In this document: positions 1-64,000 of the stretch, one piece after another
How the letters are laid out: every line of letters begins with the position of its first letter
Position numbering within the stretch: the first letter of the stretch is position 1
Source: Escherichia coli
GTDB lineage: Bacteria > Pseudomonadota > Gammaproteobacteria > Enterobacterales > Enterobacteriaceae
NCBI RefSeq assembly: GCF_003334355.1
Contig: NZ_QOWP01000004.1
Length of the DNA: 64,000 nucleotides
Strand: one strand, 5' to 3'
The notes under the pieces: generated by a model
The model's input: the letters and a program-made list of their open reading frames with translations, nothing else
Told to the model about the DNA's origin: nothing
Database searches by the model: none
Translations under genes and position numbers: made by a program

Positions 1-9422: not shown

Positions 9423-10388
9423 ATGTCAGACTATCAAATGTTTGAAGTACAGGTGAGCCAGGTGGAACCCCTTACCGAACAGGTGAAACGCTTCACGCTG
9501 GTCGCAACCGATGGCAAACCATTACCTGCGTTTACTGGAGGAAGTCACATCATAGTGCAGATGAGCGATGGTGATAACCAGTACAGCAATGCGTATTCAC
9601 TACTGAGTTCGCCTCTCGATACAACTCATTATCAGATTGCCGTTCGATTGGAAGAAAACTCGCGCGGTGGTTCGCGCTTTTTGCATCAGCAGGTGAAAGC
9701 AGGCGATCGGTTGACCATTTCGACGCCTAATAATCTGTTTGCGCTAATTCCCTCGGCCAGAAAGCATCTGTTTATCGCGGGCGGTATTGGTATCACCCCT
9801 TTCCTGTCGCACATGGCAGAGCTGCAACACAGCGACGTCGACTGGCAGCTACATTACTGCTCGCGAAATCCAGAAAGTTGCGCATTTCGTGATGAGCTAG
9901 TCCAGCATCCGCAGGCTGAGAAAGTCCATTTGCATCATTCATCAACCGGAACACGACTGGAATTAGCGCGATTATTGGCGGATATCGAACCTGGCACACA
10001 CGTTTATACCTGTGGCCCCGAGGCGCTAAATGAAGCGGTAAGAAGTGAAGCTGCGCGTCTGGACATCGCCGCCGATACGCTGCACTTTGAGCAATTTGCT
10101 ATCGAAGACAAAACCGGCGATGCATTTACCCTGGTGCTTGCCCGTTCCGGAAAAGAGTTTGTGGTGCCGGAAGAGATGACTATTTTGCAGGTTATTGAAA
10201 ATAATAAAGCCGCGAAAGTGGAATGTTTATGTCGTGAAGGGGTATGCGGAACCTGCGAAACGGCAATACTGGAAGGTGAAGCTGACCATCGGGATCAGTA
10301 TTTTAGCGATGAAGAGCGTGCCAGCCAGCAAAGTATGTTGATCTGTTGTTCGCGTGCGAAGGGTAAACGCCTGGTGTTGGATTTGTAG
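9423..10388 (+). CDS. yeaX: Carnitine monooxygenase, reductase subunit (CntB-like) YeaX
   Basis: 321 aa; C-terminal plant-type 2Fe-2S ferredoxin cysteine cluster (CREGVCGTCE) plus flavin/NAD-binding region. Confidence 0.92.
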   Translation: MSDYQMFEVQVSQVEPLTEQVKRFTLVATDGKPLPAFTGGSHIIVQMSDGDNQYSNAYSLLSSPLDTTHYQIAVRLEENSRGGSRFLHQQVKAGDRLTISTPNNLFALIPSARKHLFIAGGIGITPFLSHMAELQHSDVDWQLHYCSRNPESCAFRDELVQHPQAEKVHLHHSSTGTRLELARLLADIEPGTHVYTCGPEALNEAVRSEAARLDIAADTLHFEQFAIEDKTGDAFTLVLARSGKEFVVPEEMTILQVIENNKAAKVECLCREGVCGTCETAILEGEADHRDQYFSDEERASQQSMLICCSRAKGKRLVLDL

Positions 10389-10397
10389 TTTGCCAAA

Positions 10398-10430
10398 GCC
10401 GGATGTGGCGCTGAGCGCGCCCAGTCCGGC
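10398..10430. repeat. REP-like palindromic element between convergent yeaX and rnd
   Basis: gccggatgtggcg...cccagtccggc imperfect palindrome resembling REP/PU units. Confidence 0.45.
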
Positions 10431-10441
10431 TTCGGAAGATT

Positions 10442-11569
10442 TTACTGCGGATATTCCTGCAATAAATTGTGTAATGCTTCCGCCATCAGCTCACCACGCC
10501 AGCCGGAAATCAGCTCCGGCAAATTGTTCTGCGGTTTCAGTTTCCAGTGCCAGTTCAGCAGTTGGTTGATTTGCCGACGCGATGCCAGCAATTCGGCGCT
10601 GATCTTATGCGTTTCGCTCACGTCAGTAATCAGCGACTTAATCGCTTTAAACGCTTTACGATAACCAGGCATGTCCATCAGGTTAAGCATCGGCTGCGGT
10701 AAGGCCTCTTCCGGCAATGTCTGCGCTTTTTCCACCAGCGCCAGCAGCGTTTTACCGTGAAAGCGGATTTCGCTACCGGATAAACCCAGGCTGTCCAGTT
10801 CGCCTAAACTTCCCGGCATATAACGCGCTACCGACCACAAATGCTCTTCACGCACGACAAAGTTCACCGCCAGATCGCGCTCTCGCGCCTTGCACAGTCG
10901 CCAGTCGGCTAACAGTTGCAGACAGGCCAGTTGGCGTGTGCGTAACTGCCAGGCATTGGTGATATCACGCCAGGCATCTTCCGGCGCAACAACTTCCTGA
11001 CGACGCATTTGCATCAGGCGGCATTCATCCAGCGCCGCAGGTAGCCAGCCGGAGGCCTCCGTTTCTACCATAAGCTTGGCGGTGATCGGTAACAGATACC
11101 AGACATCAGCCGCTGCGTATTCACACTGACGTTCGGTCAGCGGTCTGGCCAGCCAGTCGGTGCGCGATTCACTCTTGTCCAGCGTAACGCCGGAATACTC
11201 TTCCACCATGGAAGCGAACCCCCATGACATCGGGCGTCCGCAGAAGGCAGCAAGGATTTGCGTGTCAATCAGGGGTTGTGGTAATTCGCCAAAGACATTG
11301 AGGAACACTTCCAGATCTTCACTGCCTGCATGGAGAAATTTTGTGATGGACGGATCGCGCAGGATCGCTTTCAGCGGTGACCAGTCGGTGATCCCGAGAG
11401 GATCAATTAGCGCCAGATGCTCACCATCAAAAAGTTGAATTAAACCCAGCTGCGGGTAATAAGTGCGCGTACGAACAAATTCAGTATCCAGGGCTATCGC
11501 CGGAAAGGCACGGACGGCTTCACACAAAGAAGCCAGCGCATCGTCCGTGGTAATCATTTGGTAATTCAA
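10442..11569 (-). CDS. rnd: Ribonuclease D
   Basis: 375-aa ORF; recognised as RNase D (3-5 exonuclease plus HRDC region). Confidence 0.95.
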   Translation of the reverse strand: MNYQMITTDDALASLCEAVRAFPAIALDTEFVRTRTYYPQLGLIQLFDGEHLALIDPLGITDWSPLKAILRDPSITKFLHAGSEDLEVFLNVFGELPQPLIDTQILAAFCGRPMSWGFASMVEEYSGVTLDKSESRTDWLARPLTERQCEYAAADVWYLLPITAKLMVETEASGWLPAALDECRLMQMRRQEVVAPEDAWRDITNAWQLRTRQLACLQLLADWRLCKARERDLAVNFVVREEHLWSVARYMPGSLGELDSLGLSGSEIRFHGKTLLALVEKAQTLPEEALPQPMLNLMDMPGYRKAFKAIKSLITDVSETHKISAELLASRRQINQLLNWHWKLKPQNNLPELISGWRGELMAEALHNLLQEYPQ

Positions 11570-11593
11570 ATTGTATTCTCTTTAGTGGGCGTC

Positions 11594-11620
11594 AAAAAAA
11601 ACGCCGGATTAACCGGCGTC
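11594..11620 (-). terminator. Rho-independent terminator after fadD
   Basis: On the minus strand: acgccgg-ttaat-ccggcgt hairpin followed by a T8 run. Confidence 0.7.
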
Positions 11621-11638
11621 TGACGACTGACTTAACGC

Positions 11639-13324
11639 TCAGGCTTTATTGTCCACTTTGCCGCGCGCTTCGTCACGTAATTCTCGTCGCAAAATTTTTC
11701 CGACGTTAGATTTCGGTAACTCATCACGAAACTCCACCAGCTTCGGTACTTTGTAGCCCGTGAGCTGACGGCGGCAAAAGGTCACCAGTGACTCTTCGGT
11801 AAGCGATGGATCTTTTTTCACTATGAAGATTTTCACCGCTTCACCACTGGAGCCGGAAGGTACGCCAACAGCCGCGACTTCCTGTACGCCAGGATGCTGC
11901 ATGACGACATCTTCAATCTCGTTGGGATAGACGTTAAAACCGGAAACCAGAATCATGTCTTTTTTACGATCGACAATGCGCAGGAACCCTTCTTCATCCA
12001 TCACCGCGATGTCGCCGGTGTGTAACCAGCCATTTTTGATGATTTCATCGGTAGCATCGGGACGCTGCCAGTAACCCAGCATCACCTGCGGTCCTTTGAC
12101 ACAAAGCTCACCCGGTTGACCTGGTGGTACTTCATTATCATCATCATCCACCAGTTTGGCTTCCGTCGACGGCACCGGCAAACCGATGCTACCACTATGA
12201 TAATCAATATCATATGGGTTAACGCTGACCAGCGGCGCACACTCGGTAAGGCCATAGCCTTCCAGCAGATACTGTCCGGTCAGTTTCACCCAACGCTCTG
12301 CCACCACTTGCTGCACTGGCATCCCACCGCCTGCGGAAAGATGCAGACTGGAGAAATCCAGCTGCTGGAACTCTTTATTGTTCAGCAACGCATTGAACAA
12401 GGTGTTAACGCCAGTGATAGCGGTAAACGGATATTTCGCTAACTCTTTTACCAACCCTGGAATATCACGCGGGTTAGTGATAAGCAGGTTCTGCCCACCC
12501 AGTTCGATAAACAGCAGGCAGTTAATGGTCAGGGCAAAAATGTGATACAGCGGCAGTGCCGTTACTACCAGTTCTTTACCTGGATGCAGCAACGGCCCAT
12601 AGGTGGCGTTGACCTGTTCCAGGTTCGCCAGCATATTGCGGTGAGTCAGCATCGCGCCTTTCGCCACACCTGTGGTGCCGCCGGTGTATTGCAGGAAGGC
12701 TAAATCTTCCGGCACCAGTTCGGGTTTGACGTACTGCATCCGGTAGCCGTTATGCAGTGCGCTACGAAATGAAATGGCATCTGGCAGATGGTATTTCGGC
12801 ACCAAACGCTTGATGTATTTAACAACGAAATTGACTACCGTGCCTTTTGCCGTAGATAGCTGATCGCCCATACGGGTCAGAATTACGTGCTGAACGGCGG
12901 TTTTATCAACCACTTTTTCCAGTGTGTGAGCAAAGTTAGACACGATAACAATCGCCGATGCGCCGCTATCGTTAAGCTGATGCTCAAGCTCACGCGGGGT
13001 ATACAACGGGTTAACGTTTACGACGATCATCCCGGCACGCAAAATGCCAAACAGCGCCACCGGATATTGCAATAAATTAGGCATCATCAACGCAACGCGA
13101 TCGCCTTTCTTCAGCCCCAACCCTTGTTGCAAATAAGCGGCAAACGCGCGACTGCGTTCTTCCAGCTTGCGGAAGGTCATCACCTCCCCCATATTCACAA
13201 ACGCAGGCTGATCGGCGTAGCGCGCGACCGACTGCTCAAACATATCTACCAGAGATTGATAACGGTCAGGGTTGATCTCCGTCGGAACGTCCGCGGGATA
13301 ACGGTTAAGCCAAACCTTCTTCAA
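11639..13324 (-). CDS. fadD: Long-chain fatty acid-CoA ligase FadD
   Basis: Acyl-CoA synthetase motifs; TTG start at 13322-13324 with GAGG SD gives a 561-aa product ([14 protein letters not shown]...). Confidence 0.93.
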
Positions 13325-13396
13325 TTCTTCACCTCTAAAATGCGTGTTCGTCGTCATCGCAACCCCAAATGATATACATGCTGTTAACATAATATT

Positions 13397-13413
13397 AACT
13401 CATCATACCAGCT
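13397..13413 (-). promoter_or_regulatory. FadR operator 1 of fadD
   Basis: Minus-strand sequence AGCTGGTATGATGAGTT, matching the FadR binding-site pattern. Confidence 0.6.
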
Positions 13414-13482
13414 TGATAATTACCCAACGAAAAGGTTGCGAAGCGCGTCACTATTTATTTTTATCTTTACCGTAAGAATGCA

Positions 13483-13499
13483 GAAACAGCGGACCAGCC
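13483..13499 (-). promoter_or_regulatory. FadR operator 2 of fadD
   Basis: Minus-strand sequence GGCTGGTCCGCTGTTTC, matching the FadR binding-site pattern. Confidence 0.6.
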
Positions 13500-13528
13500 G
13501 CTGTTTCTTTTTCTTTAAAAACAAGCAA

Positions 13529-14110
13529 TTATTCAGTTACAACTGTTTGTACTCTCGCGGGACCGGGATTATACCAGCCCCATCCGCCGTAGCCATAGGG
13601 CCAGCCACGACCGCCATAAAACCATGGATCAATCGGCTGAGGCGGCATAATCACCTGCTGGGTTAAATGCCAACGTTTGTAACCCGTTACTTGCATCACC
13701 ATAAATTTATAGGGCGTATTGCCGATTTTGCCGTCAACCGCACCAGTGATTGGCCCGACTACCGTAACCAGTTGTCCACGGAAATCCACCGGGTCCAGAA
13801 AACCGTTCACATCGGCATAAATGCGACCGCGAGAAGGTTCTCCCAGCGTCGGTCTGGCTCCGCTGTCCAGCGGTACGGTAGCAATTTCCAGGCGGGTTTT
13901 CCCTTGCTGGTTTTGTACCGCAACCACTTTGCCACCAAAGCGTGCCTCCTGACCAACGTACAGCTGCGGCGCACTCATCACCCGAACTAAATCTTGTTGC
14001 GGCGTGGGACTGCTGCCTTTAATGGCGTCCGGCACAGTGACACAACCGCTCAGCATTAGCGCAAACGTACCTGCCAGTATGCCTTTGATAACATTCTTTT
14101 GAACCGCCAT
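13529..14110 (-). CDS. yeaY: Slp-family outer-membrane lipoprotein YeaY
   Basis: 193 aa with signal peptide and lipobox (LMLSGC); recognised as YeaY. Confidence 0.9.
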
Positions 14111-14149
14111 GGTGCGACTCCTTTTTTTCTCAGGGCATACTCTTAAGAT

Positions 14150-14845
14150 TCATTCTTTGCCCGGAAGTTTCTTCCATGCGACGTTGTTACGTAAATAAAC
14201 CGGTTCGGCATGTTCCACCGCCACCGTTTTACCCTCGGCAAACATCTGACACGCAATCGGCAGCATATCTTCAGCAGCAGGCAGTAACACTTCGCCATCG
14301 CGCAAAACCAGCCCGCTCTCTTTACCGAGATCCGGCCAAGCTTGCCAGCCCGTCCCTACCGTCACCCATTCGCCGGAAAGCTGTTGCATTCGTTCATGGA
14401 CGATTTCGGGTTTGAGTACGGCTTCGGTTTCTTCACCGTGCCAGATACCGTTTTCATCACGCTGATATTCGGCCCAGTAAACTTCGCCCATTCGCGCGTC
14501 AATGGCTGCCAGCACGCGGGTTGCGCCGTTTTTGCGCCACGCCCCTTGCGCCATCGTCATTAGCGTGGAGACGCCAATCATCGGTAATTCCGCGCCAAGC
14601 GCCAGCCCTTGCGCGATGCCAATACCAATGCGCACGCCAGTAAAGCTACCGGGGCCGCGCCCGTAAGCCAGAGCGTTAATATCAGTCAGGGAAGTTCCGC
14701 TGGTGGTCAGGATATCCTGCACCATCGGTAAGATTCGTTGAGTATGTTCACGAGGGCAAAGCTCAAAATGAGCGTTGACAGTACCGTCGTTCCACAGGGC
14801 GACAGAGCAGGCCTCTGTCGCGGTATCGATAGCCAGAATTCGCAT
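14150..14845 (-). CDS. tsaB: tRNA threonylcarbamoyladenosine biosynthesis protein TsaB
   Basis: 231 aa; recognised as TsaB (YeaZ). Confidence 0.93.
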
Positions 14846-14902
14846 GGGTCTTCGTGCTTAGATCAATAAAAAGGCGCGCATCATACCATACTCCGTAACA
14901 AA

Positions 14903-16813
14903 TTACCTGGAGGATGGTATCGCAAGGAAACGAACCGCACGGGCAATGTCACGGGTGCGTGGCGCGGGCGGCAGACTGGCGAGAAACGTCGCGCCGTAAG
15001 GACGCATCACCAGCCGATTGTCACAAATCACCAGCACGCCACGATCGTCGGCGTCGCGAATCAGTCGCCCTACCCCCTGTTTGAGAGTAATGACGGCATC
15101 TGGTAGTTGCACTTCATCGAACGGGTCGCCACCGCGCAAACGACAATCTTCCATGCGCGCTTTTAACAGTGGATCATCCGGCGAGGTAAACGGCAATTTG
15201 TCGATAATTACCAATGACAATGTATCGCCACGCACGTCCACCCCTTCCCAGAAACTACTGGTTGCCACAAGAAGCGCATTACCGGCACTGACAAACTGCT
15301 GCAACAGTTGGCCTTTACTGGTTTCCCCCTGCAACAAAACGGGAAGCGTCATGGTAGCGCGGAACTGCTCGGCCAGATCGCGCATCATGGCGTGCGAGGT
15401 ACAAAGCATAAAACAACGACCGTTGTTAGCTTCGATGATCGGTCGCAGCATTGCCGCTAACTGGCGAGCAGAACCTGGCTGGTTGGTTTGCGGCAGATTG
15501 CGCGGCACACAGAGTAACGCCTGGCGGCTGTAATCAAACGGGCTTGGCAATAGCAACGACTCCGCCTGTTCTATCCCAAGCCGCGAGGTGAAATGATGCA
15601 GATCGTCGTTCACCGACAGCGTTGCTGAGGTGAAGATCCAGCTACCGGGCTTTTGCGCCATTAACTCTTTGAATTTATCCGCCACGCTGAGCGGCGTGAG
15701 AGCCAGAGTAAAATGGCGCGAAGTGCATTCGTACCAGTAGCTGTAGCCCGGCTGATTGATCTCTTTTAGCCGCTTCAGCCGTGTGCGATACAACGTGGCG
15801 CGCTCAAATGCCGCATCCAGCAAGGCGGAACGCCCCAGTGACAGTTTTGCCACGTCATAACAAAGTTCCAGGGTGTCATCGAGCAGTAAAAATGCCCGCT
15901 GAATTTGCGGATTAGCTAACAGCTCACGCAGGTTACCGCGATAACCTGGCTCACCGAGTTGCAGACGAAAATCCTGCGCACTCTGGGCAAGACGATCAGC
16001 GCACTTTTGTAACTGCTGGGTGTCTTTTAATTCGGTGCGGTAGGCGATGGTGATGTCTTTTGCCAGGTCGAGCAGTTGTCGACTGGAGAGTGACTGACCA
16101 AAATACTGGCTGGCAATGTCCGGTAGCTGGTGGGCTTCGTCGAAGATCATGACGTCCGCTTCCGGGATCAGTTCGCCAAATCCACTCTCTTTAACCACCA
16201 TATCCGCCAGAAAGAGATGATGGTTTACCACCACCACATCGGCGTCCATCGCTTTTTTACGTGCTTTGACCACAAAGCAATCTTTATACATCGGGCAGTC
16301 GCTGCCAAGACAGTTGTCGTTGGTGCTGGTGACCAGCGGCCACGCCTGTGAATCTTCCGCCACGCTGACGCAGGTGCTGATATCACCATCGACTGTTTGA
16401 TTAGACCAGGAGCGCAGCAGGATCACATCGCTTAAGATTTGTACCGGCAGATCGCCCCCCGCCAGCGCCTGCTGTTCGAGACGTTCGAGGCAGAGGTAGT
16501 TTGAGCGCCCTTTCAGCAGCGCCACGTTGCCCGTATATTTCAATGCCTTTGAGACTGTTGGCAAATCGCGGCTGTAGAGCTGATCCTGCAACGCTTTTGA
16601 GCCGGTCGAGATAATGACTTTCTTTTTCGCCCGCAGCGCAGGAGCCAGGTAAGCGTAGGTTTTGCCCGTACCGGTTCCTGCTTCCACCACCAGCGGCTGG
16701 CCTTTTTCTATCGCCTGGGTGACGGCTACCGCCATCTGTCGCTGTGGTTCTCGCGGCTTAAAGCCTGGTATCGCTTTCGCCAGCTGACCGTCTGGTGCAA
16801 AATCGTCCGTCAC
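14903..16813 (-). CDS. yoaA: DinG-family ATP-dependent helicase YoaA
   Basis: 636 aa; Walker A (AGTGTGKT), DEAH-like box, iron-sulfur cysteine cluster. Confidence 0.93.
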   Translation of the reverse strand: MTDDFAPDGQLAKAIPGFKPREPQRQMAVAVTQAIEKGQPLVVEAGTGTGKTYAYLAPALRAKKKVIISTGSKALQDQLYSRDLPTVSKALKYTGNVALLKGRSNYLCLERLEQQALAGGDLPVQILSDVILLRSWSNQTVDGDISTCVSVAEDSQAWPLVTSTNDNCLGSDCPMYKDCFVVKARKKAMDADVVVVNHHLFLADMVVKESGFGELIPEADVMIFDEAHQLPDIASQYFGQSLSSRQLLDLAKDITIAYRTELKDTQQLQKCADRLAQSAQDFRLQLGEPGYRGNLRELLANPQIQRAFLLLDDTLELCYDVAKLSLGRSALLDAAFERATLYRTRLKRLKEINQPGYSYWYECTSRHFTLALTPLSVADKFKELMAQKPGSWIFTSATLSVNDDLHHFTSRLGIEQAESLLLPSPFDYSRQALLCVPRNLPQTNQPGSARQLAAMLRPIIEANNGRCFMLCTSHAMMRDLAEQFRATMTLPVLLQGETSKGQLLQQFVSAGNALLVATSSFWEGVDVRGDTLSLVIIDKLPFTSPDDPLLKARMEDCRLRGGDPFDEVQLPDAVITLKQGVGRLIRDADDRGVLVICDNRLVMRPYGATFLASLPPAPRTRDIARAVRFLAIPSSR

Positions 16814-16944
16814 ACTACCCCCTGTTGATTTGAACAGGGATTATGTCAGGATGAGGGCGCTTTCGCCAGTTGAAGTGGTGACGGCGACCTCACATTGTGG
16901 CAGTCTTTGCAGCACGAAAATGGAAGTATAATGAGGACAAAATG

Positions 16945-17289
16945 ATGACTATCGTTCGTATCGATGCTGAAGCCCGCTGGTCTGATGTAGTAATCCACAA
17001 CAACACGCTCTACTACACTGGTGTACCGGAAAACCTCGACGCCGATGCCTTTGAGCAAACCGCCAACACGCTGGCACAGATTGACGCCGTGCTGGAAAAA
17101 CAGGGCAGCAATAAATCGAGCATTCTGGATGCCACCATTTTCCTGGCCGATAAAAACGACTTCGCGGCGATGAATAAAGCGTGGGATGCCTGGGTTGTGG
17201 CGGGTCATGCGCCGGTGCGCTGCACGGTGCAAGCGGGACTGATGAACCCGAAGTATAAAGTTGAAATTAAGATTGTGGCTGCGGTGTAA
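16945..17289 (+). CDS. yoaB: RidA/YjgF-family protein YoaB
   Basis: ATG 16945 with GAGGA SD gives 114 aa (MTIVRIDAEARW...). Confidence 0.88.
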   Translation: MTIVRIDAEARWSDVVIHNNTLYYTGVPENLDADAFEQTANTLAQIDAVLEKQGSNKSSILDATIFLADKNDFAAMNKAWDAWVVAGHAPVRCTVQAGLMNPKYKVEIKIVAAV

Positions 17290-17710
17290 GCTTTATCGAA
17301 GCAAAATAAGTCAGACGATAATTTATCGATAATACTGGTCGGTTTTACATAAATCGACCAGAGATTAAGATATTACTGTTGATGCTCCTGCTAATTCATT
17401 ATTTATTTTTATAATTTCAATTTTAGCTATAAAGCTAACTATATAAATAAACATAACCATGCCGTTGTGTTCGCCCTTCGATTAGCACCTCTGGTTTTCT
17501 TTCTTAGCTGAACAATCTGGTTATAGCGTGCGGACTGACCGTTAATTTTCTCCATCTTACTGGATAACACACCATGAGCTGCTACCTTTAAAACACCTGA
17601 ATGTCAACAGGTTAACTCGTGCCATATCGTTATAATCCCTTTGATATTAGATGCAAATTAAGGTCATATATAGCCTTATCGATAACATGGTTAATTTTAA
17701 GGATAAGAAT

Positions 17711-18010
17711 ATGCCTGCTGTAATAGATAAAGCCCTGGATTTCATTGGTGCCATGGATGTATCAGCGCCAACACCAAGTTCGATGAATGAAAGCACAGCG
17801 AAGGGAATCTTTAAATATTTAAAAGAACTGGGAGTACCCGCGAGTGCCGCTGATATTACGGCGCGAGCTGACCAGGAAGGCTGGAACCCTGGGTTCACGG
17901 AAAAAATGGTTGGATGGGCAAAAAAAATGGAGTCTGGTGAACGCACTGTAATTAAAAATCCTGAATACTTTTCAACATATATGCAGGAAGAACTAAAAGC
18001 ACTGGTCTGA
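17711..18010 (+). CDS. yoaC: DUF1889 protein YoaC
   Basis: ATG 17711 with AAGGA SD gives 99 aa (MPAVIDKALDF...). Confidence 0.85.
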   Translation: MPAVIDKALDFIGAMDVSAPTPSSMNESTAKGIFKYLKELGVPASAADITARADQEGWNPGFTEKMVGWAKKMESGERTVIKNPEYFSTYMQEELKALV

Positions 18011-18038
18011 GTTTAATTTATATCAGCATAAATGGGTC

Positions 18039-18076
18039 AGGACGCTTTTAATCACATATAAAAAGCGTCCTTTTTC
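18039..18076 (+). terminator. Rho-independent terminator after yoaC
   Basis: aggacgctttt / aaaagcgtcct hairpin followed by a T5 run. Confidence 0.65.
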
Positions 18077-18129
18077 TCACAATCAAATAATCATCGGATT
18101 CTATAACGAAATCGATACGGATTAGTGTG

Positions 18130-18309
18130 TTACTCGTCTTCATCCTCAAAACGCGCCACGATTCGCTCGCCGGAGTGGTTGGCACGCAGCTCTTCTGCCA
18201 CCAGCGCGATTGCCTGGCCGCTGCTCATCCCTTGTGCCATCAGTTCCTGGATCCGCTCGACAGCTTTTTGCTGCTGTTCATGGGTGAGTGAAGGTAAACC
18301 TGCAAACAT
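18130..18309 (-). CDS. yoaH: UPF0181 small protein YoaH (59 aa)
   Basis: Minus-strand translation [59 protein letters not shown]; the plus-strand ORF 18125..18325 in the track is its antisense shadow. Confidence 0.8.
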
Positions 18310-18382
18310 TGTTAACTCCTGCTAAATTGTTGGCGCTAATTATTTCATGCTACCCGGCACATAGCCAGTAGAGTCAGGACTG

Positions 18383-19744
18383 ATGAAGACGTTATCTCCC
18401 GCTGTGATTACTTTACCCTGGCGTCAGGACGCCGCTGAATTTTATTTCTCCCGCTTAAGCCACCTGCCGTGGGCGATGCTTTTACACTCCGGCTATGCCG
18501 ATCATCCGTATAGCCGCTTTGATATTGTGGTCGCCGATCCGATTTGCACTTTAACCACTTTCGGTAAAGAAACCGTTGTTAGTGAAAGCGAAAAACGCAC
18601 AACGACCACTGATGACCCGCTACAGGTGCTCCAGCAGGTGCTGGATCGCGCAGACATTCGCCCAACGCATAACGAAGATTTGCCATTTCAGGGCGGCGCA
18701 CTGGGGTTGTTTGGCTACGATCTGGGCCGCCGTTTTGAGTCACTGCCAGAAATTGCGGAACAAGATATCGTTCTGCCGGATATGGCAGTGGGTATCTACG
18801 ATTGGGCGCTCATTGTCGACCACCAGCGTCATACAGTTTCTTTGCTGAGTCATAATGATGTCAATGCCCGTCGGGCCTGGCTGGAAAGCCAGCAATTCTC
18901 GCCGCAGGAAGATTTCACGCTCACTTCCGACTGGCAATCCAATATGACCCGCGAGCAGTACGGCGAAAAATTTCGCCAGGTACAGGAATATCTGCACAGC
19001 GGTGATTGCTATCAGGTGAATCTCGCCCAGCGTTTTCATGCGACCTATTCTGGCGATGAATGGCAGGCATTCCTTCAGCTTAATCAGGCCAACCGCGCGC
19101 CATTTAGCGCTTTTTTACGTCTTGAACAGGGTGCAATTTTAAGCCTTTCGCCAGAGCGGTTTATTCTTTGTGATAATAGTGAAATCCAGACCCGCCCGAT
19201 TAAAGGCACGCTACCACGCCTGCCCGATCCTCAGGAAGATAGCAAACAAGCAGAAAAACTGGCGAACTCAGCGAAAGATCGTGCCGAAAATCTGATGATT
19301 GTCGATTTAATGCGTAATGATATCGGTCGTGTTGCCGTAGCCGGTTCGGTAAAAGTACCAGAGCTGTTCGTGGTGGAACCCTTCCCTGCCGTGCATCATC
19401 TGGTCAGCACTATAACGGCGCGACTACCAGAACAGTTACACGCCAGCGATCTGCTGCGCGCAGCTTTTCCTGGTGGCTCAATAACCGGGGCTCCGAAAGT
19501 ACGGGCTATGGAAATTATCGACGAACTGGAACCGCAGCGACGTAATGCCTGGTGCGGCAGCATTGGCTATTTGAGCTTTTGCGGCAACATGGATACCAGC
19601 ATTACTATCCGCACGCTGACTGCCATTAACGGACAAATATACTGCTCTGCGGGCGGTGGAATTGTCGCCGATAGCCAGGAAGAAGCGGAATATCAGGAAA
19701 CTTTTGATAAAGTTAATAAGATATTACGCCAACTGGAGAAGTAA
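18383..19744 (+). CDS. pabB: Aminodeoxychorismate synthase component I
   Basis: 453 aa; chorismate-binding enzyme family; recognised as PabB. Confidence 0.95.
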   Translation: MKTLSPAVITLPWRQDAAEFYFSRLSHLPWAMLLHSGYADHPYSRFDIVVADPICTLTTFGKETVVSESEKRTTTTDDPLQVLQQVLDRADIRPTHNEDLPFQGGALGLFGYDLGRRFESLPEIAEQDIVLPDMAVGIYDWALIVDHQRHTVSLLSHNDVNARRAWLESQQFSPQEDFTLTSDWQSNMTREQYGEKFRQVQEYLHSGDCYQVNLAQRFHATYSGDEWQAFLQLNQANRAPFSAFLRLEQGAILSLSPERFILCDNSEIQTRPIKGTLPRLPDPQEDSKQAEKLANSAKDRAENLMIVDLMRNDIGRVAVAGSVKVPELFVVEPFPAVHHLVSTITARLPEQLHASDLLRAAFPGGSITGAPKVRAMEIIDELEPQRRNAWCGSIGYLSFCGNMDTSITIRTLTAINGQIYCSAGGGIVADSQEEAEYQETFDKVNKILRQLEK

Positions 19745-19747
19745 GAC

Positions 19748-20326
19748 GTGGAATACCGTAGCCTGACGCTTGATGATTTTTTATCTCGCTTTCAACTTTT
19801 GCGCCCGCAAATTAACCGGGAAACCCTAAATCATCGTCAGGCTGCCGTGTTAATCCCCATCGTCCGTCGACCGCAACCGGGGTTGTTGCTGACTCAGCGT
19901 TCAATTCATCTGCGTAAACACGCTGGACAAGTGGCATTCCCTGGAGGTGCAGTCGATGACACGGACGCATCAGTTATCGCCGCCGCGCTGCGCGAAGCTG
20001 AAGAAGAGGTCGCTATACCGCCTTCCGCCGTTGAAGTTATCGGCGTGCTGCCGCCCGTCGATAGCGTAACTGGCTATCAGGTAACCCCAGTGGTCGGCAT
20101 TATCCCGCCCGATCTGCCGTATCGCGCCAGTGAAGATGAAGTCTCGGCGATGTTTGAAATGCCGCTCGCCCAGGCATTACATCTGGGTCGTTATCACCCT
20201 TTAGATATCTACCGCCGTGGCGATTCACATCGGGTATGGCTGTCCTGGTACGAACAGTATTTTGTATGGGGAATGACCGCAGGCATAATTCGTGAGCTGG
20301 CGCTGCAAATTGGTGTGAAACCCTGA
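19748..20326 (+). CDS. nudL: CoA pyrophosphatase NudL (Nudix hydrolase)
   Basis: 192 aa; Nudix box ([25 protein letters not shown]); starts 4 nt after pabB. Confidence 0.92.
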
Positions 20327-20509
20327 CTATACTTATCTTTACATCTACAAAACACTACTTGAGACAATCATCGCAATATTAGTTAAATCGCGGTTTTTGA
20401 TTAGTTTAATTCATGTGAATAGTTAAGCCAGTCGCCGCGTTCCCTCTTACACTATGCGCTGTTATTAGTTCGTTACTGGAAGTCCAGTCACCTTGTCAGG
20501 AGTATTATC

Positions 20510-21874
20510 GTGATTAGTCTATTCGACATGTTTAAGGTGGGGATTGGTCCCTCATCTTCCCATACCGTAGGGCCTATGAAGGCGGGTAAACAGTTCGTCG
20601 ATGATCTGGTCGAAAAAGGCTTACTGGATAGCGTTACTCGCGTTGCCGTGGACGTTTATGGTTCACTGTCGCTGACGGGTAAAGGCCACCACACCGATAT
20701 CGCCATTATTATGGGTCTTGCAGGTAACGAACCTGCCACCGTGGATATCGACAGTATTCCCGGTTTTATTCGCGACGTAGAAGAGCGCGAACGTCTGCTG
20801 CTAGCACAGGGACGGCATGAAGTGGATTTCCCGCGCGACAACGGGATGCGTTTTCATAACGGCAACCTGCCGCTGCATGAAAACGGTATGCAAATCCACG
20901 CCTATAACGGCGATGAAGTCGTCTACAGCAAAACTTATTATTCCATCGGCGGTGGTTTTATCGTCGATGAAGAACACTTTGGTCAGGATGCTGCCAACGA
21001 AGTGAGCGTGCCGTATCCGTTCAAATCTGCCACCGAACTGCTCGCGTACTGTAATGAAACCGGCTATTCGCTGTCTGGTCTCGCTATGCAGAACGAACTG
21101 GCGCTGCACAGCAAGAAAGAGATCGACGAGTATTTCGCGCATGTCTGGCAAACCATGCAGGCATGTATCGATCGCGGGATGAACACCGAAGGTGTACTGC
21201 CAGGCCCGCTGCGCGTGCCACGTCGTGCGTCTGCCCTGCGCCGGATGTTAGTTTCCAGCGATAAACTGTCTAACGATCCGATGAATGTCATTGACTGGGT
21301 AAACATGTTTGCGCTGGCAGTTAACGAAGAAAACGCCGCCGGTGGTCGTGTGGTAACTGCGCCAACCAACGGTGCCTGCGGTATCGTTCCGGCAGTGCTG
21401 GCTTACTATGACCACTTTATTGAATCGGTCAGCCCGGACATCTATACCCGTTACTTTATGGTAGCGGGCGCGATTGGTGCATTGTATAAAATGAACGCCT
21501 CTATTTCCGGTGCGGAAGTTGGTTGCCAGGGCGAAGTGGGTGTTGCCTGTTCAATGGCTGCTGCGGGTCTTGCAGAACTGCTGGGCGGTAGCCCGGAACA
21601 GGTTTGCGTGGCGGCGGAAATTGGCATGGAACACAACCTTGGTTTAACCTGCGACCCGGTTGCAGGGCAGGTTCAGGTGCCGTGCATTGAGCGTAATGCC
21701 ATTGCCTCTGTGAAGGCGATTAACGCCGCACGGATGGCTCTGCGCCGCACCAGTGCACCGCGCGTCTCGCTGGATAAGGTCATCGAAACGATGTACGAAA
21801 CCGGTAAGGACATGAACGCCAAATACCGCGAAACCTCACGCGGTGGTCTGGCAATCAAAGTCCAGTGTGACTAA
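20510..21874 (+). CDS. sdaA: L-serine dehydratase 1
   Basis: 454 aa; recognised as the Fe-S L-serine deaminase SdaA. Confidence 0.95.
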
Positions 21875-22004
21875 TACTTCTTACTCGCCCATCTGCAACG
21901 GATGGGCGAATTTATACCCGCTTTCTCGTCTGCTGTAATATTCCCCACTACACTTCCACTGTTGCGTCAGGCGTTTGTCGCCATACGCTTACAGGGTGGC
22001 CCGC

Positions 22005-23603
22005 ATGCAAAAAGCACAACGGATCATTAAAACCTATCGCCGTAATCGAATGATTGTTTGTACGATTTGCGCACTCGTTACGCTCGCTTCGACCCTGAGC
22101 GTGCGATTTATTTCACAGCGTAACTTAAATCAACAACGGGTAGTACAATTCGCCAATCACGCTGTAGAGGAATTAGATAAAGTACTGCTTCCCCTACAGG
22201 CAGGTAGCGAAGTCTTGCTTCCGCTGATTGGTCTGCCCTGCTCTGTCGCCCATTTGCCATTACGTAAACAGGCGGCAAAACTCCAAACTGTGCGATCCAT
22301 TGGCCTGGTGCAAGACGGCACACTTTATTGCTCCAGCATTTTTGGTTATCGCAATGTGCCCGTCGTGGACATTCTGGCTGAACTTCCTGCACCGCAACCA
22401 CTTTTACGCCTGACGATCGACCGTGCCCTGATTAAAGGCAGTCCGGTTTTGATTCAATGGACGCCTGCAGCGGGCAGTAGCAATGCTGGGGTCATGGAGA
22501 TGATTAACATCGACTTACTGACGGCAATGCTCCTTGAGCCACAACTGCCGCAAATCAGTAGCGCCAGCCTGACGGTGGACAAACGGCATTTGCTCTATGG
22601 TAATGGGCTGGTAGATTCCCTTCCGCAACCTGAAGACAATGAAAACTATCAGGTTTCTTCGCAACGCTTTCCTTTTACCATTAACGTTAATGGTCCGGGG
22701 GCTACGGCGCTGGCATGGCACTATCTTCCAACACAATTACCGCTGGCGGTGCTGCTAAGTTTACTGGTGGGCTACATCGCCTGGCTGGCGACCGCTTACC
22801 GGATGAGCTTTTCCCGCGAAATCAATCTGGGCCTAGCGCAACATGAGTTCGAATTGTTCTGTCAGCCTTTGCTTAATGCGCGCAGCCAGCAATGTATTGG
22901 TGTAGAGATTTTGCTGCGCTGGAACAATCCGCGTCAGGGCTGGATTTCACCGGATGTGTTTATTCCTATCGCGGAAGAACATCATTTAATTGTGCCACTG
23001 ACCCGCTATGTGATGGCAGAAACCATTCGTCAGCGCCATGTTTTCCCGATGAGTAGTCAGTTTCATGTTGGCATTAACGTCGCACCCAGCCATTTTCGCC
23101 GTGGTGTGCTGATAAAAGATCTCAATCAGTACTGGTTTAGCGCTCACCCGATTCAGCAACTGATCCTCGAAATCACCGAACGCGATGCCTTACTGGATGT
23201 TGATTATCGGATTGCCCGCGAGCTACATCGTAAAAACGTCAAACTGGCGATTGATGACTTCGGCACCGGCAACAGTTCATTTTCCTGGCTTGAAACATTA
23301 CGTCCTGACGTGCTGAAAATTGATAAGTCATTTACCGCAGCTATAGGTTCTGACGCGGTTAACTCGACGGTGACCGATATCATCATCGCGCTGGGGCAAA
23401 GACTGAATATTGAACTGGTGGCGGAGGGCGTGGAAACGCAAGAACAGGCGAAGTATTTGCGCCGTCATGGCGTGCATATTTTGCAAGGGTATTTGTACGC
23501 ACAGCCGATGCCGCTACGTGATTTTCCCAAATGGCTGGCGGGCAGCCAACCGCCGCCCGCCCGGCATAATGGACATATCACGCCCATTATGCCGTTACGT
23601 TAA
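22005..23603 (+). CDS. pdeD: Cyclic-di-GMP phosphodiesterase PdeD (CSS-EAL membrane protein)
   Basis: ATG 22005 gives 532 aa; N-terminal TM/periplasmic domain then EAL-domain motifs. Confidence 0.9.
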   Translation: MQKAQRIIKTYRRNRMIVCTICALVTLASTLSVRFISQRNLNQQRVVQFANHAVEELDKVLLPLQAGSEVLLPLIGLPCSVAHLPLRKQAAKLQTVRSIGLVQDGTLYCSSIFGYRNVPVVDILAELPAPQPLLRLTIDRALIKGSPVLIQWTPAAGSSNAGVMEMINIDLLTAMLLEPQLPQISSASLTVDKRHLLYGNGLVDSLPQPEDNENYQVSSQRFPFTINVNGPGATALAWHYLPTQLPLAVLLSLLVGYIAWLATAYRMSFSREINLGLAQHEFELFCQPLLNARSQQCIGVEILLRWNNPRQGWISPDVFIPIAEEHHLIVPLTRYVMAETIRQRHVFPMSSQFHVGINVAPSHFRRGVLIKDLNQYWFSAHPIQQLILEITERDALLDVDYRIARELHRKNVKLAIDDFGTGNSSFSWLETLRPDVLKIDKSFTAAIGSDAVNSTVTDIIIALGQRLNIELVAEGVETQEQAKYLRRHGVHILQGYLYAQPMPLRDFPKWLAGSQPPPARHNGHITPIMPLR

Positions 23604-23606
23604 TGC

Positions 23607-25163
23607 TTACTCATCTTCATCGTGCGCCGGTTGCTCTTTAACAATGCGAACCAGATCAACACGATAATCATTGGCTTCAATGATGGTGATATGCAGTGGC
23701 CCTACATCAATCACATCGCCCACACGGGGAATGTGACCATTTGCCGAGATCACGAGGCCCGCGACCGTCGCGATATCATCGTCATCGGCAAGGTGCTCAA
23801 CATCAAGCGCCTGCTGCAAGGCATGCAAATCTGTACCGCCTTTTACCAGCCAGCCGTCACCATCAGTAATGATTTCCGGCGTTTCGTCAGCGTCCGGGAA
23901 TTCACCCGCAATGGCTTCCAGCACATCCAGCGGCGTGACCAGACCTTGTACCACACCAAACTCGTTGGTCACGATAACAAAGCTCCCGCGAGCACGACGC
24001 AGCACGCCCAACAGGTTGATCGGATCGAGGGTTTCCGGGACGATAATCGCCGGAGACGCCGAAGCAATCGCCGCCACATCAACGCCCTCTTCCAGCGCCA
24101 CCAGCAGTTCTTTAGCACGTACAATACCGATGATTTCATCCAGTTCACCGCGACATACCGGGAACAGACTGTGCGGTGAAGAGAGCAGTTGCTCGCGGAT
24201 TTCATCGACCCCGAGATTAGCGTCAACCCAGCTTATTTCACCGCGCGGCGTCATGATCCCGCGCAGAGAACGCGACGCCAGCGTCAGTACGCCGTTAATC
24301 ATGTAACGTTCTTCTTCGGCAAATGCACCTTCCGGGATCGGCATCGGCATCGGGTTATCGGCATCGTGCTGAACATTGGCCTGACGTTTCCCGCCCATCA
24401 AACGCAGGATGGCATCGGCAGTACGCGCTCGCAGCGGCAAAGTCGACTGGTGGCGAATAAAGTTGCGACGCGCAATCTGGTTAAACACTTCGATGATGAT
24501 CGAGAAGCCAATCGCGGCATACAGGTAACCTTTCGGAATGTGGAAACCGAAACCTTCTGCCACCAGACTCAGACCAATCATTAACAGGAAGCTCAGACAG
24601 AGCACCACCACCGTGGGGTGCTGGTTAACGAATCGCGTCAGCGGTTTGGATGCCAGCAACATAACCGCCATCGCAATCACTACCGCCGCCATCATCACCG
24701 GCAGATGGTTAACCATCCCTACTGCAGTAATTACCGCATCCAACGAGAAGACGGCGTCAAGGATGACAATCTGTGTGACGACCACCCAGAAACTGGCGTA
24801 GCCTTTACCGTGGCCGGAATCATGATCGCGGTTTTCCAGCCGTTCATGCAGTTCGGTTGTTGCTTTGAACAGCAAGAATATCCCCCCGAACAACATAATC
24901 AGGTCGCGTCCGGAGAAGGAGAAATCCATGACGGTAAATAGCGGTTTGGTCAGCGTGACCATCCATGAAATCAGCGACAGCAGCCCCAGACGCATAATCA
25001 GCGCCAGTGATAACCCCAGCAAACGCGCTTTATCGCGTTGTTTTGGCGGCAGTTTGTCAGCAAGAATGGCGATGAAGACCAGGTTATCGATACCCAGCAC
25101 AATTTCGAGAACAACAAGCGTGAGTAGCCCCGCCCAAATTGAGGGGTCCATTAAGAATTCCAT
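23607..25163 (-). CDS. yoaE: TerC-family membrane protein with CBS/CorC domains, YoaE
   Basis: 518 aa; polytopic N-terminus plus C-terminal CBS/CorC-like region; recognised as YoaE. Confidence 0.92.
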
Positions 25164-25625
25164 GACAAGCTCCTGCTTAAGGAATAGCTATTCGACGCCA
25201 GAAATAATGCAGGCGTAACGACAAAATGCAAACGAAAGGTGCGGCATAGAGTGCCAGAAAGGCAGGCGTTAAAAGGCCTGATGCTGAAATGACGTCGGTG
25301 ACGATCCATACTGCGGGCTACTGCCCTATACTCCATGGTTGTTAAACGGGAGTTAAACATATCAGAGACGCCTCTGATTTGGCAAAGATTTACCTTCCTT
25401 TGCAAACGAATGTGACAAGGATATTTTACCTTTCGAAATTTCTGCTAATCGAAAGTTAAATTACGGATCTTCATCACATAAAATAATTTTTTCGATATCT
25501 AAAATAAATCGCGAAACGCAGGGGTTTTTGGTTGTAGCCCTTATCTGAATCGATTCGATTGTGGACGACGATTCAAAAATACATCTGGCACGTTGAGGTG
25601 TTAACGATAATAAAGGAGGTAGCAA

Positions 25626-26597
25626 GTGACCATTGCTATTGTTATAGGCACACATGGTTGGGCTGCAGAGCAGTTGCTTAAAACGGCAGAAATGCTGTTA
25701 GGCGAGCAGGAAAACGTCGGCTGGATCGATTTCGTTCCAGGTGAAAATGCCGAAACGCTGATTGAAAAGTACAACGCTCAGTTGGCAAAACTCGACACCA
25801 CTAAAGGCGTGCTGTTTCTCGTTGATACATGGGGAGGCAGCCCGTTCAATGCTGCCAGCCGCATTGTCGTCGACAAAGAGCATTATGAAGTCATTGCAGG
25901 CGTTAACATTCCAATGCTCGTGGAAACGTTAATGGCTCGTGATGATGACCCAAGCTTTGATGAACTGGTTGCGCTGGCAGTAGAAACAGGCCGTGAAGGC
26001 GTGAAAGCACTGAAAGCCAAACCGGTTGAAAAAGCCGCGCCAGCACCCGCTGCCGCAGCACCAAAAGCGGCTCCAACTCCGGCAAAACCAATGGGGCCAA
26101 ACGACTACATGGTTATTGGCCTTGCGCGTATCGACGACCGTCTGATTCACGGTCAGGTCGCCACCCGCTGGACCAAAGAAACCAATGTCTCCCGTATTAT
26201 TGTTGTTAGTGATGAAGTGGCTGCGGATACCGTTCGTAAGACACTGCTCACCCAGGTTGCACCTCCGGGCGTAACAGCACACGTAGTTGATGTTGCCAAA
26301 ATGATTCGCGTCTACAACAACCCGAAATATGCTGGCGAACGCGTAATGCTGTTATTTACCAACCCAACAGATGTAGAGCGTCTCGTTGAAGGCGGCGTGA
26401 AAATCACCTCTGTTAACGTCGGTGGTATGGCATTCCGTCAGGGTAAAACCCAGGTGAATAACGCGGTTTCGGTTGATGAAAAAGATATCGAGGCGTTCAA
26501 GAAACTGAATGCGCGCGGTATTGAGCTGGAAGTCCGTAAGGTTTCCACCGATCCGAAACTGAAAATGATGGATCTGATCAGCAAAATCGATAAGTAA
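25626..26597 (+). CDS. manX: PTS mannose-specific EIIAB component
   Basis: GTG start 25626 after GGAGG SD; 323 aa with Ala/Pro-rich hinge (AAPAPAAAAPKAAPTPAKP). Confidence 0.95.
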   Translation: MTIAIVIGTHGWAAEQLLKTAEMLLGEQENVGWIDFVPGENAETLIEKYNAQLAKLDTTKGVLFLVDTWGGSPFNAASRIVVDKEHYEVIAGVNIPMLVETLMARDDDPSFDELVALAVETGREGVKALKAKPVEKAAPAPAAAAPKAAPTPAKPMGPNDYMVIGLARIDDRLIHGQVATRWTKETNVSRIIVVSDEVAADTVRKTLLTQVAPPGVTAHVVDVAKMIRVYNNPKYAGERVMLLFTNPTDVERLVEGGVKITSVNVGGMAFRQGKTQVNNAVSVDEKDIEAFKKLNARGIELEVRKVSTDPKLKMMDLISKIDK

Positions 26598-26659
26598 CGT
26601 ATTGTGTTGATTATCACTCAGTTTTCACACTTAAGTCTTACGTAAACAGGAGAAGTACA

Positions 26660-27460
26660 ATGGAGATTACCACTCTTCAAATTGTGCTGGTATTTATCGT
26701 AGCCTGTATCGCAGGTATGGGATCAATCCTCGATGAATTTCAGTTTCACCGTCCGCTAATCGCGTGTACCCTGGTGGGTATCGTTCTTGGGGATATGAAA
26801 ACCGGTATTATTATCGGTGGTACGCTGGAAATGATCGCGCTGGGCTGGATGAACATCGGTGCTGCAGTTGCGCCTGACGCCGCTCTGGCTTCTATCATTT
26901 CTACCATTCTGGTTATCGCAGGTCATCAGAGCATTGGTGCAGGTATCGCACTGGCAATCCCTCTGGCCGCTGCGGGCCAGGTACTGACCATCATCGTTCG
27001 TACTATTACCGTTGCTTTCCAGCACGCTGCGGATAAGGCTGCTGATAACGGCAACCTGACAGCGATTTCCTGGATCCACGTTTCTTCTCTGTTCCTGCAA
27101 GCAATGCGTGTGGCTATTCCGGCCGTCATCGTTGCGCTGTCTGTTGGTACCAGCGAAGTACAGAACATGCTGAATGCGATTCCGGAAGTGGTGACCAATG
27201 GTCTGAATATCGCCGGTGGCATGATCGTGGTGGTTGGTTATGCGATGGTTATCAACATGATGCGTGCTGGCTACCTGATGCCGTTCTTCTACCTCGGCTT
27301 CGTAACCGCAGCATTCACCAACTTTAACCTGGTTGCTCTGGGTGTGATTGGTACTGTTATGGCAGTGCTCTACATCCAACTTAGCCCGAAATACAACCGC
27401 GTAGCCGGTGCGCCTGCTCAGGCAGCTGGTAACAACGATCTCGATAACGAACTGGACTAA
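26660..27460 (+). CDS. manY: PTS mannose-specific EIIC component
   Basis: 266-aa polytopic membrane protein. Confidence 0.95.
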   Translation: MEITTLQIVLVFIVACIAGMGSILDEFQFHRPLIACTLVGIVLGDMKTGIIIGGTLEMIALGWMNIGAAVAPDAALASIISTILVIAGHQSIGAGIALAIPLAAAGQVLTIIVRTITVAFQHAADKAADNGNLTAISWIHVSSLFLQAMRVAIPAVIVALSVGTSEVQNMLNAIPEVVTNGLNIAGGMIVVVGYAMVINMMRAGYLMPFFYLGFVTAAFTNFNLVALGVIGTVMAVLYIQLSPKYNRVAGAPAQAAGNNDLDNELD

Positions 27461-27472
27461 CAGGTGAGCGAA

Positions 27473-28324
27473 ATGGTTGATACAACTCAAACTACCACCG
27501 AGAAAAAACTCACTCAAAGTGATATTCGTGGCGTCTTCCTGCGTTCTAACCTCTTCCAGGGTTCATGGAACTTCGAACGTATGCAGGCACTGGGTTTCTG
27601 CTTCTCTATGGTACCGGCAATTCGTCGCCTCTACCCTGAGAACAACGAAGCTCGTAAACAAGCTATTCGCCGTCACCTGGAGTTCTTTAACACCCAGCCG
27701 TTCGTGGCTGCGCCGATTCTCGGCGTAACCCTGGCGCTGGAAGAACAGCGTGCTAATGGCGCAGAGATCGACGACGGTGCTATCAACGGTATCAAAGTCG
27801 GTTTGATGGGGCCACTGGCTGGTGTAGGCGACCCGATCTTCTGGGGAACCGTACGTCCGGTATTTGCAGCACTGGGTGCCGGTATCGCGATGAGCGGCAG
27901 CCTGTTAGGTCCGCTGCTGTTCTTCATCCTGTTTAACCTGGTGCGTCTGGCAACCCGTTACTACGGCGTAGCGTATGGTTACTCCAAAGGTATCGATATC
28001 GTTAAAGATATGGGTGGTGGCTTCCTGCAAAAACTGACGGAAGGGGCGTCTATCCTCGGCCTGTTTGTCATGGGGGCATTGGTTAACAAGTGGACACATG
28101 TCAACATCCCGCTGGTTGTCTCTCGCATTACTGACCAGACGGGCAAAGAACACGTTACTACTGTCCAGACTATTCTGGACCAGTTAATGCCAGGCCTGGT
28201 ACCACTGCTGCTGACCTTTGCTTGTATGTGGCTACTGCGCAAAAAAGTTAACCCGCTGTGGATCATCGTTGGCTTCTTCGTCATCGGTATCGCTGGTTAC
28301 GCTTGCGGCCTGCTGGGACTGTAA
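27473..28324 (+). CDS. manZ: PTS mannose-specific EIID component
   Basis: ATG 27473 preceded by AGGTGA SD (283 aa); an in-frame GTG at 27464 would add 3 residues. Confidence 0.93.
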   Translation: MVDTTQTTTEKKLTQSDIRGVFLRSNLFQGSWNFERMQALGFCFSMVPAIRRLYPENNEARKQAIRRHLEFFNTQPFVAAPILGVTLALEEQRANGAEIDDGAINGIKVGLMGPLAGVGDPIFWGTVRPVFAALGAGIAMSGSLLGPLLFFILFNLVRLATRYYGVAYGYSKGIDIVKDMGGGFLQKLTEGASILGLFVMGALVNKWTHVNIPLVVSRITDQTGKEHVTTVQTILDQLMPGLVPLLLTFACMWLLRKKVNPLWIIVGFFVIGIAGYACGLLGL

Positions 28325-28339
28325 GACTGTTGTACACTA

Positions 28340-28366
28340 CCGGGGCCTTTTGGCCCCGTTTTTTTA
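28340..28366 (+). terminator. Rho-independent terminator after manZ
   Basis: cggggcc-tttt-ggccccg hairpin followed by a T7 run. Confidence 0.75.
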
Positions 28367-28378
28367 TCTGGAGGATTA

Positions 28379-28837
28379 ATGACAATCACGGACCTGGTAC
28401 TGATTCTTTTCATCGCCGCACTCCTGGCCTTCGCGATCTACGATCAGTTCATCATGCCCCGCCGTAATGGCCCCACCCTGCTGGCAATTCCTTTGCTCCG
28501 GCGTGGTCGCATCGATAGCGTTATCTTCGTCGGATTGATTGTCATTCTTATCTATAACAACGTCACGAATCATGGTGCGTTAATAACGACATGGTTATTA
28601 AGCGCACTGGCTCTGATGGGTTTTTATATATTCTGGATCCGCGTTCCGAAGATCATCTTTAAACAAAAAGGTTTTTTCTTCGCCAATGTCTGGATTGAAT
28701 ATAGCCGAATCAAAGCGATGAACTTGTCGGAAGATGGCGTGTTGGTGATGCAATTAGAACAGCGTCGGCTGTTAATCCGCGTTCGAAATATCGACGATCT
28801 GGAAAAAATTTATAAGCTTCTCGTTTCAACTCAATAA
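28379..28837 (+). CDS. yobD: UPF0266 membrane protein YobD
   Basis: 152-aa membrane protein; recognised as YobD. Confidence 0.9.
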
Positions 28838-28882
28838 GTTATGAATTTAGCCAAAGCTATGTTTAGTGTATTTTTAATAATC

Positions 28883-28903
28883 AGACATAGCTTAGGCTAT
28901 ATT
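28883..28903. promoter_or_regulatory. MntR-type palindromic operator upstream of mntP
   Basis: agACATAGCttaGGCTATatt is a near-perfect palindrome of the MntR type; a further GCTATGTTT half-site lies at 28857-28865. Confidence 0.5.
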
Positions 28904-29034
28904 ACCTCTTCCCTTATTTGTTATTTATTTTAACGTTTCATTGATATATAAATCTAAATGTAAATCGTTATCAATAAAGCAATGAAATAATATATTCCAA
29001 CAGTTGTTTTATATTCTCAAAATATGTTAAGGTT

Positions 29035-29235
29035 GCGCCCTCATTTGGGGAGTAGCCGATTTCCAGATTCCGGAAATGTACGTGTCAACATACTCGTTGC
29101 AAAACGTGGCACGTACGGACTGAATACTTTCAGTCAGGCGAGACCATATGCACATCAATCGCTATGCCTGCATGAACGCGAAAACCATCGCGGCTTGTTG
29201 TTCATGTATGCATGTTTGCTGGGGGCGATGATGTG
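29035..29235 (+). promoter_or_regulatory. yybP-ykoY manganese riboswitch in the mntP leader (boundaries approximate)
   Basis: Leader of about 225 nt before the mntP ATG containing the conserved tttGGGGAGUAGcc element and a downstream GGCGAGACC segment; the 81-codon ORF in the track here is most likely non-coding. Confidence 0.6.
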
Positions 29236-29265
29236 TTTTATGGATACCCCGGTCAGGACATTGTC

Positions 29266-29832
29266 ATGAATATCACTGCTACTGTTCTTCTTGCGTTTGG
29301 TATGTCGATGGATGCATTTGCTGCATCAATCGGTAAAGGTGCCACCCTCCATAAACCGAAATTTTCTGAAGCATTGCGAACCGGCCTTATTTTTGGTGCC
29401 GTCGAAACCCTGACGCCGCTGATCGGCTGGGGAATGGGCATGTTAGCCAGCCGGTTTGTCCTTGAATGGAACCACTGGATTGCGTTTGTGCTGCTGATAT
29501 TCCTCGGCGGGCGAATGATTATTGAGGGTTTTCGTGGCGCAGATGATGAAGATGAAGAGCCGCGCCGTCGACACGGTTTCTGGCTACTGGTAACCACCGC
29601 GATTGCCACCAGCCTGGATGCCATGGCTGTGGGTGTTGGTCTTGCTTTCCTGCAGGTCAACATTATCGCGACCGCATTGGCCATTGGTTGTGCAACCTTG
29701 ATTATGTCAACATTAGGGATGATGGTTGGTCGCTTTATCGGCTCAATTATTGGGAAAAAAGCGGAAATTCTCGGCGGGCTGGTACTGATCGGCATCGGCG
29801 TCCAGATCCTCTGGACGCACTTCCACGGTTAA
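29266..29832 (+). CDS. mntP: Manganese efflux pump MntP
   Basis: ATG 29266 gives 188 aa ([25 protein letters not shown]...); duplicated-halves membrane topology. Confidence 0.92.
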
Positions 29833-30638
29833 TAAGAACGCTGCCAGAGGTGAATATTAAAGTCCGTCTGGCAGTCGAACACTTCTTTTGCTGCCAGTGT
29901 TTGCCAGACTTCTGGCTTCGCACGCCAGGCAAACGGCGTCATCTGCAATAATGCGACGGCTTCATCACCGCGAAGACGCATCGGATAACACAACTCCGCA
30001 CTCTGCTGTAATGTAAAACCTTCCAGTTGTTCTGCATGAGGTGCATGAAGATGTACTTCATTGTAAATCAGCCCCTTCAGCTCCATCAAATGTCGCGGTC
30101 CCGGCGTGGCAGTAATGACCCAGCCGCCGGGCTTCACTACTCGTGCTAATTCTTCTGCTTTACACGGCGCGTAAATACGTATTATGGCGTCCATACTGGT
30201 ATCGGAAAACGGCAAACGGTGGCTGGAAGCGACACAAAAAGTGACCTGCGGATAGCGTTTCGCCGCCGCTTTTATCGCTACCTTCGAAACATCCAGACCA
30301 AACGTGGTGATTTCGGGCAACGCATCGGCAAATGCGTGTGTGTAATACCCTTCACCACAGCCAATATCCAGCACCGCCGTGGCCTTATCATCAAGCCGTT
30401 CCCTCAGTTGGGCGACAATTGCATCACGCAGCGGCTGATAATGTCCGGCATCTAAGAATGCGCGGCGTGCTTGCATCATTTCCGCGCTGTCGCCCGGATC
30501 ACGAGACCGTTTATGCTGAACGGGCAGCAGATTGACATACCCTTCTTTCGCCATATCAAACTGATGTCGCTGGGGACAGATATAGCTGTTTTTTTCACGC
30601 GAAAGAGGCTGATGGCAAAGTGGACAGGAAAAAGACAT
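29829..30638 (-). CDS. rlmA: 23S rRNA m1G745 methyltransferase RlmA
   Basis: 269 aa; N-terminal Zn-finger cysteines (CPLCHQPL...YICPQRH) plus SAM-MTase motif ([11 protein letters not shown]). Confidence 0.93.
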
Positions 30639-30730
30639 GACAACTCCGGCAGGATACTAAAGGCCGCAAGTGTAACGCGAATCACGCGGCGGGCAAATAT
30701 CCGAACGCCAGGAGCGAAGATAAAGCATAG

Positions 30731-30757
30731 TAAAAAGCCTCGCATTCGACGAGGCTT
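30731..30757 (-). terminator. Rho-independent terminator after cspC
   Basis: Minus strand: gcctcg-tcgaatg-cgaggc hairpin followed by a T-run. Confidence 0.6.
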
Positions 30758-30803
30758 TATAGCGAGATTGAAGCGTATTCACACTTCAGATCAGTGGATT
30801 CGA

Positions 30804-31013
30804 TCAGATAGCTGTTACGTTAACAGCTGCCGGACCTTTCTGGCCGTCCTGAATTTCGAACTCAACGTTCTGACCTTCAGCCAGAGTTTTGAAGCCATTA
30901 CCCTGGATAGCGGAGAAGTGTACGAACACGTCTTTGCTGCCATCAGCCGGAGTAATGAAGCCAAAACCTTTAGACTCGTTGAACCACTTAACCTGACCTT
31001 TAATCTTTGCCAT
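30804..31013 (-). CDS. cspC: Cold-shock-like protein CspC
   Basis: 69 aa with RNP motifs (KGFGFI, VFVHF). Confidence 0.95.
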
Positions 31014-31025
31014 TTGAAAAATTCC

Positions 31026-31169
31026 TTAGATTGTTTTCTTCGCCCGCAGGCATAACATAGATAAAACTGACACATTACTGCATGAGGCACCAATATAAGG
31101 CTCGGCAGAGAAGCGGTATTCAACGTCAACGTGTTTACTCAGGACTTCTTTACTGAAAATGCCACACAT
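31026..31169 (-). CDS. yobF: Small protein YobF (47 aa), upstream gene of the yobF-cspC operon
   Basis: Minus-strand translation [47 protein letters not shown]; stop 12 nt before the cspC start; below the ORF-track cutoff. Confidence 0.75.
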
Positions 31170-31837
31170 AAACAGAACTGTACCTCGTTTAACCCGAAAT
31201 CTGTTATCACATACAACGTTAATTATGGCAAGCCATTTTTAAACATGTCTCGATCAGACGCACAAATCTCGATACGTCTTCCACTTTTTTTGCACACTTA
31301 TGCAACGGAATACGCGCCGATATATCATTGTGCTTAACCTTGCCAGTTCAGGCAGATACTTAAACTGGCGTAGTTTCTAACATAGTTCAATAAGTTCAGT
31401 TGTTCCAGGCCAGTGGGAGAAGTTATTACATAGTGCGTGCAATATCACATTTTTTGCTATGCAATGAATAAAAAGTTATATCACTTTTTCTCATAAAACA
31501 GTCAGTTAACGGCTATCAATTACCCTAAAGAGAAGTCAATCCCCAAAGGGATTGAAAATTTAAAATAAGAAAAATTGATGAATGAGCAAAAAATCAAGAG
31601 AGAAACGTTTCGCTAATAAATAATACCACGCTTAATCACAAATCCGATGTAAACATCCTAATAAATTAATGAGGAAAATATCTTTTTCTGATATCCCGTT
31701 ACGCAAATAAATAATATGATAATTATTTGAAGTCAGACCAGAGTTTTAATTTGAAGCAGTTGCACCATGGCAGTGCGTATAATCAGGATGAATTGAGTAA
31801 CCCTTCAACGACGGGGTTACTCAAGATTGAGGAAGGA

Positions 31838-32125
31838 TTATCGTTCGGCGACCAGACGAATAATATCTTCGTCTTCAACCGATTTTTGACTCTCAACGGT
31901 CTTTTTATCTGCTTTCTCAGGTTCGTTTGCTTCGCACAAACGACGTAACAGTGCATTTTGACGTTTTTGCTGATCCAGCAACGCCTCAAGCAGTTCAATC
32001 TGTTCGTTAGTCCGAGAACTGGCACGATTGATAAAAAACCACAAGATGAGCCCGATAAGAAGAACCACCACCGATACAACCAAAGACGCAATGTTCATCA
32101 CGCCTGAATTTACAACTTCGTTCAT
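31838..32125 (-). CDS. yebO: Small membrane protein YebO
   Basis: 95 aa; one N-terminal TM helix then a charged tail. Confidence 0.88.
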   Translation of the reverse strand: MNEVVNSGVMNIASLVVSVVVLLIGLILWFFINRASSRTNEQIELLEALLDQQKRQNALLRRLCEANEPEKADKKTVESQKSVEDEDIIRLVAER

Positions 32126-32199
32126 TTCACCACCTCTGAGTAGAGGTGCTATTCTACCACTGCTGGAGAGGAAGAAAATCTAGTGCTGAAAAAATGATA

Positions 32200-32343
32200 T
32201 CACCACGGGATAAACTGGTTAATGGCACAAATTCCGCTGAAAAATTGTACATCCTGATCGCACATCATGTTGAATACCTGCGCCCAAAGCAGCAAGCAAG
32301 CCAACACCACGACAACCAGAACGACCCATCGAAACTTTTTCAC
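32200..32343 (-). CDS. mgrB: PhoQ feedback inhibitor MgrB (47 aa)
   Basis: Minus-strand translation (M)[49 protein letters not shown] start at 32341-32343 with GGAG SD 6 nt upstream. Confidence 0.8.
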
Positions 32344-32501
32344 TCCAATCTCCGCTTCACCTACCTTATGTCATTAAACTAGCATGCGTTAGTTAAACAG
32401 CGCCTAACTATGTCGATATTCGTGCTTTTTCGGAATGAGTAGCTTGCTTCAGCGCATATTGCCGCTACGATTAAGCGAACATAAAAAGAGAAGAGGTTGT
32501 A

Positions 32502-32741
32502 ATGCGATTCATCATTCGCACAGTTATGCTGATAGCACTGGTATGGATAGGATTATTACTCAGCGGATATGGCGTTTTGATTGGAAGCAAAGAGAATGCC
32601 GCAGGATTAGGTTTGCAATGTACCTATCTGACTGCCAGAGGCACCAGCACGGTACAATACTTGCACACTAAAAGTGGTTTCTTGGGGATAACAGATTGCC
32701 CACTGTTACGTAAAAGCAATATCGTGGTCGATAATGGTTAA
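32502..32741 (+). CDS. yobH: Small membrane protein YobH
   Basis: 79-aa ORF MRFIIRTVMLIALVWIGLLLSGYG...; recognised as YobH. Confidence 0.85.
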   Translation: MRFIIRTVMLIALVWIGLLLSGYGVLIGSKENAAGLGLQCTYLTARGTSTVQYLHTKSGFLGITDCPLLRKSNIVVDNG

Positions 32742-32883
32742 GGGTAATAAATAACCAGATTCTCACTCATGAGTAAAATATTCTTATAGCAAGCGCGTTT
32801 AATATAACGCACCTTCAACTTTATTTTTCTCATGCTAAATAAAGAACCTGTCTGTTTGATATTCCGACAGGTTCTTACTCTCA

Positions 32884-33675
32884 TCAGAACGGATAGTCGT
32901 GATAACCCATTTGGGCAGAAATTTTGCGCGCTGCGGTATGCAACATTGCGACATATTCCTGTAAACGCTCTTCAGAGAAACGCAACGTCGGGAAGGAGAT
33001 GCTCAAACCGGCAATGACCACGCCAAAGCGATCAAATACCGGTACCGCAATGCATCGCAGCCCTTCTTCCTGCTCTTCGTTATCTTCGCCATACCCCTGC
33101 TCGCGCACCTGGTCCAGAACGGGTAATAACGCTTCTGTACTGGTGATGGTCCGCTCGGTACTGCGTTTATACTCCACGCCCTCAAGAATTTGCTTCACTT
33201 CATCGCGATCGCGCCATGCCAGCAGTACCTTACCAATCGCGGTGCTGTACAGCGGATTACGACGCCCAATCCGTGAATACATGCGCAAATTGTACATAGA
33301 GTCAATTTTGTGAATGTAAACAATACTGTCTTCGTCCAGTGCGCCGAGGTGGATAGTTTCTTTGGTCAGGCGGGAGATCTCACGCATCTGGATATCTGCG
33401 CTACGAATTAAATCGACGTTTTGTAACGCGCGAGCGCCCAGTTCAAACAATTTCAGGGTCAGGGAATATTTCTCCGACTCCCCTTCCTGCGCCACATAAC
33501 CTAAGGTTTTCATGGTCTGTAAAAAGCGATAAACGGTGCTTTTTGACATCATGACGCGCTGCGACAGCTCGGTTATCCCTATTTCGCGCTCTTCACCCAG
33601 CGCCTGCAAAATGCCAAAAACTTTTAGCACGGAAGATACAGAATCAGGCTGTTTATCCAGATCTGCGTTAGCCAT
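32884..33675 (-). CDS. kdgR: IclR-family transcriptional regulator KdgR
   Basis: 263 aa; N-terminal HTH and IclR-type effector domain. Confidence 0.93.
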   Translation of the reverse strand: MANADLDKQPDSVSSVLKVFGILQALGEEREIGITELSQRVMMSKSTVYRFLQTMKTLGYVAQEGESEKYSLTLKLFELGARALQNVDLIRSADIQMREISRLTKETIHLGALDEDSIVYIHKIDSMYNLRMYSRIGRRNPLYSTAIGKVLLAWRDRDEVKQILEGVEYKRSTERTITSTEALLPVLDQVREQGYGEDNEEQEEGLRCIAVPVFDRFGVVIAGLSISFPTLRFSEERLQEYVAMLHTAARKISAQMGYHDYPF

Positions 33676-33851
33676 TTATCACCTCATTGCGAGTGTTTTA
33701 TAAAAATCAGAACTGTTTTTTATTATAATTTCGCACCAGGGTGGTCGCAATCCATCTTTTGCCGGTTAGTTACAATTCTGCGACATCCACCGTGAATATC
33801 AGTGCTAGAATCATACCCCTGTTGATTATTCACCAAAGATATAAAATTCCT

Positions 33852-35225
33852 ATGCCAAAAGTTCAGGCCGACGGCCTGCCATTGCCCCAGCGATACGGTG
33901 CGATATTAACCATTGTGATTGGTATTTCGATGGCTGTCCTTGACGGCGCAATCGCCAACGTCGCCCTGCCAACAATCGCCACAGACCTTCATGCCACGCC
34001 AGCCAGTTCCATCTGGGTAGTGAACGCCTATCAAATCGCCATTGTCATCTCCCTGCTCTCGTTTTCGTTTCTGGGCGATATGTTTGGCTATCGACGTATT
34101 TATAAATGCGGTCTGGTCGTTTTTCTGTTGTCTTCACTGTTCTGCGCCCTTTCTGATTCGCTGCAAATGCTCACCCTTGCGCGTGTCATACAAGGTTTCG
34201 GCGGTGCAGCGTTGATGAGCGTTAATACCGCACTTATCCGCCTGATCTATCCACAACGTTTTCTGGGGAGAGGGATGGGCATAAACTCGTTTATTGTTGC
34301 CGTCTCTTCTGCTGCCGGGCCGACAATTGCTGCAGCAATCCTCTCCATCGCATCCTGGAAATGGTTATTTTTAATCAACGTACCGTTAGGTATTATCGCC
34401 CTGCTTCTGGCGATGCGTTTTCTGCCACCCAATGGTTCTCGCGCCAGTAAACCCCGTTTCGACCTGCCCAGCGCCGTGATGAACGCGTTAACCTTCGGCC
34501 TGCTTATCACTGCGTTGAGTGGTTTCGCTCAGGGGCAATCGCTGACGTTAATTGCTGCGGAACTGGTGGTAATGGTTGTTGTTGGTATTTTCTTTATTCG
34601 CCGCCAGCTTTCTCTTCCCGTACCGCTGCTACCGGTGGATTTACTGCGTATCCCGCTGTTTTCACTTTCTATTTGCACATCTGTTTGCTCTTTCTGCGCA
34701 CAAATGCTGGCAATGGTTTCCCTGCCCTTTTACCTGCAAACCGTGCTCGGGCGTAGTGAAGTCGAAACAGGTTTACTTCTGACACCGTGGCCGTTAGCAA
34801 CGATGGTGATGGCTCCGTTGGCAGGCTATTTGATTGAACGCGTACATGCAGGATTGCTGGGTGCTCTAGGGTTGTTCATCATGGCTGCGGGGCTTTTTTC
34901 CCTGGTTCTGCTGCCCGCGTCACCTGCGGATATCAATATTATCTGGCCGATGATCTTATGTGGCGCTGGATTTGGCTTGTTCCAGTCACCCAATAACCAC
35001 ACCATTATTACCTCCGCTCCTCGCGAACGTAGCGGTGGAGCCAGTGGCATGTTAGGAACGGCTCGTCTACTGGGTCAGAGTAGCGGCGCGGCACTGGTGG
35101 CGCTGATGCTAAATCAGTTCGGTGATAATGGTACGCACGTTTCGCTGATGGCTGCGGCTATTCTGGCAGTGATTGCTGCCTGTGTCAGTGGTTTACGTAT
35201 CACTCAGCCACGATCCAGGGCATAA
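33852..35225 (+). CDS. yebQ: MFS transporter YebQ
   Basis: ATG 33852 gives 457 aa (MPKVQADGLPLPQRYG...); 14-TM type MFS. Confidence 0.9.
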   Translation: MPKVQADGLPLPQRYGAILTIVIGISMAVLDGAIANVALPTIATDLHATPASSIWVVNAYQIAIVISLLSFSFLGDMFGYRRIYKCGLVVFLLSSLFCALSDSLQMLTLARVIQGFGGAALMSVNTALIRLIYPQRFLGRGMGINSFIVAVSSAAGPTIAAAILSIASWKWLFLINVPLGIIALLLAMRFLPPNGSRASKPRFDLPSAVMNALTFGLLITALSGFAQGQSLTLIAAELVVMVVVGIFFIRRQLSLPVPLLPVDLLRIPLFSLSICTSVCSFCAQMLAMVSLPFYLQTVLGRSEVETGLLLTPWPLATMVMAPLAGYLIERVHAGLLGALGLFIMAAGLFSLVLLPASPADINIIWPMILCGAGFGLFQSPNNHTIITSAPRERSGGASGMLGTARLLGQSSGAALVALMLNQFGDNGTHVSLMAAAILAVIAACVSGLRITQPRSRA

Positions 35226-35255
35226 AAAAAGCGCGTCGATCAGGACGCGCTTTTT
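35224..35255. terminator. Bidirectional terminator between convergent yebQ and htpX
   Basis: A7 run, gcgcgtc-gatcag-gacgcgc hairpin, T5 run. Confidence 0.65.
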
Positions 35256-35270
35256 AGTATTTACTTCATA

Positions 35271-36152
35271 TTACTTCAGGTATTCACCCGTACGCAGAGC
35301 TTCAATTCGTTTATCCAGCGGCGGGTGAGTCATGAACAACTCACTGAGCGATTTCGACTTACCGTTAATGCAGAAAGCCATCATGCTGGTTGCTTCTTGC
35401 GGTTCATAGCTGGTTTTCAGGCGCTGCAGCGCGGCAATCATTTTCTCGCGACCAACCAGTTTTGCCGAACCGGCATCAGCATGGAATTCACGATGACGCG
35501 AGAACCACATGGTGATAATGCTCGCCAGAATACCAAACACCAGTTCCAGAACCGTTGCAACCGCAAAGTAGATCAGCGGGTTGCCGTTGCTCTCTTCACC
35601 TTCATCACGATTTCCGCCCATAAAACCCGCGGCAAGCTGCGCCAGAATACGGGAAATAAAGATAACGAAGGTGTTCACCACGCCCTGAATCAGCGTCATG
35701 GTAACCATATCACCATTGGCGATGTGGCTGATTTCGTGAGCAATTACCGCCTCGGCTTCATCCGGGCTCATGTTCTGCAGCAAACCGGTGCTGACAGCAA
35801 CCAGAGAGGCATCACGGCGCGCACCGGTTGCAAAAGCGTTGATGTCCGGCGCATGGTAGATAGCCACTTGCGGCATAGCGATCCCTGCCTGACGAGCCTG
35901 GGTTGCTACAGTATTGACCAGCCAACGTTCCCTTTCGTTACGCGGTTGCTCGATCACTTCCCCGCCAACAGATCGTAATGCCATCCATTTGGACATCAGA
36001 AGCGAAACGAAGGAACCACCAAAACCGAACAGCAAGGCCATGATCATCAGCCCCTGAACGCTGCTCGACTGTATCCCTGTCAGGCTCAGTACCAGCCCGA
36101 AAACGACCATTACGGCCAGGTTCGTTAGCAGGAAGAGCGCGATTCGCATCAT
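35271..36152 (-). CDS. htpX: Membrane zinc metalloprotease HtpX
   Basis: 293 aa with HEISH zinc-binding motif. Confidence 0.95.
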
Positions 36153-36306
36153 AATTTTCTTTTTACCTCAGTTTAACAAAACGCAATATGCGATACCCAC
36201 ATCGTATGGGTTACGCGACTATTTTCAAGTCTGGATAGTGCGTAAGTCACCAGAAAGACACAACTTTACATTTTGTAGCATCTGATTTACGGCATCTTGC
36301 CGCTGT

Positions 36307-36339
36307 TAAAAAATCAGGCACAATTTCTTGTGCCTGATT
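36307..36339 (-). terminator. Rho-independent terminator after prc
   Basis: Minus strand: aatcaggcac-aagaaatt-gtgcctgatt hairpin followed by a T6 run. Confidence 0.6.
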
Positions 36340-36343
36340 GATA

Positions 36344-38392
36344 TTACTTGACGGGAGCGGGTTGTTCCGCGGGTCTGGCTTTTTCAAGCTTCGCCAGATC
36401 GAGTGCGATATTCACCGTCTCATCCAGATAAGGATCCGGCTCCTGGTAATCTTTCGGTAGATCATCCAGCTTCTTCAACTCCGGTTTACCTTCGCGTTTA
36501 AAGCGTTCGTTCAAACGCGCCAGACGCGTCGCATCATCTTCATTATTCTCTTTCTCACGCACAGCGTAGTTCAGAGAAACGATATTGCGCTTGTCCTTCA
36601 TAGCGTTGAAGCGCGCGATATCCTTCATGATGTTCTGGAACTCAGGATCTTTCGCGATACGCGCATTATGTTCCTTCAGCAGCTCCGGCCCAAAGGCCGT
36701 TAAATCGCCTGATTTCACATAAGTCGCGGCATCAATGCTATCCCACGGCAGCGCGTTATCTTCGAATTTCTCACCCGTTTCCGTTTCTTCATTACCCGTC
36801 GGCATGATGATGTCTGGCGTTACGCCTTTACGTTGCGTACTGCCGCCGTTAACGCGATAGAATTTCTGGATCGTGTACTGCACAGAACCCAGCGCTGGCC
36901 ATTCAGGACGTAACATCTGATCGTAAATACGGTTCAATGAACGGTATTGCTGAACGGTGCCTTTACCAAACGTCGGTTCACCCACAACCAGCGCACGACC
37001 GTAATCCTGCATTGCCGCGGCAAAGATTTCTGAAGCCGAAGCACTGAAACGGTCAACCAGTACCACCAGCGGGCCTTTATAGAACACCTGCCCGTCGGTA
37101 TCGCTGTCTTCACGAACCTTGCCGTTGTTATCGCGGACCTGAACAATGGGACCCGCAGGAATAAACAGACCTGAGAGCGATACCGCTTCGGTCAACGCCC
37201 CACCGCCATTGCTACGCAGGTCGATGATCACACTGCTGACATTCTGTTTTTCCAGTTTCTGCAGTTGAACTTTGACATCGTCTGTCAAACCCACATAGAA
37301 GCCCGGAATATCCAGCACGCCGACTTTCTCTTTACCGACGGTCTTCACCGACATTTTAACCGCGCGGTCTTCGAGACGAATACGTTCACGGGTCAATGTT
37401 ACAGTGCGGGTCTTGGTCCCTTTACCAGCAGGTAAAATTTCCAGACGAACTTTACTGCCCTTCGGCCCTTTAATTAAGGCAACCACATCATCAAGACGCC
37501 AGCCAATCACGTCAACCATCGGCTTGCCTGTTTGACCAACACCGACAATTTTGTCACCAACGCTGATAGCTTTACTCTTCGCTGCCGGACCACCTGCCAC
37601 CATCGAATTGATAACGGTGTAGTCATCATCCATTTGCAGCACTGCGCCAATACCTTCCAGCGACAAACTCATTTCAGTGTTGAACTGTTCGGTATTACGC
37701 GGGGAAAGATAGTTGGTATGCGGGTCGATTTCACGCGCAAACGCCGTCATTGCCAGCGAGAAAACATCTTCGCTGTTGGTTTGCGCCAGACGACGAATGG
37801 CAAATTTGTAGCGGCGTGTCAGGGTTTCACGAATTTCTTTATCCGTTTTTCCTGCCAGCTTCAGGCTTAACTCGTCGAATTTGACTTTACTGTCCCACAG
37901 CGCGTTCAACTCAGCCTCGTTTTTCGGCCAGGGCGCTTTGCTGCGGTCAAGGTTATAAGTGTCGTTGCCGGTGAAATCCATCGGCTTTTCCAGTACCGAC
38001 AAAGCGTACTGGTAACGTTCAAAACGGCGCTTTTGCGCCAGATTGTAGAGATCGTAGAAAACGTCGAGTTTGCCTGAACGCAATTCATCGCCTAACTCGG
38101 TTTTCTTTTTCGCGAACTGTTCAACATCGCTTGCCAGCAGCACATTGTGGCTGTAATCGAGCAGATTCAGGTAGCGGTCAAAGATTTTGGCCGAAAATGC
38201 CTGATCGAGGTCGAACTGGCGATAATGAGAACGGGTGAAGCGCGACGTTACGCGCTCACTTACCGTCGCATGCTGCGTCTCTTCCTTTAATACCGGAATT
38301 TGATCAGCACGCGTGATATCTTCTACAGCGAAGGTCTGGCCTGCTATTGCAAGCAGGCCAGCTAACGCGGTAAGCCTAAAAAACATGTTCAT
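36344..38392 (-). CDS. prc: Tail-specific periplasmic protease Prc (Tsp)
   Basis: ATG 38390-38392 gives 682 aa (MNMFFRLTALAGLLAIAG...); PDZ plus S41 peptidase. Confidence 0.93.
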   Translation of the reverse strand: MNMFFRLTALAGLLAIAGQTFAVEDITRADQIPVLKEETQHATVSERVTSRFTRSHYRQFDLDQAFSAKIFDRYLNLLDYSHNVLLASDVEQFAKKKTELGDELRSGKLDVFYDLYNLAQKRRFERYQYALSVLEKPMDFTGNDTYNLDRSKAPWPKNEAELNALWDSKVKFDELSLKLAGKTDKEIRETLTRRYKFAIRRLAQTNSEDVFSLAMTAFAREIDPHTNYLSPRNTEQFNTEMSLSLEGIGAVLQMDDDYTVINSMVAGGPAAKSKAISVGDKIVGVGQTGKPMVDVIGWRLDDVVALIKGPKGSKVRLEILPAGKGTKTRTVTLTRERIRLEDRAVKMSVKTVGKEKVGVLDIPGFYVGLTDDVKVQLQKLEKQNVSSVIIDLRSNGGGALTEAVSLSGLFIPAGPIVQVRDNNGKVREDSDTDGQVFYKGPLVVLVDRFSASASEIFAAAMQDYGRALVVGEPTFGKGTVQQYRSLNRIYDQMLRPEWPALGSVQYTIQKFYRVNGGSTQRKGVTPDIIMPTGNEETETGEKFEDNALPWDSIDAATYVKSGDLTAFGPELLKEHNARIAKDPEFQNIMKDIARFNAMKDKRNIVSLNYAVREKENNEDDATRLARLNERFKREGKPELKKLDDLPKDYQEPDPYLDETVNIALDLAKLEKARPAEQPAPVK

Positions 38393-38411
38393 GCCTGGCC
38401 CGGCCTCCGTT

Positions 38412-39110
38412 TCAGAACACCAGGTGTTCTGCGCGCACAATCAAAGACATACCCGAATTCAGCTGGACGCGGACGCCGTCTTTGGTGATTTCTAATACGG
38501 TGGCATCCATCGCGTTTTGACCCGCTTTCACCTTAAGGGCTTGTCCAACAGTCAGAGCTGAAATGTCAGAAACCGGGGTGTGCTGTTCTTCGCGAGGTGC
38601 TTTTACTGTTTTTGGCGCTTTCTCTACCGGCTTTTGCGCACGAGGTTTACGTTCAGCGCCTTCTTTGCGGCGTGGCGTGGTCGGACGTGGCTTGCGTTCG
38701 CGGCGCGGTGCGTCTTCTTTCTCACCAGCAGCTGCGGCAGCTTCGCGTTTTTTCGCTTGCTGTTCAGCACGCTGTGCCTGAACACGCGCTTTCGCTTCTT
38801 CAAGCTGCTTGCGAGCATGCTCTACATGTTGCTCGTCCAGCTCACCGCATGGGTTGCCGTCAAGATCGACACGCGTTGCGCCGGGTTTAACACCGTAAAG
38901 ATAACGCCAGCTCGAAGTGTAGAGACGTAAAGCGGATCGTAATTGCGTTTTGCTCAGGTTCATTTCCCCGGCAACACGATCGACCAAATCCTGAAAAATA
39001 CCGATTTTCAGCGGACGCGCTTCACCTTCCGCACTGAAACAGTGGGGAAAACGTTCGGCCAGAAACGCGATTACTTCTTTACTGCTATTCAACTTAGGTT
39101 GATTTTCCAT
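38412..39110 (-). CDS. proQ: RNA chaperone ProQ
   Basis: 232 aa; FinO-like N-domain, basic linker, C-terminal domain; 19 nt upstream of prc. Confidence 0.95.
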
Positions 39111-39206
39111 GAAATTTCCTGATTACAACGGACGTAGCCAACAAGCGCAGGCATGAACAGGCGTCATTATAATGACGCTACCAGTAAATGCTACGTTATC
39201 CGTTGA

Positions 39207-39704
39207 TTATCCTGCGACGCTCGCAAAGAATTTTTTGTAATCCGTCGTTGCAAGCACTTTTTCAAGCTGTGCCACAAGCTGACGTAAGCCTTGCTCGTCC
39301 TCGTCTGTAAAGCGACCGAAGACGGTACTATCGATGTCAAGAACACCAATAATCTGATTTTTCACCACCAGCGGCAGAACAATTTCAGAATTACTCGCCG
39401 CATCACAGGCAATATGCCCGTCAAACGCGTGAACATCCTCGATACGCTGCACTTGATTGCGGGCAACCGCAGTGCCGCACACCCCGCGCCCGACGGGTAT
39501 CCGGACACAGGCAATTTTGCCCTGAAATGGTCCGAGTACCAGTGTATCGTCCTCAAGCAAATAAAAACCTGCCCAGTTTACGTCAGTGAGACGCTCGTAT
39601 AACAACGCACTGGTGTTCGCAAGCGTTGCCAGAAAACTGGTTTCTCCCGCCATCAGCGCGTTAAAGTCGCGATTTAAATCCGCGTAAAATTCTGTTTTGT
39701 TCAT
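39207..39704 (-). CDS. msrC: Free methionine-(R)-sulfoxide reductase MsrC (GAF domain)
   Basis: ATG 39702-39704 gives 165 aa (MNKTEFYADLNRDF...). Confidence 0.9.
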   Translation of the reverse strand: MNKTEFYADLNRDFNALMAGETSFLATLANTSALLYERLTDVNWAGFYLLEDDTLVLGPFQGKIACVRIPVGRGVCGTAVARNQVQRIEDVHAFDGHIACDAASNSEIVLPLVVKNQIIGVLDIDSTVFGRFTDEDEQGLRQLVAQLEKVLATTDYKKFFASVAG

Positions 39705-39833
39705 TATATAATCACTTGTTTGTCTTACCTGGAACTGCCAGCCTATTAAAATAAGCATTAAATGCGTTAATGCTCAAGATCATTCCCATCATGGGTTAAG
39801 ATTAATGTTAATTCTTATTACATTTGGCACGTC

Positions 39834-41117
39834 ATGGCTCTTAACACACCACAAATTACGCCGACAAAAAAGATAACAGTGAGGGCAATCGGCGAGGAAC
39901 TGCCGCGTGGTGATTACCAACGTTGCCCGCAATGTGACATGCTGTTTAGCCTGCCCGAGATAAATTCTCATCAGAGTGCCTATTGTCCGCGCTGTCAGGC
40001 AAAAATTCGCGACGGGCGCGACTGGTCGCTAACGCGCCTGGCGGCAATGGCTTTCACCATGCTGTTGCTGATGCCGTTTGCCTGGGGCGAACCGCTGTTG
40101 CATATCTGGCTGTTAGGTATTCGTATCGACGCCAACGTCATGCAAGGCATCTGGCAAATGACCAAACAGGGCGATACGATAACGGGGGCGATGGTCTTTT
40201 TCTGCGTTATTGGTGCCCCCCTCATTCTGGTGTCCTCCATAGCATATTTATGGTTTGGTAACCGACTGGGAATGAATTTACGTCCGGTACTGCTGATGCT
40301 TGAGCGACTTAAAGAGTGGGTAATGCTGGATATCTACCTGGTCGGCATTGGCGTTGCTTCTATAAAGGTACAGGATTATGCCCATATCCAGGCGGGTGTC
40401 GGCTTGTTCTCTTTTGTGGCGTTGGTGATTTTAACGACGGTGACGTTGTCACATCTTAATGTCGAGGAGCTGTGGGAGCGATTTTATCCGCAGCGCCCCG
40501 CTACGCGTAGGGACGAGAAACTTCGTGTCTGTCTTGGGTGCCATTTTACCGGCTATCCTGATCAGCGTGGTCGCTGCCCGCGTTGCCATATCCCGCTACG
40601 CCTGCGTCGCCGTCATAGTTTGCAAAAATGCTGGGCGGCGCTGTTAGCGTCAATCGTTTTGTTGTTACCTGCCAACCTGTTGCCTATTTCTATCATTTAT
40701 CTGAACGGAGGACGGCAGGAAGATACAATTCTTTCCGGAATTATGTCGCTGGCAAGTAGCAACATTGCGGTTGCGGGAATCGTGTTTATCGCCAGTATTC
40801 TGGTACCGTTTACTAAAGTGATCGTCATGTTCACTTTACTGTTGAGCATTCATTTTAAATGCCAGCAAGGTTTACGCACACGCATTCTGTTACTGCGGAT
40901 GGTGACCTGGATTGGTCGCTGGTCGATGCTCGACCTGTTTGTCATATCTTTAACCATGTCGCTGATTAATCGCGATCAGATCCTCGCTTTTACTATGGGA
41001 CCGGCTGCGTTTTATTTTGGCGCAGCCGTAATTTTGACTATTCTTGCTGTGGAATGGCTGGACAGCCGCTTACTTTGGGATGCACATGAGTCAGGAAACG
41101 CCCGCTTCGACAACTGA
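39834..41117 (+). CDS. letA: Lipophilic envelope-spanning tunnel protein LetA (PqiA-like membrane protein, YebS)
   Basis: 427 aa; two paired Cys-x2-Cys zinc-ribbon-like motifs and polytopic segments. Confidence 0.92.

Positions 41118-64000: not shown

Follow-up and report, generated by a model that had tools for sequence, protein, structure and literature searches.

The control region of fadD in Escherichia coli raises two questions. Why is a weak, non-AUG start codon kept in front of this gene beside a conserved in-frame AUG upstream, and why does a FadR site lie about 100 bp upstream of the transcription start? The TTG start, the transcription start site (TSS) and both FadR operators are already known, having been published in 1992 and re-validated in 2012 and 2014; confirming the start and the operators therefore adds nothing new. 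The TSS, the footprints, the gel shifts and the N-terminal sequence come from the work of others, and the present analysis contributes coordinates, statistics, conservation and covariation. The added value is modest: a covarying hairpin under the distal FadR site, the weak start kept across the order and the upstream AUG are documented comparatively. The order-wide retention of a non-AUG start codon next to an in-frame AUG may interest specialists in the fad regulon, and so may the puzzling -100 FadR site. The preferred reading is that this site, itself unconserved, forms the loop of a yeaY terminator hairpin whose structure is conserved.

The window (the whole stretch of DNA analysed, 64,000 nucleotides) carries rnd, fadD, yeaY, tsaB and yoaA in this order in the list of open reading frames, all on the minus strand. 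The two genes flanking the 204-bp control region are:

11639..13324, minus strand: fadD coding sequence (long-chain-fatty-acid--CoA ligase), 561 aa from TTG; from the ORF list and from RefSeq entries of MG1655 (b1805) and strain 214-4, each 1686 nt
13529..14110, minus strand: yeaY (Slp-family lipoprotein), stop TAA 13531-13529; from the ORF list and the annotation under the matches

A 701-bp query spanning the control region was 100% identical to several E. coli chromosomes and was found in 5426 of the 5426 complete E. coli genomes; the features annotated beneath the match are fadD and yeaY. The control region alone (231-bp query) is present at an identity of at least 95% in all except three of these 5426 genomes. 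Two bases distinguish the window from MG1655 in the interval 13300-13577. Of these, just 13382, beside the TSS, falls in the control region, and neither touches any of the regulatory sites. A comparison with Rfam found sroD alone, at the 3' end of fadD, and no family within the control region.

For comparison, 80 fadD loci, one genome per species across Enterobacterales, were combined with the window to give 81 sequences. These sequences share phylogeny, so the counts given below are not independent. Four blocks conserved in sequence stand out in the 81 aligned upstream regions: the CRP site, the proximal FadR operator, the -10/TSS block, and the Shine-Dalgarno (SD) sequence together with the start codon.

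The fadD start codon and the in-frame ATG codons upstream

The elements of translation initiation, read on the minus strand, are as follows:

13322..13324, minus strand: TTG initiation codon of fadD; read directly, annotated start, 81-sequence comparison
13330..13336, minus strand: Shine-Dalgarno sequence AGAGGTG, 5-7 nt upstream of TTG, containing GAGG 13335-13332
13355..13357, minus strand: in-frame ATG 11 codons upstream of TTG, in the 5' UTR at +28 from the TSS; candidate start, on conservation
13363..13366, minus strand: GGGG run, a moderate SD-like element 5 nt ahead of the -11 ATG; GAGG in Erwiniaceae
13388..13390, minus strand: in-frame ATG 22 codons upstream of TTG, not a start codon; from the minus-strand reading and the ORF list

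The first-pass annotation had placed initiation at TTG 13322-13324 behind a GAGG SD, which is correct; GAGG stands 7 nt ahead of TTG. The codons after TTG are AAG AAG GTT TGG CTT AAC CGT (KKVWLNR). RefSeq puts the start at the same TTG (1686 nt, 561 aa) both in MG1655 b1805 and in the 100%-identical strain 214-4. Black et al. reportedly determined the N-terminal sequence of FadD in 1992. Furthermore, fadD (EG11530) belongs to the EcoGene set of genes whose starts were verified by N-terminal protein sequencing (PMC1805508). The start codon is TTG in 76 and GTG in 5 of the 81 Enterobacterales sequences, and ATG in none. At every locus it is preceded, at 5-7 nt, by AGAGGTG or AGGAGT. The calculated anti-SD duplex at TTG has an energy of -7.1 kcal/mol (mean -7.12 over the 81 sequences), a strength reached by 3.7% of random CDS windows. 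Thus, fadD shows both marks of a UUG start, an SD at functional spacing and a start position kept in orthologues. The 60-nt leader has unusually little structure: of 200 shuffled versions, 199 fold as well or better (z = +2.3). Keeping a weak start codon across Enterobacterales implies that a sub-maximal initiation rate has been selected, which is presumably the reason for its retention.

The ATG 22 codons upstream gives the longest open frame, 583 aa in the mechanical ORF list, and initiation there would add 22 residues to the enzyme. The frame is indeed open from this codon, and transcripts reading through from yeaY would include it. Nevertheless, transcription of fadD begins at 13384, 6 nt downstream of this ATG, which is part of the conserved -10/TSS block GAGTTAATATTATGTTAA; in many genera of the 81-sequence comparison the codon is out of frame or followed by a stop. 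It also lacks a usable SD (-2.8 kcal/mol at a spacing of 15 nt), and both the curated annotation and N-terminal sequencing use TTG. A 583-aa product starting at 13390-13388 is thus extremely improbable. The claim that this codon is not the start stands, and the longer form can be considered effectively refuted.

The in-frame ATG at 13357-13355 is a different case. It was overlooked in the first-pass annotation. It is a prior prediction rather than a new observation, to which comparative documentation is added here: the Bayesian start-site predictor Hon-yaku (2007) assigned 0.663 to the fadD "+11" site and 0.013 to the verified start, and fadD was listed with this site among candidate genes with multiple translation initiation sites (PMC1805508). 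According to this reading, AUG 13357-13355 would initiate besides UUG, producing a 572-aa FadD proteoform or modulating the use of UUG. Of the 81 phylogenetically related sequences compared, 71 have the ATG at exactly -33 nt, and a GGGG or GAGG run is conserved 5-6 nt ahead of it. The block tGGGGtTGyGATGACGAC is kept in Enterobacteriaceae and Erwiniaceae, the G-run being GAGG in the latter. Pairing of the G-run with the anti-SD is of moderate strength: -5.4 kcal/mol here and -5.49 on average for the 71 loci, a value that 13% of random CDS windows reach. From this ATG the fadD frame is open in 50 of 50 unique sequences, while shuffling of the 30 interior bases introduces a stop about 54% of the time; the remaining two frames are closed in 46 and in 50 of the 50. 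The first codons after it vary most at their third positions. Finally, the codon lies downstream of the TSS in the unstructured leader, and since the leader folds worse than 199 of 200 shuffles, RNA structure is ruled out as the explanation for the conservation of the block.

On the other side, purified FadD begins at UUG, as recorded in the EcoGene verified set. The three-base periodicity after the -11 ATG is weak (0.71/0.59/0.95 vs 0.19/0.09/0.97 in true coding sequence). The codon is absent in several Yersiniaceae and out of frame in Chimaeribacter, and the sequences that carry it are related, so that their number overstates the independent evidence. The supplements of two studies using start-site profiling or N-terminomics, TRAINSPOTTER 2026 and the Salmonella riboproteogenomics work, do not mention fadD. 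A second start at this AUG is consequently proposed only tentatively, as a possibility with the odds against it.

Other candidates for control in the leader were rejected. A short upstream frame in the +1 frame runs from ATG 13379 to TAG 13335. Its start is unconserved and just 5 nt into the transcript, and its calculated SD pairing is +1.2 kcal/mol, i.e., it has no SD. Control of fadD by the small RNA CpxQ was set aside because FadD levels were unaffected according to a 2024 preprint.

Promoter and proximal FadR operator

With reference to Black et al., Feng & Cronan (2012) place the transcription start of fadD 60 bp ahead of the start codon (PMC3460868). Counting from TTG, this distance leads to an A at 13384, around which the promoter elements are arranged:

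13384, minus strand: TSS of fadD, an A, 60 nt upstream of TTG; position computed from the distance of Feng & Cronan 2012
13392..13397, minus strand: probable -10 hexamer TAATAT, placed from the mapped TSS; block conserved
13419-13414, minus strand: probable -35 element TTATCA, weak, 16 bp upstream of the -10, placed from the mapped TSS
13397..13413, minus strand: proximal high-affinity FadR operator AGCTGGTATGATGAGTT, -13 to -29; exact match to a gel-shift probe
13437..13452, minus strand: CRP-cAMP site AGTGACGCGCTTCGCA, class I, centred at about -60.5; within a published probe, conserved across the order
13384..13399, minus strand: direct repeat GTTAA-N6-GTTAA with an 11-bp period, ArcA-box-like, adjoining the proximal FadR site; conserved

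The published CRP probe for fadD is an exact match to window positions 13470-13423 (PMC3460868). According to the literature, an ArcA site overlaps one of the fadD FadR sites by 1 bp; the GTTAA-N6-GTTAA repeat is probably this site, judging from its sequence and position. A scan with the consensus promoter made no call for the TAATAT/TTATCA promoter of fadD. The promoter-like match that the scan produced, TTAATA-18-TATCAT, does not fit the mapped TSS and was put down to chance.

For FadR, every 17-mer of the 64-kb window (about 128,000) was scored against the consensus aaCTGGTCnGACC(T/A)Gtt taken from a 2022 review. The proximal site scores 12/16 and is tied for the best in the 64 kb: five of the approximately 128,000 17-mers reach 12, and two of these five are the proximal site itself, one per strand. 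In 77 of the 81 sequences, AACTGGTACGCTGAGTT or a near variant (at least 11/16) occupies positions -85 to -96 relative to the start codon. The site overlaps the spacer and the -10 hexamer TAATAT 13397-13392, which is the classical occlusion geometry. Hence, the proximal site unites a consensus match above background, overlap with the core promoter and conservation in orthologues.

In 1992, Black et al. are said to have placed the fadD operators at -13/-29 and -99/-115. The positions derived here from the TSS at 13384 agree with these exactly. Feng & Cronan (2012) used gel-shift probes for both sites (PMC3460868), and these correspond base for base to window positions 13422-13387 (proximal) and 13507-13475 (distal). 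FadR bound both sites in vitro and oleoyl-CoA released both, in agreement with earlier DNase I footprints; the distal site was bound more than 10-fold more weakly than the proximal one (PMC3460868). A 2014 paper from the same laboratory describes "fadD probe 2" as having "relatively high affinity". The primer table of that paper swaps the site numbers, FadR2 there being the proximal sequence, so both papers agree on a strong proximal and a weak distal site. These affinities fit the consensus scores of 12/16 and 9/16. Repression of fadD by FadR is just 2-3 fold despite the two sites.

The region is thus very probably the canonical sigma-70 promoter of E. coli fadD together with the sequences that initiate its translation. 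Its working can be outlined as follows. Transcription starts from the A at 13384, directed by a good -10 hexamer (TAATAT) and a weak -35 element, with help from CRP-cAMP bound at the class I site 13452-13437. FadR on the proximal operator 13413-13397 masks the spacer as well as the first base of the -10 hexamer, and so blocks RNA polymerase. Long-chain acyl-CoA, the product of FadD itself, frees the operator of FadR. On the unstructured leader, UUG 13324-13322 initiates 5-7 nt past the strong SD to give the 561-aa enzyme.

The distal FadR site and the hairpin behind yeaY

The second FadR site and a hairpin occupy the same bases downstream of yeaY:

13483..13499, minus strand: distal weak FadR operator GGCTGGTCCGCTGTTTC, -99 to -115; exact match to a published probe
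13482..13508, minus strand: hairpin with an 11-bp stem and a 5-nt loop (AGAAACAGCGG ctggt CCGCTGTTTCT), 21 nt past the yeaY stop; from folding and covariation

The first-pass annotation considered two FadR operators readable in the sequence. This is correct in so far as both are the published footprinted and gel-shifted sites, and it does not hold for the readability of the distal one. The latter scores 9/16, and about 1.1% of all 17-mers of the window score at least 9, i.e., chance level; its left half CTGGTC alone is intact. Within the 204-bp intergenic region the proximal and distal sites are the sole matches at 9/16 or above. The distal site thus has neither a consensus match above background, nor overlap with the core promoter, nor conservation in orthologues. 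It is not statistically recognisable from the sequence alone and is recognisable because it was footprinted experimentally.

The inverted repeat reported at this place is present on the minus-strand reading: gaaacagcgg (13507-13498) and ccgctgtttc (13492-13483) form a perfect stem of 10 bp around the loop ctggt, which the flanking A/T pair extends to 11 bp. The distal operator 13499-13483 runs from the upper end of the 5' arm through the loop and along the 3' arm of this hairpin. When folding was compared with that of shuffled sequences, z was -3.4 for the gene strand and -4.6 for its complement, and 0 of 200 shuffles did as well. Six of the 11 base pairs are GC, so that a GC-rich stem-loop follows the yeaY stop codon, as in an intrinsic terminator.

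The stem is conserved as a structure. Among 42 distinct hairpins, 98.5% of the cells were paired, against 39-69% in controls slid along the alignment; 4 of the 11 pairs have changed on both sides, and 0 of 500 shuffles reached the covariation score. These are the compensatory substitutions looked for in a terminator stem. Enterobacteriaceae retain CAGCGG/CCGCTG as the core of the stem, and farther out the stem varies by compensatory substitutions. The loop varies freely: CTGGT, CTCGT (the form of Citrobacter), CTTGT, CTAGT, CCAGT, CGTGT and CATGT are found among others, as well as 3-nt loops such as TCA, TAA, CTA and CCG where the closing bases pair. The core CTGGT is present at the distal site in 9 of the 81 related sequences, and none of the hairpins exceeds 10/16 in its match to the FadR consensus. 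The genera with CTGGT are scattered, and most other loops are one or two bases away from it; judging from this distribution, it may be an ancestral state in slow decay.

The genomic position is likewise constant. In 80 of the 81 sequences fadD is preceded by a yeaY homologue in the same orientation, its stop being about 200-220 nt ahead of the fadD start in most, and a hairpin follows the yeaY stop in nearly all of them. Erwiniaceae and Yersiniaceae have an unrelated hairpin and a T-run at the same place. In most genera there are 5-10 T within the 12 nt past the stem. The gene-strand tail of E. coli reads TGCATTCTT, or GCATTCTTACGG after the full stem; both Escherichia and Citrobacter have an interrupted T-run on this strand (TTTCTGCATTC). 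A clean T-run, TTTTTCTTT, follows the hairpin on the opposite strand. A terminator scan did not call the E. coli hairpin on the gene (minus) strand and called it on the opposite strand only, because the gene-strand tail TTTCTGCATTC is broken. The Term-seq tables of Adams et al. 2021 list the 3' end of the fadD/sroD terminator and none after yeaY, whose expression was low in that study.

Since the stem is kept by compensatory changes while the CTGGT loop varies, the hairpin is best read as the intrinsic terminator of yeaY, carrying a weak, lineage-restricted FadR half-site. The warning of the first-pass annotation against taking the palindrome for a terminator hairpin had the matter the wrong way round: covariation, the T-tails and the synteny with yeaY in 80 of 81 sequences point to a conserved terminator-type hairpin that happens to bear the FadR site. 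This gives a simple answer to the odd -100 position of a repressor site, as the site is the loop of the conserved yeaY hairpin. In E. coli and a few other lineages the loop and the 3' arm would spell the left FadR half-site CTGGTC by chance, which gives the weak binding in vitro; a regulatory role of this binding is hypothetical. Terminator function in E. coli itself is likely on these comparative grounds. With its poor T-tail, the terminator appears leaky in this species. In an envelope-stress microarray, yeaZ-yeaY-fadD-rnd formed one sigma-E-induced block (yeaY 2.8-fold, fadD 2.2-fold and rnd 1.5-fold), and the co-induction of yeaY, fadD and rnd by sigma-E implies read-through past yeaY.

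The distal site could alternatively be a functional auxiliary operator, which either cooperates with the proximal site or with CRP/ArcA, or acts as a roadblock to sigma-E-driven read-through from yeaY. FadR binds it in vitro and acyl-CoA frees it (PMC3460868); as FadR binds the site in both footprints and gel shifts, it is not dismissable as pure coincidence. There is read-through to be blocked, as fadD and rnd are co-induced with yeaY, and the T-tail is poor in E. coli and Citrobacter. The 2022 review called the -100 position surprising for a repressor; such a distal site is found in no other fad promoter. Against a functional role, the proximal site hardly varies among the 81 sequences, but the core CTGGT sits in a freely varying loop and occurs in 9 of them; this lack of conservation makes the roadblock the less likely reading. 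The match to the consensus is at chance level, binding is more than 10-fold weaker than at the proximal site, and two sites together give 2-3 fold repression. Citrobacter shares the poor tail but lacks the half-site; having a leaky tail is therefore uncorrelated with having the site. An auxiliary operator at this position is accordingly doubtful and, on balance, unlikely, and the preferred reading is still a yeaY terminator with a fortuitous half-site in its loop.

A real second start at the -11 AUG across Enterobacterales and a FadR half-site roadblock on a leaky yeaY terminator are two speculative readings whose probability is well below even. If true, initiation at the AUG would either produce FadD in a 572-aa form or adjust how much the weak UUG is used, and FadR on the terminator loop would gate sigma-E-driven read-through into fadD.

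Comparison with known systems

The closest known system is the E. coli K-12 fadD promoter with its operators OD1 and OD2 (Black et al. 1992, J Biol Chem 267:25513; Feng & Cronan 2012, PMC3460868), which is the same locus: the probes, the site positions, the TSS distance and the TTG start all agree. Nothing of substance differs from the published promoter, apart from the single control-region SNP against MG1655 (13382).

In its translation start, fadD resembles the verified UUG-start genes of E. coli, which have a weak start codon behind a strong SD. With a possible second in-frame site upstream, it also resembles genes with dual in-frame starts, such as infB. Unlike in these, only the UUG product has been demonstrated for fadD, and its upstream AUG is a prediction.

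The FadR operators of fadBA, fadL, fadE and other genes are 17-bp pseudo-palindromes, aaCTGGTCnGACC(T/A)Gtt, overlapping the -10/+1 region. The proximal fadD site has the same architecture and position, with promoter occlusion relieved by acyl-CoA. The distal site differs from them, having the left half-site only, lying about 100 bp upstream and being embedded in a hairpin.

The yeaY hairpin is similar to Rho-independent terminators between co-directional genes in its GC-rich stem-loop, compensated stem, free loop and T-run in most genera. It differs from the typical terminator of this kind in E. coli and Citrobacter, where the T-run is broken on the gene strand and clean on the opposite strand. 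The co-induction of fadD with yeaY suggests partial read-through.

Start codons of fadD and rnd, and the fadD leader

An ATG lies in frame with the TTG start codon of fadD (13322-13324).

13355-13366, - strand: in-frame ATG, 11 codons 5' of the fadD TTG, with GGGG 5 nt before the ATG

This ATG is placed exactly at -33 nt in 71 of the 81 Enterobacterales sequences (the window and 80 further fadD loci, one genome per species), and the frame between it and fadD is open in all 50 unique sequences. In the Hon-yaku predictions (2007; PMC1805508), this ATG is the "+11" site, a candidate second start of fadD. The 60-nt fadD leader (13325-13384, - strand) together with the first codons is markedly unstructured: its MFE is -14.1 kcal/mol, and shuffled versions average -21.3 kcal/mol (z = +2.3). 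Selection to keep the initiation region open at the weak start codon of fadD would agree with this result.

The gene adjoining fadD also has a TTG start in the curated annotation.

10442-11569, - strand: rnd (RNase D), 1128 nt, 375 aa

In the curated annotation of MG1655, rnd starts at TTG (1128 nt, 375 aa), which equals the mechanical ORF. The PGAP annotation of strain 214-4 gives 1116 nt, i.e., 12 nt less, presumably by starting at an ATG four codons further downstream. It is unusual for two neighbours, here fadD and rnd, both to have TTG starts, because among verified starts in E. coli TTG makes up about 2%.

Transcript ends and probable read-through around fadD

The hairpin between yeaY and fadD can also be read on the opposite strand.

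13482-13518, + strand: hairpin with a clean T-run (TTTTTCTTT), antisense to yeaY and fadD

It was the sole call of the terminator scan in this region. Many other genera share the corresponding A-tract, which on the gene strand precedes the hairpin on its 5' side. A bidirectional terminator would have this appearance. No gene is convergent on the + strand hairpin and T-run at 13482-13518; the structure might be a stop for divergent transcription out of the fadD promoter. On the gene strand, from yeaY (13529-14110) into the genes downstream, yeaZ-yeaY-fadD-rnd appears in a published sigma-E regulon table as one induced block (yeaY 2.8-, fadD 2.2- and rnd 1.5-fold). Such co-induction implies that, in E. 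coli, transcription continues past the hairpin between yeaY and fadD.

At the other end of fadD, the terminator and the 3' end of the gene are overlapped by an sRNA.

11595-11680, - strand: sroD sRNA (Rfam RF00370, 115 bits)

Term-seq 3' ends at the sroD/fadD terminator are reported at MG1655 positions 1888017 and 1888020.

Promoter of fadD

The control region is split into two separate matches in a single genome, E. coli PEC301 (NZ_CM168013.1), with the break at query position ~160 (window ~13459), which separates the CRP site from the hairpin. This genome may carry an insertion in the fadD promoter.

A direct repeat is found downstream of the CRP site.

13384-13399, - strand: GTTAA-N6-GTTAA, a direct repeat with a period of 11 bp, spanning the -10 element and the transcription start and adjoining the proximal FadR site

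The repeat is strongly conserved and ArcA box-like. The numbering of the fadD FadR sites differs between the 2012 (PMC3460868) and 2014 papers; in the literature, the fadD ArcA site shares 1 bp with "FadR site 2". The GTTAA-N6-GTTAA repeat is probably this published ArcA site.

Follow-up and report, generated by a model that had tools for sequence, protein, structure and literature searches.

A conserved stem-loop in the AT-rich yoaB-yoaC spacer of Escherichia coli is the 3′ end of the yoaB mRNA

For hairpin-driven release of a transcript, E. coli RNA polymerase normally requires a U-tract behind the stem. A different kind of 3′ end was described for Rho-terminated mRNAs of E. coli, in which precise steady-state 3′ ends lie just past stable stem-loops without a U-tract, C exceeds G downstream of the end, and PNPase and RNase II trim the transcript back to the stem (Dar & Sorek 2018, PMC6061677). 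Sites with such U-less stem-loops were considered to be possibly in transition between the two termination mechanisms (PMC6061677). Moreover, many termination sites of E. coli are leaky to some degree (PMC6131387). With respect to regulators acting on yoaC, the LysR-type regulator YhaJ recognizes a box of TCA-N7-TGA within T-N11-A (Palevsky 2016, PMC5031710), and yoaC has been listed as a YhaJ-regulated gene with a YhaJ ChIP-seq peak in both EHEC and UPEC (PMC6765310 Tables S3/S4). For YeiE, also of the LysR type, the ChIP-exo site at yoaC lies upstream of that of RNA polymerase, and activation of yoaC was reported (PMC6237786 Fig. 3B).

Here, the spacer between yoaB and yoaC and the inverted repeat located in it were analysed and compared with these systems. 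The term window refers to the whole stretch of E. coli DNA that was analysed, with a length of 64 kb. The alignment of the window with the genome of strain MG1655 is free of indels and colinear (NC_000913.3 coordinate = window position + 1876422) and, therefore, published MG1655 maps apply to the window. The 1.2 kb around the repeat are 100% identical in strain MLI023K1 and were matched in 5426 of 5426 complete E. coli genomes. The RefSeq annotations of MG1655 and MLI023K1 contain no feature inside the spacer. The transcription start site (TSS) of yoaB given in Table 1 agrees with an independent 5′-end mapping, in which the 5′-UTR of yoaB was 31 nt long (PMC5230787 Table 1).

Table 1. Coordinates of the features at the yoaB-yoaC-yoaH locus, as positions in the window
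Feature	Position	Strand	Source or basis
yoaB TSS	16913 (MG1655 1893335)	+	SMRT-Cappable-seq, PMC6131387 Supp Data 1
yoaB coding sequence, RidA family protein	16945..17289	+	RefSeq (MLI023K1, MG1655); ORF list
yoaB stop codon	17287-17289	+	
yoaB 3′-UTR, 76 nt, ending in the stem-loop	17290..17365	+	Stop codon to Term-seq 3′ end
Escherichia-specific insertion of ~0.83 kb (hairpin, AT-rich spacer, yoaC, terminator)	17292..18124	.	Locus comparison
Exact match to TCGATAAATT	17320..17329	-	Sole exact match in the 64-kb window; lead only
Inverted repeat ctggtcg-N13-cgaccag, 3′-terminal stem-loop of the yoaB mRNA	17335..17361	+	Fold, conservation, polymorphism
Range of YhaJ (LysR-type regulator) ChIP-seq peak centres	17346..17369	.	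PMC6765310 Tables S3/S4
Untranslated spacer with C > G and the published Rho termination region at 17597	17362..17660	+	Base counts; DirectRNA-seq
Mapped RNA 3′ ends, 2 and 4 nt past the stem	17363..17365	+	SMRT-Cappable-seq 1893785; Term-seq 1893787
Predicted YhaJ motif of the original study; TTATAGATAAAATTGA in MG1655/CFT073, with a single mismatch in the window	17417..17432	-	PMC6765310
Block conserved across Escherichia, presumed yoaC promoter and 5′-UTR	17575..17710	+	Species alignment; inferred
yoaC, DUF1889 family protein	17711..18010	+	RefSeq annotation
Hairpin between yoaC and yoaH with a 3′ end on both strands	18039..18071	.	Term-seq, sequence
yoaH, convergent to yoaB/yoaC	18130-18309		

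The spacer (17290-17710) comprises 421 bp with a G+C content of 0.34, as compared with 0.50 for the whole window, and its core between 17362 and 17460 reaches only 0.21, in line with the initial annotation, which had described a long and AT-rich region. A/T tracts are present at 17402-17451. The phasing that had been ascribed to tracts between 17380 and 17460 was not confirmed; with AA/TT autocorrelations of 0.11 (lag 10) and -0.18 (lag 11), a phasing of 10-11 bp is unsupported. A small ORF in the spacer was considered and rejected, since no frame stands out in cross-species similarity and each of them is interrupted by indels, which agrees with the earlier remark that none of the short frames has a recognizable product. 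One E. coli frame on the minus strand gave a sub-threshold YciY-family match (15-17 bits vs a cutoff of 30; E = 0.005-0.03), which was absent from the frames tested in four other Escherichia species; this match is unproven and probably due to chance.

The inverted repeat was found at exactly the reported position, and its pairing extends inward to an 11-bp stem (CTGGTCGGTTT/AAATCGACCAG) with one G-U pair, five G-C pairs and a 5-nt loop. On the + strand the stem-loop is predicted to fold with a minimum free energy of -15.5 kcal/mol, in comparison to -3.6 ± 1.9 kcal/mol for shuffled sequences (z = -6.35; none of 200 shuffles folds as well). On the - strand, the value is -10.6 kcal/mol, the + strand fold being stronger because one of the pairs is G-U in the + sense. 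An energy of -15.5 kcal/mol is reached by 1.0% of all 37-nt windows and by 0.24% of the equally AT-rich ones, and several of the few comparable AT-rich sites consist of a hairpin followed by a T-run. Here, as had been noted initially, the stem is not followed by a T-run: the downstream sequence is AGAGATTA with 2 T among the next 8 nt, and the tail directly after the stem reads AGAGAUUA in the window and AGAGAAUA in MG1655, with 1-2 of 8 nt being U. A consensus terminator scan of positions 16700-18200 returned no terminator-like site, and a sigma-70 consensus scan returned two weak promoter-like sites, fewer than in shuffled sequences. An Rfam scan of positions 16500-18500 at E values up to 10 yielded matches at chance level only (E ≥ 2.5, far under the gathering scores).

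Two independent datasets for MG1655 map RNA 3′ ends to the repeat. By Term-seq, an end at 1893787(+), 4 nt past the stem, was detected in LB at OD 0.4, in LB at OD 2.0 and in M63 with scores of 6544.72, 1584.54 and 1224.85, respectively, and the flanking sequence printed for this end is the hairpin (Adams et al. 2021, PMC7815308 Supp file 1). The end was classed as 'orphan' (PMC7815308) because it is located 76 nt past the stop codon and exceeds the 50-bp limit for 'primary' ends. In the SMRT-Cappable-seq data (Yan et al. 2018, PMC6131387), the unit that begins at TSS 1893335 runs to a transcription termination site (TTS) at 1893785, 2 nt past the stem, covers only gene b1809 and has its end labelled 'novelTTS'. 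Of the primary transcripts from the yoaB TSS (5′-triphosphate, full-length), 18/23 end there, none ends within 50 bp beyond this site and 3/23 reads pass through, with a median extension of 267 bp (PMC6131387), which corresponds to an end at ~17630. The operon table of the same study holds b1809 and b1809|b1810, both from TSS 1893335, and no entry for b1810 only (PMC6131387). The Cappable-seq supplements had no entry for the yoaB-yoaC region, and a literature search on b1809/b1810 found nothing relevant. The mapped yoaB end falls in AGA(A/U), outside any U-run. From the mapped transcript ends it follows that the hairpin forms the 3′ terminus of yoaB mRNA, with leaky termination, and we have high confidence in its assignment as the 3′-end stem-loop of yoaB. 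The hairpin, which had been regarded as isolated and as lying upstream of yoaC, is thus the end structure of the preceding gene and lies 45 nt past its stop codon.

The repeat was aligned for E. coli, Escherichia sp. MOD1-EC7003 (MOD1), Escherichia sp. E1V33, E. whittamii, the locus L007 and E. albertii. None of these six Escherichia lineages has lost the hairpin, whereas the AT-rich core of the spacer diverges and is mostly deleted in MOD1. The stem arms changed in a compensatory manner from GGTC/GACC to GACC/GGTC in MOD1, one T-A pair is replaced by C-G in E1V33 and E. whittamii, and the G-U and U-G wobbles in the alignment are valid in the + sense only. Among 11 distinct sequences, 94% of the stem cells are paired, in comparison to 17-46% for slid partners; double changes occur at two stem pairs, and the covariation score is 0.164 vs 0.121 in shuffled data, with 8 of 500 shuffles reaching 0.164. 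With 11 distinct sequences and two compensatory pairs, covariation lends modest and consistent support to a stem that would form in the + strand RNA. Within E. coli, the six variants compared differ in the loop or the apical pairs only and the eight outer pairs are invariant. The 27-mer of the repeat is matched in 5408 of 5426 E. coli genomes, at a median of one and a maximum of two places per genome, and it is unique in the window with up to 3 mismatches allowed. Sister species have more U in the tail, which reads TGTTTTAG in E1V33 and TGTTTAAG in both E. whittamii and L007, and in E. whittamii a second terminator-like hairpin is located directly behind the homologous one. The consensus terminator scan flagged neither the homologous hairpin of E1V33 nor the other U-richer tails of the sister species.

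For the origin of the spacer, the yoaB locus was compared in 80 species-representative genomes, five of them from Escherichia and 75 from other genera of the Enterobacteriaceae including Citrobacter, Salmonella, Klebsiella, Enterobacter and Kosakonia. In most of the 75 loci outside Escherichia the stop codon of yoaB abuts that of the convergent yoaH, the two being 4-6 nt apart in three loci that were aligned; some loci have a wider gap between yoaB and yoaH or no yoaH within the flank. No YoaC homologue was found in the 2.5-kb flanks of these 75 yoaB loci, and yoaC is located beside yoaB only in Escherichia, i.e. in the five representatives and in E. coli. Together with yoaC, the spacer forms an Escherichia-specific insertion, which accounts for its length and its high A+T content. 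The YoaC protein is 88-99% identical across the Escherichia species. In Klebsiella, a YoaC homologue (69% identity) is encoded at a different locus, downstream of a canonical terminator, and no similar hairpin is present; thus the hairpin does not travel with yoaC there. A mobile-element origin of yoaC was also considered and rejected, with a tblastn search of plasmids giving only mislabelled chromosomes.

Upstream of yoaC, the block at 17575-17710 is nearly invariant across Escherichia and contains a perfect TATAAT (17631-17636) and a ribosome binding site, AAGGA; on sequence grounds it is presumed to be the promoter and leader of yoaC. Behind yoaC, Term-seq ends were reported on both sides of the hairpin shared with yoaH, at 1894498(+) = 18076 within a T-run and at 1894457(-) = 18035, 4 nt past the stem (PMC7815308). 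A proper T-run follows this bidirectional hairpin on the + strand, where it behaves like a canonical terminator of yoaC, unlike the yoaB hairpin. On the - strand the yoaH mRNA ends 4 nt past the stem without a U-run, with the same geometry as the yoaB end.

Compared with a canonical intrinsic terminator, the yoaB site is alike in that a hairpin is positioned 45 nt past the stop codon and most transcripts end there, and its partial leakiness is shared with many termination sites of E. coli (PMC6131387). It differs in lacking a U-tract of 7-8 nt, in having G-C pairs at only 5 of 11 stem positions, in the end within AGA(A/U) and in receiving no call from the terminator scan. The site agrees with the stem-loops of Rho-terminated mRNAs (PMC6061677) in the stable U-less stem-loop, the precise end a few nt past the stem, the excess of C over G in the sequence behind it and a reported bicyclomycin-sensitive region farther downstream; Rho dependence and exonuclease trimming were established for that class and would apply to yoaB by analogy, and, the tail being U-richer in sister Escherichia species, the site perhaps stands between the two termination classes. 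The C/G ratio is 1.1-2.4 in 80-nt windows across 17362-17660. By DirectRNA-seq with and without bicyclomycin, a Rho termination region was located at 1894019(+) = 17597 (PMC7815308 Supp file 2), with reads of 92/41 in untreated and 67/94 in treated cells, a Rho score of 3.15 and p = 2.4e-6, called on 800-nt windows. This region lies 232 nt downstream of the Term-seq end, a position that is coarse owing to the 800-nt windows and to which transcripts from another start possibly contribute; the end of the read-through transcripts at ~17630 falls in the same zone. The initial annotation had considered an intrinsic terminator unlikely. The missing T-run is still compatible with the marking of a transcript end, because U-less stem-loops are a known signature of Rho-terminated mRNAs (PMC6061677).

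On this basis, the following course of events is proposed for the yoaB message. Transcription from 16913, as seen in full-length transcripts, passes the yoaB stop codon and reaches the repeat, and the yoaB RNA is predicted to fold into the 11-bp stem-loop, as supported by covariation. Since the stem has no U-tract, RNA polymerase would mostly run past it into the untranslated spacer with C > G, where Rho may terminate it in the bicyclomycin-sensitive region around 17597. The 3′-to-5′ exonucleases PNPase and RNase II would then trim the tail to the stem, which blocks them and so would fix a precise and stable end. This would account for a steady state in which, as the mapped ends indicate, most transcripts end 2-4 nt past the stem, a minority reads on by a median of ~267 nt and some reach yoaC. 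Hairpin and Rho zone together would keep most of the yoaB transcription away from yoaC and its own regulated promoter, and the AT-rich DNA of the spacer carries binding sites of YhaJ and YeiE, which act on yoaC. Most likely, the yoaB hairpin belongs with the U-less stem-loops found where Rho-terminated transcripts end. As an account of the whole region, a 3′-terminal yoaB stem-loop formed by Rho and trimming and insulating yoaC is probable and offers the best explanation.

A rival account concerns the way in which the 3′ end is made. The hairpin could instead be a non-canonical, leaky intrinsic terminator, releasing the RNA at 17363-17365 without a U-tract and leaving to Rho only the clearance of read-through transcripts. 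The 18 of 23 (78%) primary transcripts that end at the stem, with none in the next 50 bp, fit such a terminator equally well, intrinsic terminators have stems of the same strength, and the U-richer tails TGTTTTAG (E1V33) and TGTTTAAG (E. whittamii, L007), the second hairpin right behind in E. whittamii and the suggested transition of such sites between mechanisms (PMC6061677) point in the same direction. In E. coli itself, however, the 8 nt that follow the stem contain only 1-2 U (AGAGAUUA; AGAGAAUA in MG1655), the mapped end is in AGA(A/U) outside a U-run, the scan was empty here as for the E1V33 homologue, and the U-tract normally needed by the polymerase is missing. Direct intrinsic release is therefore held to be the less likely origin, though a serious one, and Rho with subsequent trimming is favoured by a modest degree over hairpin-driven termination because the site fits the class of Dar & Sorek in its excess of C over G, its Rho region and a read-through end in the same zone. 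Another reading takes the repeat for a chance palindrome or a copy of a REP/BIME-like repeated element without a specific role. AT-rich DNA is rich in short inverted repeats, with 33 pairs in the 500-bp stretch around the repeat; but none of 200 shuffles folds as well, the fold is in the top 0.24% of AT-rich windows, its conservation across species is compensated, and RNA ends map to it in two independent datasets. The REP/BIME repeated extragenic palindromes require many copies per genome, which rules them out for a repeat that is unique in the window and present once in nearly every genome. Together, mapped 3′ ends and conservation already refute this reading, to which we attach almost no probability.

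Other explanations place the function in the DNA. The initial annotation had left the choice between a protein-binding site and an RNA structure; the 3′ ends 2-4 nt past the stem and the + strand covariation favour the RNA structure, and the absence of a YhaJ box and the compensating arms speak against an operator. The operator reading holds that the repeat is primarily a site for YhaJ and/or YeiE controlling yoaC. It draws on the YhaJ peak centres, which in CFT073 (UPEC) are at 2045445 and 2045463 in the two replicates (PMC6765310 Table S4), i.e. 17351 and 17369 in the window, with the CFT073 coordinate system having been checked at the yhaJ peak, and in EHEC at 305 bp from the gene 5′ end (PMC6765310 Table S3), i.e. 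~17346 if the 119-aa start at 17651 is used. These centres are on or beside the repeat; the motif assigned by the authors is ~65 bp away in both strains, is weak and is deleted in MOD1; in addition, yoaC is a listed YhaJ target (PMC6765310) and is activated by YeiE bound upstream of its promoter (PMC6237786). The peaks are ~400 bp wide, which is too coarse to assign the contact to the repeat, and centres are up to 93 bp from validated motifs elsewhere, e.g. at yqjF in EHEC (PMC6765310), so that the coincidence is within error. A YhaJ matrix was built from ten published sites, which score 15-19 on it themselves; the highest score in the whole spacer was 4.7, the repeat itself reached 0.7 at most, the assigned motif scored 0.5, and no credible box was obtained. 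The repeat resembles YhaJ sites (PMC5031710) in its dyad symmetry, its AT-rich promoter-distal setting and its location under a YhaJ summit. It differs from them in geometry, with a dyad of 19-27 bp and half-site centres 17 bp apart set against TCA-N7-TGA in T-N11-A, and in the lack of a matrix match; furthermore, its arms compensate (GGTC to GACC) rather than stay fixed, and the G-U asymmetry points to RNA. Because no YhaJ box is present, the geometry does not match and the arms covary, the repeat is unlikely to be an operator, and its having this as its primary role is improbable. YhaJ and YeiE bind the yoaB-yoaC spacer, and the repeat itself is probably not their operator. Also improbable is a double role, in which the RNA ends the yoaB message, the DNA lies under the YhaJ summit and the regulator tunes read-through into yoaC; if true, the finding of yoaB-yoaC but no yoaC-only transcripts by SMRT-Cappable-seq would fit a factor-modulated, Rho-backed terminator controlling yoaC. 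A further explanation regards the region mainly as a horizontally acquired AT-rich tract bound by H-NS, with the repeat being incidental to silencing of yoaC by nucleoid proteins. The spacer and yoaC are an insertion found only in Escherichia with 21-34% G+C, IS1 has inserted repeatedly in the spacer, and the sole exact TCGATAAATT of the window, a high-affinity motif of H-NS, marks a putative site at 17320-17329. Against this stand the supplements of one H-NS paper, which have no entry for yoaB or yoaC, and the match to the motif, which is not conserved in sister species; moreover, the RNA 3′ end and the compensatory stem changes are left unexplained. H-NS silencing as the main explanation is doubtful, and H-NS binding is compatible with the yoaB stem-loop as an explanation for the rest of the spacer.

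Taken together, conservation of the repeat, transcript ends and protein occupancy, the observations that the initial annotation had regarded as informative for this site, are all present: the repeat is kept in six Escherichia lineages with compensatory changes, Term-seq and SMRT-Cappable-seq ends are at 17365 and 17363, and the published YhaJ ChIP-seq centres at 17346-17369 are on or next to it. Both the 3′ end at the hairpin and the nearby regulator binding were already contained in published datasets; the feature is real, ordinary and of a well-described class, and nothing here will surprise a specialist. For annotation, the yoaB transcription unit obtains a defined 3′ end at MG1655 1893785-1893787, and the 'orphan' end and the 'novel TTS' of two published tables are traced to the same conserved stem-loop. 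The locus is a small example of a horizontally inserted gene, yoaC, that came to lie between two abutting convergent genes; through the insertion, the upstream one acquired a new 3′ end. The tail, U-poor in E. coli and U-richer in sister species, fits the published idea of terminators that drift between intrinsic and Rho-dependent modes.

The yoaC gene and both of its flanks (17292-18124 in the window) make up a 0.83-kb insertion that is specific to Escherichia. The insertion lies where yoaB and yoaH converge, between their stop codons, which elsewhere abut, as was found in most of 75 loci from other Enterobacteriaceae genera; in three aligned sequences from non-Escherichia loci the two stop codons are separated by 4-6 nt. 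The coordinates of the features discussed here are collected in the table.

Features of the yoaB-yoaH region (window coordinates unless stated differently)
Feature	Position	Strand	Remark
TTATCGA	17293-17299		noted alongside the TTATCGATAA copies
TTATCGATAA, copy 1	17323-17332		immediately 5′ of the main hairpin
43-aa ORF	17439-17570	minus	ORF of the 54-codon frame
Stop-to-stop frame, 54 codons	17442-17603	minus	
TTATCGATAA, copy 2	17676-17685		in the presumed yoaC leader
yoaC-yoaH intergenic hairpin	18039-18071	both	Term-seq 3′ ends
IS1	749-1446 of the strain 74-2 locus (L089)		E. coli strain 74-2

RNA ends published for E. coli MG1655 were mapped onto the window. At the yoaC-yoaH hairpin, the plus-strand Term-seq end lies within a T-run at 18076, and a very strong minus-strand end (signal 94186) was found at 18035, 4 nt beyond the stem and without a U-run; the geometry of this minus-strand end is identical to that of the yoaB mRNA end at the main hairpin, the 3′-terminal stem-loop of that transcript (17335-17361). 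In E. whittamii, the main yoaB hairpin is directly followed by a second short terminator-like hairpin (2927-2942 of locus L006) with a T-rich tail, which overlaps the 3′ arm of the main hairpin in sequence, and the same arrangement is present in a further Escherichia lineage (L007). The perfect 10-bp palindrome TTATCGATAA occurs in two copies spaced by 353 bp and is not preserved as such in the sister species.

The yoaB-yoaC spacer carries IS1 insertions in several strains (74-2, D7 and H10407). In strain 74-2 the element interrupts the 5′ arm of the main hairpin and its target duplication restores a complete hairpin on the yoaC side, so that the IS parts the stem-loop from yoaB. On the minus strand of the spacer, the 54-codon frame matched the NCBIfam YciY family below threshold (E = 0.005-0.03; 15-17 bits at a family cutoff of 30 bits). 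In the sister Escherichia species the frame is broken and gives no such match, which is probably due to chance or a decayed remnant.

Regarding the 5′-ends, the mapped yoaB transcription start site at 16913 yields a leader of 31-32 nt. A consensus TATAAT is located downstream of it (16927-16932) and would give rise to a second, almost leaderless yoaB transcript; according to one paper, RegulonDB has yoaB 5′-ends of either kind, with and without a leader (PMC5230787). Upstream of yoaC, the block 17575-17710 is near-invariant across Escherichia species. It contains a perfect TATAAT at 17631-17636 with no good -35 element, and the SMRT-Cappable-seq listing comprises only yoaB and yoaB-yoaC transcripts, with no yoaC-only entry. 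Therefore, the yoaC promoter may be silent unless its activators are present.

Follow-up and report, generated by a model that had tools for sequence, protein, structure and literature searches.

Several described systems are close to the control region of mntP in Escherichia coli, and it is useful to compare them before the locus itself is discussed. The second yybP-ykoY member of E. coli, alx (ygjT), is like mntP a translational ON switch that serves a Mn exporter and works through a P1.1 switch helix (PMC12153347). Unlike mntP, it has a three-way junction, a divergent L3, an alkaline-pH response and an intrinsic terminator stem in the expression platform, whereas mntP has a four-way junction and a platform that has been described as a single helix (PMC12153347). 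The aptamers of Lactococcus lactis yoaB and of Xanthomonas oryzae, according to the crystal structures of Price 2015 as these are cited in PMC12153347, are four-way junctions with two coaxial legs, as in mntP. They also share with mntP the docking of L1 and L3 round Mn2+ and loops of the GGGGAGUAG / GAGACC / CAACAUAC type. The yybP-ykoY riboswitch of L. lactis controls an intrinsic terminator, that is, it is a transcriptional switch. Compared to this, mntP is without such a terminator, and a long-range anti-P1.1 helix precedes its ribosome binding site.

On the protein side, the Mn-loaded MntR of Bacillus subtilis activates mneP and mneS via several upstream boxes, all of which must be filled, and efflux is for this reason turned on at a higher Mn level than the one at which uptake is shut off (PMC8632737). 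The B. subtilis genes have three boxes as against two at mntP, there is no H-NS in Bacillus, and mneP, unlike mntP, is without a riboswitch (PMC11647493). A further precedent is ftnA, for which the induction by Fe-Fur is described as a reversal of H-NS silencing (Nandal 2010, as cited in PMC4676285), with a metalloregulator that binds far 5' of the promoter and displaces H-NS from AT-rich DNA. Both the regulator and the gene are different from those at mntP, where the statement on anti-silencing comes from a review (PMC8632737). Anti-silencing of the ftnA type is likely to be the logic also of the MntR sites that lie at −147 and −187 of mntP.

The mntP locus and its control region

The window, that is, the whole 64-kb stretch of DNA that was analysed, originates from an E. 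coli chromosome. Many complete E. coli chromosomes match the 1.5 kb round the finding with 100% identity, and 5423 of 5426 genomes contain this region. On the plus strand the genes are arranged as manY-manZ-yobD-mntP, and these are followed on the minus strand by rlmA, cspC and yobF. The elements on which the discussion below is built are the following:

29266–29832, plus strand: coding sequence of mntP, manganese efflux pump of 188 aa (PGAP and K-12 annotation)
29004–29033, plus strand: mntP promoter, with the −35 element TTGTTT at 29004–29009, an 18-nt spacer and the extended −10 element TGtTAAGGT at 29025–29033, read from the sequence relative to +1
29041–29265, plus strand: 5' untranslated leader of mntP, 225 nt, with +1 at 29041 from the published numbering
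29247–29268, plus strand: Shine-Dalgarno region, with the conserved CCCCGG at 29247–29252, AGGA at 29255–29258 and the mntP start codon at 29266–29268 (from conservation)
29024–29269, plus strand: 81-codon open reading frame, not a gene; its ATG at 29024–29026 precedes +1 and contains the TG that belongs to the extended −10

The ATG at 29266, from which the first-pass annotation had started mntP, agrees with the PGAP start, and 312 relatives were confirmed in the genome scan. The yobD-mntP intergenic region of 428 nt differs from that of K-12 MG1655 at only three positions (28955, 28961 and 29190). None of these falls within the aptamer or the MntR sites, and two of the three are located within the Fur-like box discussed below. 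The control region of K-12 mntP (yebN) is thus the same locus rather than a relative of it, and there is no difference of substance between the two. We are highly confident that the window contains the native control region of mntP, the main manganese exporter of E. coli, and that manganese is sensed here by MntR and by a riboswitch.

It should be stressed that this control region is real but not new, as every one of its layers (MntR, Fur, H-NS, riboswitch and Rho) has already been published. Activation of mntP by MntR and Fur was reportedly described by Waters in 2011. The riboswitch and H-NS are covered by Dambach 2015, as that work is cited in PMC11647493, PMC9603457 and PMC8632737, and pH effects on the mntP riboswitch have been published as well (PMC9603457). 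The locus can be called a textbook case of a single efflux gene whose control involves metal sensing by a protein as well as by an RNA. Two layers of manganese sensing, one transcriptional and one at the RNA level, had been proposed from the sequence alone, and both of them are supported. However, the published picture contains more than two, since Fur, H-NS and Rho come in as further layers. The practical value of the locus is as a calibration point, at which a call made from sequence only proved to be right.

With +1 placed at 29041, the published nucleotides A11 (in L1) and A48 (in L3) fall on the adenines 29051 and 29088, and the aptamer ends at nt 110. The distance to the mntP ATG is then 225 nt, in agreement with the leader of about 225 nt that had been suggested at the outset. 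The leader length differs between papers, being stated as 229 nt in PMC11647493 (which would put +1 near 29037), as compared to the 225 nt implied by the published numbering. The mntP promoter at 29004–29033 is not called by a simple sigma-70 consensus scan. The scan proposed 28874–28903 and 28968–28996, which are chance matches in AT-rich DNA, and preference was given to TTGTTT-18-TGtTAAGGT, which is conserved and whose position follows from the published numbering. The block 29004–29039, in which this promoter is found, is strongly conserved among the orthologues.

MntR operators and the AT-rich tract upstream of the promoter

Upstream of the promoter, the following elements were considered. 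They are given without strand:

28845–28862: MntR-type operator, distal site A, ATTTAGCcaaaGCTATGT (ATTTAGC-caaa-GCTATGT), 2 mismatches, centre at about −187.5
28885–28902: MntR-type operator, proximal site B, ACATAGCttagGCTATAT (ACATAGC-ttag-GCTATAT), 1 mismatch, centre at about −147.5
28903–29003: AT-rich tract that separates the MntR sites from the promoter, GC 0.23, candidate for silencing by H-NS (putative role)
28954–28972: tentative Fur-box-like block CTAAATGTAAATCGTTATC, 13/19 match to GATAATGATAATCATTATC, centre at about −78

The near-perfect MntR-type palindrome agACATAGCttaGGCTATatt noticed at first pass is found exactly at 28883–28903, and its motif is only one mismatch away from ACATAGC-N4-GCTATGT. 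A separate half-site, GCTATGTTT, had been placed at 28857–28865. It is indeed present, but at 28856–28864, and it constitutes the right half of a second full palindrome, at 28845–28862.

The whole 64-kb window was searched for the operator ACATAGC-N4-GCTATGT, and the counts were compared to those in shuffled sequences. With at most two mismatches there are only two matches in the 64 kb, and these are the two mntP sites. Shuffling predicts about 0.2 matches at this level for the window and 0.0012 for the 428-nt intergenic region, and two matches were obtained in none of 5000 shuffles. With at most three mismatches, the count in the window is not significant (5 found vs 2.3 expected). In K-12, mntH has a perfect match to the motif immediately before its start codon, ACATAGCctttGCTATGT, and the same motif occurs at the start of mntS/rybA, ATATAGCacagGCTATAT. 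Both mntH and mntS are targets of MntR that are classically repressed (PMC11647493, PMC8632737).

Both sites are present in 69 of 77 orthologous loci, at a distance of 40–45 bp from each other (51 bp in one locus, 40 bp in E. coli). The remaining 8 loci have a single site, at the position of site B, such that at least one site is found in all 77. The start of site B lies 158–163 nt upstream of L1 in 77 of 77 loci. The core positions ATAGC/GCTAT are 93–100% conserved in these loci, whereas the spacer positions are conserved to 36–68%, with the exception of the fourth spacer base of site B, which is at 100%. Three of the four spacer positions in each site are at 36–59%. Conserved half-site cores combined with drifting spacers are the footprint of a dimeric protein. 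The MntR-type identity given to the palindrome at first pass is thus borne out, both by the motif it shares with mntH and mntS and by this conservation with a freely varying spacer in the 77 related genomes.

An alternative that has to be considered is a function of the two palindromes other than as MntR operators, either as the two sides of an RNA hairpin terminating yobD transcription or as the sites of another regulator. The sites are mirror images of each other and could form a 19-bp hairpin (inverted repeat I1) of 89% complementarity with a 22-nt loop, located just after the yobD stop codon, and no other terminator was found for yobD. However, each site is by itself palindromic and carries the motif that is found upstream of the MntR-repressed mntH and mntS, and the confinement of the conservation to the half-site cores is that of a dimeric protein site. 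In addition, the stem is not directly followed by a U-tract. Furthermore, the Mn induction of mntP in a riboswitch-deleted strain requires mntR, and is lost in an mntR deletion (PMC11647493). We consider this alternative to be very improbable and retain the assignment of the two palindromes as MntR operators. The same inverted repeat of the two MntR sites gives rise to weak Rfam matches to miRNA families at 28833–28914, which are meaningless in a bacterium.

It is important to note that the two operators do not overlap the core promoter or the start site, as they do at the repressed MntR targets. With centres at about −147.5 and −187.5, they are too far away for an ordinary contact with RNA polymerase. 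This far-upstream position would fit an activating or anti-silencing role, which is in line with the literature according to which MntR activates mntP. H-NS silences mntP, and MntR together with Mn-loaded Fur relieves the silencing (review PMC8632737).

For Fur, the 13/19 match to the consensus is not significant on its own in AT-rich DNA (P about 0.1), and with the A that K-12 has at 28961 the match becomes 14/19 by hand count. Nowhere between the MntR sites and the promoter is the conservation better than at 28954–28972, and because of this conservation the Fur-like box was kept as a tentative site.

On this basis, and with the dependence on MntR, Fur and H-NS taken from the literature, we propose that Mn2+-loaded MntR dimers would bind to the two 18-bp palindromes, about 147 and 187 bp 5' of the start site. 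These palindromes border the very AT-rich tract, and MntR, together with Mn-Fur, could raise the promoter activity from there. The activation would most likely take place via relief of H-NS silencing rather than by direct contact with RNA polymerase.

The manganese aptamer in the leader

We now consider the leader, at the start of which the aptamer is found. Its elements, all on the plus strand, are as follows:

29042–29150: yybP-ykoY Mn2+ aptamer, four-way junction (Rfam RF00080, covariation and RNAalifold)
29042–29048 with 29144–29150: aptamer helix P1.1 (covariation)
29049–29055 plus 29139–29143: aptamer loop L1 (invariant core)
29056–57 with 29137–38: aptamer helix P1.2
29059–29077: aptamer P2
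29078–29116: aptamer P3, with L3 at 29085–29094
29118–29135: aptamer P4

The yybP-ykoY hallmark sequences that had been reported for the leader are all present in the window. For the first of them, GGGGAGTAG is located at 29047–29055 and tttGGGGAGTAGcc at 29044–29057, so that the sequence stands while its placement at 29045–29058 was one base too high. The downstream hallmark segment, GGCGAGACC, is found at 29137–29145.

The manganese model of Rfam 15, RF00080 (yybP-ykoY), gives a match at 29039–29135 with E=4.4e-9. At 41.6 bits, however, the match stays below the curated gathering cut-off of 45 bits, and with Rfam run at the gathering threshold nothing is listed at the mntP leader. The alignment to RF00080 takes in L1, P2, P3/L3 and P4, and leaves out the 3' GAGACC strand, that is, the 3' strand of P1. 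Twelve orthologous leaders have RF00080 scores of 35.5–53.1 bits, with 5 of the 12 above the cut-off. As these scores straddle 45 bits, the sub-threshold score reflects where the cut-off lies within the enterobacterial subgroup, and not a missing feature. In the RefSeq records viewed, no riboswitch feature is given for the mntP leader either. There is thus an annotation gap, as the mntP riboswitch of E. coli, although proven by experiment, goes undetected at the curated Rfam cut-off.

The conservation was analysed using 80 mntP loci from Enterobacteriaceae, with one genome per species, and 72 distinct aptamers were aligned. The metal-binding loops are readily located in the E. coli sequence, with L1 GGGGAGUAG at 29047–29055, GAGACC opposite to it at 29140–29145, and L3 UCAACAUAC at 29085–29093. 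Over the 72 distinct aptamers, there is no variation in L1 GGGGAGUAG or in GCGAGAC, L3 UCAACAUAC varies at one position only, and the last C of GAGACC is conserved to more than 90%. The loops of P2 and P4, on the other hand, vary freely in both sequence and length.

The four-way junction drawn from the E. coli sequence has 35 pairs, and these are 92% paired over 2519 cells of the alignment, as compared to 24–47% in slid controls. Double-sided changes are seen in 19 of the 35 pairs, and none of 500 shuffles reaches any of the five measures used. RNAalifold, starting from the alignment alone, arrives at the same P1, P2, P3 and P4. Also the genomic context is the one expected for RF00080, with the aptamer directly upstream of mntP, a manganese efflux pump.

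The experimental literature concerns this very leader. Mn2+ binding and Mn-dependent expression have been demonstrated by ITC and by leader-lacZ fusions (PMC9603457), further reporter and probing data are found in PMC12153347, and a riboswitch reporter and ITC for mntP are also given in PMC11647493. An apo crystal structure of the mntP aptamer is available as PDB 4Y1M, as cited in PMC12153347. The reading of the leader as a riboswitch is accordingly backed by the E-value of the covariance model, by the invariant L1/L3 core, by the covariation of the four-way junction and by published work (PMC12153347, PMC9603457, PMC11647493).

Another option considered was that the leader is coding, with either the 81-codon open reading frame (29024–29269) or one of 27 codons (29148–29231) encoding a small protein or leader peptide, in which case the conservation would be that of a coding sequence. 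Both frames do exist, and stop-free frames of at least 60 codons over the aptamer are common among the orthologues. In the O157:H7 genome inspected, PGAP has a 40-aa 'hypothetical protein' (WP_000547919.1) at this place, and a 'hypothetical protein' is listed under the match in four other genomes. With open frames being common over the conserved aptamer, a test for stop-free frames was replaced by a test of indel phase. The length of the aptamer differs from that in E. coli in 59 orthologues, and the difference is a multiple of 3 in only 10 of these 59, which means that the indels ignore the frame. Moreover, substitutions compensate each other within the RNA helices.

The ATG of the 81-codon frame is inside the promoter, within the extended −10 and upstream of the transcription start. 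The 27-codon frame has its ATG only where CCATATG is read (Escherichia and a few Citrobacter), and it is broken by a 1-nt insertion in O157:H7 and by a 13-nt deletion in E. albertii. An NCBIfam search with the peptides of both frames gave no match, and K-12 has no gene annotated here. That the leader codes for a protein is, in our judgment, a most unlikely explanation of its conservation, and the assumption made at first pass that the 81-codon frame is most likely not a gene agrees with these results. The 1-nt insertion in O157:H7 converts the 27-codon frame into the 40-aa product annotated by PGAP. At least one O157:H7 genome therefore carries a spurious 'hypothetical protein' across the mntP leader.

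Expression platform and proposed switching

The part of the leader downstream of the aptamer contains the following elements, all on the plus strand:

29144–29163: 5' arm of the OFF-state (anti-P1.1) helix, the first 7 nt of which are the P1.1 3' strand (unconstrained MFE fold and covariation)
29224–29243: 3' arm of the OFF-state helix, GGCGAUGAUGUGUUUUAUGG, a conserved segment of the platform (fold and covariation)
29164–29213: expression-platform hairpin (inverted repeat I5 and alignments)

In the unconstrained fold of the whole leader, P1.1 is broken and 29144–29163 is paired with 29224–29243. The GGGG of L1/P1.1 (29047–29050) that is freed in this way pairs with the CCCC at 29247–29250, just 5' of the Shine-Dalgarno AGGA. 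RNAalifold on 38 leaders of the short type yields the same alternative fold, with a further pairing of the 5' GUC to the GAC in the Shine-Dalgarno region. In the 70 distinct platforms, the OFF-state helix is 95% paired (21–48% in slid controls) and has double-sided changes in 9 of its 18 pairs, with none of 500 shuffles reaching four of the five measures. As is expected of a member of RF00080, there is thus an alternative partner in the platform for the 3' strand of P1.1. The two folds are mutually exclusive and both covary, so that selection acts on both, as is characteristic of a working riboswitch.

These results can be compared with the published co-transcriptional probing. There, the 'single helix' of the platform, which corresponds to 29164–29213, folds when the transcripts are about 175 nt long, and, if Mn is absent, P1.1/L1 becomes invaded at about 205 nt, which was called the 'riboswitching point' (PMC12153347). 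The position of 29224–29243 fits this point at about 205 nt.

From these elements, the following mechanism can be suggested, with the binding of Mn and the termination by Rho taken from the literature. Mn2+ between the loops L1 and L3 would lock the P1.1 'switch' helix of the four-way-junction aptamer. Without Mn2+, the 3' strand of P1.1 would be captured by 29224–29243, resulting in the long alternative helix, while the freed 5' GGGG strand could pair with the CCCC beside the Shine-Dalgarno sequence. Little translation would then take place, and the untranslated leader would be open to Rho-dependent termination. With Mn2+ present, translation would start and the termination would be partly suppressed. 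The elements of this scheme, their conservation and the covariation of the two RNA folds come directly from the present analysis. The exact route that leads from the state of P1.1 to the ribosome binding site is the part that we infer.

Regarding this route, the predicted accessibility of the Shine-Dalgarno sequence is barely different with and without an enforced aptamer in constrained thermodynamic folding. An alternative would be that the main output of the riboswitch is a change in Rho-dependent transcription termination within the leader and early mntP, rather than an opening of the ribosome binding site. Published probing likewise shows no clear Mn-dependent change at the Shine-Dalgarno sequence (PMC12153347), and this agreement with the folding speaks for the alternative. 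So do the effect of bicyclomycin, which raises mntP about 30-fold, and the observation that Rho terminates in vitro in the leader as well as in the initial 147 bp of mntP, with partial suppression by Mn (PMC11647493). Translational fusions on constitutive promoters, however, also respond to Mn (PMC9603457; PMC12153347). In addition, the release from Rho may follow from the start of translation. The two readings are compatible with each other, and we regard an output mainly through Rho as possible but not probable.

A terminator-like hairpin at 29177–29192 was also considered. It is the apex of the platform hairpin and belongs to an E. coli-specific insertion, and it is consequently not a conserved terminator. 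The platform hairpin as a whole (29164–29213) is variable in the leaders of the Escherichia, Citrobacter and Klebsiella type and is absent from the short leaders of the Enterobacter type.

It is conceivable, although we find it rather doubtful, that the lineage-specific additions to the platform provide an extra, undescribed layer in E. coli, such as a platform for Rho loading or pausing or a leader peptide gated by P1.1. If so, they would tune the relief of termination by Mn in E. coli as compared to leaders of the Enterobacter type.

Finally, some minor observations can be made on the platform. The core of the switch, consisting of the aptamer and the anti-P1.1 helix, is common to the Enterobacteriaceae, while the inserted hairpin varies with the lineage and has a length of ~50 nt in its Escherichia version (29164–29213). 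Most of the E. coli compared have, in addition, an apical insertion of 12–13 nt in this hairpin. In Escherichia, the 3' strand of P1.1 also contains an AUG, with which a short uORF rich in Cys begins (29148–29231).

Riboswitch score and expression platform

The riboswitch in the mntP leader of E. coli is experimentally proven. With the RF00080 model of Rfam 15, for which the gathering score is 45 bits, the window sequence (29039-29150) is found to score 41.6 bits, and the 3' strand of P1 is missing from the model alignment at this leader. Seven of the 12 orthologues scored, taken from the orthologous mntP loci, also fall below the gathering score, the range over all 12 being 35.5-53.1 bits. 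None of the E. coli RefSeq entries inspected lists a riboswitch feature at mntP.

Downstream of the aptamer, the expression platform contains a hairpin (29164-29213), the apex of which resembles a small terminator, with CGCGAAAACCATCGCG followed by GCTTGTTGTT. This hairpin is missing in the short Enterobacter-type leaders, where the distance from GAGACC, the 3' strand of the metal-binding loop L1, to the ATG is ca 77 nt, compared to 126 nt in the window. In other Escherichia species or clades, it is a 12-13-nt apical piece of the window's hairpin (apex ca 29180-29192) that is missing.

Leader ORFs and the mntP start

We now turn to the coding potential of the leader, where a small ORF overlaps the switch helix P1.1:

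29148-29231, + strand: 27-codon Cys-rich ORF, with its ATG within the 3' strand of P1.1

In O157:H7, a 1-nt insertion lengthens this ORF to 40 aa. The longer form ends in ATGA where mntP begins and is annotated by PGAP as the hypothetical protein WP_000547919.1. Outside Escherichia, neither the frame nor the ATG is conserved.

Another option considered was that MntP starts at the in-frame ATG at 29212, which is the start used by the mechanical ORF list and which would add 18 residues. This start was rejected. The extension (29212-29265) would span conserved platform RNA, the alignment contains non-triplet indels among species in the same interval (1- and 2-nt gaps near 29243-29247), and no separate Shine-Dalgarno sequence precedes ATG 29212. 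Judged from these sequence features, the annotated start at 29266 stands.

MntR sites, Fur-like block and a deletion in one genome

The two MntR sites mirror each other, forming an inverted repeat (28844-28903, 19 nt, 89% complementary) directly after the yobD stop codon. Since no canonical yobD terminator was found, readthrough RNA past yobD could fold at this repeat. Weak Rfam miRNA-family matches at the same position are produced by the repeat and were dismissed as meaningless. Upstream of K-12 mntH (1688-1777 of locus L082), a perfect MntR palindrome (1722-1739) falls within the annotated small-protein gene ypeD (b4819), which overlaps the mntH start. Closer to the mntP promoter lies a further element:

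28954-28972: Fur-box-like conserved block, ca -78 from the mntP start

It matches the Fur consensus at 13 of 19 positions in the window, which differs here from K-12 at 28955 (T/C) and 28961 (T/A); with the K-12 A at 28961 the match would be 14 of 19.

Full coverage of the region is missing in 4 of the 5423 matching genomes. In the complete genome of E. coli B1172 (NZ_CP120549.1), a deletion runs from within manZ into the aptamer (ca 27600-29057, window equivalent). yobD is lost, and with it the two MntR sites, the promoter of mntP and L1. As judged from this arrangement, mntP would follow the man operon and have neither of its two manganese sensors.

Other RNAs

Finally, the window contains a further Rfam match and known small RNAs:

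30729-31189, - strand: match to the Rfam cspA thermoregulator model, covering the cspC leader and coding region (135.7 bits, cut-off 78)
46676-46820, both strands: SraC/RyeA and SdsR/RyeB antisense pair, known small RNAs (175 and 114 bits)
11595-11680, - strand: sroD, a known small RNA (115 bits)

The cspA thermoregulator match also adjoins mntP in the Kosakonia and Trabulsiella loci.

Follow-up and report, generated by a model that had tools for sequence, protein, structure and literature searches.

Comparative analysis of the yobF-cspC operon of Escherichia coli suggests a lineage-specific gap between the genes and nucleotide-level conservation of yobF

The two genes described here form the already-known and already-annotated yobF-cspC operon of Escherichia coli, which lies in the window that was analysed, a stretch of 64,000 nt of E. 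coli DNA (contig NZ_QOWP01000004.1). Comparison of this locus across the Enterobacterales leads us to consider it probable that cspC initiates translation independently, that the core of yobF and the sequence upstream of it are kept as a nucleotide-level control region, and that the 12-nt gap separating the two genes is incidental. The present analysis provides the coordinates and identity of the locus, the finding that the spacing is not conserved, the invariance of the Shine-Dalgarno (SD) sequence of cspC and the substitution pattern, while co-transcription, translation of yobF, control by sRNAs and unequal translation efficiency are taken from the literature.

Results and Discussion

Identity and annotation of the locus

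Both genes are encoded on the minus strand and begin with ATG (Table 1). Reading of the strand together with the ORF listing (30300-31700) bears out the initial annotation in giving yobF 47 codons and a stop exactly 12 nt before the cspC start. The 47-aa YobF matches Pfam PF10736 with E=2e-30, its residues 1-38 covering all 38 model positions, and the 69-aa CspC scores 170.2 bits against NCBIfam NF008190 CspC (cutoff 137). The locus is identical to yobF b1824 and cspC b1823 of E. coli K-12, with the same 12-nt gap and the same sequences for both proteins. Gene order is also as in K-12 (kdgR-yobH-mgrB-yebO-yobF-cspC-rlmA-mntP, with kdgR-yobH-mgrB-yebO upstream and rlmA-mntP downstream), and since no difference from the K-12 operon was seen, the window contains that locus. 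Many RefSeq E. coli chromosomes match its DNA with 100% identity, and each of the 5,426 complete genomes of E. coli has the yobF-cspC locus.

The gene at 30804-31013 (minus strand) is labelled 'cspE' (transcription antiterminator/RNA stability regulator CspE) in most RefSeq/PGAP records of E. coli. By position and best family match it is cspC; the label arises because the CspC protein also passes the CspE equivalog cutoff (134.1 bits against 120), and it is the sole annotation flaw seen. The two long overlapping ORFs to which the initial annotation had drawn attention (194 aa and 104 aa, both with a TTG start) are present in the ORF listing. A family search with both returned no credible match, and substitutions over cspC fit only the cspC frame. 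These ORFs are considered spurious because they are without a credible family match, are absent from the RefSeq annotation and are contradicted by the substitution pattern. The concern that they could mislead automated annotation did not materialize, as RefSeq/PGAP places yobF and the cold-shock gene correctly and does not call the spurious ORFs.

An Rfam scan of the whole window reported the SraC/RyeA and SdsR/RyeB sRNA pair at 46676-46820 (both strands) and sroD at 11595-11680 (minus strand), as expected in this part of the E. coli chromosome.

Table 1. Coordinates of features at the yobF-cspC locus (window positions).
Feature	Coordinates	Strand	Basis or remark
yobF ORF, 47 codons + TAA (K-12 b1824; PF10736, DUF2627/YobF)	31026..31169	-	ORF listing, Pfam, K-12 match
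Conserved yobF core, codons 1-37	31059..31169	-	slowest-evolving stretch, without codon-position periodicity
Variable yobF tail, codons 38-47 + stop	31026..31058	-	near-neutral rate, indels
Small GC hairpin U-GCC UGCG GGC-G, inside yobF tail	31041..31052	-	~30 nt upstream of cspC start
cspC SD, UAAGGA	31023..31028	-	nearly invariant across species
12-nt intercistronic spacer GGAATTTTTCAA	31014..31025	-	sequence and ORF listing
cspC CDS, 69 codons (69 aa), cold-shock domain (K-12 b1823)	30804..31013	-	strong purifying selection
cspC intrinsic terminator AAAGCCUCG-loop-CGAGGCUUUUU	30731..30758	-	stem and U-run conserved, loop variable
yobF 5'-UTR block GGGUUAAACGAGGU with yobF SD	31182..31195	-	complementary to OxyS nt 14-27
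~100 nt upstream of yobF, promoter-like pair inside	31170..31269	-	conserved as strongly as the yobF ORF
Moderately conserved block (…TTATTCATTGCA…AAAAATGTGATAT), 270-300 nt upstream of yobF	31439..31469	-	conservation profile
Spurious 194-aa antisense ORF, TTG start, over rlmA 5' end and cspC	30471..31055	+	no credible family match
Spurious 104-aa ORF, TTG start, other frame, over yobF and cspC	30815..31129	-	no credible family match

Co-transcription and upstream sequences

Co-transcription of yobF and cspC, as proposed in the initial annotation, is supported by the lack of an intergenic terminator and by published genetics in E. coli and Salmonella. The terminator scan found no terminator-like site between the two genes, the only hairpin having 4 bp and no U-run, and a strong intrinsic terminator lies 3' of cspC. 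The pair has been described as an operon, with a Salmonella transcription start mapped ~280 nt upstream of yobF (Table 1 of PMC10965054), and Tn5 insertions in the Salmonella yobF 5'-UTR give the same phenotype as an insertion in cspC (PMC10965054). Deletion of Salmonella yobF is polar on cspC and is complemented by a cspC plasmid only (PMC8599858). In E. coli, IS1 and IS5 insertions within yobF strongly lower the cspC transcript, and the promoters listed for the locus are yobFp1, yobFp2 and a cryptic intragenic cspCp8 (PMC13162491).

In the conservation profile of 82 upstream regions, a block of strong conservation spans -100 to the yobF ATG and a weaker one lies at -300 to -270. The position of the latter would fit the distal start site mapped in Salmonella. 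The proximal block holds a promoter-like pair that is invariant across genera, with a -35 element TTGCCA (31231-31226), a 17-nt spacer and TGn plus GATAAC (31211-31203) on the minus strand. A different candidate from the consensus scan, GAGACA-18-CATAAT, was rejected because its -10 element CATAAT is not conserved.

The yebO-yobF spacer (31170-31840, minus strand) is unusually long (~670 nt) and AT-rich, with nothing annotated there in K-12. Isolated conserved blocks occur in it near 31600-31615 (TAGCGAAACGTTTCTC) and near 31375-31410, and a hairpin at 31555-31536 matches CRISPR-DR25 at chance level (E=0.46). A few natural E. coli isolates (H1-H3; L089 265-962, NZ_CP109924.1) carry IS1 in this spacer, ~550 nt upstream of yobF (window about 31700). 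The yobF-cspC region has been reported as a hotspot of IS insertion and mutation in laboratory evolution (PMC13162491).

Spacing between yobF and cspC across species

Loci were gathered from 80 species genomes and from four more distant Enterobacterales (Serratia, Rouxiella, Brenneria and Apirhabdus), and spacing was compared in 82 sequences, comprising 81 fetched loci and the window. In 33 of these, 12 nt separate the yobF stop from the cspC ATG, and in another 10 the gap is 13 nt (together 43/82). The other gaps are 23-26 nt (12 sequences), 39-46 nt (24), 83 nt (1) and -14 nt, an overlap (2). Measured from the conserved ATG, YobF has 24, 38, 43, 46, 47 or 56 residues. The outgroup genera Serratia, Rouxiella and Brenneria have a 38-aa YobF and gaps of 36-41 nt. 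Among close relatives in Citrobacter, in Cedecea and between two unclassified Enterobacteriaceae isolates, TAA versus TTA at codon 39 is the only difference, and it separates 38-aa from 47-aa forms. Buttiauxella sp. B2 has a short insertion at the codon-39 site instead of the TAA/TTA change, and frame-shifting indels in Enterobacter species produce 43-aa forms.

The codon-39 toggles and the 38-aa outgroup forms suggest that the 47-aa form, and with it the 12-nt gap, represents read-through to the next in-frame stop that has been repeatedly gained and lost. In the lineage of Escherichia, Salmonella and Citrobacter, an ancestral TAA at codon 39 would have become TTA. The ORF would then run on through the hairpin in its tail to a UAA within the cspC SD, by chance the next in-frame stop, leaving a gap of 12 nt. 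The gap is thus real, but on the comparative evidence it appears to be a lineage-specific evolutionary accident.

Two records in this search carried names from other groups. An assembly titled Chryseobacterium sp. 18061 (L069, CACSKA010000003.1) and a protein labelled Pseudomonas lundensis (P0046) have typical Enterobacterales yobF-cspC sequence, and these records probably represent contamination or mislabelling.

Initiation at cspC and translational coupling

The spacing between the cspC SD and the AUG is 9 nt, and in E. coli the yobF stop codon coincides with the first three bases of this SD (31028-31026). The ribosome-binding stretch CUAAGGAAUUUUGCAAAUG is nearly invariant whether or not yobF stops there, and so are the 19 nt before cspC (CTAAGGAATTTTGCAAATG) in all 82 sequences. 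Folding prediction gives the SD a probability of 0.76 of being unpaired with each of three assumed 5' ends.

These observations bear on the suggestion in the initial annotation that the two genes are possibly translationally coupled. With coupling, ribosomes ending yobF at the UAA 12 nt upstream would reinitiate at the cspC start or open it, and yobF translation would set cspC output. The placement of the E. coli yobF stop inside the cspC SD, 12 nt from the AUG, speaks for such coupling, and the hairpin at 31052-31041, just before the cspC site, must be melted by ribosomes translating yobF. In addition, sRNAs that block the yobF ribosome-binding site have been proposed to lower CspC (PMC10965054), although the sRNA effects on cspC are equally explicable by mRNA decay or transcriptional polarity. 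Against coupling, roughly half of the species lack the juxtaposition, whereas the region of cspC initiation does not vary, and cspC has an SD of its own that is predicted to be open. A ribosome-profiling study, whose available text gives no direction for the difference, cites this pair as an extreme case of genes in one operon being translated with unequal efficiency (bioRxiv 10.1101/109264), which also speaks against it.

Coupled bacterial gene pairs typically have overlapping or abutting stop and start codons (e.g., ATGA or TAATG). The E. coli yobF stop is likewise near the cspC start, close at 12 nt though without overlap. Unlike such pairs, yobF-cspC lacks a conserved juxtaposition (gaps range from -14 to +83 nt), its downstream gene has a strong, independent and accessible SD, and its translation is reportedly very unequal. 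The claim of coupling is therefore not supported by our data, and we regard coupling as quite unlikely; it seems to be neither conserved nor necessary, and we infer that initiation at cspC is independent. The distance of 12 nt in E. coli may be short enough for some termination-reinitiation. More generally, a stop codon close to the next start in a single genome says little about coupling unless the distance is conserved.

Selection on the yobF core, the yobF tail and cspC

Substitutions were examined in an alignment of 85 nucleotide sequences reaching from -160 of yobF to +90 past cspC, with events counted by Fitch parsimony on a neighbor-joining tree built from the same short alignment. Column identity exceeds 90% from about -100 through the cspC stop. 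Within this conserved stretch the two genes display very different patterns. Events at codon positions 1, 2 and 3 number 6/5/295 in cspC and 39/35/31 in the 37-codon yobF core, the latter being a modest count (105 in total) with many events recurring at few sites. The yobF core is uniform over codon positions (p=0.63) and differs from cspC (contingency p=5e-47). Its events comprise 30 synonymous, 73 nonsynonymous and 2 stop-creating changes, a synonymous fraction of 0.29 where random changes would give 0.25. For the core, values of omega up to 0.3 are rejected at p=1.5e-6, while for omega = 0.5 the result is marginal (p=0.016).

At 0.95 events/site overall, the yobF core is nonetheless the slowest-evolving stretch of the locus. 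Its third positions change at 0.84 events/site versus 4.21 in cspC, a five-fold difference (p=1e-25), and at the distance of Serratia the pairwise Nei-Gojobori dS of yobF is ~3.5 times below that of cspC. Tree-free counts of variable sites by codon position (16/17/11 in the yobF core versus 4/1/52 in cspC) and E. coli-Serratia identities (0.84/0.89/0.84 versus 0.99/1.00/0.68) tell the same story. Pooled Nei-Gojobori pN/pS is 0.68 for the yobF core versus 0.027 for cspC, with some close pairwise omegas of yobF as low as 0.2-0.3. The core thus lacks the signature of a protein-coding gene under purifying selection, which cspC, serving as positive control, clearly has. The yobF tail (codons 38-47) evolves at 4.0 events/site, a near-neutral rate, with indels.

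These patterns are read most simply as constraint on nucleic acid (RNA or DNA) over the 111-nt core and the adjoining 100 nt upstream, with selection on the amino acids of YobF weak or absent. We infer further that the conserved core acts as RNA. The result is phrased as weak or no constraint at the amino-acid level, which is distinct from a lack of function.

YobF as a small protein

YobF has textbook status among the validated small proteins of E. coli. A rival explanation is that yobF is a conventional gene for a small (membrane) protein, under ordinary amino-acid selection with extra synonymous constraint, and that its linkage to cspC is just operon organization. Experimental work speaks for this explanation. 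Translation of yobF has been detected by tagging and ribosome profiling, and the protein is induced by heat and low Mg2+ post-transcriptionally and is membrane-associated when His-tagged (PMC11429745). An E. coli yobF deletion has a growth defect in low Mg2+ that is rescued in trans by a yobF plasmid and not by its ATG->TAA version (PMC11429745); this ATG-dependent complementation argues for a functional peptide, or at least for a function of its translation. The same study does not discuss cspC (PMC11429745). In the alignment, each of the 85 loci keeps the ORF open over 24 codons or more (24 aa in one form, from Yokenella, and 38 aa or more in the rest), and the only indel in the core is in frame.

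The substitution pattern points the other way. Codon positions 1 and 2 are no more conserved than position 3, by events as by variable sites, and the pooled pN/pS is 0.68. Radical replacements are recurrent (D15V, V9D, C2Y, K7I and C30S), a premature stop occurs at codon 25 in Yokenella, and one more stop-creating event is inferred at codon 30. The only moderately hydrophobic segment (residues 26-40) requires the tail, a lineage-specific addition, and the 38-aa forms do not have it. Since the loci were retrieved by peptide similarity, the sample is biased in favor of seeing protein constraint, and the result is therefore conservative. Weighing both sides, we keep a functional peptide in play as a rival, consider an explanation by ordinary protein selection unlikely and prefer conservation of the yobF core at the nucleotide level.

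Small RNA sites in the leader

In a seed search, nt 14-27 of OxyS are complementary at 13 of 14 positions to GGGUUAAACGAGGU (31195-31182), which covers the yobF SD (GAGG, 31186-31183, 13 nt before the ATG), in agreement with the published OxyS site (PMC10965054). Seed searching was used because unrestricted sRNA-mRNA duplex folding yielded meaningless whole-molecule duplexes. CyaR has also been reported to target yobF (PMC5861431); the seed search with CyaR found no site above chance in the yobF region (145/200 shuffles). Part of the conservation of the yobF 5'-UTR can be ascribed to sRNA targeting.

A second, G-U-rich complementarity was observed between OxyS nt 41-57 and the SD/AUG region of cspC (AGGAAUUUUUCAAAUGG; window 31010-31026, minus strand). 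Its score was reached by 7 of 200 shuffled targets and the target differs in other genera (UUUUGC), so that it may be due to chance. The motif AGUAA(A/U) occurs three times in the yobF core on the minus strand, at 31149-31154 (CAGUAAAG), 31134-31139 (GAGUAAAC) and 31074-31079 (CAGUAAUG), and GUUGA occurs twice in succession in the conserved core (31130-31116, minus strand).

Leader folding and the cspA thermoregulator model

The E. coli leader does not fold better than its shuffles (z=+1.0), and the analysis revealed neither a structure nor another RNA-level function for the yobF core, which counts against reading the core as RNA. The consensus fold (RNAalifold and pair counting) has 42 pairs, of which 29 never vary and one has changed on both sides. 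With most predicted pairs never varying at this divergence, a conserved secondary structure of the leader is neither supported nor refuted. The sole helix with a both-sided (compensatory) change is the small hairpin at 31052-31041. In Apirhabdus and Brenneria a hairpin of different sequence is found in the same place, ~30 nt before cspC, and there are positional counterparts before cspA and cspE, which suggests that hairpins at this position may have a common insulating or stabilizing role.

The Rfam model of the cspA thermoregulator (RF01766) matches 30729..31189 over its full length with 135.7 bits (GA 78). On this basis the leader could be a cspA-type RNA thermometer that contains yobF by chance, with refolding by temperature controlling translation of yobF, cspC or both. 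The hairpin before the SD, as in cspA, would be in keeping with this, as would the post-transcriptional heat induction of YobF (cited in PMC11429745). Several results argue against it. The leader alone has no match to RF01766 even at E<=10, and cspE scores 124 bits through its CDS (L087 308-750); hence the match is carried by the cold-shock-domain CDS and the terminator. The alignment to the model has many non-canonical pairs and low posterior probability in model positions 1-160, aligning the cspC, cspA and cspE leaders in pairs gives no significant score (z 0.5-1.7), and there is no covariation. The predicted pairing partner of the yobF SD changes with the assumed 5' end, and the SD opens only slightly between 30 and 45 C; sequestration of the SD as a heat switch was set aside for its dependence, in both partner and accessibility, on the assumed 5' end. 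A cspA-type thermoregulator was consequently rejected, and we consider a thermometer in this leader very improbable. As RF01766 reports any cold-shock-domain gene, its matches are no evidence of an RNA thermometer.

The leaders of the cspA family (cspA/B/G/I, RF01766) and of cspC do share some features. Both precede a cold-shock-domain gene, extend over ~200 nt or more and are strongly conserved in nucleotide sequence; both also have a small GC hairpin 25-35 nt ahead of the start and an AAGG-type SD at a spacing of 8-9 nt. They differ in that no match in sequence or structure was detected between them, that the cspC leader contains a translated ORF, and that cspC is not known here as cold-induced. 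Parallels may also be drawn with translated leader ORFs or uORFs of bacterial operons (e.g., mgtL and attenuator leader peptides). Like these, yobF is short, is translated and lies within a long regulatory leader; its peptide sequence is weakly constrained, and stress regulates its translation post-transcriptionally. Unlike them, yobF-cspC has no terminator/antiterminator pair between the genes and no evident run of regulatory codons, and a trans-acting role has been reported for the YobF peptide (PMC11429745). A leader-peptide attenuator was rejected, there being no terminator-like site between yobF and cspC.

A model for the yobF-cspC operon

Taken together with the published genetics, the comparative data are consistent with the following model. 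One mRNA, transcribed from one or more promoters upstream of yobF, would consist of a long leader and cspC and end at the terminator 30758-30731, with yobF as a short, genuinely translated ORF embedded in the leader. Translation of cspC would start from its own strong and exposed ribosome-binding site (UAAGGA, 9 nt, AUG), with no need of ribosomes arriving from yobF. Selection at the nucleotide level would preserve the 111 nt at the start of yobF, together with 100 nt upstream, as a post-transcriptional control region of the operon, including the OxyS target, and the reported CyaR target, at the yobF ribosome-binding site, and the YobF peptide sequence would be under weak or no selection.

We also put forward, tentatively, the more far-reaching possibility that YobF is not preserved as a protein at all. 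Selection might instead act to keep a ~210-nt RNA element within the leader of the cspC mRNA (31059-31269), with translation of yobF serving a role in cis and the peptide being a largely unconstrained by-product that flips between 38 and 47 residues by single mutations. If this were true, the cis role of yobF translation could be, for example, protection of the leader from Rho or RNase E, or its remodelling under heat or low Mg2+.

As annotation, the operon is textbook knowledge. What the present analysis adds is comparative evidence that the 12-nt gap is probably an accident and that yobF appears to be conserved chiefly as cspC leader RNA. The phenotypes ascribed to YobF, and the many adaptive yobF mutations found in evolution experiments, may therefore act via the cspC leader RNA and not via the peptide.

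Follow-up and report, generated by a model that had tools for sequence, protein, structure and literature searches.

In the 64,000-nucleotide stretch of Escherichia coli DNA analysed here (the window), the minus-strand genes yebO (31838-32125) and yobF (31026-31169) are separated by 668 bp, from position 31170 to 31837. This spacer harbours the promoters and short leader of the yobF-cspC operon, a series of conserved upstream blocks, a palindrome resembling the ribose operator, a lineage-specific AT-rich segment and a hairpin at the 3' end of yebO (Table 1). The equivalent 669 bp of the MG1655 RefSeq record (1907592-1908260) carry no annotation. The region is nearly universal in the species, as at least 80% of a 1.7-kb query was covered in 5419 of 5426 complete E. 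coli genomes.

Table 1. Features of the yobF-yebO spacer (window coordinates)
Feature	Position	Strand	Evidence
yobF leader, 25-26 nt	31170-31195	-	5'RACE and 454 sequencing; SMRT-Cappable-seq
Ultra-conserved core promoter block ATTTGTGCG..GATCGAGACAyGTTTAAAAATGGCTTGCCAT..ACGTTGTATGTGATAACA	31196-31267	-	77-locus comparison
Proximal promoter TTGCCA (31231-31226), 17-nt spacer, GATAAC (31208-31203)	31203-31231	-	start site 31194/31195
Second promoter GAGACA, 18-nt spacer, (TG)CATAAT, overlapping the proximal one	31222-31251	-	promoter scan
Block E, palindrome-like TGCATAAGTGTGCA (family consensus yGCATAAnTrTGCA)	31291-31304		alignment
Block D, consensus CTGGACGAA..TTGAGCTATGGTAAAAAAG	31373-31408	-	cross-genus identity 0.5-0.72
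Block C, where other genera carry the TGCATAAnTATGCA palindrome a second time	31442-31472	-	alignment
Perfect 8-bp hairpin TCAATCCC-TTTG-GGGATTGA, E. coli-specific	31536-31555		terminator-like score, - strand
Block B remnant, family consensus TTGCCTnnnnnnGAGGCA..GTCATnnnnnTTTCATTATTTTGGTGCA	31558-31598	-	77-locus comparison
Block A, LacI-family-type palindrome AGCGAAACGTTTCTCT	31599-31614		match to rbsO
AT-rich filler, lineage-specific	31640-31782		not alignable beyond Escherichia, Salmonella and Citrobacter
yebO 3' hairpin, 11-bp stem	31783-31826	-	-18.4 kcal/mol, z = -3.43

Composition of the spacer

The GC content of the spacer is 0.355, falling to 0.307 between 31380 and 31760, against 0.502 for the window. 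The lowest value of all 668-nt windows in the 64-kb stretch is found here, with 0.19% of them equally AT-rich. The spacer has 13 tracts of at least four A/T bases, where 668 nt hold 7.2 on average; this places it in the top 6%. A 10-11-bp phasing of these tracts was not significant. The low GC is most pronounced in Escherichia: measured from the yebO stop to the cspC start, it is 0.34-0.37 in Escherichia, 0.37-0.39 in Salmonella and 0.39-0.43 in Citrobacter and Klebsiella. Only two open reading frames (ORFs) of at least 60 aa touch the spacer (31131-31337, + strand, 68 aa, and 31727-31948, + strand, 73 aa), and they are antisense overlaps of yobF or yebO. An earlier note on this DNA had described an unusually long, AT-rich non-coding stretch with multiple A/T tracts, in which the only frames called were short antisense overlaps of the neighbouring genes, and each part of that description is borne out by these figures. 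Among gaps between ORFs of at least 90 aa, the spacer is one of the four longest in the window; another of the four, 32092-32883, contains the small genes mgrB and yobH.

Proximal promoters and a short leader

The start site of yobF has been mapped 25/26 nt upstream of the ATG by 5'RACE and 454 sequencing (Mendoza-Vargas 2009, PMC2760140 supplement). SMRT-Cappable-seq places the yobF-cspC start at 1907617, and a sigma-S ChIP-seq peak (1905547-1905784) is assigned the start site 1905641; both correspond to window position 31195. The hexamers of the proximal promoter were taken from Shimada 2014 (PMC3946193), with the -35 element also given by Mendoza-Vargas 2009 (PMC2760140), and their window positions were read off the sequence in this analysis. 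They stand 17 nt apart, and the -10 element lies 7 nt upstream of the mapped start. The second promoter, upstream of 31217, was found by promoter scan in E. coli, C. koseri and S. diarizonae. By homology with Salmonella, it would give a start near 31217 and a 48-nt leader, the Salmonella yobF 5'UTR having been cloned for reporter fusions from GTTGTATGTG, which is equivalent to window position 31217 and thus 48 nt long. Two promoter names, yobFp1 and yobFp2 (RegulonDB/EcoCyc), are cited in PMC13162491.

Two overlapping sigma-70/sigma-S promoters are thus packed into about 31203-31251, and the DNA that carries them is nearly invariant. We compared 77 enterobacterial loci from about 30 genera to obtain a conservation profile and to delimit conserved blocks. 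Roughly 70 bp of core promoter DNA hardly vary across the Enterobacteriaceae; the identity of the core block to E. coli is 0.81-0.95 over the 73 non-Escherichia loci, its sub-blocks are present in 72-75 of the 77, and the leader itself has a cross-genus identity of about 0.99. The yobF-cspC promoters that had been expected in the spacer are therefore there, both of them within its proximal 70 bp or so. The long leader expected along with them is not, the mapped leader of E. coli measuring 25-26 nt and that of Salmonella 48 nt. With so short a leader, promoters and leader together take up no more than about 100 bp of the 668.

The Rfam family RF01766 (cspA thermoregulator) matches 30729-31189 on the minus strand with 135.7 bits, the gathering score being 78, and the 3' end of the match agrees with the mapped transcript end at 1907153 (window position 30731). 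The yobF leader is the 5' end of a cspA-like mRNA element that runs through yobF and cspC. The likeness to the cspA-type 5'UTR, or mRNA thermoregulator, begins with the first nucleotides of the yobF-cspC mRNA (31189) and reaches as far as its terminator (30729); however, only about 20 nt of the match lie inside the spacer, so that it explains the leader and not the spacer. Known control of yobF-cspC is so far mostly post-transcriptional, with CyaR and OxyS acting on the short leader.

Protein binding to the spacer

The '670 bp spacer' has appeared in genomic SELEX as an H-NS-bound 'type-B spacer', with an H-NS site and multiple RpoD peaks in vitro (Shimada et al. 2014, PMC3946193); this is the same locus as that studied here. 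A genomic-SELEX peak of RpoN, which is reported together with NtrC, lies at 1905652 (window position 31206), and one of RpoS at about 31322, upstream of the proximal promoters. RpoD (several peaks), RpoS, RpoN and H-NS thus all bind the spacer in vitro. SELEX peaks are of low resolution, and wherever a position is stated, the peak falls close to the proximal promoter or in the interval from there to block D. The suggestion that the spacer might be a nucleoid-protein binding region accords with the reported H-NS site in vitro and with an AT-richness that is extreme for the window. A high-affinity H-NS motif (TCGATAAATT-like) is not enriched in the spacer, nor is A-tract phasing. The drift of the spacer towards very low GC in Escherichia may favour H-NS binding. 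Published accounts of the locus go no further than holoenzyme and H-NS peaks; the conserved blocks, the palindrome similar to rbsO, the signs of decay in Escherichia and the polymorphism in gene content, all presented below, are not part of them.

Conserved islands upstream of the core promoter

On the yebO side of the core promoter, the 77 loci share short conserved islands embedded in DNA that diverges freely in sequence while keeping a near-constant length. Block E, which precedes the yobF start site by about 100 bp, is found with at most three mismatches in 65 of the 77 loci, and in 39 of those it occurs in two separate places. It is probably a transcription-factor site. The second copy corresponds to block C, which in E. 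coli has diverged to TTGCATAGCAA (31464-31454), leaving only the block E copy. The consensus of block D can be read as a weak promoter (TGGACG, 17-nt spacer, TATGGT); its E. coli counterpart is degenerate (TGGAAC, 17-nt spacer, TATGTT), and no start site lies at block D among the SMRT-Cappable-seq entries listed. The consensus is matched with at most four mismatches in 67 of the 77 loci, the E. coli copy exceeding that number. Similarly, the block B core TTTCATTATTTTGGTGCA is present in 66 of the 77 loci and exact in 35, while E. coli departs from it by more than three mismatches. Blocks B, C and D appear to be decaying in Escherichia. The islands may represent transcription-factor sites that modulate the strong proximal promoters.

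Several regulators were considered as partners for the blocks. Against the consensus sequences of CRP, Cra, KdgR, NtrC, CytR and NsrR, there was no fit that holds from genus to genus. In block B, the half-site GGTGCA is similar to one of NtrC, and Escherichia lacks it; block E is similar to CytR octamers in its E. coli form, a similarity that is not conserved. The perfect hairpin between blocks C and B is missing from every other genus and also from the three further Escherichia loci, E. albertii among them, and for that reason is probably not functional; its match to CRISPR-DR25 is at chance level (E = 0.53).

A palindrome resembling the ribose operator

Block A is identical at 15 of 16 positions to rbsO (AGCGAAACGTTTCGCT), the operator of the LacI/GalR-family repressor RbsR in rbsDACBKR. 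The reference sequence is that of the RbsR-DNA crystallisation oligonucleotide, and a sequence check located it in MG1655 15 bp upstream of the rbsD start codon. Like rbsO, block A is a 16-bp dyad (AGCGAAAC and GTTTCGCT) with a central CG, and it is the sole match to rbsO with three or fewer mismatches in the 64-kb window. It is also conserved across genera. The core GAAACGTTT is present in 69 of the 77 loci, where its distance from cspC hardly varies, and is missing in eight (Klebsiella, Raoultella and a few others); the full site is found with at most three mismatches in 60 loci, 18 of them with a single mismatch. In the three other Escherichia loci the site is identical despite differing flanks. 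The right half-site is degenerate (two to three mismatches) in most genera outside the Escherichia/Salmonella/Citrobacter clade, and the cognate factor could therefore be another member of the LacI family, such as PurR.

Where block A differs from rbsO is in its placement. Whereas rbsO is only 15 bp from the rbsD start codon, block A is separated by about 405-420 bp from the yobF start downstream, the nearest one mapped, which is an unusual distance for a repressor. An RbsR operator would be expected to overlap the promoter that it represses or to follow it closely; here the nearest start is 405 bp away, and promoter scans of E. coli, C. koseri, S. diarizonae and E. cloacae revealed nothing consistent, and no recognisable promoter, adjoining the block. 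Genomic SELEX with RbsR yielded five peaks, and a literature search returned no paper linking RbsR or PurR to yobF or yebO.

He and Zalkin reportedly described, in 1992, a PurR roadblock operator inside purB. The likeness lies in a LacI-family operator that is remote from a promoter and stands where elongating RNA polymerase must pass, which at block A would be in read-through from yebO or, in other genera, from the hydrolase gene discussed below. It serves here only as an analogy for how block A might work. Block A may be bound by RbsR or a close LacI-family relative, and at a distance of 400 bp it would work either as a roadblock, to read-through or to transcription started upstream, or by looping. 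That it is a genuine remote operator, by which RbsR or a relative would tie CspC levels to the supply of sugars or nucleosides, through a roadblock or through looping to the proximal promoters, is a tentative proposal that we consider unlikely. If true, it would bring the global RNA chaperone CspC into the small RbsR regulon. It would also provide a direct link between rbsR and cspC, two hits of a single Salmonella genetic screen in which loss of either gene relieves a block on growth on succinate (PMC10965054).

The yebO 3' end and the distal spacer

The hairpin at the 3' end of yebO has the tail AAUUCAUCC, which contains no U-run of the kind that marks an intrinsic terminator. SMRT-Cappable-seq records a read-through yebO-yobF-cspC transcript with the start site 1908567, listed as a separate 'novel' operon variant and not as the main transcript. 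The yebO hairpin is a leaky terminator.

The distal 200 bp or so of the spacer are specific to Escherichia and close relatives; identity is 0.07-0.22 with 40-80% gaps over 31782-31680 and rises to 0.3-0.4 closer to block A. At the position of this segment, 30 of the loci have an ORF of 331-335 aa, encoding an MBL-fold hydrolase, directly after yebO (Lelliottia, Kosakonia, Leclercia, Buttiauxella, Cedecea, Phytobacter and some Enterobacter). A C-terminal remnant of 21-32 aa occurs only in two loci of the E. hormaechei group (L070 and L053), implying that the gene has been lost by deletion at least once. The distal segment may be filler left by gain or loss of the hydrolase gene.

Control region, hidden gene or long leader?

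Taken together, the spacer is probably the upstream control region of the yobF-cspC operon joined to the 3' end of yebO, and not a hidden gene. The earlier note left room for an unannotated small RNA (sRNA) or a tiny ORF. On the minus strand, an sRNA might start at block D or at a promoter in the operator or block B; on the plus strand, it would be antisense to or divergent from the yobF promoter. Block D does read as a conserved weak promoter, with conservation ending where transcription would begin, and a stable hairpin stands just downstream of it in many genera; in some genera (Klebsiella, several Citrobacter), this hairpin and the T-run after it would make a plus-strand terminator. The E. 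coli hairpin at 31536-31555 points the same way, as does the preferential transcription in vitro, by sigma-S RNA polymerase, of a forward-strand intergenic probe and an antisense-cspC probe. Yet the spacer has no Rfam match apart from the cspA element, the SMRT-Cappable-seq entries listed show no start site in it besides 31195, and the DNA between the blocks is unconserved, leaving no conserved transcript body. The structural signal is also weak. With dinucleotide content allowed for, the hairpin signal has a mean z of -0.86 and a control stretch one of -0.51, and a hairpin of -8 kcal/mol or lower stands beside the T-run, an inconsistent terminator, in only 18 of 62 loci. Moreover, E. coli itself has only degenerate forms of blocks B, C and D, and the E. 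coli hairpin is confined to that species among the Escherichia loci and other genera compared. We regard an sRNA as quite improbable. A small protein is a highly improbable alternative. Many ORFs of 8-28 aa exist on both strands, a few of them preceded by Shine-Dalgarno-like sequences, but the curated MG1655 record is empty here. Reading frames were compared with those of three further Escherichia species or lineages, seven Citrobacter and two Salmonella. Among the 25 ORFs of at least 8 aa listed, each reaching at least 10 nt into the spacer, only two are preserved there in start, frame and stop, and both overlap the ultra-conserved promoter and leader DNA.

Two further readings concern the bulk of the spacer. 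It might be mostly a long 5' leader of yobF-cspC, beginning at block D (a leader of about 200 nt) or arising by read-through from yebO; the recorded read-through transcripts, the promoter-like block D, the RpoS SELEX peak upstream of the proximal promoters and the several RpoD peaks would fit. This is improbable, as every start site that has been mapped lies either at -25/-26 (E. coli) or at -48 (Salmonella), the read-through form is not the main transcript, and the DNA from block D to the core promoter is unconserved except for block E. The E. coli spacer might instead be a decayed pseudogene of the MBL-fold hydrolase, an idea encouraged by the 30 loci with the intact ORF between yebO and yobF and by the E. 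hormaechei-group remnant, evidence of at least one deletion. We accord it little probability: tblastn detected no trace of the hydrolase in E. coli, Salmonella or Citrobacter at E <= 10, and in loci of the long class blocks A-E sit 3' of the hydrolase stop codon. It follows from the latter that 31170-31630 are homologous to non-coding DNA and that only the distal 200 bp or so could be a scar. The outcome that the earlier note gave as its refutation, a single yobF-cspC leader with no conserved elements beyond promoter motifs, holds in its first half, there being a single mapped start site, and not in its second, since the upstream blocks exist.

Some candidates were examined and discarded along the way. 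A structured RNA between blocks D and E was suggested by z < -2 in 37% of loci with mononucleotide shuffles, a signal that mostly disappeared with dinucleotide shuffles and a control stretch. A conserved plus-strand terminator at block D was dropped, a hairpin closing within 3 nt of a T-run in 37 of 62 loci and reaching -8 kcal/mol or lower in 18. Low-score Rfam matches (CRISPR-DR25, snoRNAs, ncr1015) were at chance level. The sigma-S preference of the forward-strand intergenic probe is an observation for which the control-region reading does not account.

Implications

The spacer is a known kind of element that has largely been described already, and it drops off the list of candidate hidden genes. 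What the 77-locus comparison adds are the upstream blocks, their degeneracy in Escherichia and the lineage-specific distal 200 bp or so. CspC is a global RNA chaperone, and the loss of yobF-cspC recurs as an adaptation in aging E. coli colonies (PMC13162491) and in succinate utilisation by Salmonella (PMC10965054). The conservation map is of use in showing which 100 bp or so of the spacer to mutate. For blocks B-D, which Enterobacter, Citrobacter and Lelliottia retain intact, E. coli K-12 makes a poor model. The candidate RbsR site in block A is the one concrete hypothesis to emerge from the spacer and the sole part that merits an experiment.

Two details of the Salmonella work can be placed on this map. 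A start site at least 182 nt upstream, at block D, might be inferred from Table 1 of PMC10965054; it was rejected, the primer used to clone the yobF 5'UTR beginning at the equivalent of 31217. The insertions described in the same paper as 'Tn5 in the 5'UTR' would fall in the 3' part of yobF, and the same placement would put the paper's cspC insertion coordinate outside cspC.

The yobF-yebO spacer

The earlier note had described the yobF-yebO interval as a long, AT-rich, non-coding gap, and this description holds: the spacer measures 668 bp at a GC content of 0.355 (0.307 across 31380-31760, 0.502 in the window as a whole), only 0.19% of 668-nt windows are equally AT-rich, and the window's GC minimum falls inside it. 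A/T tracts number 13 against an average of 7.2 (about twofold; top 6%), with no significance in their phasing. Just as had been noted, the ORFs of at least 60 aa that touch the spacer are solely antisense overlaps of the flanking genes. The DNA is E. coli K-12-like, and the MG1655 record has the identical gene order and a yobF-yebO interval of 669 bp with zero annotated features (window position = NC_000913.3 - 1876422 or U00096.2 - 1874446). Within the species this is core-genome DNA: a 1.7-kb query is covered to 80% or more in 5419 of 5426 complete genomes.

Earlier publications already describe the spacer as a multi-promoter, H-NS-bound region. The literature searched contained nothing on the conserved blocks, an rbsO-like site, the apparent decay in Escherichia or a hydrolase presence/absence polymorphism; these are fresh instances of familiar kinds of element. 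The finding is real yet ordinary, and the rbsO-like site provides one testable lead.

Features of the yobF-yebO region (window coordinates; L numbers denote loci of the enterobacterial comparison)
Feature	Position	Strand	Remark
rlmA	29829-30638	-	
cspC	30804-31013	-	
yobF	31026-31169	-	
Block E	31291-31304		palindrome copy nearest yobF
Block A	31599-31614		AGCGAAACGTTTCTCT; one position off rbsO, the RbsR operator of the rbs operon
yebO	31838-32125	-	
mgrB	32200-32343	-	
Hydrolase ORF (examples)	L009:4308-5303, L029:4310-5317		28 more loci; window equivalent about 31640-31837

Promoters and a short leader

According to the PMC2760140 supplement, 5'RACE with 454 sequencing places the E. coli yobF start site 25/26 nt before the ATG, with its -35 at GGCTTGCCA. 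The SMRT-Cappable-seq supplement (PMC6131387) gives a yobF-cspC transcript starting at 1907617 (31195) and ending at 1907153 (30731), and the same start site underlies a sigma-S ChIP-seq peak (31101-31338). An RpoS peak is reported at about 31322 and an RpoN peak at about 31206, RpoN being negative for yobF-cspC under nitrogen limitation. In Salmonella reporter fusions the yobF 5'UTR begins with GTTGTATGTG, equivalent to 31217, for a 48-nt leader, which agrees with a second promoter-like site, GAGACA-18-(TG)CATAAT, returned by a promoter scan in E. coli, Citrobacter and Salmonella. The Rfam cspA thermoregulator model matches 30729-31189 (135.7 bits); because its ends are those of the mapped mRNA, the leader is part of a cspA-like mRNA element containing yobF. 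The promoters that the earlier note had thought probable in the spacer are therefore present, packed together with the leader into about 31170-31270, while the 'long leader' it proposed does not describe the main transcript, whose mapped leader is 25/26 nt in E. coli and 48 nt in Salmonella. What is shown, then, is strong overlapping sigma-70/sigma-S promoters with a short cspA-like leader, on which the sRNAs CyaR and OxyS exert post-transcriptional control.

Transcription also enters from upstream. The same SMRT-Cappable-seq supplement (PMC6131387) records a yebO start at 1908567 (32145), a 'novel' full-length read-through operon yebO-yobF-cspC from that start (31195-32145, - strand) and an mgrB-yebO transcript from 1908792 (32370); transcription can therefore link mgrB, yebO, yobF and cspC. 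In agreement with the recorded read-through, the hairpin following yebO (31783-31826; -18.4 kcal/mol, z = -3.43) has no U-tract.

The yobF ORF sits within the cspA 5'UTR/mRNA-model match. Across genera, its first 60 nt or so show about 99% identity, but the ORF length varies by genus (15, 24, 32, 38, 43, 47, 48, 55 or 56 aa among 74 loci) and 8 of the 74 carry frameshifts or early stops, which suggests that RNA-level constraint on yobF at least equals protein-level constraint. On the + strand, TGGCAAGCCATTTTTA (31224-31239) resembles a sigma-54 -24/-12 element (TGGCAC-N5-TTGCA), the GC of the -12 box being missing. It overlaps the yobF -35, adjoins the RpoN peak known from genomic SELEX (about 31206) and, judged from its sequence, would fit the repressive role reported for RpoN binding.

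Conserved islands upstream of the promoters

One YebO scan of a species-representative genome collection yielded 80 loci from about 30 enterobacterial genera; the 76 with a downstream cspC, plus the window itself, formed the 77 sequences analysed. A MAFFT alignment of the non-coding part (from the end of yebO, or of the hydrolase) gave identities of 0.81-0.99 across 31014-31270, 0.5-0.75 in islands at 31288-31307, 31368-31417, 31438-31467 and 31558-31627, and 0.16-0.46 between them; 31680-31837 consists mostly of gaps. Block A, the island farthest from yobF, keeps a nearly constant distance from cspC (546-630 nt) despite heavy divergence of the DNA in between.

The core of block B, TTTCATTATTTTGGTGCA, occurs in 66 of the 77 loci, exactly in 35, and has been lost from E. 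coli. Blocks C and E are two copies of a TGCATAAnTrTGCA palindrome (65/77 loci; two sites in 39), of which E. coli retains block E alone. Block D, TGGACG-17-TATGGT followed by an A-run, is present in 67 loci and degenerate in E. coli; conservation stops where transcription would begin. Blocks B-E showed no consistent fit to several transcription-factor consensus sequences. The islands would be factor sites that tune the yobF-cspC promoters. Because blocks are lost or degenerate in Escherichia and its spacers are the most AT-rich of all genera (GC 0.34-0.37; Citrobacter/Klebsiella 0.39-0.43), the upstream architecture appears to be partly decaying there.

Block A is the sole match to rbsO at three or fewer mismatches within the window, rbsO itself having been checked against the RbsR co-crystal oligonucleotide and the MG1655 rbsD upstream region; by arithmetic, a 16-mer at no more than one mismatch is expected about 0.05 times per whole E. 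coli genome. Its core, GAAACGTTT, is found in 69 of the 77 loci, and the full site carries one mismatch in 18 (the Escherichia/Salmonella/Citrobacter clade), two in 18 and three in 24. RbsR or a close LacI-family relative may bind it. With the upstream gene immediately before it and the start site 405-420 bp away, the site would most plausibly act by roadblocking incoming transcription or by looping. PurR at purB is a precedent for roadblocking, and the roadblock reading is drawn by analogy with that operator. One Salmonella screen for mutants released from succinate growth inhibition yielded both rbsR and cspC mutants (PMC10965054); its authors ascribe the rbsR effect to RpoS without a link to cspC, and the shared screen is a suggestive coincidence, not evidence.

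About 16-40 nt upstream of block A, TTTTGTGATAnCGATCGTTTT is conserved in Salmonella and Citrobacter only (for example at 4450-4480 of locus L071). In C. koseri it scores as a terminator-like hairpin with a T-run in the yebO/yobF direction; alternatively, it could be a poor CRP site. The E. coli remnant is TTTGTGAT only.

Other readings of the spacer

The earlier note had left room for an sRNA, a nucleoid-protein binding region or a tiny ORF. The 25 listed ORFs (8 aa or longer, extending 10 nt or more into the spacer) were compared with loci of Escherichia (three others), Salmonella (two) and Citrobacter (seven); the only two preserved both fall in invariant promoter/leader DNA. An sRNA fares no better, lacking an Rfam family in a search of the spacer, a mapped start among those listed in the SMRT-Cappable-seq supplement (PMC6131387), a conserved hairpin and a strong structure signal: the E. 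coli hairpin at 31536-31555 is missing from the other Escherichia loci and other genera, and the hairpins after block D give a weak signal (mean z = -0.86 vs -0.51 for a control stretch, dinucleotide-preserving shuffles) and a plausible + strand terminator in a minority of loci only. A hint of a + strand (antisense) transcript at the spacer (31170-31837) and cspC comes from a run-off microarray study in vitro. There, sigma-S polymerase outperformed sigma-70 polymerase about 2.4-fold on the forward-strand intergenic probe IG1905616_1906284-f, and also about 2.4-fold on c2230, a CFT073 ORF antisense to cspC.

Nucleoid-protein binding has partial support. Several RNA polymerase holoenzymes bind the spacer in vitro, as does H-NS (PMC3946193). 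The published in-vitro H-NS SELEX site and the extreme AT content speak for nucleoid-protein binding; searches for a specific H-NS nucleation motif or a curvature signal in the spacer gave it no support.

The distal part and a hydrolase gene of other genera

Two classes of locus were seen. In the short class (Escherichia, Salmonella, Citrobacter, Klebsiella, Raoultella and the E. cloacae and E. hormaechei groups) yebO and yobF are about 600-750 bp apart; in the long class (about 1540 bp; 30 loci) an ORF for a 331-335-aa MBL-fold metal-dependent hydrolase directly follows yebO. Its carriers are Lelliottia, Kosakonia, Leclercia, Buttiauxella, Cedecea, Phytobacter and some Enterobacter, and it is absent at this position from Escherichia, Salmonella, Citrobacter and Klebsiella. 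Matches to NF001911 are weak (61-74 bits, under the cut-off). A C-terminal remnant of 21-32 aa persists in two E. hormaechei-group loci (L070 and L053), and none was found in E. coli. The stretch 31640-31782, alignable within Escherichia only and in part with Salmonella and Citrobacter, occupies the hydrolase-gene position of other genera and is best seen as filler that arose when that gene was gained or lost.

Clinical strains of one clade, ST361 among them, carry an IS1A copy that separates the yebO hairpin from the remainder of the spacer; its 9-bp target duplication is at 31769-31777. The junction was verified in locus L002 (NZ_CP060969.1); IS1 is likewise annotated in the other top genome matches, one of them a strain named ST361, and these also align in two pieces. 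The insertion is in the non-conserved part, upstream of the yobF start by about 570 bp.

Follow-up and report, generated by a model that had tools for sequence, protein, structure and literature searches.

mgrB is the commonest chromosomal colistin-resistance locus in Klebsiella, and trimethoprim adaptation in E. coli targets it early. Promoter and start-codon variants in clinical isolates are easier to read when the PhoP box, the -10 element and the start codon have been placed correctly. The product, MgrB, is a 47-amino-acid feedback inhibitor of PhoQ (PMC2789325). In Salmonella, the promoter of the orthologous gene, yobG(mgrB), carries a PhoP box, ACAGTTACTCCTGGTTTAA, in direct orientation and 12 nt from the -10 hexamer TAATTT, as well as a second, reverse-oriented PhoP box, GTTTTTAGGAATGATTCAC, further upstream (PMC3335776). 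The box and the transcription start were defined there by DNase I footprinting and S1 mapping, which identified a single PhoP-dependent start site; by S1 mapping, 5 nt separate the -10 from +1 and the leader measures 26 nt (PMC3335776). The E. coli mgrB promoter is in use as an EMSA positive control and as a PhoP reporter, and E. coli authors put its PhoP site upstream of -46, that is, upstream of position 32389 in the sequence analysed here. For Klebsiella, the literature gives GTG as the mgrB start codon, and a G3A (GTG>GTA) "initial codon" mutation is reported to leave MgrB non-functional in colistin-resistant isolates (PMC9334626, PMC6101004).

An initial annotation of the window (the whole 64,000-nucleotide stretch of DNA that was analysed) had assigned mgrB a GTG start and had tentatively read two upstream GTTTAA hexamers as PhoP half-sites. 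Below, we show how this locus compares with the systems described above. The region is very probably a PhoP-activated promoter followed by a short leader and the mgrB coding sequence. Gene identity, the start codon, conservation and the geometry of the box and -10 were computed here; PhoP binding and the transcription start are drawn from the Salmonella literature, and MgrB function likewise comes from published work.

Gene identity and genomic setting

The 371 nt around mgrB find matches of 95-100% identity in 5424 of 5426 complete E. coli genomes, and the window is E. coli chromosome. Three genes make up the immediate setting:

32200-32343, minus strand: mgrB coding sequence, 47 codons plus TGA (open reading frame list, RefSeq, NCBIfam)
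32502-32741, plus strand: yobH, the divergent neighbour of mgrB
32125-31838, minus strand: yebO, the flanking gene downstream of mgrB

At the coordinates given by the initial annotation, the minus-strand open reading frame 32343..32200 encodes a 47-residue protein. RefSeq/PGAP gives the same 144-nt coding sequence, with the same GTG start, as mgrB, "PhoP/PhoQ regulator MgrB" (WP_000714550.1). The protein scores 89.9 bits with the NCBIfam MgrB equivalog model NF007635, whose cutoff is 40, and its residues 1-47 pair with profile positions 1-47; Pfam PF13998 is present on MgrB homologues. The family traits seen in the alignment, namely a basic N-terminus, one hydrophobic segment and a conserved C-terminal ...IPW motif, are all found. 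On the function described in the literature, the product is a small inner-membrane peptide that would inhibit PhoQ and thereby damp the PhoQ/PhoP magnesium sensor.

Conservation was assessed across 81 loci, comprising 80 mgrB loci, one per Enterobacteriaceae species, together with the window, and across three additional, more distant MgrB loci taken from metagenome assemblies. MgrB is 47 amino acids long at 78 of the 81 loci. In the gene order yobH <> mgrB > yebO, a divergent yobH lies upstream in 79/81 and yebO downstream in 81/81; among the distant loci, yebO lies downstream in all three and yobH upstream in two.

Several database labels for this family deserve comment. In NF007635 and in some RefSeq records, MgrB goes under the name "regulatory lipoprotein" (VLAC, residues 13-16). 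According to Lippa & Goulian (2009), who argued against lipidation, an N-terminal GFP-MgrB fusion is uncleaved and functional. Cys16 is replaced by Gly in two Superficieibacter-like MgrB homologues. A 36-codon ATG open reading frame (MGRSGCRG...) lies out of frame within mgrB (32219-32329, minus strand). Several database "MgrB" entries that start MGRSGCR are frameshifted hybrids of this out-of-frame reading frame and the true frame, and they look like assembly or annotation artefacts.

The PhoP box and the extended -10

The promoter features and the conserved islands of the intergenic alignment are as follows:

32394-32410, minus strand: PhoP box TAGTTA-GGCGC-TGTTTA, placed by conservation and homology with the Salmonella footprint
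32410-32405, minus strand: distal half-site TAGTTA, followed by the spacer GGCGC (32404-32400)
32399-32394, minus strand: proximal half-site TGTTTA, containing the core of the first GTTTAA (32398-32393)
32376-32384, minus strand: extended -10 TGcTAGTTT, with TG at 32384-32383 and the hexamer TAGTTT at 32381-32376
32374-32379, minus strand: second GTTTAA, comprising the four 3' bases of the -10 hexamer followed by AA
32344-32370, minus strand: predicted 5' leader of about 26-27 nt, placed by positional homology with Salmonella yobG
32425-32451, minus strand: conserved upstream block (island 1), tgaaaCAAgt..AtgATTCctAAAa, from column conservation in the 81 loci
32411-32392, minus strand: conserved island 2, AcaGTTAgccgcgGTTTAag, containing the PhoP box
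32386-32376, minus strand: conserved island 3, caTG.TAaccT, the -10 region
Conserved island 4, from the alignment of the 81 loci: cGGAGagtGGAGTGA

Both GTTTAA hexamers are present on the minus strand, at 32398-32393 and 32379-32374, and the initial annotation was right to flag their spacing, which is 13 nt against the canonical 5. This anomaly vanishes because the true partner of the first GTTTAA is TAGTTA, 11 bp further upstream. The corrected pair is a 6-5-6 direct repeat in an 11-bp register with the canonical 5-nt spacer, and it fits (T/G)GTTTA-N5-(T/G)GTTTA with two mismatches (15/17 specified positions). The proposed half-site pair thus survives in its first member, which falls within the proximal half-site, and fails in its second, which overlaps the -10. 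The operator also shifts in part from where it had been placed: the partner TAGTTA lies outside the interval originally noted and is homologous to the footprinted Salmonella ACAGTTACTCCTGGTTTAA.

The distal half-site is weak, matching the consensus at 4/6 positions, and hits to the box pattern with two mismatches abound in the window (28, against 15 expected). Because such hits are common, the box rests on position, conservation and the orthologous footprint, and not on pattern score. The alignment of the yobH-mgrB intergenic region across the 81 loci resolves into four conserved islands among unconserved spacers. Overall, the conserved columns read GTTA-N7-GTTTA, then TG-n-TA-nnn-T, then GGAG-N6-GTG, and the spacers between them vary in sequence. 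The proximal NGTTTA occurs at all 81 loci, with a distal NNGTTA exactly 11 bp upstream of it in 75. Between TGTTTA and the -10 hexamer TAGTTT lie 12 nt (ACTAACGCATGC), a spacing that is the same across the 81 loci, and the -10 itself keeps its TG in 79/81 and a TAnnnT hexamer in 72/81. The three distant loci also carry a recognisable box, with a -10 12 nt past the proximal GGTTTA or TGTTTA; two of them match the box pattern exactly, and the third (L085) fits only if its distal hexamer is moved by 1 nt. By analogy with Salmonella, and consistent with secondary statements in the literature, PhoP would bind the E. coli promoter at 32410-32394, and transcription of mgrB would start at approximately 32370-32369.

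A scan for consensus sigma-70 promoters and terminators across 32100-32560 returned no -35/-10 pair at the mgrB promoter and no terminator; a missing -35 hit is what would be expected of an activator-dependent promoter. An Rfam scan of 30000-34000 gave nothing at mgrB or its leader, and the leader together with the first codons folds no better than shuffled sequence (z = 0.16), so neither analysis suggests an RNA-level element at the leader. A full-text literature search with the literal promoter strings retrieved unrelated papers only.

The second GTTTAA

The second GTTTAA has no part in PhoP recognition. Since both hexamers exist and agree with the half-site consensus in its core, they could be imagined as jointly forming a PhoP operator of non-canonical type, 13 nt apart; we consider this highly improbable and already largely refuted. 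Measured start to start, the two lie 19 bp apart, which fits neither the 11-bp PhoP register nor two turns of the helix (~21 bp). Only 2/81 species retain the downstream hexamer, the commonest sequences at its position being ACCTGG (27) and TCCTGG (9), whereas an upstream partner, TAGTTA or CAGTTA, stands at the 11-bp register in 75/81. An activator bound at the downstream hexamer, over the conserved -10, would moreover clash with RNA polymerase, and both the Salmonella footprint and the site given by E. coli authors (upstream of -46) lie upstream of it. The frequency of such pairs is also at chance level. GTTTAA-N(5-20)-GTTTAA is expected 0.25 times per window and was found twice, a count that 5/100 shuffles reach; the remaining hit is the genuine PhoP box of yoaL-yoaE, whose spacing is canonical, so the mgrB pair, as one event against 0.25 expected, is not beyond chance.

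Alternatively, the second GTTTAA may be an Escherichia-specific extra half-site that becomes occupied when PhoP-P is abundant, occluding the -10 and limiting mgrB transcription. Its GTTTA core is perfect, it is found in E. coli and one close Escherichia species, and PhoP promoters with extra boxes do exist (architectures II-V; PMC3335776). This is nonetheless very unlikely: the hexamer stands alone, with no partner 11 bp to either side (CGCATG upstream, CATAAG downstream), E. albertii has ATTTAT at the same position, and the mgrB promoter has been described as giving the highest fluorescence within a collection of PhoP-regulated reporters, which does not suggest self-limitation. With the box at TAGTTA-N5-TGTTTA, variants at 32405-32410 would hit the operator, and changes in the second GTTTAA would fall at or next to the -10, not in the operator.

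The GTG start codon

Two features define translation initiation at mgrB:

32341-32343, minus strand: GTG initiation codon, the first start codon after an in-frame TGA 27 nt upstream
32350-32353, minus strand: Shine-Dalgarno sequence GGAG, 6 nt (ATTGGA, 32349-32344) before the GTG

The minus-strand sequence around the start and promoter reads ...gcGGAGattggaGTGaaaaagtttcgatgg..., and the spacer between GGAG and GTG is ATTGGA, exactly the 6 nt given by the initial annotation. That annotation also stated that the frame contains no ATG. This is correct between the upstream TGA and the GTG, where no other ATG, GTG or TTG occurs, and incorrect further downstream, where codons 26 and 27 (32268-32263) read ATG ATG.

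As judged from sequence and conservation, the GTG start call is right, and it is already annotated and published. It is supported because the RefSeq coding sequence, the NCBIfam alignment over residues 1-47, conservation, the loci in which a stop codon abuts the start and the Klebsiella GTG>GTA reports all agree. The start position is GTG in 80 of the 81 loci, TTG in one (Kluyvera cryocrescens) and ATG in none, and the homologous codon is GTG at all three distant loci. GGAG is found at exactly 6-nt spacing in 75/81. No alternative in-frame start exists upstream in 64/81 loci, and where gene callers have extended the open reading frame upstream, the extended products show V at the start position, as in ...ESGVKKLRW. 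Third-position, codon-like variation begins immediately 3' of the GTG in the 81 loci.

It is extremely improbable that translation begins elsewhere. The two candidates are an ATT three codons upstream of the GTG (32349-32347) and the internal ATG pair at codons 26-27. Bacteria rarely initiate at ATT; here the codon abuts GGAG with zero spacer, and it is unconserved, being replaced by AGT or TGT in other species. In eight species the GTG is immediately preceded by a stop codon. The in-frame ATG ATG at 32268-32263 offers an internal candidate, and initiation there would lose the transmembrane segment. Conservation instead runs from the GTG onward: K3 is invariant, residue 2 is always K or R, W6 is kept in 79/81 and R5 in 74/81, and the hydrophobic segment is likewise conserved.

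Is the GTG maintained by selection?

The persistence of GTG as the mgrB start raises the possibility that it is maintained by selection and not by accident. On the sequence comparisons, we regard this hypothesis as conceivable and, on balance, rather doubtful. The start codon opens with G at 80 of the 81 species loci and at all three distant loci, and never with A. Nearby synonymous G/A sites are fully mixed: codon 3 is AAG or AAA in a ratio of 40:41 across the 81 loci, and the Gln codon 15 positions before the stop is CAA or CAG in the same ratio, 40:41. Codon 2 (32338-32340, minus strand) is only ever AAA or AGA (81/81), never AAG or AGG. That its third base is always A suggests a nucleotide-level constraint just past the start codon.

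Two other explanations for the constant G were considered. Fixation of the GTG through an overlapping GGAG (as GGAGTG) was rejected, as positions -3 to -1 vary (GGA in 54, GTA in 12, TGA in 8, and others). A structural reason for G at +1 is unsupported because the leader fold, described above, does not improve on shuffled sequence.

In its detailed form, the hypothesis holds that a weak GTG, a fixed Shine-Dalgarno spacing and an A-rich codon 2 might together set the amount of MgrB made per transcript. If so, the gain of PhoQ/PhoP negative feedback would follow from the MgrB dose per transcript, and selection would act against an ATG allele, which would repress PhoQ too strongly. Within the window, manX (start 25626-25628, plus strand) is also annotated with a GTG start and is a possible comparison gene for start-codon conservation.

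Proposed mechanism

The arrangement of these elements is consistent with the following model. A head-to-tail dimer of phosphorylated PhoP would occupy the direct repeat TAGTTA-N5-TGTTTA (32410-32394), at the place usually taken by a -35 element. Positioned one helical turn from the extended -10, PhoP-P would stand in for the missing -35 and recruit RNA polymerase. The transcript would then begin about 5-7 nt past the -10, with a leader of about 26-27 nt bearing the GGAG, and ribosomes would initiate at the GTG (32343-32341), 6 nt past the GGAG, to produce the 47-residue MgrB. Finally, MgrB would repress PhoQ, closing the negative feedback loop (PMC2789325).

Flanking regions and other features of the window

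Positions 32443-32425, within island 1, align to the second, reverse-oriented PhoP box that was footprinted in Salmonella yobG, and the Salmonella sequence GTTTTTAGGAATGATTCAC is the reverse complement of island 1 at the aligned Salmonella locus. On the plus strand, island 1 points at the divergent yobH. The intergenic region between yobH and mgrB is 156-168 bp long at 78 of the 79 loci (of 81) that bear yobH. A role for the reverse box in driving yobH was set aside, since, according to a Salmonella study, yobH does not appear to be under PhoP/PhoQ control.

Downstream, the spacer between mgrB and yebO (32126-32199, minus strand) is 74 nt long in 50 of the 81 species, and the adjacency of the two genes holds even in the distant homologues. 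The spacer contains a conserved extended -10-like element, TGgTAGAAT (32159-32151), and a conserved Shine-Dalgarno sequence, GAGGTGG; no terminator-like site was detected 3' of mgrB. It is therefore probable that yebO is served by a promoter of its own within this fixed-length spacer. A hairpin, CACCTCT-ACTC-AGAGGTG (32131-32148, minus strand), contains the yebO Shine-Dalgarno sequence in its 3' arm. As a conserved regulator it was rejected, its arms being unconserved outside Escherichia, and it is probably incidental. Beyond yebO, an Rfam match to the cspA thermoregulator (30729-31189, minus strand; 135.7 bits against a gathering score of 78) spans the yobF-cspC region.

A second PhoP box in the window lies upstream of yoaL-yoaE (yoaE, 23607-25163, minus strand). 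This box, TGTTTAACTCCCGTTTA (25359-25343, minus strand), is near-perfect and canonical, with one mismatch, and is followed after 12 nt by the -10 TATAGG at about 25330-25325, the same geometry as at mgrB. In Shigella, yoaE is a PhoP target by EMSA and footprinting (PMC5775216).

Comparison with known systems

The gene, its start codon and its regulator are all already known, and the analysis corrects one half-site of the operator assignment. E. coli K-12 mgrB (yobG, b1826) has the same coding sequence and the same protein, WP_000714550.1. The K-12 derivative TG1 matches the window exactly at the PhoP box, the -10, the Shine-Dalgarno sequence and the GTG. Across the 371 nt compared, TG1 and the window differ at two single bases, 32441 in the upstream block and 32355 in the leader, neither of which touches any of these elements. 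mgrB of Klebsiella pneumoniae shares the GTG, the GGAG 6 nt upstream and the layout of box and extended -10; it differs in having the -10 TATCCT and TCCTGG in place of the second GTTTAA.

Salmonella enterica yobG, assigned to "architecture II" by Zwir et al. (2012; PMC3335776), shares with the window a direct box 12 nt from a weak -10 and a leader of about 26 nt, and in both a homologous position further upstream holds a reverse-oriented site. The -10 hexamer is TAATTT in Salmonella and TAGTTT in the window, and the half-sites are CAGTTA/GGTTTA and TAGTTA/TGTTTA, respectively. The reverse upstream site is more degenerate in E. coli, where the candidate reads CTTTTTCGGAATGAGTAGC, than in Salmonella (GTTTTTAGGAATGATTCAC).

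Compared with the canonical PhoP box of mgtA, phoP and yoaE, the GTTTAA pair fails on spacing, and the distal hexamer of the corrected mgrB pair is off consensus at two positions. The corrected pair nevertheless shares with the canonical box the 6-5-6 arrangement, the direct orientation and the 12-nt distance to the -10, as in architecture I/II; the distance agrees with Table 1 in Zwir et al. (2012; PMC3335776).

Follow-up and report, generated by a model that had tools for sequence, protein, structure and literature searches.

The letA and letB genes of Escherichia coli share 32 nt of coding sequence, and this overlap is real, conserved, already published and of an ordinary kind. The reading that we favour, with moderate confidence, is that the overlap is a by-product that has been tolerated, that letB translation depends mainly on independent initiation, and that ribosomes arriving from letA account for at most a minor share of it. 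What is new here amounts to modest additions and to no new phenomenon, namely a letB start anchored to a Trp-Asp motif of LetA, a drifting letA stop and a 16-nt duplication in Pectobacterium.

The overlapping genes and their products

The stretch of E. coli DNA analysed here (64,000 nt, hereafter the window) carries letA (yebS) at 39834..41117 and letB (yebT) at 41086..43719, both on the plus strand and both present in the list of open reading frames and in RefSeq. The former encodes a PqiA-family inner-membrane protein of 427 aa, the latter a seven-MCE-domain tunnel protein of 877 aa. LetA is a two-module member of its family and matches chain A of PDB entry 9n8w over residues 1-427; the Pfam family PF04403 was matched on all close LetA homologues. 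LetB matches chain B of the same entry (877 aa) from residue 1, and MCE matches recur along its length; with its seven MCE domains and N-terminal transmembrane helix it identifies the pair as the LetAB (YebST) lipid-transport operon. Residue 35 of LetB (41188-41190) is Gly in the window strain and Ser in the 9n8w sequence. The stoichiometry of LetA to LetB in the complex is 1:6 (PMC13017536), and 9n8w has one LetA chain and six LetB chains per entry. According to published work, the first ~25 residues of LetA tolerate both mutation and truncation. The DNA around the junction belongs to the E. coli chromosome, and a comparison of 801 nt with strain ATCC 8739 gave 100% identity.

The shared segment (41086..41117, plus strand) encodes LetA His418-Asn427 and the stop codon in one frame and LetB Met1-Thr10 with part of Glu11 in the other, that is, 11 letA codons including the stop and letB codons 1-10 plus two bases of codon 11. 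Direct reading of the sequence places the letB ATG at 41086-41088 on the plus strand; the letA stop TGA (41115..41117, plus strand) lies 30 nt 3' of the letB AUG. The next stop codon in the letA frame is a TAA at 41127-41129. The letB frame is +1 relative to letA, with a start-to-start distance of 1252 nt. The two are real coding sequences sharing nucleotides in different frames of the same strand; the proteins of both have solved structures, and the start and stop positions are conserved. A preliminary description of this DNA had reported a 32-nt overlap, which sequence reading and RefSeq annotation bear out, and had placed the letB ATG (41086) within the last 11 codons of letA (stop at 41115-41117), which is likewise correct. 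RefSeq annotates the identical 32-nt overlap in the three genomes inspected, the junction DNA was found in 5425 of 5426 complete E. coli genomes, and a 32-bp letA/letB overlap had already been stated in print by Santarossa et al.

The window strain carries a minority allele in this segment, with A at 41112 where most E. coli have G; the change gives Asn rather than Asp at LetA 427 and leaves the LetB protein unaltered. Identity of 99% or more to the window strain over 41056-41147 is found in only 96 of the 5425 genomes. The most divergent of the 5425 across this 92-nt stretch is a rare variant in E. coli O157:H7 TR01 (L084), in which GGGAT becomes GGAAT at the equivalent of 41079, replacing LetA Asp416 by Asn and altering the Shine-Dalgarno (SD)-like motif, and ACG becomes ATG at the equivalent of 41099, replacing LetB Thr5 by Met and creating an additional in-frame ATG.

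Independent initiation at letB in vitro

One line of evidence for our reading comes from INRI-seq, in which retapamulin-trapped initiating ribosomes are recorded in a cell-free system (Hör et al., NAR 2022, PMC9825163). The letB RNA in that experiment was synthetic, 183 nt long and with only 30 nt upstream of the start, and therefore lacked the letA start. The letB peak nevertheless reached 29.8-69.1 CPM (mean 49.0) against 6.3-7.9 CPM (mean 7.3) for letA, a ratio of ~6.7. In the RNA pool letB was 9-fold rarer (58.7 versus 541.3 CPM), and initiation per transcript differs by ~62-fold (0.83 versus 0.014) in this one in vitro dataset; letA gave the weakest signal of the four pqi/let genes despite having the most abundant RNA. 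These data show that in vitro, in one dataset and on a short RNA, the letB start region recruits ribosomes by itself without letA translation, and suggest that letB can initiate translation on its own. In vivo Ribo-RET has a peak at neither letA nor letB because their expression is too low. Entries for yebS and yebT are absent from the supplements of Mori et al. 2021, PMC9624429 and the TRAINSPOTTER paper (PMC13245402), and a full-text literature search for yebT together with ribosome profiling returned nothing useful.

The only SD-like element available to letB is GGGA at 41077-41080, 5 nt upstream of the ATG. It lies within the LetA Trp415-Asp416 codons TGGGAT (41076..41081, plus strand), the tryptophan of which is near-invariant in a 45-sequence family alignment. 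Its duplex with the 16S 3' end is worth -4.0 kcal/mol, a value equalled by 17% of random window positions; the letA start (39834) has almost no SD at all (-1.5 kcal/mol). Initiation at letB would make use of this weak GGGA, supplied by the invariant Trp415-Asp416 codons, with the AUG following 5 nt on.

The RNA around the junction shows no significant structure, its minimum free energy being -24.6 kcal/mol against -26.4 +/- 3.2 kcal/mol in shuffled sequences (z = +0.58), and the letB start region is more accessible than its surroundings (unpaired 0.62 versus a background of 0.42 +/- 0.11). The consensus fold of 22 sequences reaches -7.3 kcal/mol with 0 compensatory or covarying pairs. A stable conserved structure sequestering the SD or the AUG, which coupling by RNA unfolding relies on, is thus not present at this junction. 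A 7-bp hairpin that includes the letA UGA appears in the E. coli fold; it was dropped because it is not conserved in Pantoea, Erwinia and Yersinia. An Rfam search of 39000-44500 returned no match at E <= 1. A consensus scan for an internal promoter of a letB-only transcript found three promoter-like sites where 2.6 +/- 1.6 are expected, none of them close upstream of letB; within the limits of such a scan, a transcript of this kind is unsupported.

A terminator-like hairpin lies within letA at 41002-41028 (plus strand), ~60 nt before the letB start, with 10 pairs, 7 of them G-C, and with TAATTTTGAC directly after it. Terminator-like sites number 7 in 39500-41300, compared with 1.9 +/- 1.6 in shuffled sequences. 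The stem has a mismatch in the common E. coli allele (M10, O157), and the hairpin is therefore probably a by-product of Ala/Gly codons.

Comparative anatomy of the junction

An alignment of 45 diverse PqiA-family proteins served to retrieve 80 loci from contigs representing one genome per species. Across Enterobacterales and Pasteurellaceae the letB ATG is fixed 7 nt past the codon for LetA Trp415; the sequence reads tgggatgcacATG in enteric bacteria, and in Pasteurellaceae it is tgggaaatatATG or tggaaaatttATG. An overlap of exactly 32 nt is shared by 29 other enterobacterial species sampled, from the genera Escherichia, Citrobacter, Enterobacter, Kluyvera, Pluralibacter, Siccibacter, Pantoea, Erwinia, Yersinia, Rahnella, Serratia, Hafnia and Rosenbergiella. 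The position of the letA stop is kept in these 29 species, and the identity of the codon varies among TGA, TAA and TAG.

Outside this group the long overlaps drift between 17 and 50 nt: 26 nt in Providencia, 29 nt in Mixta, Acerihabitans and Mangrovibacter, 41 nt in Edwardsiella, 50 nt in Brenneria and 17-35 nt in Pasteurellaceae, with Haemophilus, where the reading frames were read directly, at 17 nt. In Mangrovibacter an alternative ATG with a slightly better heuristic score would give an overlap of 14 nt. All of the long overlaps are 2 modulo 3, and the frame relationship between letA and letB is therefore fixed. The let-like pairs of Vibrio overlap by 0 or 4 nt. Junctions of the pqiA-pqiB type are mostly at -8, -4 or 0, values that are indicative only, start codons in the distant pqi-type loci having been picked by a heuristic that combines SD score and codon type. 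The PqiA/MCE family as a whole has very tight gene junctions.

In two species of Pectobacterium the overlap has been removed by a 16-nt tandem duplication that includes the Trp-Asp codons (ACTGATGTGGGATAAC / ACTGATGTGGAATAAC; loci L027, 5203-5234, and L032, 5221-5252). Through the duplication the letA frame is shifted and closes at a TAA that precedes the letB ATG by 2 nt, and the 10 nt leading up to this ATG are again those of the native sequence. Brenneria (L026), the sister genus of Pectobacterium, has a single copy and the 50-nt overlap. Pectobacterium has thus naturally refactored the overlap much as experimenters did.

Some of the loci depart from the usual gene content. In Haemophilus paraphrohaemolyticus the letA-like gene (L042, 3986-5260) has no MCE gene downstream and is followed by a convergent unrelated reading frame; H. 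sputorum (L044) apparently also has an orphan PqiA-family letA-like gene with no downstream MCE gene. The MCE gene that follows a let-type letA is shorter in Mixta sp. (L019; ~545-560 aa versus ~877 aa) and in Providencia vermicola (L054; ~775-780 aa versus ~877 aa), which could reflect fewer MCE domains or truncation.

What the shared DNA encodes

Cryo-EM density is missing for LetA 419-427 and LetB 1-13 (PMC13017536), and for this reason the two tails specified by the overlap are probably flexible. The part of LetA past the Trp-Asp motif ranges in length from 1 to ~20 residues among family members, a spread that speaks against a critical role for the tail. Among 30 enterobacterial sequences, entropy within the overlap is 0.32-0.39 bit in all three codon phases, and no fast-evolving 'wobble' position was found there; third positions in the flanks reach 1.06 bit in letA-only and 1.31 bit in letB-only sequence. 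The absence of a wobble class is the expected signature of dual coding. The overlap also contains a near-invariant 11-mer, CAGGAAACGCC (41092..41102, plus strand), in the region of LetB Gln3-Pro6 and LetA Gly421-Ala423, where entropy in the same 30 sequences is 0 at +6..+12 and at most 0.6 bit to +16. Candidate causes for the invariance of CAGGAAACGCC are dual coding with its protein constraint and a constraint on the initiation region.

Is translation of letB coupled to that of letA?

Does an overlap of this kind mean that letB depends on ribosomes that have just translated letA? The preliminary description had held that it implies coupled translation, possibly for stoichiometric assembly. 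Its anatomical part stands: ribosomes ending letA cross the letB start and terminate 30 nt past the AUG, and physical interplay between them and that start is therefore guaranteed. The step from overlap to coupling is only partly supported, given that letB initiates in vitro without letA translation, that no structure masks its start, and that a distance of -32 nt lies outside the stop-start window for reinitiation, which extends from about -8 to +10 nt (Huber et al. 2023, PMC10666635). The suggested purpose is doubtful as well: in a LetA1:LetB6 complex, one-for-one reinitiation would yield the wrong ratio.

Several published observations bear on the same question. Huber et al. 2023 (PMC10666635) found reinitiation nearly abolished at a spacing of ~20 nt, in distance tests in which stops were moved upstream of the start (positive spacing), whereas the letA stop lies downstream. 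The same authors attribute long overlaps to stop-codon loss, 'typically ... without translational coupling', and a 2025 review gives the share of overlapping pairs with less than 30 bp in common as >80%. The wild-type reference in the mutational scan of Santarossa et al. was a plasmid on which the two genes had been refactored so that their reading frames no longer overlap.

In the three-part reading that we favour, letB would be translated mainly by ribosomes that initiate independently at its accessible start region, and would be initiated more often than letA, as a LetA1:LetB6 complex requires. Ribosomes finishing letA would supply a minor share at most, either because they hold the region open or because they now and then move back 30 nt and reinitiate. 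The overlap itself would be an evolutionary by-product, the letA stop having shifted in a frame relationship that is unable to collapse to ATGA or TGATG, and it would be tolerated because it constrains only two floppy tails. Two observations pull against this reading. The conservation of the 32-nt length and of the 11-mer over many genera could reflect selection on the arrangement, and the tight junctions of the PqiA/MCE family may indicate that some coupling is ancestral and still operating.

The alternative that survives best, which we regard as unlikely but as deserving serious attention, is that most letB translation in vivo is carried out by ribosomes that have just left letA, and that the overlap is kept by selection. 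Such ribosomes could reinitiate after sliding 30 nt back from the UGA, or could raise the local ribosome supply and keep the start open. A weak SD (-4.0 kcal/mol) is usual for coupled downstream genes, and the products are subunits of one complex, a class enriched in tightly spaced pairs (PMC10666635); the distance of 30 nt between stop and start is, however, beyond the range of efficient reinitiation, and long overlaps are regarded as typically uncoupled in that same work. The junction is tight throughout the family and both start and stop positions are kept in 29 other species, yet Pectobacterium has naturally lost the overlap, albeit with a stop that still lies just 2 nt before the AUG, and the refactored operon of Santarossa et al. 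served as wild type. A ratio of 1:6 is not obtainable by one-for-one reinitiation, masking RNA structure is absent, and letB initiation in vitro is both independent of letA and stronger.

Interplay of the opposite sign is improbable in our estimate. Ribosomes elongating or pausing at the end of letA would here cover the letB SD and AUG and limit letB initiation, and low letA translation would then permit a high ratio of LetB to LetA. The geometry suits this, in that the letB start region (~41066-41101) is contained wholly in letA, whose stop follows about one ribosome footprint further on, as does the very weak letA start region (SD of -1.5 kcal/mol; the lowest INRI-seq signal on the most abundant RNA). 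If letA translation is sparse, however, the effect would be negligible either way.

We give equally little credence to the overlap as a selected gating device, in which ribosomes on letA would set the number of LetB starts per LetA, whether by delivery or by occlusion. The letB start would then have been kept one ribosome-length 5' of the letA stop, with the Trp-Asp codons as its anchor, six LetB protomers would be made beside each membrane-inserted LetA, and CAGGAAACGCC would be part of the signal.

Comparison with known gene pairs

The closest comparison is offered by pqiA-pqiB of E. coli, which consists of the same two families in the same order. PqiA, like LetA, has a short tail after the conserved Trp-Asp, and in both pairs the final part of the upstream gene contains the ribosome-binding site of the downstream one. 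Unlike in letA-letB, the pqiA stop is found 4 nt before the pqiB ATG in K-12, with no overlap (L002, 2255-2262), and pqiB has a strong GAGGAG SD in place of the weak GGGA of letB. In INRI-seq the isolated pqiB start gave a mean of 7.3 CPM (one replicate 0) on 89 CPM of RNA, pqiA 64.6 CPM on 75 CPM of RNA, and pqiC 241. Peak per transcript unit is accordingly 0.08 for pqiB versus 0.86 for pqiA, the opposite of the pattern in letB (0.83) versus letA (0.014). This fits a short-spaced pqiA-pqiB pair that relies on coupling and a long-overlap letA-letB pair that does not, in a single comparison from one dataset with one value per gene.

The termination-reinitiation pairs with ATGA or TGATG junctions (Huber et al. 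2019, 2023) resemble letA-letB in being co-directional within one operon, in encoding subunits of one complex and in having the downstream start region inside the upstream reading frame. Their junctions are at -4 or -1 nt (up to -8), in contrast to -32 nt in letA-letB. By phase, letA-letB belongs with the phase-1 overlaps (-8, -11, ... -32 ...; Huber et al. 2023, PMC10666635), as do its relatives with 17, 20, 23, 26, 29, 32, 35, 41 and 50 nt. Overlaps of this phase are proposed to originate when the upstream stop is lost or shifted (Huber et al. 2023, PMC10666635), and to be retained afterwards because -2 and -5 junctions are impossible and shortening to -4 or -1 cannot occur (PMC10666635). 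Compared with phase-1 overlaps generally, the letA-letB overlap is unusually stable, with 32 nt in 29 other species, and the position of its downstream start is tied to a motif conserved in the upstream protein.

In practice, little follows from the overlap. Mutations in the final 10 letA codons are mutations of LetB too, which is why the published scan used a refactored operon, and deletions in letA can take out the letB start. A yebS deletion of the standard Keio design, if it leaves only ~21 nt of the 3' end, would take the letB ATG with it, and letA-deletion phenotypes would then in part be letB phenotypes. The pair also makes a clean natural test case for coupling by long overlaps, because the required output is 1:6 and not 1:1.

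Choice of the letB start

Long overlaps annotated in bacterial genomes often go back to mis-called starts, and E. coli does have a second ATG 6 nt upstream of the letB start; a true start elsewhere, which would make the overlap absent or different, is nonetheless extremely improbable in view of the sequence downstream of 41086, the conservation of this ATG and its ribosome peak. No in-frame ATG, GTG or TTG occurs between 41086 and the essential transmembrane helix of LetB, and the start therefore cannot be further downstream. The upstream ATG (41080..41082, plus strand) would give a protein beginning MHMSQ and an overlap of 38 nt. It is not conserved, being lost wherever the Asp416 codon is GAC (Enterobacter cloacae, Kluyvera, Pluralibacter, Pseudocitrobacter and others), and no SD-like motif is found at a suitable distance from it. 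Table S3 of the INRI-seq study lists no alternative initiation site for b1834, and the ATG at 41080 is probably not the main letB start. A TTG at 41044 was rejected as well, an in-frame stop cutting it off in Yersinia, Rahnella, Serratia and Hafnia. The ATG at 41086, unlike the ATG at 41080 and the TTG at 41044, is conserved across two bacterial orders. In the INRI-seq data the ribosome peak lies 12-18 nt past the annotated yebT start (1917510) in 5 of 5 replicates, and this start is 1252 nt after that of yebS, the same spacing as in the window.
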